The notes beneath the pieces were generated by a model. The model searched no databases and was not told where the DNA came from. It was given only the letters and a program-made list of their open reading frames with translations. From the UHGV virus genome UHGV-0004901: a stretch of 38,194 nt of DNA, one strand, 5' to 3'. The translations under genes and the position numbers were made by a program. This document shows positions 1-38,194 of this stretch, one piece after another; position 1 is the stretch's first letter, and every line of letters begins with the position of its first letter. This stretch comes from a virus.

Positions 1-135
1 TTAACAGCTAACTCATAGCAAGTCATTCCTATTCAGATACTAATTCAACCCTCTGTTTTTACAGAGGGTTTTTGTTTTTATGTATTCATTTCTATTCACT
101 CTGCACCATATTTTTTGGCGGTACAGGTGACGGTA

Positions 136-150
136 TTACCTTAAAGGTAT
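136..150. promoter_or_regulatory. Operator-like palindrome TTACCTTAAAGGTAT upstream of the integrase gene, nested inside a longer inverted repeat (TGACGGTAT ... ATACCGTCA, about 128..165)
   Basis: Direct reading; member of the TTACC-N5-GGTAA family found at 14 or more sites in the window. Confidence 0.5.
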
Positions 151-192
151 ACTCTCATACCGTCATGAAAATGGTTTCTATACGGGTGAATT

Positions 193-1443
193 GTGCTTAC
201 CGATACAAAATTAAAAAACCTCAAGCCGCAGGACAAACTGTATAAGGTCTCCGATCGTGACGGGCTGTATGTAGCTGTGCTTACGTCAGGCACGGTCTCG
301 TTTCGCTATGACTACCGTATCAACGGTCGCCGCGAAACACTGGTAATCGGGCAGTATGGGCGTGACGGTATCAGCCTGGCAGAAGCGCGAGAAGAACTGA
401 TTGCTGCAAAGAAGCTGCTTAAAGCAGGCCAGTCGCCGGCTGCGGCTAAACGTGACGGTATCAAAAAGATTCGTGGTGCCGAGACGTTTGCGGTACATAC
501 CGACAGTTATATGAAACACGTCATCCTGGCTGACAGTACCCGCGCAATGAAGCAGGCGGTGATCGACCGTGACATACTTCCGGTTCTTGGCAACAAAATG
601 ATGGCTGAAATTACCACATCGATGGTTCGTGATTTGTGTGACCGGATTGTCGAACGCGGTGGTCGGGCAACAGCAGTACAGGCCAGGGAGATTATCAGCA
701 GCGTATACCGTCACGCCAATGACCGTGGTCATGGTTTGTTTAATCCTGCGGCTGACATTAAACCTTCGTCTATCGCCATATTTAAACCACGAGAGCGAAC
801 ACTGACACCAGAAGAAATTGGCCTGTTCTTCCGCACGCTGGATGCCATTGGTGCTATGGGCACTATGAAAATGGCTTTAAAACTGGTGCTTATCACTATG
901 GTTCGTAAGGGCGAATTCACCAATGCAACGTGGGATGAAATAGATTTTAAAAAATGGACATGGACAATTCCTCCAGACCGCATGAAGGGAAGCCGGGCGC
1001 ACGTTATTTACCTGCCTAAACAGGCACAGGATATATTGGTCGGGTTGCAGATGTGCGCTGGTGGAAGTGAATATCTGGTTCCTGGTCGTTACAATTTCCG
1101 GAAGCCATTATCTAATGCCGCGCTGAACTCTCTGATCGACAGAACGGTGAAAATAATAAATGAAGATGGTGAGCATATTCAGGACTTCACCGTACACGAT
1201 ATGCGCCGTACAGCCAGTACGTTGTTGCATGAGGCTGGTTATCCTTCAGACTGGATTGAAAAGGCTCTGGCACATGAGCAGAAAGGTGTGCGCGCCGTAT
1301 ATAACAAAGCGGAATACGCCAGACAGCGCGCCTACATGTTGCAGCAGTGGGCCGATATGATTGATTCCTGGATTAACGGGGAGCATACGGATCTGATTCC
1401 GTTCTCCCCGTCGAAGTTTGAGAAGTGGATGGCGGGGGAATAA
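193..1443 (+). CDS. int: Tyrosine integrase, P4-like, with N-terminal arm-binding domain (GTG start)
   Basis: 416-aa ORF; N-terminus LTDTKLKNLKPQDKLYKVSDRDGLYVAV...FRYDYRINGRRETL is typical of P4-type integrase arm domains; C-terminal ...HDMRRTASTLL...Y catalytic region. Confidence 0.9.
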   Translation: MLTDTKLKNLKPQDKLYKVSDRDGLYVAVLTSGTVSFRYDYRINGRRETLVIGQYGRDGISLAEAREELIAAKKLLKAGQSPAAAKRDGIKKIRGAETFAVHTDSYMKHVILADSTRAMKQAVIDRDILPVLGNKMMAEITTSMVRDLCDRIVERGGRATAVQAREIISSVYRHANDRGHGLFNPAADIKPSSIAIFKPRERTLTPEEIGLFFRTLDAIGAMGTMKMALKLVLITMVRKGEFTNATWDEIDFKKWTWTIPPDRMKGSRAHVIYLPKQAQDILVGLQMCAGGSEYLVPGRYNFRKPLSNAALNSLIDRTVKIINEDGEHIQDFTVHDMRRTASTLLHEAGYPSDWIEKALAHEQKGVRAVYNKAEYARQRAYMLQQWADMIDSWINGEHTDLIPFSPSKFEKWMAGE

Positions 1444-1446
1444 CGT

Positions 1447-1641
1447 TTAATAGTTCTGCTGATTTTCTTCCATCTCGGCTTCTGCTGCCAGTGATTCAAT
1501 TTTATCTGTGAATATTGCTGACAGTGTTGCAAATTCAGCATCAGTGACAGCGGGAATTGGAACAAACCTGATCCCGCTGTGTGCAAGCATGTTTGCAGTT
1601 TCAAGGCATTTCCTTAAATCTGCTGGTGATGCCCTGTTCAT
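1447..1641 (-). CDS. Hypothetical small protein (64 aa), translationally coupled to the upstream methyltransferase gene (ATGA overlap)
   Basis: In-frame ATG at 1641 overlaps the methyltransferase stop; the longer 1447..1761 track ORF overlaps the methyltransferase in another frame. Confidence 0.35.
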   Translation of the reverse strand: MNRASPADLRKCLETANMLAHSGIRFVPIPAVTDAEFATLSAIFTDKIESLAAEAEMEENQQNY

Positions 1642-2288
1642 GCTGCACGCTCCCGCCCCTGGTTGTCTGTTGGTGACAGCGGAGCATTGCTGAATGCATT
1701 TGTTAATCCGGCAATATCCAACGCGTATCCTGGGTGTAGTTGCACTGCCGGGTCTTCGCACTGATTACCCCAAACATCGAAGCCATGAGACGACTGGCGG
1801 GCGAACAGTTCAATGCGAGAAACATCGCCTAACAATTGCACAAGTTTTTCACGAACGACATCTGGTTTTCTTGAATGCTCAAGCCGCGGTGCGGTAAATG
1901 ACTGAACGATACCTGCATTAATGCGCGGAGGTAGTTTTCCCTTTACCGCAAACAGGCAATCTTCACTGTTGGCGCGAGTCATGTGTCCCATCCCCATAAC
2001 CAGTTTATCTGGTTGTCGACTACCACATTTTATCCACGTGAAGCCCTTCATGGTCATCAGACGGAATCCCCAGGCTTCAACAACTTTTAGTGCTTCGAGT
2101 GGTTGTGTTGGCACCCACCACATGGCCAACAGACAGTTTTCACCGGCCAAATCCCACACAGGAAGGCGGCAGATATCCAGCACACTCATAACCGGATATT
2201 TAAAACCAGCACCGCGATTACCATCTGTGGCTTTGTCCCGGTATGCCCAGGGTGGATCTGCATAGATTAGTGTGTATTTCTTAGTCAT
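1638..2288 (-). CDS. DNA N6-adenine methyltransferase, MT-A70-like (orphan phage methylase)
   Basis: MTKKYTLIYADPPWAY... contains the DPPW catalytic motif; start trimmed to the ATG at 2288. Confidence 0.85.
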   Translation of the reverse strand: MTKKYTLIYADPPWAYRDKATDGNRGAGFKYPVMSVLDICRLPVWDLAGENCLLAMWWVPTQPLEALKVVEAWGFRLMTMKGFTWIKCGSRQPDKLVMGMGHMTRANSEDCLFAVKGKLPPRINAGIVQSFTAPRLEHSRKPDVVREKLVQLLGDVSRIELFARQSSHGFDVWGNQCEDPAVQLHPGYALDIAGLTNAFSNAPLSPTDNQGRERAA

Positions 2289-2580
2289 AAACCACCCCAC
2301 AACATCCTATGCCGCTATAGTCGCCACGGCGAAGGCCGTTACCTTTTGTGATACATTGGTCCCTGCGAACCGCGATCCTTGCACGTTCAACATCACCAGA
2401 AGCAACATCCATACACTGAAGCCAAAGGTGGGCGGCAACGCGGAACTGCCCTTTTTTCTCTCTTTCAATCGCGCGTTTTTCGATCTCTATCGCCGCAGGA
2501 GTAACGGCAACAACCTTTGAAGGGCTGCGCATTGAAACCTTGTTCATGTGATATTTTTCAAGTCGGCTTAACTTTCTCAC
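2281..2580 (-). CDS. Hypothetical protein
   Basis: ORF in the leftward operon, overlaps the methyltransferase start by 8 bp; no recognisable motif. Confidence 0.3.
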   Translation of the reverse strand: MRKLSRLEKYHMNKVSMRSPSKVVAVTPAAIEIEKRAIEREKKGQFRVAAHLWLQCMDVASGDVERARIAVRRDQCITKGNGLRRGDYSGIGCCGVVYD

Positions 2581-2689
2581 TTAATCCAACCCTCTCTGAA
2601 AATTAATGCCAGCAGATAAAGCCATGCTGAAACAGAGGCCAGGAATAAGTACCATCCTGACCATTTGCTCCAGTGCCTTAGCAGCACAC

Positions 2690-2938
2690 TCATGCCGCGT
2701 TGCTCACAGGACGATATACACGTTGCTGAACAGGAGGTTTTTTACCCTGGAACTCTGCCGGGCTTGCTGCCTGACGTTCATCAAGCCAACGCTCAACTTC
2801 ATCACGGTTCCATGCGCAGCGTTTATCGGTGATATACCAGCGTTTAGGAAATTCCCCTGCGCGCTCCATACGGTCGATAGTGCTCCATGACAGTGGCACC
2901 ACCGCCAGGAGTTCCTTCTTACCTAATGCACCTTTCAT
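2690..2938 (-). CDS. AlpA-family small DNA-binding protein (excisionase/regulator-like)
   Basis: 82-aa protein; LSWSTIDRMERAGEFPKRWYITDKRCAWNRDEVERWL resembles AlpA/Vis-type HTH. Confidence 0.6.
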   Translation of the reverse strand: MKGALGKKELLAVVPLSWSTIDRMERAGEFPKRWYITDKRCAWNRDEVERWLDERQAASPAEFQGKKPPVQQRVYRPVSNAA

Positions 2939-2987
2939 AAATACCTCTCTTGGTTGCAGTGCGGCGCGCGTGGCGCCGCGGTGGTGG

Positions 2988-3869
2988 TTACATAGATGTT
3001 TCGTTTAATTCTTCCCGACGAACGCTGTAAACGTCGGTGGCTTTTGCCAGCAGTTCGTCATCATCTGAAAGTTTTTGTGCAATGTATTTGTAAGCCTTAT
3101 CCAGTTCGGAGACAGTGCTGTAATTCATCGCTGCGCTGGTAAAGGCCATCAGCATTTCTTCTGGATCACGGCTATCCGCTTTACGCGTTTGCTCATCAGG
3201 CTTTTTCACTGGTTTAGCGTTGATCAGACTGTTCATTCCCGCAGCAGTAGTCGTTTGCGGAGTAATGTCTCGCTCAACGCGCGGTGCCGTTTCCTGTAAT
3301 TCGTCAGGGGTGTAAACACCGAGAAGTACATCAGGAGCGTGCAGGCGAGCCCATCGTTTCGTGCAAAGATAGGCAAGCTGCTGGCGCGGATCCTGTTCCC
3401 ACAATGGAGAGTTACGCACTCCGGCTTGCGCCATACTGATGGTAAGCTCACGGGGTTCTGCTTCTCCTTTAAGAACTGCTGACACAGTTACCGTCAGATT
3501 CGGTGATTTATCTGTTTTGCCGTTAACATTCGACCAGTCACCGCTCCAGCGATAATTCAGGCGTGTCGCTAGCAGGCTGGAAGAGGATACGACCGCGTTT
3601 ACCAACTGTGCTTCGTAGCCTAACGTTCCGTTTACCACATGCGTTTTCTGCGCCACGGCGAAAGGGTTCATTCCCCACTGTGCCGCCTGCATGGTCACCG
3701 CCAGACAATCGGCAGGTTTGCCTTCAAGATGTTTCGGTACAGTCGCTTTGCTTTGTGACATCAACTCCGCGAAACGCACCAGTTGATTCATGCCCTCCGG
3801 GCTGAAGATTGCCGCAGCAGTACCTACAGTTGCGCCTGGTTGTGATGTGATTGCGATATCATTGCTCAT
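2988..3869 (-). CDS. recT: RecT-family single-strand annealing recombinase
   Basis: 293-aa ORF; central region ...QAAQWGMNPFAVAQKTHVVNGTLGYEAQL... is typical of RecT; overlaps the upstream exonuclease gene by 4 bp. Confidence 0.85.
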   Translation of the reverse strand: MSNDIAITSQPGATVGTAAAIFSPEGMNQLVRFAELMSQSKATVPKHLEGKPADCLAVTMQAAQWGMNPFAVAQKTHVVNGTLGYEAQLVNAVVSSSSLLATRLNYRWSGDWSNVNGKTDKSPNLTVTVSAVLKGEAEPRELTISMAQAGVRNSPLWEQDPRQQLAYLCTKRWARLHAPDVLLGVYTPDELQETAPRVERDITPQTTTAAGMNSLINAKPVKKPDEQTRKADSRDPEEMLMAFTSAAMNYSTVSELDKAYKYIAQKLSDDDELLAKATDVYSVRREELNETSM

Positions 3870-4687
3870 ACGTACATATCCTGTTTACGTGCCCAGTCAG
3901 GGCGTTTAATAATTTCCACGCCGCCCCATTCATCATTGATGCGGCATTCGTGATAGGTATTCAGATCCCGGCGGAACAGAGCGTGCCCGGCATCGACATC
4001 CGGCGCATCCAGCTCGAACACGCGTACCGGATACCGACCACAATCAATGCTTTCGCTCACGGCAAGAAAGAAAAAACCATGCGACTGACCAGTAACCCTC
4101 ATCGCTCCTTCGCGGTACATTGCGTCCTGCACGTGGTAGCGGAATTCCTCGATGTGGCGTGCAAAACGGTCCATATCTGCAACCTTTTTCACGTCGACGA
4201 TCACGTTGTGCTCGTTCAGCCATTTGTCTGGACGAATGCGGCACAACTCACCAGTCTCTTCATCATTCCAGTACATTGATGCTTCGCAGTAACCAGGTGC
4301 TTCCAGCATCCAGCGTGCCGCCGGGTGAGCCATTGCGCTATCACGCATCAGCTCCAGTTTTCGCCACTGCTCTGCATCAAGTACCGAAATCCCCATATCC
4401 GCTACATCACGAATAAATGCCTCTTCGTCAGCTTTACCTTGTTTTGTCCGACGATCGAATTTCGGTGAAACGATGAAGCGTTTGTCAAACTCTCCAGGTT
4501 CCAGAAGCAGACAGTGCAGAGCAGTACCCATGTCCAGTGCAGACTTCTTCTCTTCGTCTTCCGGAGCAGCCTTCACCCATTTCAGAAGGGCAGGGTTCTT
4601 AGCCACCATATCTAGCTGCGACTTACTCACGCCGTCACCGGCGTGGTAGTCCTCGTTGCTGATATCGAAATAAATTCCCGGATTCAT
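3866..4687 (-). CDS. RecE-like PD-(D/E)XK exonuclease (partner of RecT)
   Basis: 273 aa; N-terminal DISNEDYHAG motif and downstream D..E.K-type motif (IVDVKKV); operon partner of recT. Confidence 0.75.
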   Translation of the reverse strand: MNPGIYFDISNEDYHAGDGVSKSQLDMVAKNPALLKWVKAAPEDEEKKSALDMGTALHCLLLEPGEFDKRFIVSPKFDRRTKQGKADEEAFIRDVADMGISVLDAEQWRKLELMRDSAMAHPAARWMLEAPGYCEASMYWNDEETGELCRIRPDKWLNEHNVIVDVKKVADMDRFARHIEEFRYHVQDAMYREGAMRVTGQSHGFFFLAVSESIDCGRYPVRVFELDAPDVDAGHALFRRDLNTYHECRINDEWGGVEIIKRPDWARKQDMYV

Positions 4688-4983
4688 GCCGCGTCCCTCT
4701 GCCCATCAATCTGATCAGCCAGATCCCAGCGGGCGATAATTGCCATTGCCTCGCGCCGGTAGGCATCCATTAGTTCTTCGAACTCAGGGCTGTCTTTAGC
4801 GGCCTCCAGTACTTCCTGGCGAACGCCTTTAACTGTTACAACGTCGAAAGTTGATGCCAGTTGATGAAGCCGGATACTCTCAATCAGTTCAACTTGTCGG
4901 TCATATAGCTGTTCTGACAGGCGGTAGTCCTTGTCGAATGCCAGCATGATTTTTTGAAGATTTTTCTGCTGATTAACGTTCAT
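4684..4983 (-). CDS. Hypothetical early protein (99 aa from ATG 4983)
   Basis: Strong SD (GGGAGGG) upstream of the ATG at 4983; track ORF trimmed. Confidence 0.5.
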   Translation of the reverse strand: MNVNQQKNLQKIMLAFDKDYRLSEQLYDRQVELIESIRLHQLASTFDVVTVKGVRQEVLEAAKDSPEFEELMDAYRREAMAIIARWDLADQIDGQRDAA

Positions 4984-4985
4984 TA

Positions 4986-5138
4986 TCAGCCCTCCCATAT
5001 CTCGTTATCGTTGGCCACATCGCGAGCTTCTTTGCTGACGAAAGCCCACTTAATGCCTTCCTGTAAGGTGCGGAACTTCCAGCTCATGAATCCGCATGCA
5101 GTAACGCAGTACCAACCGTTGATGATTTTCCACTGCAT
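4986..5138 (-). CDS. Small protein (50 aa), first gene of the leftward early operon
   Basis: ORF below the track cutoff: MQWKIINGWYCVTACGFMSWKFRTLQEGIKWAFVSKEARDVANDNEIWEG; SD GAGGT 8 nt upstream, overlapping an operator half-site. Confidence 0.35.
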   Translation of the reverse strand: MQWKIINGWYCVTACGFMSWKFRTLQEGIKWAFVSKEARDVANDNEIWEG

Positions 5139-5144
5139 AACTTG

Positions 5145-5234
5145 TTACCTCGGTCTGTTACCGTTGAGGTAATAATTATGCGTATCTGGTTTGATGTCAA
5201 TAGATATGAGTTAAAAAAATTACCCATTAGGTAA
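5145..5234. promoter_or_regulatory. Leftward early promoter/operator region (OL-like): TTACCGTTGAGGTAA (5158..5172), TTACCCATTAGGTAA (5220..5234) and an extra TTACCTC half-site (5145..5151)
   Basis: Palindromes read directly; lie between the repressor-gene terminator and the first leftward gene. Confidence 0.6.
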
Positions 5235-5243
5235 TCGAATAGG

Positions 5244-5271
5244 CAATAAAAAAGCCGCCAGAAGGCGGCTT
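5244..5271 (-). terminator. Rho-independent terminator after the repressor gene
   Basis: Minus-strand hairpin AAGCCGCC-TTCT-GGCGGCTT followed by a T-run. Confidence 0.65.
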
Positions 5272-5291
5272 ACTTACTGAAAAATATGATT

Positions 5292-5876
5292 TTATTGTTT
5301 GTTTTTTTCGTTCTGGTTGATGACAAATTCAATGTAACTTTCGATCTTTGCTTTCTCGGTTTCGGGTAACAATGCGTAGCGCGAGCGATCATAGTTGATG
5401 GTCGCAGGGTCGTGCGGGTGAATCAGTAATTCATAGCCGTGACGCCCGAATGCGGATGCAACATTCTCCAGGGTGGAAATGGAAACGCTGACCTCATTGT
5501 TTAACAGGCGGCTGATTGTCACCTGGGCGACGCCGGATGCGCGGTGTAGTTTTCCCTGCGTTGAAAGGTCGCGGCTTTCGCTCATCCAGCGTTCCAGGTT
5601 GTGAGCCGCCAGCTGACCTATATCACTCGGGCCGACAGGCTGAAAACCTTCCTGAGAAAGCGAGCGATCGATATCAAGCCAGTTACGGGGTTTATTGGCG
5701 GCAGCTTCAATTTTTCGCGCAACCTGGTCGCCGATAACCTTCTTGCCAAGAGCCCAGCGGTTTACCAGATTTGCCTGAGTTCCAAGTTTTTCTGCCATCC
5801 GCGTCTGAACACCATTGAATTCACGGTCGATCAAGTCGTTGAGATTTTGCCTGCGGACGTCCTGGATACTTTTCAT
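5292..5876 (-). CDS. Immunity repressor (CI-like) with two HTH domains and no S24 peptidase domain
   Basis: 194 aa; two XRE-type HTH-like segments (…TRMAEKLGTQANLVNRWALGKK… and …ASGVAQVTISRLLNNE…); divergent from the Cro-like gene across an operator cluster. Confidence 0.7.
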   Translation of the reverse strand: MKSIQDVRRQNLNDLIDREFNGVQTRMAEKLGTQANLVNRWALGKKVIGDQVARKIEAAANKPRNWLDIDRSLSQEGFQPVGPSDIGQLAAHNLERWMSESRDLSTQGKLHRASGVAQVTISRLLNNEVSVSISTLENVASAFGRHGYELLIHPHDPATINYDRSRYALLPETEKAKIESYIEFVINQNEKNKQ

Positions 5877-5931
5877 TTTCTGGAAAATCGCCTCATATAT
5901 GAATCAGTAGATGATTCAATTTAAAGCAATA

Positions 5932-5994
5932 TTACCCAACAGGTAAATGCACCTCATAGGTAACTATCCTTGATTTTTGTTACCTTATGGGTGA
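5932..5994. promoter_or_regulatory. Immunity switch operators (OR-like): TTACCCAACAGGTAA (5932..5946), GCACCTCATAGGTAA (5949..5963), TTACCTTATGGGTGA (5980..5994)
   Basis: Three tandem 15-bp palindromic sites between the divergent repressor and Cro-like genes. Confidence 0.7.
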
Positions 5995-6030
5995 ATATTT
6001 ATTATCTGAAATAAATATCAGGCAATAGCT

Positions 6031-6261
6031 ATGAGCGATAACGGACATTTCGATTTCAAAAAGCACTGGCTTGCACTTACTCCGGATGAGCGTGAAGCCT
6101 TCGCACAGGAAGCCGGAACGACGAGTCACTATATCCAGACTCACTTAACAGGTAAGCGCAAAATGCCAGGTAAAGTATTGATGAATGGGCTTTTTAAAGC
6201 CTGTAAAACAAGACAATGGCTGCGCTTAAAAGCAGAACTGGCATACTTCTTCTACTCATGA
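6031..6261 (+). CDS. Cro-like small DNA-binding protein
   Basis: 76 aa, divergent from the repressor across the operator cluster; HTH-like segment LTPDEREAFAQEAGTTSHYIQTHLTGKR. Confidence 0.55.
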   Translation: MSDNGHFDFKKHWLALTPDEREAFAQEAGTTSHYIQTHLTGKRKMPGKVLMNGLFKACKTRQWLRLKAELAYFFYS

Positions 6262-6282
6262 TATCCAGCTACAACCCTCTGT

Positions 6283-6308
6283 AGACCGCCACCCGGCGGT
6301 CTTTTCAT
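6283..6308 (+). terminator. Rho-independent terminator after the Cro-like gene (tR1-like)
   Basis: GACCGCC-ACCC-GGCGGTC hairpin followed by TTTTC. Confidence 0.6.
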
Positions 6309-6316
6309 ATCTATTC

Positions 6317-6331
6317 GTACCTCAAAGGTAA
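6317..6331. promoter_or_regulatory. Operator-like palindrome GTACCTCAAAGGTAA downstream of the Cro terminator
   Basis: Direct reading. Confidence 0.45.
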
Positions 6332-6411
6332 TAAAAAACCAAATCTGGTTGATCTTTTTTTTGTGTCAGCACAAAATGACCGTAATCCCAATACTAATAA
6401 CAGGGCTTACC

Positions 6412-6612
6412 ATGGAAATCATTACACGTATTGATGCCGCAAAGCGCGGACTTAAACGCTACTACACCGGAAAAACATGTAAGCACGGACATGACAGTGA
6501 ACGCTGGGTTTACAACGGACACTGTGTTGAGTGCACCATGGAATCAAACCGTCGTATCAGGGCAGAGATTAAGCAGATCATGATTAATTCCTCCCCACAA
6601 CATTCAAGCTGA
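6412..6612 (+). CDS. Small Cys/His-rich protein in the cII position (hypothetical, possible zinc-binding)
   Basis: MEIITRIDAAKRGLKRYYTGKTCKHGHDSERWVYNGHCVEC...; start trimmed to ATG 6412. Confidence 0.4.
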   Translation: MEIITRIDAAKRGLKRYYTGKTCKHGHDSERWVYNGHCVECTMESNRRIRAEIKQIMINSSPQHSS

Positions 6613-6627
6613 TAGCGGAGATTAATC

Positions 6628-7467
6628 ATGAGCAGACATGCAACAGATTGGGCCTGGGAGACAGATCCAGGTAGCTCATCATTAAAGCTCATACTGCTCT
6701 CGATGGCTGACAGAGCCGATGAATATAACCTCTGCTACCCCAGCATAGAACGCCTCGTTAAAGACACTTGCCTGAATAAAAAAACCGTGCAGGCCGGGCT
6801 TATATCGCTCATGAAAATGGGGCTTATTTCAGATACCGGAGAGAGAAAGGGAGCGACAAAAAGAGTGCGGGTTTTCTCTCTTAATATAACCAAAAACGGG
6901 AACATTAAAGGCAACCGAGAGGGGGGCAATGAACCCGAAAACGGTAATGTTACCGAAAACGGGAATATACCCAAAAACGGGATGTTGAATGATCCCAAAA
7001 ACGGGATGTTGAATGATCCCAAAAACGGGATGTTGAATGATCCCAAAAACGGGATCCAGAACCAGTCATATAACCAGTCATTTAACCAAGAGAGGGAGAG
7101 CAGGACAAAAAACGGGGATTCTGTGCATCATGACCCCGGCGCAAACAACGCCGTGATGAATAACTTTGTTCCTCCTGGTGGGCCAGGGCAATTAGGCAAA
7201 TTTGTCATGCATGAACAATGGCAGCCATCAGATGACTTTCTTCGGAAAAGCTCATTGCAGGGGATCTACCTGGACAGTCTGCCAACGGCACAGGAACTTG
7301 CAGAGTTCAGAATTTACTGGATGGCTGAGGGTAAGGCATACCATCAGGCACAGTGGGAGCAGAAGCTGGCAAGGCGGCTGCAGATTAGCAGACAGAAGCA
7401 ATCAACATTACCTGATAACAACGTTCCGCACTGGAACAGCCCTGAAGCATGGGAGGATTTCTTGTGA
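6628..7467 (+). CDS. Replication initiator, lambda O-like (N-terminal winged-helix domain) with internal iterons
   Basis: N-terminal HTH-like domain; internal PKNGMLND repeats encoded by DNA iterons; followed by and overlapping a lambda P homolog. Confidence 0.75.
   Translation: MSRHATDWAWETDPGSSSLKLILLSMADRADEYNLCYPSIERLVKDTCLNKKTVQAGLISLMKMGLISDTGERKGATKRVRVFSLNITKNGNIKGNREGGNEPENGNVTENGNIPKNGMLNDPKNGMLNDPKNGMLNDPKNGIQNQSYNQSFNQERESRTKNGDSVHHDPGANNAVMNNFVPPGGPGQLGKFVMHEQWQPSDDFLRKSSLQGIYLDSLPTAQELAEFRIYWMAEGKAYHQAQWEQKLARRLQISRQKQSTLPDNNVPHWNSPEAWEDFL
6890..7060. repeat. Iteron array (putative origin of replication): 7 copies of CC(C/G)AAAACGG(G/T)A at 18-24 bp spacing, including 3 perfect 24-bp tandem copies
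   Basis: AAAACGG cores at 6893, 6938, 6956, 6974, 6998, 7022, 7046; followed by a second short direct repeat AACCAGTCAT(A/T)TAACCA (7059..7090). Confidence 0.7.
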
Positions 7468-8249
7468 ACAACGTTTTTACCGCGATACAAAACCGTGACG
7501 GAGAAGCCCTTTCTCGCATGTCAGGTTATGAGCATCAGTACACCAACAATGACAACGTGGTGAACATGTCAGCAGAGAGGCTTGTTGATGCCCTTTTCAA
7601 ACAGCTGAAACAACTGTTTCCGGCGGCAGTGGTAACCAACCTGAAGACGCCAGAGCAGGAAGTCGCTGCAAAACAGCAGTGGATTGCTGCGTTTGCCGAA
7701 GGTGGGATCCGAACCCGTGAACAGGTTTCTGCTGGTATGCGCCACGCCCGCGCCAGTGAATCTCCGTTCTGGCCGTCGCCAGGGCAATTCATCAAGTGGT
7801 GCAAAGACAGCAAGATGGTTCTTGGCGTCACCATTGACGATGTGATGGCGGAGTTTCACCGGTACAGCAAGGAAAAAAGTTTATATCCTGGTAGTCCCGA
7901 AAGATTCCCGTGGCGACATCCGGTTATGTACTGGGTCGTATGTGATACCCGCCGTGCAATGTATCAGCGCCAGCTTAGCGAGATTGAGGTTGAGAAACAT
8001 GCGCGCAGGCTGCTCGATGATTGGGCGAAAAAGGTGGCTTCTGGACAGCAGATACCCGATCCGGTGATCAGCATACAGGCAAAGCCAGAGCCCATGAGTA
8101 CACCTCCGGACACAGGGAGAGACGTTTACCATCCACCAGGGCGAAGTTTCGGATGCATGCCTAACGCCGCCACCCTTGGGGGAATAACACCGGCGCAGTG
8201 GCTGATGGAGGAATACAGGCGAGGAAAGGCGGCAGGATTTATCAAGTAA
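7449..8249 (+). CDS. Replication protein P-like (DnaB helicase loader)
   Basis: Clear similarity to lambda P recalled from memory: ...FPAAVVTNLKTPEQEVAAKQQWIAAFAEGGIRTREQVSAGMRHARASESPFWPSPGQFIKWCKD... versus lambda ...FPASL...RRQWVLAFRENGITTMEQVNAGMRVARRQNRPFLPSPGQFVAWCRE. Confidence 0.85.
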   Translation: MGGFLVNNVFTAIQNRDGEALSRMSGYEHQYTNNDNVVNMSAERLVDALFKQLKQLFPAAVVTNLKTPEQEVAAKQQWIAAFAEGGIRTREQVSAGMRHARASESPFWPSPGQFIKWCKDSKMVLGVTIDDVMAEFHRYSKEKSLYPGSPERFPWRHPVMYWVVCDTRRAMYQRQLSEIEVEKHARRLLDDWAKKVASGQQIPDPVISIQAKPEPMSTPPDTGRDVYHPPGRSFGCMPNAATLGGITPAQWLMEEYRRGKAAGFIK

Positions 8250-8286
8250 TACCAGCGCGATAGCGCATTTTTTTACGCTCAAATAA

Positions 8287-8363
8287 TTACCCATCAGGTA
8301 ATAAAATATTCTAAACTCTATTGATTTCGTGTCTTATGTGGTTTTTAATTACCTCAGAGGTAA
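8287..8363. promoter_or_regulatory. Operator pair TTACCCATCAGGTAA (8287..8301) and TTACCTCAGAGGTAA (8349..8363), 62 bp centre to centre; the second overlaps the SD of the downstream gene
   Basis: Direct reading; same 62-bp spacing as the OL pair. Confidence 0.55.
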
Positions 8364-8366
8364 ATC

Positions 8367-8711
8367 ATGAGAAAACAGATGCAGGCTCTTGGTCGACTCA
8401 AAACAGGCCAGATGAACAAAACAGAATCTGCGTATTGCCAGCATCTTGAGCAGCGTAAACGTGCAGGGGAAATCGCCTGGTATCGATTCGAGGGTATCAA
8501 GCTGCGGTTAGCTGATAACACGTTCTATACGCCAGATTTCGCTGTGATGCTCGCCACCGGAGAGATGGAACTGCACGAAGTGAAAGGTTTCTGGACCGAC
8601 GACGCCAGGGTGAAAACCAAAGTCGCCGCAGATCAGTATCCGTTCCGAATCATCGGGGTAACGGTTAAGCCAAAGAAAGCAGGTGGCGGATGGAAAATCG
8701 AAGAGTTCTGA
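8367..8711 (+). CDS. Small PD-(D/E)XK-like protein (DUF1064-like; possible nuclease/resolvase)
   Basis: 114 aa; ...YTPDFAVMLATGEMELHEVKG... fits a PD...E.K motif; family assignment from memory only. Confidence 0.45.
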   Translation: MRKQMQALGRLKTGQMNKTESAYCQHLEQRKRAGEIAWYRFEGIKLRLADNTFYTPDFAVMLATGEMELHEVKGFWTDDARVKTKVAADQYPFRIIGVTVKPKKAGGGWKIEEF

Positions 8712-8772
8712 ATCGACGATCTTTTTAGTTATCAATGTTATCAATAAGTTATGTGGATAAGCGAGGGTAAAG

Positions 8773-9252
8773 ATGGAAAGTAATATCAAAGGGTTAGTTG
8801 CCGCCGGGCATGAGATGGCTTCGGAACTGAAAGCAGAATGTGGTGCCGTTGATATGCGTAGTGTGGCAAAGCTGATCAGCGATTTGGCAACGCAACTGGA
8901 AGTGCAACTGGTGCGTGCTAATGCGCTGGCGGCGGAGAATGCGGGGCTGAAGTCTGGCGCTATGGACGAAATCAAGGTTATCAACCGTGGAGGGCAGGCA
9001 TATTGCGTAAAAGATGGAGTGCAAGTTAATCCCATGTATGCAAGAGGGTGGAATGACTATCGCGCAAAGTCTCTGCAATCAGACACCCCAGCCACCGATG
9101 CTTTCCTGGCTGAAATTGAACGCAAAGCAATCCGCAAGTTCATTAACAGCATTGAACACATCCTGCGTGACAAGTTGTCACCGTATGACACCGAAGAGAT
9201 GCTTGAGGCTATGCGTATTTTTCTGGAAGAACAGGGAGGTGAGCAAAAATGA
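8773..9252 (+). CDS. Hypothetical protein (nin-like region)
   Basis: 159-aa ORF with SD; no recognisable motif. Confidence 0.5.
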   Translation: MESNIKGLVAAGHEMASELKAECGAVDMRSVAKLISDLATQLEVQLVRANALAAENAGLKSGAMDEIKVINRGGQAYCVKDGVQVNPMYARGWNDYRAKSLQSDTPATDAFLAEIERKAIRKFINSIEHILRDKLSPYDTEEMLEAMRIFLEEQGGEQK

Positions 9253-9551
9253 CAATCACAAAACAACGAGTAGAAAAAATCATATATCGCCATGAAATGG
9301 GACTGAACAGCGATGTCACCGCCGAAGAGGTTTATGACCTGGCTGTACTGGCGCTGAATTTATCAAATATCGCAAACCTGAAGCGATACGAGCTTGATAT
9401 GGATGGTTGTGACTCGTTCGGTCAGGATTGTGGCGCTGACATGACTGAAGATCCTGATGGCGATTATGTCCTGTTTGATGACGTGGTTAAGTTGTTTGAG
9501 TTTGATACATTCGAAAGCCCAGCAAGGGAGACAACCAGTGAGCAAGATTGA
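9249..9551 (+). CDS. Hypothetical protein, acidic C-terminus
   Basis: 100-aa ORF; start overlaps the upstream stop (ATGA). Confidence 0.45.
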   Translation: MTITKQRVEKIIYRHEMGLNSDVTAEEVYDLAVLALNLSNIANLKRYELDMDGCDSFGQDCGADMTEDPDGDYVLFDDVVKLFEFDTFESPARETTSEQD

Positions 9552-9936
9552 CTATCAGGCACTGCGTGAGGCGGCGGAACGTGCAATTCAAGCAATGGAA
9601 CGCCTGTTAATGTTGCCAGCTGCTGATGATTTGTTAAGTGAACAGGAACTTAAAGATTACGGTGTGGATATTGATGTGCTCAACGCCTTCAAATTTCTGA
9701 CCGGACCAGAAACCGTGCTGGCGCTGCTGGATGAACTAGAAGCTAAAAACAAACGCATTACAGAACTGGAAGCGAGGGAAGTTCAATTACCGACTCGCTA
9801 CGACCTTCGATATGGGCACCCAATAAATGCTGATAAGCGACATGTCATGATACCTAAAGAAAATGGCAGTTGGCTTTGCCTGATTGACTTAGAACACGCA
9901 CTACGCGTCGCTGGCATTCGCATCAAAGGAGAGTGA
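9538..9936 (+). CDS. Hypothetical protein (GTG start)
   Basis: SD AGGGAG 8 nt upstream of GTG 9538; track ORF 9457..9936 trimmed. Confidence 0.4.
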   Translation: MSKIDYQALREAAERAIQAMERLLMLPAADDLLSEQELKDYGVDIDVLNAFKFLTGPETVLALLDELEAKNKRITELEAREVQLPTRYDLRYGHPINADKRHVMIPKENGSWLCLIDLEHALRVAGIRIKGE

Positions 9937-9937
9937 G

Positions 9938-10345
9938 ATGACCACTATTACCAAAGAGCGACTGCTGACAATCAAGCAGTGGCGCGAAACATACGGACCG
10001 GGTAGCAACGTTGTACTGCCAGCAGAAGAAGCGGAAGAACTGGCACGAATTGCACTGGTATCGCTGGAAGCAGAGCCGGTGGCAAAGATTATAGCTCATT
10101 ACCCATTAGGAGTTGACGTAGGCAAACAAAAGTTCGTACAGGCCATTGGAGAGCTTCCTGACTTTGGCGGATATCTATTTGCCGCCCCGCCAGCGCCGGT
10201 AGTGCCGGAAGAAGCAACTCCGGAAAACGTAGAAATGCTCTCTGGCTATGTTTCCACGTACAAATTAACCGATAGCGAGCGCGATATTGCTGCCGAAATA
10301 TGGAACGCCTGCCGCGCCGCTATGCTTCATGGGAAAGGAGAGTGA
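9938..10345 (+). CDS. Hypothetical protein, paralog of the 10621 gene (shared MTTITKER N-terminus)
   Basis: 135 aa; conserved junction AAAGGAGAGTGAGATG. Confidence 0.5.
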   Translation: MTTITKERLLTIKQWRETYGPGSNVVLPAEEAEELARIALVSLEAEPVAKIIAHYPLGVDVGKQKFVQAIGELPDFGGYLFAAPPAPVVPEEATPENVEMLSGYVSTYKLTDSERDIAAEIWNACRAAMLHGKGE

Positions 10346-10346
10346 T

Positions 10347-10610
10347 ATGGCAACTTTAACAAAAAAAGAACGGGCATGGTTGAACGAATTACAGGACGTT
10401 CTTGATCGCTGCCCATCACCGAAAAAAATTGGTTTTTACACCATTGGCGATAAAAGCATTTACCTGTATGACCTGCGCCGCATGGATGAAATCATGGAGG
10501 CTCTTGATAATCGTTCGTCAATGGATTGGTGTGTTGCTGTCCATGATATGAATGCAGGGTTTGATGAAAAGATTTTGTTCCCCTCATCAGTTGAAAGCAC
10601 TGCGGGTTAA
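10347..10610 (+). CDS. Hypothetical protein
   Basis: Start at ATG 10347 after conserved junction AAAGGAGAGTGATATG; track ORF trimmed. Confidence 0.45.
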   Translation: MATLTKKERAWLNELQDVLDRCPSPKKIGFYTIGDKSIYLYDLRRMDEIMEALDNRSSMDWCVAVHDMNAGFDEKILFPSSVESTAG

Positions 10611-10620
10611 GGAGTAACAC

Positions 10621-11199
10621 ATGACCACTATTACCAAAGAACGTATTGAATTGTTCATTAAAAATCCGCTTGGAAACGGACTTACCCGTGGCGAACAAAT
10701 GGAACTGGCACGAATTGCACTGGCATCACTGGCAGCAGTATCGGATGAACGAGCAGCCTATGAATTATTTATGGAGAAGCGTTTCGGGGAATCTGTAGAT
10801 CGCCGCAGGGCGAAAAATGGCGATAGAGAATACATGGCATGGGATATGGCGCTTGGCTGGATTATCTGGTGTCACCGCGCCGCCATGCTTCAGGCTGGAA
10901 ACTTTCGGGAAAATAAGGATTCGTCAACCAATAATTTTCGGGAAACCTCGGAAACGTCAACCAACTCTCCGGTAACTCCGGATAGTTGGATAAGCTGTAG
11001 TGAGCGAATGCCTGAGAAGAATCAGAACGTGCTCATTTCGGTGAATTTCGATAGCTCTCTGGTTGAACCGCTAATATGCTCCGCACGCTATACCGGAAGC
11101 ACTTTTCGGCGCGGAGATGCAACGATTAAGTCGGGTAATGGTATTGAGCAAGCAACTCACTGGATGCCGCTACCGGAACCGCCGCAGGAGGTGAAATGA
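10621..11199 (+). CDS. Hypothetical protein with DUF551-like C-terminal domain
   Basis: 192 aa; N-terminus paralogous to the 9938 gene; C-terminal ...WISCSERMPEKNQNVLI...THWMPLPEPP resembles DUF551 (from memory). Confidence 0.5.
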   Translation: MTTITKERIELFIKNPLGNGLTRGEQMELARIALASLAAVSDERAAYELFMEKRFGESVDRRRAKNGDREYMAWDMALGWIIWCHRAAMLQAGNFRENKDSSTNNFRETSETSTNSPVTPDSWISCSERMPEKNQNVLISVNFDSSLVEPLICSARYTGSTFRRGDATIKSGNGIEQATHWMPLPEPPQEVK

Positions 11200-11260
11200 T
11201 GCTTGGCCTGAAGTATTTTATGTAATTGGTATTGCTATATTTTTATCTGGGGATAAACGA

Positions 11261-11503
11261 ATGTTCTCTCTGATTCAACGTGGTCAGATATACACCGATA
11301 GCGCTGGCTATCCAGTAAAAATCATTCGTAGTACTGATCACTCAGTGTTCTTCAAGAGGATGGATGGCTATCCTGGAAGGGTGTGCATCAGAAAATTCAA
11401 TAATTTATTCGAACACATTGATCACAGAGAATATCACCAGATCCTGGCTGAAACAGAACAGGAGAACCATCTGAAAAAATTACGTGCCATGCAAAGGAGA
11501 TAA
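11261..11503 (+). CDS. Hypothetical protein
   Basis: 80-aa ORF. Confidence 0.4.
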   Translation: MFSLIQRGQIYTDSAGYPVKIIRSTDHSVFFKRMDGYPGRVCIRKFNNLFEHIDHREYHQILAETEQENHLKKLRAMQRR

Positions 11504-11535
11504 ACCGGTAAAGGTGTTCGCGATAAAGGTAAATA

Positions 11536-11877
11536 TTGATGGCTAAATCAGCAGCAGAGCGCAAAGCCGCTCAGAGAGCCAGACAAGCTGAATCCGGTGT
11601 ACGTAAGCTGGAGATTGTGCTTGATGCTCAGGAAATTGAAATGCTGGAGCGGAACTGCGCCGCCCGGCGCCCTGGTCGAGATCCCTATGAAATGGCCGAG
11701 TACATCGCGCTGATGATCCGCCAGGATGATGCCCGGGTGCGCGGGCGTATAAAATCGATCAGCAGAAAACGTTGCGGTAAGTGCGGCGAGAGAGTTCCAG
11801 TTAATTCATGCCCGTGTAATGGTGACTCGCAATGCTGGGTGACTAAAGGCTGGCATGAAACGAAATTAATAGTGTGA
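11536..11877 (+). CDS. Putative late-gene regulator: N-terminal basic/RHH-like region and C-terminal Cys-rich motif
   Basis: 113 aa; ...RKRCGKCGERVPVNSCPCNGDSQCW; sits directly upstream of the terminator that precedes the packaging operon; its stop codon lies inside a GTGACATGTCAC palindrome. Confidence 0.4.
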   Translation: MMAKSAAERKAAQRARQAESGVRKLEIVLDAQEIEMLERNCAARRPGRDPYEMAEYIALMIRQDDARVRGRIKSISRKRCGKCGERVPVNSCPCNGDSQCWVTKGWHETKLIV

Positions 11878-11885
11878 CATGTCAC
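11874..11885. repeat. 12-bp perfect palindrome GTGACATGTCAC (copy 1 of 3)
   Basis: Direct reading; overlaps the TGA stop of the 11536..11877 gene. Confidence 0.8.
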
Positions 11886-11926
11886 GAGTAGATTATGCAT
11901 GATGAATTTGATGGGTTTTGAATACT

Positions 11927-11952
11927 GCCGCCAACTATGGCGGCTTTATTTT
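11927..11952 (+). terminator. Rho-independent terminator upstream of the packaging operon (tR'-like)
   Basis: GCCGCC-AACTAT-GGCGGC hairpin followed by TTTATTTT. Confidence 0.6.
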
Positions 11953-11956
11953 GCAT

Positions 11957-11988
11957 GGTACTATTACCACAACGGTAACTATTACCAC
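11957..11988. promoter_or_regulatory. Direct repeat GGTA(A)CTATTACCAC x2 immediately upstream of the terminase small subunit gene; contains everted half-sites GGTAA-N3-TTACC
   Basis: Direct reading. Confidence 0.4.
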
Positions 11989-11995
11989 GGTGGTT

Positions 11996-12592
11996 ATGAT
12001 GCCTGCTGAACCTAAAACCTATAAACGCAAATCAACGCAATTTAAGCCACTAACAGCAATGCAGGAGGCTTATTGCCAGTCATACATCAAAACGCCTGAA
12101 AACCAGACTCAGGCAGCGATTAACGCAGGATTCTCCCCAAATACAGCGGCAGTTAAAGCCAGTGTCATGATGCGCGATGAACGCATTCAAAAACGGATTG
12201 CCGAGCTGATGGAGGAGCGCAACAAACGAATGCGCGTCAGTGCCGATTACGTTCTTATGCGCCTGGTGGAGATCGACCAGATGGATGTGATCGACATCCT
12301 CAACGACGATGGGAGCCTTAAACCAATCCGTGAGTGGCCGAAAATCTGGCGCACTACGCTTAGTGGCTTTGATCTGTCATCGACCATCATGAACATGAAC
12401 GAGGATTCGATAGAGACAATCCTCAAAAAAATTAAATGGCCTGACAAGGTGAAGAACCTTGAGCTGATTGGTAAGCATGTTGATGTCAACGCGTTCAAAG
12501 AACGTCTGGATGTTAATGTGAATGTGACAATTGCTGATCGCATAGCAGCAGCCAGGAAGCGACTCAAAGAACGTCAGGATGGTAATCAGTGA
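11996..12592 (+). CDS. Terminase small subunit
   Basis: Position immediately upstream of the large subunit with a 4-bp overlap; start moved to ATG 11996 because the track ORF start at 11918 reads through a terminator. Confidence 0.65.
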   Translation: MMPAEPKTYKRKSTQFKPLTAMQEAYCQSYIKTPENQTQAAINAGFSPNTAAVKASVMMRDERIQKRIAELMEERNKRMRVSADYVLMRLVEIDQMDVIDILNDDGSLKPIREWPKIWRTTLSGFDLSSTIMNMNEDSIETILKKIKWPDKVKNLELIGKHVDVNAFKERLDVNVNVTIADRIAAARKRLKERQDGNQ

Positions 12593-14064
12593 CAGATGCA
12601 GCGTTATCTCCTGAAGAGCAGTTGATCGAGGATATTGCAGGGTTCACTCACGATCCGCTTGGCTATGCCCTCTATGCGTTCCCGTGGGGGGAAGAGGGGA
12701 CTGAACTGGCACATGCTACCGGCCCACGTCAGTGGCAGGCCGATGCGTTCCGAGAGATACGTGATCACCTGCAGAATCCCGAGACGCGCTATCAGCCGCT
12801 TATGCTGGCACGTGCTTCGGGCCACGGTATTGGTAAATCAGCATTCATCTCAATGTTGATCAACTGGGGCATGTCCACTTGCGAGGATTGTAAGGTCGTG
12901 GTGACCGCCAACACCGACAACCAGCTACGAACGAAGACCTGGCCGGAAATTATCAAGTGGTCGAACCTTGCTATCACGAAAGACTGGTTTACCTGTACCG
13001 CTACCGCGATGTACAGCAATGATCCTGGGCACGACAAGCGGTGGCGAGCTGACGCAATCCCCTGGTCTGAGCACAACACTGAGGCATTCGCCGGACTACA
13101 CAACGAGCGCAAACGCATCATCGTGGTATTCGATGAAGCGTCGAACATTGCGGATCTGGTGTGGGAAGTTGCTGAGGGTGCGCTTACGGACGAAGACACT
13201 GAGATTATCTGGGTGGCGTTCGGAAACCCTACTCGTAACACCGGGCGTTTCCACGAATGTTTCCGCAAATATAAACACCGCTGGAAAACTGCGCAGATTG
13301 ACAGCCGGACGGTGGAAGGCACTAACAAACAGCAGTTGCAGAAATGGGTTGATGACTACGGGGAAGATAGCGACTTCGTTAAAATCCGTGTGCGCGGCAT
13401 ATTCCCTGATGCATCTGAATTGCAGTTTATCCCTACCGGTCTTACTGATGAGGCAATGAAACGGGTGGTAACCGCTGCGCAGGTGGCGCATGCTCCGGTG
13501 ATAATCGGCGTTGACCCGGCATACTCCGGCGTTGATGACGCTGTGATATACCTGCGGCAGGGGCTGCACAGTAAGGTGCTATGGACTGGTAACAAGACCA
13601 CCGACGATCTGATTATGGCGAAGCGTATCGCTGACTTTGAAGACCAGTATCAGGCTGACGCGGTGTTCATCGACTTCGGTTACGGTACCGGTCTGAAGTC
13701 AATCGGTGATGGTTGGGGGCGCACATGGCAACTTGTTCCGTTCGGTGGCGCGTCTACTGACCCGCAGATGCTCAACAAGCGTGGGGAGATGTTCAACTCA
13801 TGCAAGACATGGCTGAGGCTGGGCGGGATGCTGGATGACCAGGAAACAGCGGACGACCTGTCGGCGGCAGAGTATAAAGTTCGAGTGGACGGTAAAATCG
13901 TTATCGAACCGAAGGAAGATATCAAGGAGCGGCTTGGGCGTTCTCCTGGTAAAGGCGATGCGCTACTGCTGACGTTTGCTTTCCCTGTGTCAAAGCGTCT
14001 GCGAATTCCCGGGCAGCAGAACCAGCAAGGCAAGGCCATCACAGATTACGATCCCTATGCTTAA
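12589..14064 (+). CDS. Terminase large subunit (GTG start)
   Basis: 491 aa; Walker A-like ARASGHGIGKSAF; overall terminase ATPase/nuclease layout. Confidence 0.9.
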   Translation: MTDAALSPEEQLIEDIAGFTHDPLGYALYAFPWGEEGTELAHATGPRQWQADAFREIRDHLQNPETRYQPLMLARASGHGIGKSAFISMLINWGMSTCEDCKVVVTANTDNQLRTKTWPEIIKWSNLAITKDWFTCTATAMYSNDPGHDKRWRADAIPWSEHNTEAFAGLHNERKRIIVVFDEASNIADLVWEVAEGALTDEDTEIIWVAFGNPTRNTGRFHECFRKYKHRWKTAQIDSRTVEGTNKQQLQKWVDDYGEDSDFVKIRVRGIFPDASELQFIPTGLTDEAMKRVVTAAQVAHAPVIIGVDPAYSGVDDAVIYLRQGLHSKVLWTGNKTTDDLIMAKRIADFEDQYQADAVFIDFGYGTGLKSIGDGWGRTWQLVPFGGASTDPQMLNKRGEMFNSCKTWLRLGGMLDDQETADDLSAAEYKVRVDGKIVIEPKEDIKERLGRSPGKGDALLLTFAFPVSKRLRIPGQQNQQGKAITDYDPYA

Positions 14065-14113
14065 TCCGCTAGTGGGGATAATGTCGTTGATATCCTCTGA
14101 TGAGGATAAAACA

Positions 14114-14140
14114 AAGCCAGCTCATCGGCTGGCTGTTTGT
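14114..14140 (+). terminator. Rho-independent terminator after the terminase large subunit gene
   Basis: AGCCAGC-TCATC-GGCTGGCT hairpin followed by GTTTGT; immediately followed by a GTGACATGTCAC palindrome. Confidence 0.55.
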
Positions 14141-14150
14141 GACATGTCAC
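14139..14150. repeat. 12-bp perfect palindrome GTGACATGTCAC (copy 2 of 3)
   Basis: Direct reading. Confidence 0.8.
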
Positions 14151-14154
14151 GGTG

Positions 14155-14511
14155 TTATTGCTCGCTTAACTTCTGCTTCAGCAAGTAACCTTCGAGCATC
14201 CAGATTTTGTTTACAGCATTCTGCCGGGCAATCTTCCGACCAATTTCTGCATCAAAATTTTCCGGACTTGCACAGGCACTCTCTCCGGTGACGGTGAAGC
14301 CATTCTTCAGTACCAATACGCAGAAAGTCAGGAGGTCTGTAGATTTATGCGCTGTCCATGAATCGCCAACGCCCATATTGGCAGCACGAATGCCGTCATA
14401 AGCAGTAAAGAAATGCTCTTCAAGAATGATGCTTTCGATATATTGAGGCGTAACTCGCGGAGCGGTTTTGCCTTTCTCAACGATTTCTTTTTCGATTTGC
14501 TGGTCGTTCAT
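14155..14511 (-). CDS. Hypothetical protein (118 aa), reverse-oriented insert between terminase and portal
   Basis: ORF with SD AAGGTGAG; preceded directly by a terminator hairpin; no recognisable motif. Confidence 0.55.
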   Translation of the reverse strand: MNDQQIEKEIVEKGKTAPRVTPQYIESIILEEHFFTAYDGIRAANMGVGDSWTAHKSTDLLTFCVLVLKNGFTVTGESACASPENFDAEIGRKIARQNAVNKIWMLEGYLLKQKLSEQ

Positions 14512-14522
14512 AATCTCACCTT

Positions 14523-14546
14523 AAAAAAATGCCCGGCGAACCGGGC
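14523..14546 (-). terminator. Rho-independent terminator downstream of the tRNA, abutting the SD of the 14155..14511 gene
   Basis: Minus-strand GCCCGG-TTCG-CCGGGC hairpin followed by a T7 run. Confidence 0.65.
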
Positions 14547-14709
14547 GAACTGGAAGCAATGAGTTATGCCTTCCGTGGCTGTACTGGTTTACAGCATGAA
14601 GTCATCGCAATGGCGTCCTGCTGTAAAAAGGGCGGTGATAGTCCTTCAAGGGAAACCATCACCGCCAAGCCCCTGGAACTTCTGGCATCACGGTCCTTAG
14701 GCGTGATTC

Positions 14710-14786
14710 TGGCGTGGCATGCAGGATTCGAACCTGCGACCAACCGCTTAGAAGGCGGTTGCTCTGTCCAACTGAGCTAATGCCAC
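14710..14786 (-). tRNA. tRNA-Arg, anticodon UCU (decodes AGA), phage-encoded
   Basis: Folded by hand: 7-bp acceptor stem GUGGCAU/AUGCCAC, D-arm GCUC..GAGC, anticodon stem ACCGC/GCGGU with loop CUUCUAA, T-arm GCAGG-UUCGAAU-CCUGC, discriminator G and encoded CCA. Confidence 0.85.
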
Positions 14787-15108
14787 AACGCTGAGAGCAC
14801 TTAGCCTGTTAAGGCGCCACACTTTGTCGCGGCTCCATAAATGCTCTCATCGTTGTACCCTCGTCTCTTCCGAGGCGTCACACCGAATCGCCGGGATGGT
14901 GAATCCCCGTGCGCGGAATAAAACCGCTCGACTTGCACATTCCGGCTACCTGGTTCGTTTGCCCGAGCAAGGGAGGGTGCCCCTTAAACGTATCCAGACC
15001 GCTATCGGCGCATGTGCCATACGCCGTACTGCTCAAAATAAAAGCTCACTCCACCTGTTCAATTTAACGACAAGCCAGTCAGGTTAATAACCGGAATGAA
15101 CCATTTGC

Positions 15109-15123
15109 TTACCTGAAAGGTAA
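15109..15123. promoter_or_regulatory. Operator-like palindrome TTACCTGAAAGGTAA upstream of the virion gene block
   Basis: Direct reading; followed at 15165..15187 by a CATATGTGGTT-N5-GGTAATA element. Confidence 0.5.
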
Positions 15124-15213
15124 TAATTCGTGCGTTAAATGTCAACTGTCTACGATAAATAAATCATATGTGGTTAAATTGGTAATAATTTAATTGCGTA
15201 CGGAGTCATTGAT

Positions 15214-15420
15214 ATGTGCATGGGTAGCTCACCGTCAGTGCCTGCAACACCAGAAGTTCAGGCAGCACCACAGGAGCAGGATGCCGCCGTTGTTGATGCC
15301 CGCGACGAAGAAACTCGTCGCCGTCGCGCTGCTGCTGGTCGTAGTTCTACGCTGCTTACCGGTTCTCAGGGTGACACATCAACCGCTAATACCAGCGGTA
15401 AAACGCTGCTTGGTCAGTAA
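15214..15420 (+). CDS. Small low-complexity protein (68 aa), possibly a minor virion protein
   Basis: Initiation context CGGAGTCATTGATATG is nearly identical to the portal gene's (CGGAGTCATTGAAATG). Confidence 0.4.
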   Translation: MCMGSSPSVPATPEVQAAPQEQDAAVVDARDEETRRRRAAAGRSSTLLTGSQGDTSTANTSGKTLLGQ

Positions 15421-15434
15421 CCGGAGTCATTGAA

Positions 15435-17114
15435 ATGGCGGAAACAACTAAAGAGCGATTGAACAAACAGTTCGCACAACTTGAAAGCGAGCGTCAGTCG
15501 TTCGAGCCGCACTGGCGCGAGTTGAGTGATTACATCAACCCGCGTGGTTCCCGCTTTCTGACTTCTGAGGTCAACCGTAACGATCGACGCAATACACGCA
15601 TTATTGATTCGACCGGGACTATGGCGGCGCGCACTCTCGCCAGCGGCATGATGTCAGGCATCACAAGCCCCGCGCGTCCGTGGTTTCGCCTGGCTACGCC
15701 AGATCCTGAAATGATGGATTATGGCCCTGTTAAGTTGTGGCTTGAGGCGGTGCAGAACCGCATGAACGATATGTTCAATAAGTCGAATCTCTATCAGTCG
15801 CTGCCGCAGTTATACGGAAGCCTCGGCACATACAGCACTGGTGCAATGGCAGTGCTGGAGGATGACGAGGACATCATTCGCACAATGCCATTCCCGATAG
15901 GCAGTTACTACCTGGCTAACTCACCTCGTGGCAGTGTGGACACCTGTTTTCGCAAGTTCTCTATGACTGTTCGTCAGCTTGTTCAGGAGTTCGGGCTAAA
16001 TAACGTCAGCGAATCCGTAAAAAGCATGTGGGAAAGCGGAACCTACGAGAAGTGGATTGAAGTGATGCATTCGGTTTACCCGAACATTGACCGCGATACA
16101 TCGAAGCTGGATAGCAAGAACAAGCCATTCAAATCGGTTTATTACGAGGTTGGTGGCGATAACGACAAGTTGTTGCGTGAGTCCGGATTCGATGAGTTTC
16201 CAATTATGGCTCCGCGCTGGGAAGTTAACGGCGAAGATGTTTATGGATCATCATGCCCGGGTATGCTGGCGCTTGGACCTGTTAAGGCATTGCAGCTTCT
16301 CCAGAAGCGCAAGTCGCAGTTGATTGATAAAGCCACCAATCCGCCGATGGTTGCTCCGACTTCCCTCAAGAATCAGCGCGCCTCTCTTCTTCCTGGCGAC
16401 ATCACGTATATCGATCAGATTACTGGTCAGGATGGTTTCAGGCCTGCTTATCTGGTTAACCCCAGTACAGCAGATCTGGTAGCAGACATTCAGGACACCC
16501 GCCAAATCATTAACAGCGCCTACTTTGTCGATCTGTTCATGATGTTGCAGAACATCAATACCCGCTCGATGCCTGTTGAAGCAGTGATCGAAATGAAAGA
16601 AGAAAAGCTTCTGATGTTGGGGCCGGTTCTGGAGCGTCTGAACGACGAATGTCTTAACCCTCTCATTGACCGCGCTTTCTCGATGATGGTGCGTAAAAAC
16701 ATGCTGCCGCCACCGCCTGACGCGATGGAAGGTATGCCCCTGAAGGTCGAATACATTTCCGTCATGGCTCAGGCGCAGAAGTCTATCGGCCTGTCCAGTC
16801 TGGCGTCTACGGTCAACTTCATTGGTCAACTTGCGCAAGCGAAACCAGAAGCTCTCGACAAACTCAACGTTGATCAGGCGATCGATGCATTCGCTGATAT
16901 GTCCGGAGTGTCTCCAACCGTCATTGTTCCGCAGGAACAGGTTGAGCAGGCTCGCCAGCAACGGGCACAGCAACAACAGCAGCAACAAATGATGGCGATG
17001 GGGATGGCGGCGGCACAGGGGGCCAAGACGCTAAGCGAAGCTAAAACTTCGGATCCGAGTGTGTTGTCAGCTATGGCGAATGCAGTTAGTGGTCAGGGTG
17101 GGCAATCACAATGA
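15435..17114 (+). CDS. Portal (head-to-tail connector) protein, T7 gp8-like
   Basis: 559 aa; Gln/Met/Ala-rich C-terminal tail (…QQRAQQQQQQQMMAMGMAAAQGA…) resembles the T7 gp8 C-terminus; gene order portal-scaffold-capsid. Confidence 0.8.
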   Translation: MAETTKERLNKQFAQLESERQSFEPHWRELSDYINPRGSRFLTSEVNRNDRRNTRIIDSTGTMAARTLASGMMSGITSPARPWFRLATPDPEMMDYGPVKLWLEAVQNRMNDMFNKSNLYQSLPQLYGSLGTYSTGAMAVLEDDEDIIRTMPFPIGSYYLANSPRGSVDTCFRKFSMTVRQLVQEFGLNNVSESVKSMWESGTYEKWIEVMHSVYPNIDRDTSKLDSKNKPFKSVYYEVGGDNDKLLRESGFDEFPIMAPRWEVNGEDVYGSSCPGMLALGPVKALQLLQKRKSQLIDKATNPPMVAPTSLKNQRASLLPGDITYIDQITGQDGFRPAYLVNPSTADLVADIQDTRQIINSAYFVDLFMMLQNINTRSMPVEAVIEMKEEKLLMLGPVLERLNDECLNPLIDRAFSMMVRKNMLPPPPDAMEGMPLKVEYISVMAQAQKSIGLSSLASTVNFIGQLAQAKPEALDKLNVDQAIDAFADMSGVSPTVIVPQEQVEQARQQRAQQQQQQQMMAMGMAAAQGAKTLSEAKTSDPSVLSAMANAVSGQGGQSQ

Positions 17115-17407
17115 CAGATTACGAAGACGATCAACTGAAAGAAGAAAACGCCCGTAAGCAACGTGACATGGCGCAGCGTGAAATTGATGACATTCGCTTT
17201 GTCATGAGCAGTGAACAGGGGCGTCGCGTTGTCTGGTCGGTGCTGGAGAAAGGCCGTGTGTTTTCCGCTATCTCACCGATGGACGCTATGGCAATGGCAT
17301 TTAATGAGGGGCAACGCAATCTGGCGCTGGAACTGTTTCAGCGCGTTATGGCGCATTGCCCTGAACAGTATTTGAAGATGGCCAAAGAGGCCAGTGAACA
17401 GGAGTGA
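17111..17407 (+). CDS. Hypothetical protein (98 aa), coupled to the portal gene
   Basis: ATGA overlap with the portal stop. Confidence 0.45.
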   Translation: MTDYEDDQLKEENARKQRDMAQREIDDIRFVMSSEQGRRVVWSVLEKGRVFSAISPMDAMAMAFNEGQRNLALELFQRVMAHCPEQYLKMAKEASEQE

Positions 17408-17409
17408 TC

Positions 17410-18105
17410 ATGAATTTATTTGAGCGTTTGCTGTATCGCCGTCTTTGCAATGAGCAACCAGTCGATGGTGGAGCAGCTCCGGCTGCGTCAGAACCGTCAG
17501 CGCCTGCAGGTGATAACCCTGCTCCAGTTGGTGATCCATCACAACAGGAAGGTGATAAGCCACAACCTGTTGCTGATGGCGATAAACCTGCTGATGACAA
17601 AAAGCCTGAAAACGATAAGCAGGATGAAAAAAAGGACGGCGATAAACCAGAGGGTGCGCCTGAGAAGTACGAGTTTCAGGCAGCCGAAGGCGTAGAGCTG
17701 GATACAGAAGCGTTGAAGGAATTCGAGCCGGTGGCGCGAGAACTTAACCTGACCAACGAGCAAGCGCAAAAGCTGGTTGATGCTTATCCGAAGATTCTGG
17801 CAGGTGTTCAGCAGCGCCAGGCAGAAGCCTGGCAGAAAACAACCGAGCAGTGGGCTGCGGATGTAAAAGCTGACAAAGAAATCGGTGGCGACAAGTTGAT
17901 TTCTAACCTTAGCGCCGCACAGCGTGCGCTTGACCAGTTCGGGACACCTGAACTCAAAGAATATCTGAACACCACCGGACTGGGTAATCACCCTGATCTG
18001 GTCAAAACGTTCGTGAAAATCGGAAAGGCGATGTCTGAAGATGGCATGGTCACCGGTGGTAATGAAGGCCAGCGTAGTGCGGCCGAAGTGCTCTATGGCA
18101 AATAA
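17410..18105 (+). CDS. Scaffolding protein (putative)
   Basis: Acidic, low-complexity, helical-looking protein between portal and capsid; SD GGAG 6 nt upstream of ATG 17410. Confidence 0.55.
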   Translation: MNLFERLLYRRLCNEQPVDGGAAPAASEPSAPAGDNPAPVGDPSQQEGDKPQPVADGDKPADDKKPENDKQDEKKDGDKPEGAPEKYEFQAAEGVELDTEALKEFEPVARELNLTNEQAQKLVDAYPKILAGVQQRQAEAWQKTTEQWAADVKADKEIGGDKLISNLSAAQRALDQFGTPELKEYLNTTGLGNHPDLVKTFVKIGKAMSEDGMVTGGNEGQRSAAEVLYGK

Positions 18106-18113
18106 GAGAGGAA

Positions 18114-19106
18114 ATGACAATGGCTGTTAAAGGCTTAATTGCGCTGACGCTGGCAGACTGGGGTAAGCGCGTCGATCCTAATGGGAAAATCGATAAAATT
18201 ACCGAACTTCTCAGTCAAACGAATCCGATTCTGGAAGACATGCTGATTGTTGAAGGCAACCTTCCAACCGGACACCGCACCACCATTCGTTCTGGTTTAC
18301 CTTCAGCTACCTGGCGTTTGCTGAACTATGGCGTACAGCCAAGCAAATCAACCACAGTGCAGGTAACCGATTCCGTGGGCATGCTGGAAACCTATGCTGA
18401 AGTCGATAAGTCACTGGCTGATCTGAACGGCAATACCGCCGAATTCCGCCTGTCTGAAGACCGCGCATTTATTGAAGCGATGAATCAGCAGATGGCGCAG
18501 ACGCTGTTTTATGGTGATTCCAGCGTTAACCCTCAGCAGTTTATGGGACTGTCCTCCCGCTATTCCAGCCTGTCTGCGGGTAATGCTCAGAACATCATTG
18601 ATGCTGGTGGCACGGGTACAGATAACACCTCAATCTGGTTAGTGGTGTGGGGCGAAAACACCGTGCATGGCATCTTCCCGAAAGGGCAGAAGGCTGGCAT
18701 CCAGATGGAAGATAAAGGCCAGGTGACACTGGAAGATGCTAATGGCGGCAAGTACGAAGGCTACCGTACCCATTACAAATGGGACAACGGACTTGCTCTG
18801 CGTGACTGGCGTTATGTTGTTCGCATTGCAAACATCGATGTCAGCAATCTTTCAGAACCTTCCTCTGCCGCAAATATTGCGAAGTTGATGGTTAAAGCAC
18901 TGCATCGAATTCCAAACCGTGGCATGGGTCGCCCGGTGTTCTACATGAACCGCACTGTAGGCCAGGCTCTTGATCTGCAATCTCTGGAGAAAACATCTCT
19001 GGCGATCAGCGTAAAAGAGACAGAAGGCGAGTGGTGGACTTCATTCCGTGGTGTACCAATCCGTGAAACTGATGCGCTTCTGGAAACAGAAGCCCGCGTG
19101 GTGTAA
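18114..19106 (+). CDS. Major capsid protein
   Basis: 330-aa ORF with strong SD, in the capsid position after the scaffold; size fits a major capsid protein. Confidence 0.75.
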   Translation: MTMAVKGLIALTLADWGKRVDPNGKIDKITELLSQTNPILEDMLIVEGNLPTGHRTTIRSGLPSATWRLLNYGVQPSKSTTVQVTDSVGMLETYAEVDKSLADLNGNTAEFRLSEDRAFIEAMNQQMAQTLFYGDSSVNPQQFMGLSSRYSSLSAGNAQNIIDAGGTGTDNTSIWLVVWGENTVHGIFPKGQKAGIQMEDKGQVTLEDANGGKYEGYRTHYKWDNGLALRDWRYVVRIANIDVSNLSEPSSAANIAKLMVKALHRIPNRGMGRPVFYMNRTVGQALDLQSLEKTSLAISVKETEGEWWTSFRGVPIRETDALLETEARVV

Positions 19107-19157
19107 CGCCTGTTATTAACCTGTGGGTCGTAACAGACCCACTAATGGAGAAAGAAG

Positions 19158-19595
19158 ATGATCACCGACAAACTGTTGATGTTCTCCGAAGCTCAGGCGG
19201 TTACGAATACCGCGGCTTCTACTGACGTAATCGATCTCGGTCCAATTGACGGAAAACGTCGTGATATCGGCGTGGGTTACCCGCTTGAGTTTTGGGCGCT
19301 GGTTAACACAGCCGCCGCGGCAAGCGGTGATGCAACTGTAAACATCCAGTTGCAGACGAGTGAGAATAACAGCTCATGGACCACTATTTATGATAGTGGC
19401 GCACTGGCAAAGACCGCCCTGACAGCAGGTAAACGAGTTGTTTCTGCAAAGGTGCCTGCCGGTGTTCAGCGATATCTGCGTGTTAACTACTCCGTCGCAA
19501 CTGGCCCACTAACGGCTGGCGAATTCACTGCTGGTATCAGTCTTGATGTTGATGCCAATACGCCGTATCCGATCCGCTCAAAAGTAACTGGTTAA
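19158..19595 (+). CDS. Hypothetical capsid-associated protein (decoration-protein position)
   Basis: Position only. Confidence 0.35.
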   Translation: MITDKLLMFSEAQAVTNTAASTDVIDLGPIDGKRRDIGVGYPLEFWALVNTAAAASGDATVNIQLQTSENNSSWTTIYDSGALAKTALTAGKRVVSAKVPAGVQRYLRVNYSVATGPLTAGEFTAGISLDVDANTPYPIRSKVTG

Positions 19596-19605
19596 GGTGA
19601 TATCG

Positions 19606-19941
19606 ATGTCAGGTGAGAAACCAAGATACCGCGTTCTGCGCCTCTCTCATATCCATAACACTCTGTGGCCGGAGGGGGCAGAAATCGAATACGAAGGTGA
19701 GCCTGGTAGCGCACTGGAACCTGTTAACGATGCAGCCAGACAGGCAAAAGCAAAAGTTGCAGGAAAGGTGTCAATGGCAGCAACCAGCACCAAAATCATC
19801 AACGATGTGTCAGATGATGGTGAACTGGATAAGCTCCGTGAAGAGTACGAATTGCTCTTTAACGAGAAGCCACACCATAACGCCAAAGCCGAAACGCTCC
19901 GCGAGAAGATCGCAGATAAGCGTAAAGAACTGGGCGTGTAA
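19606..19941 (+). CDS. Hypothetical protein
   Basis: ATG 19606 with SD AAGGTGA; track ORF started at GTG 19597. Confidence 0.4.
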   Translation: MSGEKPRYRVLRLSHIHNTLWPEGAEIEYEGEPGSALEPVNDAARQAKAKVAGKVSMAATSTKIINDVSDDGELDKLREEYELLFNEKPHHNAKAETLREKIADKRKELGV

Positions 19942-19957
19942 GCCTCGCGAATCAGAC

Positions 19958-19980
19958 AAGGGGCTTCGGCCCCTTTATTG
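19958..19980 (+). terminator. Rho-independent terminator after the capsid gene block
   Basis: AAGGGGC-TTCG-GCCCCTT hairpin followed by TATTG. Confidence 0.65.
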
Positions 19981-19997
19981 CAGGAGTATAGAAACTT

Positions 19998-20603
19998 ATG
20001 GCCTCTGTAGTAGAGATCTGCAATCGTGCGCTGTCCAATATTGGCAATAGCCGCAGCATTAACAGCCTGACGGAAGCCAGCAAGGAAGCGGGGGAATGTT
20101 CGCTGCACTTTGAGGCCTGCCGTGATGCTGTGCTTTCTGATTTTGACTGGAACTTTGCTACCAAACGCGTGGCGCTTGCAGATACGAGCAATCCACCGCC
20201 TGACTGGGAATATGCGTACCAGTACCCGTCAGATTGTCTGCGCATTACTGAAATTATGCTTCCTGGTGTACGCAATCCAACAGCAGCAATGCGCGTTCAG
20301 TACGAAGTTGGTGCAGACACCAACGGAACAGGAAAGTTGATCTACACAGACCAGCCTCAGGCATGGCTCAAGTATGTCTCTCGCGTTACAGATGTGAACA
20401 TGTTTGATGCCATTTTTATGGAGGCGTTGGCCTGGCGTCTTGCGGCAGCTATTAACATGGCGCTGACTGGGAATGCAGACCTCGGTACGTTTGCCCTCAA
20501 TATGTACAATCGCGTGATTCTTAGTGCTGGCTTGCATAGCCAGAATGAATCACAGGAACCACAGCCACCGGTTGATGAGTTTACCATTGCGAGGTTGTCC
20601 TGA
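19998..20603 (+). CDS. Tail tubular protein A (T7 gp11-like adaptor)
   Basis: 201 aa, directly followed by an 823-aa gp12-like gene; size and order match the T7 gp11/gp12 pair; weak N-terminal resemblance to gp11. Confidence 0.55.
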   Translation: MASVVEICNRALSNIGNSRSINSLTEASKEAGECSLHFEACRDAVLSDFDWNFATKRVALADTSNPPPDWEYAYQYPSDCLRITEIMLPGVRNPTAAMRVQYEVGADTNGTGKLIYTDQPQAWLKYVSRVTDVNMFDAIFMEALAWRLAAAINMALTGNADLGTFALNMYNRVILSAGLHSQNESQEPQPPVDEFTIARLS

Positions 20604-23074
20604 TGGCTATCAGTTGGATCCAGCCCAGCTTTGCCGGTGGTGAGATTGGACCGTCGTTGTACGGGCGTATTGACATGGCGAAGTACCAGGTGGCATTGCG
20701 CAAGTGCGATAACTTTATCGTGCGGCAGTATGGCGGCGTTGAGAATCGACCTGGTACGCGTTTTGTCGGTGCCGCCAAATACCCAAATCGGAAATGCCGC
20801 CTGATCCCGTTCCAGTTCTCGACGGTTCAGACCTATGCTCTGGAGTTCGGACACCAGTACATGCGCGTTATCAAAGATGGTGCGTTGGTGCTGAACAGCA
20901 GCAATGTTATTTATGAAATTGCCACGCCATATACTGAAGCCGATCTGTTCCGAATTAAATTCACGCAAAGCGCAGACGTGCTTACGCTGGTTCATCCGGC
21001 ATACCCGCCGAAAGAGTTGCGCCGCTATGCGCATGACAACTGGCAACTGGTTGATGTGGTAACGAAGAACGGGCCATTTGAAGATATCAATATTGACGAG
21101 TCAGTGACGGTTTATGCCAGCGCCAGCACCGGGACAATTACGTTAACGGCAAGCGCCTCTATTTTTGGCTCGGAGCAGGTAGACAAATTGTTCTATCTGG
21201 AACAGCCTGCAGTGGATTCAGTGCCGGTATGGGAAACCAGTAAGAGTACGTCGATTGACGATGTTCGCCGTGCAGACAGTAACTACTATCGCGCTGTTAC
21301 AGCAGGTAAAACAGGCACTTTGCGCCCTTCGCATACAGAAGGCACATCATGGGATGGCTGGGGCGGATCCGGTGATGATGATACCGGCATTGAGTGGGAA
21401 TATCTGCACAGTGGTTTTGGCATTGCCCGTATCACTGCTGCAAATGGAACTACTGCAACTGCCGAGGTGATTTCCTATATCCCTTCGCAGATAGTTGGCG
21501 AGGATAATGCCAGCTATAAATGGGCTAAATATGCCTGGAACAGTATTAACGGTTATCCTGGCACTGTTGTTTATTATCAACAACGTCTTTACTTCGCCGC
21601 ATCGACTGCGTTCCCTCAGACTATCTGGGCCAGCCGTACTGGGGATTATAAGGATTTTGGCAAAAGCAATCCTACGCAGGATGACGACAGAATTATCTAC
21701 ACCTATGCCGGGCGTCAGGTTAATGAGATCCGCCACCTGATTGATGTTGGTTCGCTGGTGGCGCTGACTTCCGGAGGTGAGTACGTCATCACCGGCGACC
21801 AGAACAAAGTATTAACCCCATCATCATTTGCATTCAGCTCTCAGGGATCAAATGGCTCGAGCAATGTCCCACCAATTGCCGTGGCGAATATTGCTCTGTT
21901 CGTCCAGGAGAAAGGCAGTGTTGTCCGTGATCTTGCCTACTCATTCGATGTTGACGGCTATCAGGGGAACGACCTGACCATCCTTGCCAATCATCTTTTT
22001 CAGAAGCACAGCATTGTTGACTGGTGCTTCTCTATTGTCCCTTACTCCAGCGCCTTCTGCATTCGTGATGACGGTAAATTACTGGTGATGACCTATTTGC
22101 GTGATCAGCAGGTTTTTGCATGGGCACCACAATCCAGTACCGGAAAATATGAAAGCACATGCAGTATCAGCGAAGGCAATGAAGATGCGGTGTATTTCGT
22201 CGTTAACCGAACCGTTAACGGGCAAACAGTGAGATACATCGAGCGGCTGTCCAGCCGTTTATTTACCAGCGATGAAGATGCTTTCTTTGTTGATTCTGGC
22301 CTTAGCTATGATGGAAGAAATACGTCTGACAGAACGATGACCATCACTGGTGGTTCTGGTGAATGGGATTACCGTGCGGAATATACAATCAGTGTTTCTG
22401 GTGGTGCGTACTTCACCAGTAGTGATGTCGGCGCGCAACTACAGTTCCCTTATACCGGAACTGATCCTGATACTGGCGATGAGGTGTCAAAAGAATTACG
22501 TTGCGACATTATTTCTGTAACCAGCAATACCGCTGTAGTGGTTCGTGCTAACAGGAACGTCCCGCCATCCCTCAGGAATGTGGCCACCACGAACTGGCAG
22601 ATGGCGCGCCGGACATTTGGAGGCCTGTCTCATCTTGAAGGCCAGACCGTAAACATTCTCTCTGATGCGAACGTGGAACCACAGAAAGTGGTTTCCGGAG
22701 GTGCCGTCACGCTGGAATCTCCGGGGGCTGTAGTGCACATCGGCCTGCCAATAACTGCTGAATTCGAAACACTGGATATCAACATTAACGGACAGGAAAC
22801 GCTGCTGGACAAAAAACAGGTGATCCCCTCCGTTACTCTGGTTGTGAATGCCAGTCGCGGCATCTGGGCGACTACGCCCGGCGGTAAATGGTACGAATAT
22901 CCACAGCGTGAATTCGAGTTCTACGATGATCCTGTTGATGATGCTACCGGAAAAGTAGAAGTGAAACTGGACAGTAACTGGGGCAAAAACGGACGTGTAA
23001 AAATCCGTCAGCTTGATCCGTTGCCGCTGTCTGTTCTTGCCGTTATTCCTCGCCTTACTGTTGGGGGATTCTGA
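20603..23074 (+). CDS. Tail tubular protein B (T7 gp12-like nozzle)
   Basis: 823 aa; N-terminus ...GGEIGPSLYGRID...VENRPGTRF resembles T7 gp12 ...GGISQQPDILRYPDQ...LQKRPPLVF. Confidence 0.7.
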   Translation: MAISWIQPSFAGGEIGPSLYGRIDMAKYQVALRKCDNFIVRQYGGVENRPGTRFVGAAKYPNRKCRLIPFQFSTVQTYALEFGHQYMRVIKDGALVLNSSNVIYEIATPYTEADLFRIKFTQSADVLTLVHPAYPPKELRRYAHDNWQLVDVVTKNGPFEDINIDESVTVYASASTGTITLTASASIFGSEQVDKLFYLEQPAVDSVPVWETSKSTSIDDVRRADSNYYRAVTAGKTGTLRPSHTEGTSWDGWGGSGDDDTGIEWEYLHSGFGIARITAANGTTATAEVISYIPSQIVGEDNASYKWAKYAWNSINGYPGTVVYYQQRLYFAASTAFPQTIWASRTGDYKDFGKSNPTQDDDRIIYTYAGRQVNEIRHLIDVGSLVALTSGGEYVITGDQNKVLTPSSFAFSSQGSNGSSNVPPIAVANIALFVQEKGSVVRDLAYSFDVDGYQGNDLTILANHLFQKHSIVDWCFSIVPYSSAFCIRDDGKLLVMTYLRDQQVFAWAPQSSTGKYESTCSISEGNEDAVYFVVNRTVNGQTVRYIERLSSRLFTSDEDAFFVDSGLSYDGRNTSDRTMTITGGSGEWDYRAEYTISVSGGAYFTSSDVGAQLQFPYTGTDPDTGDEVSKELRCDIISVTSNTAVVVRANRNVPPSLRNVATTNWQMARRTFGGLSHLEGQTVNILSDANVEPQKVVSGGAVTLESPGAVVHIGLPITAEFETLDININGQETLLDKKQVIPSVTLVVNASRGIWATTPGGKWYEYPQREFEFYDDPVDDATGKVEVKLDSNWGKNGRVKIRQLDPLPLSVLAVIPRLTVGGF

Positions 23075-23538
23075 TGATCGATGTTCGAATTGTTCCCGCT
23101 ACCGAAGAGCATCTTCAGATGATTTTGCCGGATGTTCGTCAGGCTGATATTGACGAACTGTATGCGGTATCGCTGATGACTACCGAAGATGCGCTGCGTG
23201 TTGGTCTTCGCACTGCGACTATGGCCTGGTCAGGATTTGCGAACGGAGAACTGGTAACCATGTTTGGCGTATCTCCGGCGTCAATGATCGGTGGCAATGG
23301 TACGCCCTGGCTGGTAGGAACCAGCCGTATTGAAAAATATCAGAAGACATTTCTTCGCCACTGCCGCCCTGTATTGCAGCAGATGCTGGCAGTTTATCCG
23401 CGCCTGGAAAACTACGTCGATGAGCGAAACCATGTTGCCAAAGCATGGCTGCACTGGCTTGGATTCAGGCTTGAAGAAGCCGCGCCTTATGGTGCTCTTG
23501 GTCTTAATTTCCACAGATTTCACATGGAGAGAAAATAA
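23074..23538 (+). CDS. Hypothetical virion protein (T7 gp13 position)
   Basis: Position only; coupled overlaps with both neighbours. Confidence 0.4.
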   Translation: MIDVRIVPATEEHLQMILPDVRQADIDELYAVSLMTTEDALRVGLRTATMAWSGFANGELVTMFGVSPASMIGGNGTPWLVGTSRIEKYQKTFLRHCRPVLQQMLAVYPRLENYVDERNHVAKAWLHWLGFRLEEAAPYGALGLNFHRFHMERK

Positions 23539-24083
23539 TGTGCGATCCGGTTATTGCTGGTGGCGCAATGCTCGCCATGAGTGGCATTCAGGCATACACC
23601 CAGTACCAACAGGGAAAGTATGCCTCGAAGGTTGCAGAAGCGAACGCAGATATAGCCACAGCTCAGGCAAATGATGCAATAAACAGAGGTAACGCTGAAG
23701 CTGAGCAACGGCGCAGAGAGACCCGACAGCGGCTTGGTACACAGGCGGCGACAATGGGGGCTACCGGCGCTGATTTATCTACAGGTAACGCGCTGGATAT
23801 ATTTGGTGACACTGCTCAGTTTGGTGCTCTTGATTCGCTAACGACGGTGAATAACGCGCAACGCGAGGCTTACGGTTATCAGGTGCAGGCTGCCAACTAT
23901 AAAGCAGAAGCCAGTTCAGCCCGTAAACAGGGGAATGTAGGAGCAGCAACAACATTGCTCACTGCGCCTCTGAAGGCATACGGTGCGTACCAGATGTTTG
24001 GTGGGACGTGGAGTCCGTTTACTCAAAGCACTCCTGCGCCAATCGGGGCAGCAGCAGGAACCAGATTACCCGGAGGATTATAA
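23538..24083 (+). CDS. Internal virion protein B (T7 gp14-like)
   Basis: N-terminus MCDPVIAGGAMLAMSGIQAY resembles the T7 gp14 N-terminus MCWAAAIPIAISGAQAI; Ala/Gln-rich. Confidence 0.6.
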   Translation: MCDPVIAGGAMLAMSGIQAYTQYQQGKYASKVAEANADIATAQANDAINRGNAEAEQRRRETRQRLGTQAATMGATGADLSTGNALDIFGDTAQFGALDSLTTVNNAQREAYGYQVQAANYKAEASSARKQGNVGAATTLLTAPLKAYGAYQMFGGTWSPFTQSTPAPIGAAAGTRLPGGL

Positions 24084-26704
24084 TGCCAGTCGTACCAACA
24101 GTATCCGGACGTCAGGTTGAGAGTCGTGGAGTTCAGTCAGCAGGCTTGCAGACGTTTTCTCAGCCAGGTATTGGTGATGCTTTTGTTCGGGCAGGGACAG
24201 AGGCAATTGATGTTTTTGGTCAGGCAAAACAGCGTGCCAATATTGCCTTTGTTCAGGAGGCATCCCTTAAACTCAGTCAGACAGGCAGTGATCTGCTGAA
24301 TAATCCTGAAACAGGATTGCTTAACCTGAAAGGGAAAAATGCTATTGGAAAAGGCCATGAGTATACGCAGCAGTTTGATGCTCAGGTTGAACAACTGGCT
24401 ATGTCGCTGCCAGATGAACAGGCTCGTAATGCTTTCATGCAGCAGGCGCAGCAACAGCGTATTCAGTTCACTACGCAGGCCGGGAGGTACGAAATAGGAC
24501 AGGTTCGCCAGTATGAGGCGGATATGCAGGATGCGACACTAAAAAACCTATCGATGCAGTTCCGTAACCCGACAATGGCAAACCAGGCAGGATTGAAGGC
24601 ATATCATAGCATCATCGCTTACGGCGAAGCCCACGGCCAGAGTCAGGAAGAGATCGAACAGAACTGGGTTTCGTGGCGCGAGAATGCCGCGAACGGTGCG
24701 GCGGAGGCGTGGTATGTGCCGATGTATCAACAGATGATGGGGCCGAACGGCAAGATTGAGGTAACCGATACACCGAGTGAGGCGCAGTTATTCTCTGCAA
24801 TAATCTGGCAGGAGAGTGGCGGAAATCAGTACGGAAAGGACGGAACACCTCTGGTGTCGCCAAAAGGCGCTGTTGGCGTAGCGCAGGTGACGGAAGATAC
24901 TGGCCCCGAAGCTGCCCGCCTTGCTGGTGTGCCGTGGGACCGAGATAAATGGTTGAATGACCCGCGCTATAATGCCCGCTTGGGGCAAGCTTATTTCGGC
25001 GCGCAGATGAAGAAATACGACAATAACCCGGTTCTGGCAGTAGCTGCCTATAACGCTGGCCCAGGAAAGGTTGACGGCTGGATTAAACAGATTGGCGATC
25101 CGCGCACAGGCGAAGTCAGTAACGCCCAGTTTGCCGCAGCTATCCCATACGACGAGACGCGCAATTATGTGGCAAAAGTAACTGGCAGTGCTGGAGCTAT
25201 TCCTGGATCTGCGACGATGGAAAACCTCATCGCACAGCCATTCTGGAACGCCATGAGTCCGGACAAAAAGTCGCAGATGATGAGCAAGGTTGCTGGCATG
25301 TACGACATGCAGGCTTCAGCCGGTCGCGTTGCGCTACAGAGTCGAATGCAGGACGACCTATCCAAAATTGAGGCCGGTAAGCAGGTGACGCCTATTTCAG
25401 CGCACGAATGGGCCGCCGTTATGCCGCTTCAGGCAGCGCCTGCCGAGCGCCTGCAGATGGAAAAAACCTTCCAGCAATACCAGCAGGCAATGACGCTACA
25501 ACCTGTTTATCAGACCATCATGCAGGGCAACGTCCAGCAGGGTACCGCCGCCGTGCAGGCAATGGCACCGCAGGAAAACGACCCTGACTTTAAATACAAA
25601 GCCGAGCTTTATGCATCGGCAAAGGTCAAGCTTGGGCAGGTACTGAAGGCGCGGGAAGCGGATCCGGGGGTATGGCTGCAACAAAACTCTCCGGTTGTGC
25701 AGGCTGCATTCCAGCAGTACCTCAATGACCCTTCATCTGGTGAATACCTAGTTTCCCGCATACAGTCTGAAAAAGACCGCCTGGGGATAATGAGCAAAAA
25801 AGTTTTACCGGAGTCCATGGTTAACGACGTACTGCAGCGTATTGACAACACGCAGGAATCTAGCGTAAAGGCCATTCAGTCGGTGGCGCAGTCGTTCGGC
25901 AAATACTCGGATCAGGTGATGTGGCAGGTGCAAAATAAAGCATTCCCAGCTTTAAAGGTTGTAATGTCTACAGAAAACCAACGGGCAGCAGATGCGTTGT
26001 GGCAAATACGGAATGTATCTACTTCTGATTTGAGATCTGGTTTGGATAAAAACCAGGCAGACAGTGCAGACTCATCGTGGACAGATCAATTTAAAGATTT
26101 TTCTTCAACTCTTATTCCTCAGAGAAATGGTGCTGAAAACTGGACTATTTATAACGAGCAGGGAAAACGCTTGACCTACAACTACATGCAGCGCGGAATG
26201 TCGGCGTCTGATGCAGCAAAACAGGCGTATCAGGACCTTCTCGGCGAGCAGTACCAGACCAATGGCACTTGGCGGCTACCTAAGCGTGCAGGGATAGATA
26301 TTCGTGACGTTAACGATGGTGCCAATGCGTATCTGAAAAACCTGTCAGCAGATCAGATTATGCCGCTTATTGGTGACCCAAGGCTACCTGATGAGGTCAA
26401 CCGTGAGCAGAGTATCTCCCGCATTCGTGATAATGCGCAGTGGGTTACCAACAGCGACGAAACAGGACTTACCCTGATGCTCAACGGGCTGATCGTCAAC
26501 GGTGCCGACGGCAACCCGATTACGGTGCCGTTCAACGATCTGGCGAAACTGGGAACAACCAACCGATCAGTATGGAACAGCATTACCAAGTTCATTGATA
26601 CTCCGGTGAAATATACTCCCGGACAGTCTAAGGAATACAGCGCAGAAAGTCAGCGCGACAACCTGATTAACATTTTCCAGAACGGCCAGCAATCAGGACG
26701 ATAA
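24083..26704 (+). CDS. Internal virion (ejection) protein with lytic transglycosylase domain
   Basis: Start at ATG 24083 (SD GGAGGA); SLT motifs ...IIWQESGGNQYG... and ...AAYNAGPGKV... Confidence 0.8.
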   Translation: MPVVPTVSGRQVESRGVQSAGLQTFSQPGIGDAFVRAGTEAIDVFGQAKQRANIAFVQEASLKLSQTGSDLLNNPETGLLNLKGKNAIGKGHEYTQQFDAQVEQLAMSLPDEQARNAFMQQAQQQRIQFTTQAGRYEIGQVRQYEADMQDATLKNLSMQFRNPTMANQAGLKAYHSIIAYGEAHGQSQEEIEQNWVSWRENAANGAAEAWYVPMYQQMMGPNGKIEVTDTPSEAQLFSAIIWQESGGNQYGKDGTPLVSPKGAVGVAQVTEDTGPEAARLAGVPWDRDKWLNDPRYNARLGQAYFGAQMKKYDNNPVLAVAAYNAGPGKVDGWIKQIGDPRTGEVSNAQFAAAIPYDETRNYVAKVTGSAGAIPGSATMENLIAQPFWNAMSPDKKSQMMSKVAGMYDMQASAGRVALQSRMQDDLSKIEAGKQVTPISAHEWAAVMPLQAAPAERLQMEKTFQQYQQAMTLQPVYQTIMQGNVQQGTAAVQAMAPQENDPDFKYKAELYASAKVKLGQVLKAREADPGVWLQQNSPVVQAAFQQYLNDPSSGEYLVSRIQSEKDRLGIMSKKVLPESMVNDVLQRIDNTQESSVKAIQSVAQSFGKYSDQVMWQVQNKAFPALKVVMSTENQRAADALWQIRNVSTSDLRSGLDKNQADSADSSWTDQFKDFSSTLIPQRNGAENWTIYNEQGKRLTYNYMQRGMSASDAAKQAYQDLLGEQYQTNGTWRLPKRAGIDIRDVNDGANAYLKNLSADQIMPLIGDPRLPDEVNREQSISRIRDNAQWVTNSDETGLTLMLNGLIVNGADGNPITVPFNDLAKLGTTNRSVWNSITKFIDTPVKYTPGQSKEYSAESQRDNLINIFQNGQQSGR

Positions 26705-26705
26705 C

Positions 26706-28403
26706 ATGCCAATTTACACAGATGATCCGGGACAGGGCATTAACCAGCCAATTGGCAACGCGCCAGCAGGGCTTGGCGAATCGCTGCTTTCTTCCCTTAA
26801 GCAGGGATTTGAAGAGGGGCCGGTCATGTCCGGCTACCGCTTTGCGCAGGCCGACTCGCTGACGAATGACCCAAACTCTACAGTTATCAGTAAGCAGGAC
26901 GCAGATGAGCTCCTGAAGCAGTACGGCGTAAAGAGCATAAACGTGCCAGATTCTGGCGTTACGCAGGCTTTTCTCGATCATGTTATTGCCGAACGCAAAG
27001 ATTCTCTGGCACGCCAGCAGATTGCGATGTCGGCACCGAGCGGGTGGGTAGCCACGCCGCTTAATTTCGCAGCCAGCCTAGCTGGTTCAATGGCAGATCC
27101 TGGTAACGTGGCGCTGGCGCTGGTTCCGTTCGCTGGAGAAGCAAAGGCAGCTTCTGTGCTTGGCCGATTTGGCGAGCGATTTGTTGCTGGTGCACGCATG
27201 GGGGCAGCGCAGGCGGTGGTGACCGTGCCGCTTACCGGGCTGGCAGCGGCGGCGGAAGGTGACGACTTCACCTATAGCAACGCGTTGGAAAGTACTTTCT
27301 TTAACACGATGGCTGGCGGCCTAATGCATGCCGGCGGCGGCCTTATCGCCGATATCGTGCGACCGCGTCGCGTTCCCGATGCTGCAACGGGAGAGTCCCC
27401 GGCGTTTTCTGGCGATGCGCAGCCAACCCCGGTGATAACGCCTGACAACATTCCGGCGGGCGTGAATATCCCTGAGGTTGGCGCTAACGCAGATCTGGCG
27501 GCGGCCATTTCCAGTGAAGCGGAGAGCTACGCATACAGCCGGGCTTATGACGACGTGGTTCCTGACTATATGGCGCGCCAGCAGGAGTTACAGAGCGGGC
27601 AGATCGGTAACGTAGCCGACCTGCGTGCCGAGCTTGCGGCTAATCAACGTCATGCTGACTCGCTTGATGCGACGCTGCAGCAGCGCACCAAAAAGTATCA
27701 GGGGCAGCGGATGAAGTTTAAGGATGCGCGCTCTAGGGCACTGAAAGAGATTCAGGCCGAGAAAGACGCCATCGCTGCACGCAATCAGGAGATCAACACA
27801 TCGCTGGAGCAGAACGCGACAGCAGAGCAGGCGCGCTGGCGCCAGTCTCAGATTTCCCGCGGCGAGATCCCCGACGACCTGAAAGTCACCATTTCCGAGC
27901 GTGCGCAGCAGATCCTGGACGGCATGCAGATGTCGCCGGTCGCTGGCGCAGTTCGCACTGCCGCAAGCGCCATCAGGGATGCTGACTGGAGCGTGAACCA
28001 GCAGGCGTATCGCGCTGCGCTGGCACACATGATGGAAGGACGTAGCCCAGATGTTGAGCCCTTCTATGAACTGCACAAACCGGCACTGCGTGAACGCGCC
28101 ATCCATCGCATACAGAATCCGGCACGGCAGGTTGATGAAACGGCTCGCCCAGCAAGCGAAACAGCCGATCGGGTTTATCAAGAAACGCAAAAGGCAGATC
28201 ATGAAATTACCGCTGCCGCTGCAGACCTTGATAACGAGCTCAACCTGAGTAACGCCCTGCTTGACGATATCGCTGTCGATAACCCTGATCTTGCGACCAC
28301 GTTGCGCCAGAAACTCAATGATATTCGTGTCGACGCCAGCGACAATAGCATGAGCAACGCTTTCCGGGCATTTGCCGCCTGTATGATTAACCGGGGGATG
28401 TGA
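26706..28403 (+). CDS. Internal virion/ejection protein (putative)
   Basis: 565-aa ORF within the ejection-gene block; position and coupling. Confidence 0.5.
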   Translation: MPIYTDDPGQGINQPIGNAPAGLGESLLSSLKQGFEEGPVMSGYRFAQADSLTNDPNSTVISKQDADELLKQYGVKSINVPDSGVTQAFLDHVIAERKDSLARQQIAMSAPSGWVATPLNFAASLAGSMADPGNVALALVPFAGEAKAASVLGRFGERFVAGARMGAAQAVVTVPLTGLAAAAEGDDFTYSNALESTFFNTMAGGLMHAGGGLIADIVRPRRVPDAATGESPAFSGDAQPTPVITPDNIPAGVNIPEVGANADLAAAISSEAESYAYSRAYDDVVPDYMARQQELQSGQIGNVADLRAELAANQRHADSLDATLQQRTKKYQGQRMKFKDARSRALKEIQAEKDAIAARNQEINTSLEQNATAEQARWRQSQISRGEIPDDLKVTISERAQQILDGMQMSPVAGAVRTAASAIRDADWSVNQQAYRAALAHMMEGRSPDVEPFYELHKPALRERAIHRIQNPARQVDETARPASETADRVYQETQKADHEITAAAADLDNELNLSNALLDDIAVDNPDLATTLRQKLNDIRVDASDNSMSNAFRAFAACMINRGM

Positions 28404-30952
28404 TGGCAGCAAACGAATTTTTGACGCAGTGCGAGCGCAGTGTAAATGCTGCCGCTGGTCGCGAGCTTTCTTCCGATGAGATGGAGTCGCTGGTGCGTGA
28501 CATGAACGACACCACTAGGCGAATTCTGGCGACCAATGAGGCGCTGTCTCTGGAAGAGGCCGCGATGCGCGCAGCGGAAGAACTGAGCAATACCGATATG
28601 CTGGCAAAACAGATTGAGGCTCGCAATAAGGCAATCAACACCCGTATTGCAGCACAACGACTTAGAGAGCTTCGTACTATCTGGAAAGACCGCCCGGATA
28701 TCGGGCTTGAAGCAATGCTGGTTGGCCGCAACGATGCGCGTACCGGCGCCCGCCGGTCGGTATCTTCGGAGGTGGCGCAACTGCGCGGCAAGTATCATTC
28801 CGGTATCAACTACGATTTTGACCGTGCCGGGCTAGTGCAATTCATCGCCAGCGGCAGCAATGACAGGGAAATTGCCGATGCAATGTGGCGCATAGGGCGC
28901 GGGCAGTCAACTGACGGTATGACAAAGCAATCCGTAAGCGCTGCACAAATCATCATGAAATGGCAGGAAACTGCGCGCATTGATGAGAACCGCGCCGGGG
29001 CATGGATACGCAAAGAGCCGGGCTATATAGTGCGCCAGTCACACGATATCATGAAGATCCGCGCCGCAGGTTATGAAGCATGGCGAAATGCTATTCTCCC
29101 GCGCCTTGATGAGCGCACTTTTGACGGCGTGGCTGACCGCGAGCAGTTCATGCATAACATTTATAACGGGCTGGCTTCCGGCGTGCATCTTACATCTGAA
29201 AAGCCAGATTGGATGAATGGCTTTAAGGGATCGGCGAACGCAGCTAAACGCGCCAGCCAAGAGCGAATTTTGCACTTCAAAGATGGTATCTCGTGGCACG
29301 AGTACAACCAGCAATTCGGCACCGGCAGCCTGCGAGAGGCGCTGTTTGGTGGCTTAAACAGCGCTGCCCGCACAACGGGCATGATGCGCGTACTGGGCAC
29401 TAACCCACAGAACATGTTTAAGTACCTGACGGACACCATTGCTGAAGATATCAGCAAATCCGGAAGACCGGCAGCGTTAGCTGACTACATGACGAAGGTG
29501 CGTCGCATTAACCGTACCGTAATGCCGCAGGTTGACGGCTCGCTAAATATTCCTGGCAGCGTAGGCTGGGCCAATGCGTCGGCGGCTGTACGCGGCTGGT
29601 TGCGTATGAGCCAGCTTGGTGGCGCGGTAATCTCATCGTTTAACGACGTGCCTATCGCCGCTACCGAGATGCGCTACCAAGGGCAGAATTTTATGCAGGC
29701 GTTGCTTGGTGCTATGAGAGGCCGCTTCACGCGTTACAACAGCGCGGAGCAGAAAGAGATCCTTTCCTCTATCGGAGTTTATTCCGACTCCATGACGCAG
29801 GAAATCATCCGGCGCATATCTGGTGATGACACGCTGAATGGAAAACTTGGTCGCGCGCAGCAGCTTTTCTTTAAGTACAACCTCATGAACTTCTGGACCG
29901 AGAGCGGTCGTAACAGCAACGCCATGATGATAACCAACTGGCTTGCAAAGAATGCTGACCAGTCTCATGCGCGGCTACCGGAAGACCTGCGACGCGTGCT
30001 GGATCTGCACGGTATTGGCGAACGTGAGTGGGAAATTTTTCGCAACATGGACATGGCCGATAGCGAAGGTCGTAAGTTCATGACGACCAGCGGCATGCGC
30101 GGCGTGCCTGACGAAGTGATTGCCGGTTATGTAGAGAGTAAGGGGATCAAACCAACGCAGCGCGCTATCGCTGACGCACGCGATCAATTGGAAGGGCAGT
30201 TGCGCGGCTACATCCTTGACCGCCTGAATATCGCCATGTCAGAGCCTGGCGATCGCACGCAGGCGTTTATGAAGATGGGCACGGTGCCAGGAACGGTGGC
30301 TGGGGAAGCAATACGATTCGCTGGTCAGTACAAATCGTTCACTGCAAGCTTCATGCAGAACGTACTAGGACGCGAAGTATTCGGGCGTGGTTATATTCCT
30401 GCTGGGCTTGGTGAGTCGAAAACCGGATCGCTGACGAATGCGCTGCTACGTAACGGGAAGGGGGCTTTCCTTGGTGCTGCAAACCTCTTTGTCTGGGCGA
30501 CTATGTTTGGTTATATCTCCATGCAGTCAAAACTCATGCTGAAAGGGCAAACACCACGCCCGGCAGATGCCAAGACGTTTCTCGCAGCCGCATCTCAGGG
30601 GGGCGGTCTTGGCATCTTGGGTGACTTCATGTTTGGCGAGGTCAACCGCATGGGGGCCGGGCCGGTTACGTCGCTAATGGGACCGGCTGCATCGAACGCT
30701 GACAGCATTATCACGCTGCTCCAGCAGACCACGAGGGGGGATGCAGATTTGGGTGACTGGTATCGCACGGCACTTGACAATACGCCATTCCTCAACGTGT
30801 TCTGGCTTCGTACGGCGATGAATGGTTTAATATTGAACCGGATACAAGATGCCCTTGACCCAGGCTCTCTTGAGCGTTATCAGCGCCGTGTTGAGCGTGA
30901 ACAGGGTAACGACTTTCTGATCCCACCATCGCAGTTCATGCTAGGGAAGTAA
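28403..30952 (+). CDS. Internal virion/ejection protein (putative)
   Basis: Start at ATG 28403, overlapping the upstream stop (TGATG); position. Confidence 0.55.
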   Translation: MAANEFLTQCERSVNAAAGRELSSDEMESLVRDMNDTTRRILATNEALSLEEAAMRAAEELSNTDMLAKQIEARNKAINTRIAAQRLRELRTIWKDRPDIGLEAMLVGRNDARTGARRSVSSEVAQLRGKYHSGINYDFDRAGLVQFIASGSNDREIADAMWRIGRGQSTDGMTKQSVSAAQIIMKWQETARIDENRAGAWIRKEPGYIVRQSHDIMKIRAAGYEAWRNAILPRLDERTFDGVADREQFMHNIYNGLASGVHLTSEKPDWMNGFKGSANAAKRASQERILHFKDGISWHEYNQQFGTGSLREALFGGLNSAARTTGMMRVLGTNPQNMFKYLTDTIAEDISKSGRPAALADYMTKVRRINRTVMPQVDGSLNIPGSVGWANASAAVRGWLRMSQLGGAVISSFNDVPIAATEMRYQGQNFMQALLGAMRGRFTRYNSAEQKEILSSIGVYSDSMTQEIIRRISGDDTLNGKLGRAQQLFFKYNLMNFWTESGRNSNAMMITNWLAKNADQSHARLPEDLRRVLDLHGIGEREWEIFRNMDMADSEGRKFMTTSGMRGVPDEVIAGYVESKGIKPTQRAIADARDQLEGQLRGYILDRLNIAMSEPGDRTQAFMKMGTVPGTVAGEAIRFAGQYKSFTASFMQNVLGREVFGRGYIPAGLGESKTGSLTNALLRNGKGAFLGAANLFVWATMFGYISMQSKLMLKGQTPRPADAKTFLAAASQGGGLGILGDFMFGEVNRMGAGPVTSLMGPAASNADSIITLLQQTTRGDADLGDWYRTALDNTPFLNVFWLRTAMNGLILNRIQDALDPGSLERYQRRVEREQGNDFLIPPSQFMLGK

Positions 30953-30953
30953 T

Positions 30954-31325
30954 ATGAACAGAATTATATTAATGATTATTCTTATGCTTTTAGTTGTAAA
31001 ATCTTTTGCAGATACTACCTCACCGTTAATGATTCAGCCTAAAAATGGGGAAACACTGGAGGATTCTAAAAAGCATACAATGGAATATTTTGGATGTATA
31101 AAAGGGCAGGTCGTAAAATACGCTAAGACAGGAGAAAGTGTTGATTCTATATCCAAAGCTTCGGTTGTGTCATGCGAGTCGTACATACAAAAGATTGCTG
31201 AATCAAATATATACTATTTAAATTCCTCTCAAGACGGTAAGCGGAAATTTATTGGAAGGCTTAAATCAGATGGTGAAAATTTAGCAACGAAATTTGCTAT
31301 GGATGAAAAGCTAAAAAATAAATAG
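30954..31325 (+). CDS. Secreted/periplasmic protein with signal peptide (moron, about 33% GC)
   Basis: N-terminal MNRIILMIILMLLVVKSFA signal peptide; two Cys in the mature part; very AT-rich compared with about 52% GC for the flanking virion genes. Confidence 0.55.
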   Translation: MNRIILMIILMLLVVKSFADTTSPLMIQPKNGETLEDSKKHTMEYFGCIKGQVVKYAKTGESVDSISKASVVSCESYIQKIAESNIYYLNSSQDGKRKFIGRLKSDGENLATKFAMDEKLKNK

Positions 31326-31333
31326 GTGACTAC

Positions 31334-31630
31334 ATGCAAGCGATAGGATTCATTGTTTATATCGTCGTTGGTCTTTTTCAGTTGGCAGCAATTATGGCTG
31401 GGCTTGAATCATGGTGGGGATTGCACTGGATAATTGCAGCCCCCATTGCTTTCATCGTGAGCTATATTCCATTTGTTGGAGCGATTGTTGGTATGGTTGG
31501 CGCTGTGGATGTATGGCGGTGGGAGTGGTGGCAGGCTGGCCTTCTCTTCTTTGGTGGGATCATCTTTGCTATTGTCTGCGGTGGAATGTCATCATTTTTC
31601 GAATGGCTATCATTCAGAAAAGGAACGTGA
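31334..31630 (+). CDS. Small integral membrane protein (3-4 predicted TM segments); candidate holin or exclusion protein
   Basis: 98 aa, hydrophobic throughout, Trp-rich loops; stop codon embedded in a GTGACATGTCAC palindrome. Confidence 0.5.
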   Translation: MQAIGFIVYIVVGLFQLAAIMAGLESWWGLHWIIAAPIAFIVSYIPFVGAIVGMVGAVDVWRWEWWQAGLLFFGGIIFAIVCGGMSSFFEWLSFRKGT

Positions 31631-31638
31631 CATGTCAC
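31627..31638. repeat. 12-bp perfect palindrome GTGACATGTCAC (copy 3 of 3)
   Basis: Direct reading; overlaps the TGA stop of the 31334..31630 gene in the same register as copy 1. Confidence 0.8.
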
Positions 31639-31663
31639 AGGCCGCTTTCGCGGCCTTGTTTTT
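31639..31663 (+). terminator. Rho-independent terminator ending the late/moron transcript
   Basis: AGGCCGC-TTTC-GCGGCCT hairpin followed by TGTTTTT. Confidence 0.7.
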
Positions 31664-31823
31664 AACGAATGCCACCGCCGCCCGGGCGGGAATCCGCAGA
31701 ACGCCCACCGCAGCGGGAGCCGTCAGCGGCAGTATCGCTGTCGTGCTGACAACGACCGGCAAAGGCCTGAGTTGAAGCTACCAGAGACAACAAAACGAAC
31801 AGTGCAGCAAATGCTTTTTTCAT
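31662..31823 (-). CDS. Small protein with Sec-type signal peptide (53 aa), speculative
   Basis: MKKAFAALFVLLSLVASTQAFA then a 31-aa Gly/Arg/Cys-containing tail; possible promoter TTGACG-16-TATAGA upstream; weak SD. Confidence 0.3.
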   Translation of the reverse strand: MKKAFAALFVLLSLVASTQAFAGRCQHDSDTAADGSRCGGRSADSRPGGGGIR

Positions 31824-31894
31824 TGTGACATTTCCATCTATAAGCCACCTCAATGTGGCGTCAATGAGTGTAGCACTGACTTTTGTTTCGTCCA

Positions 31895-31917
31895 CAAAAA
31901 AGCCCTCGCCGCGGGCT
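31895..31917 (-). terminator. Rho-independent terminator after the 31917..32456 gene
   Basis: Minus-strand AGCCC-GCGGCGA-GGGCT hairpin followed by a T6 run. Confidence 0.6.
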
Positions 31918-32456
31918 TACCAAAACTTGTACCACGGGGATTTATCCTTCAATGGACAATCCTTCCATCGTGTGGCTAACCATTCATATTCTTTAAAATA
32001 TGTGTTTATGTTTTCTTTTTCTCTAATAGCTTGTATAAGAGGTAGCGCAATCTGATAGTTATTTACAACGGAGCTGTAAAATACTTCCTTAATCATGGTC
32101 TCATCATAAGTTTTCCGCTTCACGCTCACAGCCATGCGTTCGTAGAAACCTAGACAGTAAATTATTTCTCTCTTCTCTATCTTTTCTTCATCCGTAAGAT
32201 CAGCCTGCCCATTGCTTGGATACATATAAGAGCGGAATGATTTGTTCGACTCGTGAATGCGGCGCATAGTAGATAGGCCTTTCTTATAATCTACATCAAA
32301 CCTGCTTTCACCAAGGAATACTGAAGTGTGTACTTTTCTCGCTGTATTTACATTATAAATAATAGTAGCGATAGCTATGAACAAGCCAAGCGAAACCGCG
32401 ACTGCACTTACGATTTGAGCCACAGCCATGGCAAATTGCATTTCTTCACTTAACAC
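31917..32456 (-). CDS. Membrane-anchored protein of unknown function (single N-terminal TM, about 36% GC); candidate superinfection-exclusion/defence protein
   Basis: GTG start with SD GGAG; TM segment AMAVAQIVSAVAVSLGLFIAIATII; AT-rich; occupies the position held by sieA in P22-type genomes. Confidence 0.55.
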   Translation of the reverse strand: MLSEEMQFAMAVAQIVSAVAVSLGLFIAIATIIYNVNTARKVHTSVFLGESRFDVDYKKGLSTMRRIHESNKSFRSYMYPSNGQADLTDEEKIEKREIIYCLGFYERMAVSVKRKTYDETMIKEVFYSSVVNNYQIALPLIQAIREKENINTYFKEYEWLATRWKDCPLKDKSPWYKFW

Positions 32457-32474
32457 AAACTGTCTCCAGACATG

Positions 32475-32496
32475 AAAACGGGGCCTAATGGCCCCG
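32475..32496 (-). terminator. Hairpin/terminator between the antirepressor gene and the 31917..32456 gene
   Basis: Minus-strand ACGGGGCC-ATTA-GGCCCCGT hairpin followed by TTTT. Confidence 0.5.
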
Positions 32497-32585
32497 TCAT
32501 TAAACTATCCGAATGTTAAACGCCTTCGTACTCGTCAAATTTTCTCATGTGGGCTCCTCCTGTATCGGTGCCTAATCGCTATGGA

Positions 32586-32600
32586 TCACCCGTAAGGTAA
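32586..32600. promoter_or_regulatory. Operator-like palindrome TCACCCGTAAGGTAA
   Basis: Direct reading. Confidence 0.45.
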
Positions 32601-32672
32601 TAGTACTCTATTCACCACCCTGTCTGCAATCGTACAGAATTATTTAAAAGCACATCCATGTGCCACCGCCCG

Positions 32673-33383
32673 TCAGAAGAACCCTGCCTTGTCGTTGATG
32701 TATTCCGCGTGCGTCTGGATATCACGCAGGCATTTGCTCACACCGACGATGTAGCAGAACATGGTGGTCAGCTCCGCCGCCGCGCCCGATACGTCGTGCC
32801 CGTCTTCCTGTAACTGGTTCAGCAGATTCATCAGCAGTGAGTTCTCCGTCAGGCCGAGAACACCAGACGGCGAGTGAATCAGGCTGCGGTAGCCGGGCTT
32901 CAGCGGGGCGCTGTAGGTTTTGTTCTCTATCTTCATTGCCTGCATCACTGCTGATGCTGTGGCGTTTGCAACCTGGTCGGCAACCATCTTTATGCGTTCT
33001 TCCTGCGGGAGCGAGTTTTTAATGTAACTTCCGGTGCGGCGGATCTGAGGAAGAACCTCACCTGTAACCCATTTACGAAAGCGGTAGGGGATAGTGCCTG
33101 GTGTCACTGCGTCGCGGCAGCGGAGGATCAGTGTGTAGAGGCCTGACTCGGAGATGATGTTGATCTCTTTTACTCGGCTGTCAAAAATTGCACGATGTTC
33201 ATGCCCTATGTTGAACATAGACCTTTCATCATCATCCAGTTTTTCAAGTGCTTGGGTGACGTTTTGGATACGCAGCGCACTACAAACGTCTTGGGCTACA
33301 AACCATGGTTGGCCATCGATAATGATGGAACGGATAGGGTTAACAGATTCAAATTTGAAGATGGCAGTTTGAGCATTAGCCAT
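32673..33383 (-). CDS. ant: Antirepressor with Bro-N/KilA-N-type N-terminal domain
   Basis: ...FESVNPIRSIIIDGQPWFVAQDVCSALRIQN...GLYTLILRCRDA... matches Bro-N; start at ATG 33383 with SD GGAG. Confidence 0.8.
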   Translation of the reverse strand: MANAQTAIFKFESVNPIRSIIIDGQPWFVAQDVCSALRIQNVTQALEKLDDDERSMFNIGHEHRAIFDSRVKEINIISESGLYTLILRCRDAVTPGTIPYRFRKWVTGEVLPQIRRTGSYIKNSLPQEERIKMVADQVANATASAVMQAMKIENKTYSAPLKPGYRSLIHSPSGVLGLTENSLLMNLLNQLQEDGHDVSGAAAELTTMFCYIVGVSKCLRDIQTHAEYINDKAGFF

Positions 33384-33652
33384 GGTGGTTATCTCCACTT
33401 AGTGATTTTAATCACCACCGCAACGCCAATTACTGGTGGTGAACTGGACAAGGTTGGCGTACCGGCCTAAGTGGTACCGGCGTCCTTTCGGACCCCTGCC
33501 CAGCCCACCATAATTCGGATATAGCTGTGCTTAACGCATAAAAAAACCACGTCTGGCGTGGTATGCGCCACTTAGTAACTCGGGACGCCAATCCCGGCAC
33601 TGGATTTTGCCAGTACCCGATTACTATGGCACAAGAGGAGTGCGATGTAAAT

Positions 33653-33760
33653 TTACCGCAAAGGTAATGATAAACGCGAAGAAATATTAAAATCAACCGT
33701 ATTTGGTTGGTTGCGTTTAACGCTTGATCACCTGAAAGCAAGATATTACCTTTAAGGTAA
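33653..33760. promoter_or_regulatory. Two operator palindromes in the divergent ant / 33781 promoter region: TTACCGCAAAGGTAA (33653..33667) and TTACCTTTAAGGTAA (33746..33760)
   Basis: Direct reading. Confidence 0.55.
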
Positions 33761-33780
33761 TGTTATTGTGAGGAAAAGCA

Positions 33781-34509
33781 ATGGAAGTTTTCTGGATAGT
33801 TGTTGGTGTGGTTGCGGTGATTATTTATGTTATCAACCAGAACAAGACTAAGATCTCTGATCGTACGGTCGTTAATCATAACAAAACGATAAAGACCGAA
33901 GATGGGGAGATAACGATTAATCGTACACAGGTGATAGAACACACCTCTACTCAGTTTCAAAAAACTGGAGGTAATGCGCCTAATATTTCCGCACCTCCTG
34001 CTTATGATAGTGCGGTAATCCAGACATATTATAAACAGCAGGAGTTAGCAAAAGAGAGGCAACTGATTCAGCCAAAGCCGTTTACAGCTGAGCTTCCACC
34101 TGGAGTGTCAACGCGTCCGGCATATCATGGAAGATTCCCTGGTGATGACATATCGTCTCAGTCATCTAAAAAAGCACCTCAGGCAGTATCAGAGCCAGCA
34201 AGAATACCTTCTGTATCGCCGCCAAAAGAAGAATCAGCTAACAGAGTTTCAAGTGGTAGCAAGCAGTGCTTGCGATGCAGAATAAACCTACCATATGAAA
34301 AATTCAGGAAATCGTCAAAAAATCCAGATGGATTGACTAAGTGGTGTGCAAGGTGTCTCGATGGCCCAAAGAATACACGCCATATGAAGTGGTGCCCAAT
34401 TTGTAATGTCCGCAGAAAACGAACCAGCTTTTACCCTAATAATCAAAATGCGGACGGATTAATGGCATGGTGCAAAACGTGCTGGGATGAGCACAAAGCG
34501 AAACGATAG
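33781..34509 (+). CDS. Membrane-anchored protein with two tandem CxxC...DGLxxWCxxC zinc-ribbon-like repeats (unknown function)
   Basis: N-terminal TM MEVFWIVVGVVAVIIYVI; C-terminal repeats CLRCRINLPYEKFRKSSKNPDGLTKWCARC and CPICNVRRKRTSFYPNNQNADGLMAWCKTC. Confidence 0.6.
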   Translation: MEVFWIVVGVVAVIIYVINQNKTKISDRTVVNHNKTIKTEDGEITINRTQVIEHTSTQFQKTGGNAPNISAPPAYDSAVIQTYYKQQELAKERQLIQPKPFTAELPPGVSTRPAYHGRFPGDDISSQSSKKAPQAVSEPARIPSVSPPKEESANRVSSGSKQCLRCRINLPYEKFRKSSKNPDGLTKWCARCLDGPKNTRHMKWCPICNVRRKRTSFYPNNQNADGLMAWCKTCWDEHKAKR

Positions 34510-34533
34510 GCCGCTCTTGCGGCCTTTAAATTT
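34509..34533. terminator. Hairpin/terminator between convergent genes
   Basis: GGCCGC-TCTT-GCGGCC followed by TTTAAATTT. Confidence 0.5.
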
Positions 34534-34789
34534 ACCGGGTTTGTTTTCGTAATTGTTCGGCACAATAGTCGAGATGTGTTTGCAGATCCCGCATAGACAT
34601 CTGTGACCTGGTGACGTAGTTAATCAGTGCAGTCAGTTCGGCAAGTGGGCCATCGACATTAAATCCATCCTTATCGAGATCCCGGAGTAATTTCATCAAG
34701 TGCGATCCCTCCACCAGTGATCTGACGCCTCCCGGCGTGTGAATCCTTTCGGTAAATCCGTCTTCCAGTGGATAGTGATACTGCTGCAT
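34532..34789 (-). CDS. Antirepressor C-terminal-domain paralog (85 aa, stand-alone)
   Basis: ...GGVRSLVEGSHLMKLLRDLDKDGFNVDGPLAELTALINYV...RDLQTH... aligns by eye with the Ant C-terminus ...SGVLGLTENSLLMNLLNQLQEDGHDVSGAAAELTTMFCYI...RDIQTH...; strong SD GGAGAAG before ATG 34789. Confidence 0.5.
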   Translation of the reverse strand: MQQYHYPLEDGFTERIHTPGGVRSLVEGSHLMKLLRDLDKDGFNVDGPLAELTALINYVTRSQMSMRDLQTHLDYCAEQLRKQTR

Positions 34790-34865
34790 CTTATCTTCTC
34801 CATACGATAACTGTATATTTATACAGTAACAAATAATTTGTTTGCTATCCAGCACGTTTTGCAAA

Positions 34866-34880
34866 TCACCTGAAAGGTAA
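34866..34880. promoter_or_regulatory. Operator-like palindrome TCACCTGAAAGGTAA between the Ant-C paralog and the tail fibre gene; followed by CATATGTGGTT-N5-GGTAATA (34910..34932)
   Basis: Direct reading. Confidence 0.5.
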
Positions 34881-34984
34881 TATCTGTTCGTATTTATGGG
34901 TTGTCTATCCATATGTGGTTTTTTAGGTAATAGAATGACCAGATATGCGGCGCAACGGGTGCTGCGACTATCTGGAGATTTAAC

Positions 34985-37900
34985 ATGACGGTCTCAACCG
35001 AAGTTGACCACAACGAATACACCGGTAACGGAGTTACGACATCATTTCCGTATACCTTCCGTATTTTCAAAAAATCCGACCTGGTTGTTCAGGTGTCTGA
35101 TCTGAACGGGAACGTAACAGAATTGGTGCTTGATACCGGTTATAAGGTAACTGGAGCGGGCACTTATAGTGGCGGTGAAGTGGTTCTTCCGTCGCCGCTT
35201 GCTGCTGGCTGGCGAATTACGATAGAGCGTGTGCTTGATGTGGTGCAGGAGACTGATCTTCGCAATCAGGGAAAATTTTTCCCCGAAGTTCATGAGGATG
35301 CATTCGACTACCTGACGATGCTGATCCAGCGATGTTTTGGGTGGTTCAGACGTGCATTGATGAAGCCCTCGCTGCTTGCAAAATATTACGATGCAAAGCA
35401 AAACAAAATTTCTAACCTTGCAGATCCATCACTTGAGCAGGACGCTGTAAATAATCGTTCAATGCGTAAGTATGTGGATGCTGCAATTGCTGGTGTTGTC
35501 GGTGGTTTCGGATGGTTTATCCAGTATGGTGCTGGAGCTGTATACAGAACGTTCCAGGATAAGATGCGTGATACAGTAAGTGTGAAAGATTATGCTGCTG
35601 TTGGAGATGGTATAACTGATGATACGAATTCTTTTATTCTGGCTCCTGAAAATGCTTATGTTCCACCTGGAGTATATCTTGTTGATACGTTGAAAGTAGA
35701 TGTAAGCAAAATGACAGGGGAAGGGATGATTCTTTCCAAAACTGGTCATCTACTTTCTCTTCGTAATAATATCAGTAATACATTGGTGCAACGCCATTTA
35801 ATGGAAGCATTTATGGGTTTTGGTGAGTCCCAAGTTTTTCCAAATGGTGAGGCTACAAGTCAAGGGTGTGCTTATGCGAATTATAATGGTAAAAAATTAT
35901 TTATTTTACAAACGGTTGTTGGCAGTGCTGAAGGTAGTGGAAACTTCAACTCTAAAGTAACATCAGCTGGTGACTTCATAACCGGAATTGAATATGAAAT
36001 AGTAAGTATAGGTTCAACTGATTTTACAACTATAGGGGCTGCTGAAAATAATATTGGTGTACGATTTACGGCGAATGGTCCAGGGGTTGGTACAGGAACA
36101 GCAGCTGCTTTAGAGAAGCGCAGGCTGGTTGAATACTCGTTTTCTGATGATGGTTCAGTAGTGCAAAATACTACTTACACTGCACCAATATTAAATAACC
36201 ATCAGGGAATATCTACGATAGTTATTGATGATGACCTTTTTATTTATACCCAAATGGTTACCCAGCCTACATATCGAGGAAATGATGGAGGAAAAGGTTA
36301 TTCAAAATTAATTTGGAAAGGGAGCAGCACATCTGAATCTGATGTGATTACTTATCAGCTTTTTGGATATTCTGGTTCTGGTCATCCTTATCAGAATTAT
36401 AATTCAGCAACCCCGTGTGTATCTTCAGATGGAAGGTATGTTGTTCTTGTTGCAACTGATAGCACAGCAGATGATGATGCCTGGTATGTATTTGTTTACA
36501 GCAGGATACACGTAGAATCCCTTGACAATAGTTTGGAAGCAAGACCATTGTATTATTTCAGGATTCCACATCCGCAGCGCGGAACTGATACTCATGTTAT
36601 TCAAGATGTTGCCAGTGATGGTAAGTACATCTATATATTAAGGGGATATACACATCCGTTCATGTTGCATATTATTCAGAAGTTTGATTATTCTGGTAAT
36701 ATTCTTGCTGAATTTTCATTTGAGGGGGCTCGTTCTCTTTATGGATACAAAAATCTTATGGATAATCCAAAGTATGGGACCCCCCATTCATTTGAACCTG
36801 AAGGTATAGACATGTATGAAGGAGACCTTATTATTCTAACTATGGATAATTGGGATTCTGGAGCTTCTATTATAACTTACAAAGGAAAGAATTATTCCGC
36901 TTTTTCTACTGCTTCTGGTATTGCTCCGGATGATCCCGATGGATTTAGAATGTGGGCGATAACAAATAAAGTTAGTGGTGGGGAATACTCGAATGATAAA
37001 AAGTACAGCGATGGAGTGTATTCGAAACGAGGAAAACAGATATTTCTTATTTCACAATCGCGTGGGGTTGCTAATGAACTCCCATTGAATTCCGCCTTGA
37101 CAACTCGTGTTAATAACTCACCACTTTCTTCTATAAGTTCTGCTTTTGATGTTTCCTTTAAATTAGGAGAGAACTGGATATTGGGGGGGTATTCAGAAAA
37201 TACTTCAGAATATAAAAAAGCCATTCAGTATGCTAGTAATGGTGCTTTTCGTGTTCATGATTCCCGCAGAGAATCTGACAATAATAAGTACTGGTCTATA
37301 CGTGGTGGATATGATGTAACACCGCAGATACAAGAAGTTGTTGAATTTAGGTGTCGTGGTACTGTAGAAAATGGGGCTGGCTGGAATGCTTATGGTTCTA
37401 ATGACTATCGCTTACCAAACAGGTTTCGTATGTTCCCTGGCGGGAGCTTTGGCGGTACTCAAGTTCTTGTCGAGATAGCTAATCCAGTTAATGATAATCC
37501 TTATTTTGCTCCCACAGGGCAGATAGGAACAGTTAATAATGGTACAACGACAGCATACTGGAATAACATATATAGCAAGAATGCTGTCACTGTTGTTTCA
37601 GATGTTAATTACAAAGATGAATTCTCGGATATACCGACTGAACTTATTGAAGCCGTGGGTAGTGTAAAATTTCAAATGTGGAAGATGAAGGATGAAATAT
37701 TACGAAAAGGAAGTGAACATGCCAGATATCATTTTGGAGTTGTAGCGCAGCAAGTTAAGGATGCAATTACAAAAGCTGGTCTTGATTGGAAGAAGTATGG
37801 TCTTATTACGTATGAAGAAACCAGTGTTTTGGTAAGAGAAAACGAATCTGGTGATTTTTATCCTATTGATATTGAGTCTTGTCCAATTCCAGTTAATGAA

Positions 37901-38059
37901 TTTGGGATTATTAAATTAATAGAAGGTGCAGATGAAATTAAAGAAGATAAACATGGAAATTTGGTATTGACAAGATCTATTTACATGATGCGTATGGATG
38001 AATTTGAAATAATAAGGATGGCATATCAAGAAAAGAAAATAGCGGATCTAATAAGTTAA
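34985..38059 (+). CDS. Tail fibre/tailspike protein: T7 gp17-like N-terminal virion-attachment domain, AT-rich distal receptor-binding region, C-terminal chaperone-like segment
   Basis: N-terminus ...TGNGVTTSFPYTFRIFKKSDLVVQV...RITIERVLDVVQETDLRNQGKFFP resembles the T7 tail fibre N-terminal domain; GC drops from about 50% to about 36% after roughly 35.6 kb; C-terminal ...SDVNYKDEF...YHFGVVAQQVKD... resembles intramolecular chaperone (S74-like) domains. Confidence 0.8.
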   Translation: MTVSTEVDHNEYTGNGVTTSFPYTFRIFKKSDLVVQVSDLNGNVTELVLDTGYKVTGAGTYSGGEVVLPSPLAAGWRITIERVLDVVQETDLRNQGKFFPEVHEDAFDYLTMLIQRCFGWFRRALMKPSLLAKYYDAKQNKISNLADPSLEQDAVNNRSMRKYVDAAIAGVVGGFGWFIQYGAGAVYRTFQDKMRDTVSVKDYAAVGDGITDDTNSFILAPENAYVPPGVYLVDTLKVDVSKMTGEGMILSKTGHLLSLRNNISNTLVQRHLMEAFMGFGESQVFPNGEATSQGCAYANYNGKKLFILQTVVGSAEGSGNFNSKVTSAGDFITGIEYEIVSIGSTDFTTIGAAENNIGVRFTANGPGVGTGTAAALEKRRLVEYSFSDDGSVVQNTTYTAPILNNHQGISTIVIDDDLFIYTQMVTQPTYRGNDGGKGYSKLIWKGSSTSESDVITYQLFGYSGSGHPYQNYNSATPCVSSDGRYVVLVATDSTADDDAWYVFVYSRIHVESLDNSLEARPLYYFRIPHPQRGTDTHVIQDVASDGKYIYILRGYTHPFMLHIIQKFDYSGNILAEFSFEGARSLYGYKNLMDNPKYGTPHSFEPEGIDMYEGDLIILTMDNWDSGASIITYKGKNYSAFSTASGIAPDDPDGFRMWAITNKVSGGEYSNDKKYSDGVYSKRGKQIFLISQSRGVANELPLNSALTTRVNNSPLSSISSAFDVSFKLGENWILGGYSENTSEYKKAIQYASNGAFRVHDSRRESDNNKYWSIRGGYDVTPQIQEVVEFRCRGTVENGAGWNAYGSNDYRLPNRFRMFPGGSFGGTQVLVEIANPVNDNPYFAPTGQIGTVNNGTTTAYWNNIYSKNAVTVVSDVNYKDEFSDIPTELIEAVGSVKFQMWKMKDEILRKGSEHARYHFGVVAQQVKDAITKAGLDWKKYGLITYEETSVLVRENESGDFYPIDIESCPIPVNEFGIIKLIEGADEIKEDKHGNLVLTRSIYMMRMDEFEIIRMAYQEKKIADLIS

Positions 38060-38078
38060 TGCTATAATAAATAATATG

Positions 38079-38115
38079 TAATGGCCGCGCATTACGGCCA
38101 TTATTATAATTATAT
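38079..38115 (+). terminator. Rho-independent terminator after the tail fibre gene
   Basis: TAATGGCCG-CGCATTA-CGGCCATTA hairpin followed by a T/A-rich run. Confidence 0.6.
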
Positions 38116-38117
38116 CA

Positions 38118-38194
38118 CTGTGCTGCTGTGCTGCTGTGCTGCTGTGCTGCTGTGCTGCTGTGCTGCTGTGCTGCTGTGCTGCTGTGCTGCTGTG
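38118..38194. repeat. Tandem octanucleotide repeat (CTGTGCTG)n, at least 9.6 copies, truncated by the window end
   Basis: Direct reading; perfect 8-bp periodicity to the last base of the window. Confidence 0.9.

Follow-up and report, generated by a model that had tools for sequence, protein, structure and literature searches.

The right edge of a 38,194-nucleotide viral genome (UHGV virus genome UHGV-0004901; the whole stretch, at its full length, is referred to below as the window) consists of a perfect octanucleotide tandem repeat, and the question raised by this locus is whether the repeat is a slipped-strand contingency locus, as was proposed in an earlier note on this DNA, and what a change in its copy number would alter. 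Our analyses establish that the repeat is a hypermutable VNTR within a coding sequence; it forms the 3' end of a lysogenic-conversion gene, and the prophage that carries this gene has a layout that we take to be epsilon15-like. Hence, the proposal stands in so far as the repeat is hypermutable and coding, but it does not stand as an ON/OFF switch, because no reading frame truncates the core of the encoded enzyme.

Within the window, Tandem Repeats Finder reports 9.6 copies of CTGTGCTG with a period of 8, 100% matches, no indels, and a score of 154, and the two-unit pattern of this octamer occurs 8 times in the window against an expectation of 0.00 (100 dinucleotide-preserving shuffles). The tract starts 58 nt past the stop codon of the tail fibre gene (TAA, 38057-38059) and 14 nt past the end of a G+C-rich hairpin, in full agreement with the earlier description of at least 9.6 perfect 8-bp copies running to the window end behind the tail fibre gene and its terminator; because the tract reaches the last base of the window, this copy number is a lower bound (at least 9.6). 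These first 9.6 units of the array lie inside the window, and the 260-amino acid (aa) catalytic core of the protein to which they belong is encoded past its edge; the G+C content of the tract is 62.5%, vs. 36.7% for the core gene. The coordinates of the relevant features are summarized in Table 1.

Table 1. Features of the tail fibre end of the window and of the repeat tract (n, number of repeat units).
Feature	Coordinates	Strand	Description	Basis
Tail fibre/tailspike gene	34985..38059	+	1024 aa; convergent with the acetyltransferase gene	ORF list, PDB and Pfam searches
TAG stop codon	38048..38050	-	Exit at n = 2 mod 3; annotated CDS with n = 50; window frame 0	
G+C-rich hairpin, TAATGGCCG...CGGCCATTA	38079..38103	.	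Between the convergent genes	Sequence
TAA stop codon	38110..38112	-	Exit at n = 0 mod 3; protein end ...SSTVI; annotated CDS with n = 42; window frame 1	
TGA stop codon	38115..38117	-	Exit at n = 1 mod 3; protein end ...TAAQ right after the tract; CDSs with n = 43, 52, and 16; window frame 2	
Octanucleotide VNTR	38118..38194	-	CTGTGCTG on the plus strand, CAGCACAG on the coding minus strand; encodes an (AAQQHSST)n C-terminal tail	

When the last 2.2 kb of the window was used as a query, five complete E. coli chromosomes matched the left flank at 99.8-100% identity, and in these chromosomes the tract comprises 50, 42, 43, 52, and 16 perfect copies followed by unique sequence. The tract is real DNA and not an end artefact, since it is crossed in these five complete chromosomes with a near-identical left flank. 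An IMG/VR contig (L012) with the same flank also stops within the tract, after 13 copies, and the ends of the window and of this contig inside the tract fit short-read assemblies breaking on the repeat. In another IMG/VR sequence (UViG 2585427789_000028; L015 10942-11185, minus strand), 13 + 15 perfect units are placed around a 20-nt interruption, CTGTGCTTATCACAGTGCTG, which is either a genuine interrupted allele or an assembler-made join. Arrays of at least 4 copies of the octamer also occur elsewhere (in 34 species and 3 viral contigs, all of them unrelated), in no case beside a homologue of the gene, and for this reason the array was rejected as a diagnostic of the acetyltransferase gene. 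The octamer was observed at 7, 10, and 14 copies in L042 362-417, L049 1186-1265 (Puniceicoccales MAG Gx481_bin188), and L028 1-112, respectively; L042 and L049 are two contigs of one genome in which it lies between near-identical flanks (AACATTTAATAGCTTACT.TAGCTG ... CTGTGC.AATTTTA.TAACCATGTT), and these two arrays may belong to a repeat-associated locus family of an unrelated phylum.

Followed rightwards in the complete E. coli chromosomes, the tract lies within an open reading frame. In RefSeq it forms the 3' part of a minus-strand CDS of 912-1251 nt that is annotated as "acyltransferase" or "hypothetical protein", and the annotated CDSs differ in tract length only. Translation gives an invariant 260-aa core ending in ...EKRFAGT, which is followed by (AAQQHSST)n. 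The suspicion that a unit whose length is not a multiple of three might be coding is thus confirmed, the tract being the 3' end of this acetyltransferase CDS. The consequences that had been anticipated from this are not those that are found. All three frames of CAGCACAG give the same octapeptide repeat, because 8 and 3 are coprime, and the tract is open in all six frames (three minus and three plus); since it is free of stop codons in every frame and lies 3' of the core, its copy number cannot truncate the 260-aa core. A shift of frame therefore leaves the repeated peptide as it is and changes only the choice among three stop codons. An effect on promoter spacing, the other possibility that had been raised, is contradicted by the position of the tract, which is downstream of both convergent genes, the acetyltransferase promoter region being at the other end of its gene, where it faces a holin gene.

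The exit frame tracks n mod 3 exactly, as seen in the annotated CDS ends and in a three-frame translation of the window end (Table 1). At n = 2 mod 3, translation continues through the terminator hairpin and appends 22 hydrophobic residues (DIIIIMAVMRGHYILFIIALTY), and this reading frame overlaps the final 12 nt of the tail fibre gene. At a second type of left border, that of strain PAR, the protein ends in AK, in 23 hydrophobic residues, or in 64 residues read antisense to the tail fibre gene. Natural isolates show all three exit frames, the 64-aa antisense read-through tail among them. Plus-strand ORFs that run through the tract, encoding (LLCCCAAV)n, were rejected as genes: they start after the terminator, they are antisense to the enzyme gene, and they are unannotated.

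From its sequence and its structural model, the gene product is predicted to be an O-acetyltransferase of the NeuO/OatWY kind, soluble, of the acetyl-CoA type, and with a left-handed beta-helix fold. [quoted passage not shown] The core has a match to Pfam Hexapep (E = 1.8e-4, under the curated cutoff), and its best PDB sequence match is NeuO 3JQY (E = 2.7e-18; 28% identity over 161 aa). An AlphaFold model of the monomer, based on 43 homologues, has a mean pLDDT of 85; values exceed 90 as far as about residue 257 and are mostly under 50 beyond it. The modelled core consists of short strands and has its last helix at residues 244-257. The top Foldseek matches of this model are NeuO 3JQY (E = 2.6e-10) and OatWY 2WLG (target-normalised TM-score 0.85, rmsd 2.6 A), the two enzymes that are described as the capsule-polymer-specific members of the hexapeptide-repeat family (PMC3046976). 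In NeuO, the catalytic His147 is located in a protruding loop and the conserved Trp171 is contributed by a neighbouring subunit (PMC3046976); these residues align with His163 and Trp188 of the prophage enzyme, which are invariant in 43 family members. Met134 and Arg137 of NeuO have no position-for-position conservation in the prophage enzyme.

Homologues from Aeromonas, Pantoea, Castellaniella, and metagenomes share 33-70% identity with the enzyme and are 255-292 aa in length (325 aa in one case). In 42 homologues the conservation stops at Y253-x-x-RF and is followed by 2-25 non-conserved residues, and a repeat was looked for in the tails of these 42 homologues (33-70% identity) and found in none. 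Judged by this conservation and by the model, the VNTR begins exactly at the border between the folded enzyme and its naturally variable tail (after residue 259). No sequenced phage carries the acetyltransferase gene, the best match to a phage protein being neuO of CUS-3, and a megablast search of the last 2.2 kb of the window against 50,697 phage records gave no match.

The prophage that carries this gene is located in E. coli between guaA and yfgI. Its first part comprises, in order, integrase, recombination and replication genes, terminase, portal, capsid, and a T7 gp14-like core protein, and its last part comprises the genes for the tail fibre, for the acetyltransferase (on the opposite strand), for two holins, and for a GH19 endolysin, as well as an Rz-like gene. 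The window starts at the first base after guaA and is itself a mosaic relative, at 97-99%, of this guaA-yfgI prophage. Two further features of the window were observed outside the tail fibre region. Direct repeats at 6933-7088, viz. 18-bp units (6933-6982), a 24-bp unit CCCAAAAACGGGATGTTGAATGAT in 3.6 perfect copies (6970-7055, score 172), and a 12-bp repeat (7060-7088), lie inside a DnaT-like replication gene upstream of "replication protein P", as indicated by collinearity with the prophage of strain MLI114, and they may be origin iterons inside an initiator gene, as in lambda. A tRNA-Arg gene (anticodon TCT; 14710-14786, minus strand) is situated between the terminase and portal genes and is annotated in the MLI114 copy as well.

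PDB and Pfam searches identify in the tail fibre protein a Dpo31-like N-terminal anchor and a C-terminal Peptidase_S74 intramolecular chaperone. Its identification as an endosialidase, which would point to polysialic acid, was rejected, the matches being to the S74 chaperone and the N-terminal anchor only. In each of the 11 genomes with the acetyltransferase gene, this gene and the tail fibre gene converge. A terminator scan of L005 found the hairpin on the minus strand right after the tract, and the hairpin is conserved in the PAR allele; it is probably a bidirectional intrinsic terminator that is shared by the two genes. PAR and EC0026B have a different tail fibre, of 923 aa. Past its stop codon is a stretch of about 35 nt that corresponds to the final codons of the tail fibre gene of the window type (CAAGAAAAGAAAATAGCAGATCTAATA...), and then comes the same hairpin (comparison of L006 3560-3830, from PAR, with window positions 38026-38117). 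This relic of about 35 nt in front of the same hairpin indicates that the tail fibre was swapped by recombination just upstream of the terminator/VNTR module, and the swap happened within hosts of one capsule type.

Other rearrangements are observed in the same region. In SW070919 (L001 3673-8060), an IS3-family element splits the tail fibre gene into a "head-binding protein" fragment and a 3' part, and the acetyltransferase gene beside it, with 50 units, is intact. AST205 and E100341 have lost most of the prophage and keep the tail fibre, acetyltransferase, and lysis genes. Lysis cassettes that are about 92% identical to the one described here are present in about 450 of 5426 E. coli genomes. 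In one of these, strain 04-00955 (L066 3909-5822), at the same guaA-yfgI site, the slot of the acetyltransferase gene is occupied, in the same convergent orientation, by a gene for a 637-aa AT3-SGNH (OafA-like) acyltransferase. The presence of this acyltransferase in a related prophage identifies the slot as a position for lysogenic-conversion cargo, and this prophage family appears to swap its surface-modifying cargo to match the host.

A query with the sequence beyond the tract was matched in 11 of 5426 E. coli genomes. Besides the five chromosomes described above, these comparisons concern strain PAR, which has 22 perfect copies together with its different tail fibre gene and slightly different left border, and five laboratory derivatives of EC0026B, which share one identical 15-nt remnant, CTGTGCTGCTGT-CTG, a collapsed, interrupted, and stable allele that is one base away from two perfect units. 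Copy number is thus variable among isolates, as had been surmised, with values from 16 to 52, and the tract is neither invariant nor without an associated gene. MLI114 (43 copies) and MLI121 (42 copies) come from the same study site and are identical over flanks of 8118 and 5733 nt (13.8 kb), differing in this region by copy number alone, although these numbers are taken from assemblies and a gap of one unit, such as 42 vs. 43, could be an assembly error. Alleles of 16 and 52 copies are also found in hosts that have in common a pdeF allele and a yfgH frameshift. The 90%-identity protein cluster of the enzyme has 125 members, and those that are listed are 264-365 aa in length; the values of n deduced for these listed members are 1, 6, 7, 8, 10, 14, and 16, with every exit frame represented. 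The commonest allele, of 267 aa, is found on 71 contigs and is essentially without the repeat, which indicates that the repeat is dispensable.

These results can be brought together in a model in which replication slippage would add or remove 8-bp units, each unit giving 2 2/3 residues more or less of a polar and probably disordered C-terminal tail, which would span about 43 residues with 16 units and about 139 residues with 52. Each slippage step would also rotate the exit frame, so that the tail would end with no extra residues, with VI, or with the 22-aa hydrophobic read-through tail, and the catalytic core would be made at every copy number. The expected result would be a heritable, rapidly reversible, and graded change in the activity, stability, or localisation of the enzyme, and not an ON/OFF change. 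The target of the enzyme would be the K22 ribosyl-ribitol-phosphate capsule, which is assembled in the cytoplasm and which upon acetylation would become K18, and this conversion would alter the receptor that is met by the phage's own tail fibre and by antibodies. Graded tuning of this kind is suggested because the efficiency of NeuO rises linearly with its number of heptads, though the heptads are not needed for activity, and because the occurrence in two unrelated prophages of a long non-triplet VNTR in such an enzyme beside a tailspike gene is improbable by chance. In our analysis, slippage-driven graded tuning by the tail, combined with acetylation of K22 to K18 by the enzyme, provides the best overall explanation of the locus, and we consider it moderately probable. 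Against tuning, the tail is, as read from its sequence, without basic residues, so that the polyanion-binding rationale proposed for NeuO is not directly transferable, and the presence of all exit frames in nature fits equally well with a C-terminus that is irrelevant to function.

The latter point leads to the possibility, which we regard as rather unlikely but serious, that the tract is a tolerated hypermutable microsatellite with no adaptive role, in which a proto-repeat was perfected by a 1-nt change and then expanded and contracted by slippage, and nothing past the fold matters. Such an origin is consistent with the position of the tract where homologues have variable and non-conserved tails, with the coexistence in nature of very different lengths and all exit frames, with the absence of the array from the most frequent allele, with the short allele CTGTGCTGCTGT-CTG being two perfect units but for one base, and with the independent expansion of the octamer to 4-14 copies in the 34 unrelated species. 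It is less easily reconciled with the long perfect arrays (128-416 bp) that are kept in strains from five countries (viz. Mali, Gambia, Japan, Ecuador, and China), as collapse would be expected of long arrays, or with NeuO, the only other known prophage enzyme of the family in E. coli, which has its own non-triplet VNTR of similar size, also beside a tailspike gene, whose repeat number changes activity.

An ON/OFF contingency switch acting by loss of frame or by promoter spacing, or in a weaker form by read-through tails that inactivate or destabilise the enzyme (a soft OFF), is in our estimation very unlikely. The indivisibility of the unit length by 3, the change of the C-terminus with n mod 3, and the addition of 22-23 hydrophobic residues in one exit frame, or of 64 antisense-derived residues in another at the PAR-type border, would all agree with such a switch, but the tract lies 3' of the whole catalytic domain and is stop-free in all frames, which makes truncation impossible, and it is placed downstream of both convergent genes, beside their terminator and not in a promoter; the hard ON/OFF and promoter-spacing forms are thus excluded by the gene structure. 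That the window and the IMG/VR contig both end within the tract could also raise the thought of an artefact, and the tail fibre swap that PAR and EC0026B show close to the tract, on its upstream side, or the ability of its CTG-rich strand to form imperfect hairpins (-15.6 kcal/mol per 96 nt), the thought of a role at the DNA level as a recombination hot spot at the tail fibre/cargo boundary or as a transcription barrier. Such readings are barely credible: six complete chromosomes, independent of one another, carry the tract between unique sequences, the swap junction is upstream of the conserved terminator segment and not within the tract, the folding energies of both tract strands, in which an unusually stable structure was sought, equal those of shuffled sequences (z = -0.34 and +0.54), and expression of the gene necessarily entails translation of the tract.

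For the substrate of the enzyme, the host genomes provide a candidate. Two of the carriers differ in their O antigens (O15 in MLI114, O7 in AST205), and the O antigen was rejected as the target, as it does not track the gene while the kps locus does. MLI114 and AST205 have one group 2 kps locus, with identical accessions for 2 of the 3 region 2 proteins, and its region 2 encodes a TagF-like polymerase, a CDP-ribitol synthase, and a 378-aa protein. With 99% identity as the lower limit, this region 2 is present in 19 of 5426 genomes, a set that includes every one of the 11 acetyltransferase carriers; a relative of it at 88% DNA identity is present in 113 genomes, none of which (0/113) has the acetyltransferase gene. 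The region 2 proteins of the two groups are 81.9, 98.9, and 97.1% identical, and in the kTYPr catalogue the corresponding values for K18_K22 vs. K100 are 82.13, 98.908, and 97.098 (PMC13171606). EC958, which is typed K100/KL100, has the accessions of the 88% group. As the identity values match those of the catalogue and EC958 anchors the other group as K100, the carriers have the K18_K22 locus. Public strain accessions were also tried in the kTYPr supplementary tables, and none was found there.

K18 is the acetylated form of K22, and their gene clusters are 100% identical; in a 2026 capsule-typing study the two types were genetically indistinguishable, and an acetyltransferase that is probably located outside the capsule locus was postulated (PMC13171606). 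The acetyltransferase gene described here, at guaA-yfgI, is outside kps, which adjoins yghD downstream of the pheV island. In MLI114 (L060-L064, record 815-990 kb), the K18_K22 kps locus occupies the distal end of a roughly 160-kb pheV island, on which aai-type T6SS genes, pic, CTX-M-15, TEM-1, a class 1 integron, and mer and tet(A) genes are also found; the pheV island that precedes this kps locus in AST205 measures 7 kb. Group 2 capsules are polymerised in the cytoplasm, which suits a soluble enzyme of the acetyl-CoA type. The carriers have four alleles of the neighbouring pdeF gene, and the association of gene and capsule is hence not that of one clone; it rests, however, on about four host lineages and could partly be due to shared ancestry or to the host range of the phage. 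Reference genomes are listed for K18a (GCA_977946865), K18ab (GCA_977946875), and K22 (GCA_977947955), and those of K18a and K18ab have assembled lengths of 5,068,856 and 5,069,166 bp, which are 310 bp apart (PMC13348134, Table 1). If K18a and K18ab are near-isogenic, a difference in repeat length at this locus is worth considering for the a/ab distinction.

The closest parallel to this locus is neuO of the prophage CUS-3, a "mobile contingency locus" that encodes the polysialic acid O-acetyltransferase of E. coli K1. Its 5' heptanucleotide tract has 2-93 copies, with 3-53 in 64 complete genomes, and activity rises with repeat number; at 21 units, about 7% of cells are off-length. In CUS-3 itself, neuO follows the endosialidase tailspike gene, and 19 AAGACTC units are located 160 nt past the tailspike stop codon. 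Both systems consist of a prophage cargo gene beside a tailspike gene, and the products of the two cargo genes are soluble hexapeptide-repeat O-acetyltransferases that belong to one structural subgroup, with a group 2 capsule as the substrate (here as a candidate), and in both a perfect non-triplet VNTR inside the coding sequence is translated into a polar peptide repeat, over similar ranges (3-53 copies for neuO in complete genomes, 2-52 here). They differ in that the neuO unit is of 7 bp and its tract is placed 5', two nucleotides behind the start codon, in a gene that is co-directional with the tailspike gene, whereas the unit described here is of 8 bp and its tract is placed 3', in a gene that converges on the tail fibre gene. 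In neuO, two-thirds of the copy numbers truncate the protein, which is of full length only at multiples of 3 (a true ON/OFF switch), whereas here no copy number truncates the core and only the tail length and the stop codon change. The repeated peptides are also different, AAQQHSST (without Lys or Arg) here and RLKTQDS in NeuO, as are the host prophages (presumably epsilon15-like here, P22-like for CUS-3).

Other known systems share individual characteristics with the locus. OatWY, the sialate O-acetyltransferase of Neisseria meningitidis serogroups W-135 and Y (PDB 2WLC-2WLG) and a capsule-polymer-specific left-handed-beta-helix enzyme, gives the best structural superposition with the predicted core, but it has about 20% sequence identity to it and is encoded in a chromosomal capsule locus; the literature examined on OatWY describes no coding VNTR. 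The AT3-SGNH O-antigen acyltransferases (Oac/OafA type) are likewise products of lysogenic-conversion genes, one of which has the same slot between tail fibre and holin genes in the related prophage described above, but they are integral-membrane enzymes of an unrelated fold, and a tandem repeat sought at the AT3-SGNH slot of the related prophage was not present there. The simple-sequence contingency loci of Haemophilus and Neisseria resemble the tract in that slippage-prone perfect repeats lead to heritable and reversible variation of a surface-related function, whereas in these classical loci the repeat is 5' in the ORF or in the promoter and acts ON/OFF, and here it is at the extreme 3' end. 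In E. coli tolA, repeat length alone can reportedly modulate protein function, with units that are multiples of three and not non-triplet as here (PMC3477136).

NeuO has been called unique in its enzyme family for regulation based on a repeat (PMC3046976). The repeat sequence, or a description of this locus, was not found in the searchable literature, where related topics gave work on neuO only. What is new here is a 3' repeat that varies the tail of the protein and does not switch it ON or OFF; a slippage-variable prophage capsule acetyltransferase as such is known from neuO.

This locus represents a second and independently evolved case of a (here putative) prophage capsule acetyltransferase with a long non-triplet coding repeat beside a tailspike gene. 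As the neuO repeat combines ON/OFF switching with an effect of length, and the repeat described here, at the opposite end of the protein, allows a length effect only, the locus is a natural test case for the question of whether tuning is what maintains such repeats. The tract also constitutes a high-resolution typing marker for K18_K22 lineages, although one that breaks short-read assemblies, and the gene is a concrete candidate for the K18/K22 determinant. In its boldest form, in which the gene is the missing K18 determinant and the 3' tract sets the degree of acetylation via tail length and a three-way C-terminus and is never OFF, the proposal is speculative and in our judgement unlikely. 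If it is true, lysogens would carry a heritable and rapidly reversible continuum between K22-like and K18-like surfaces, and this continuum might underlie both the distinction between K18a and K18ab and the non-stoichiometric acetylation of the capsule.
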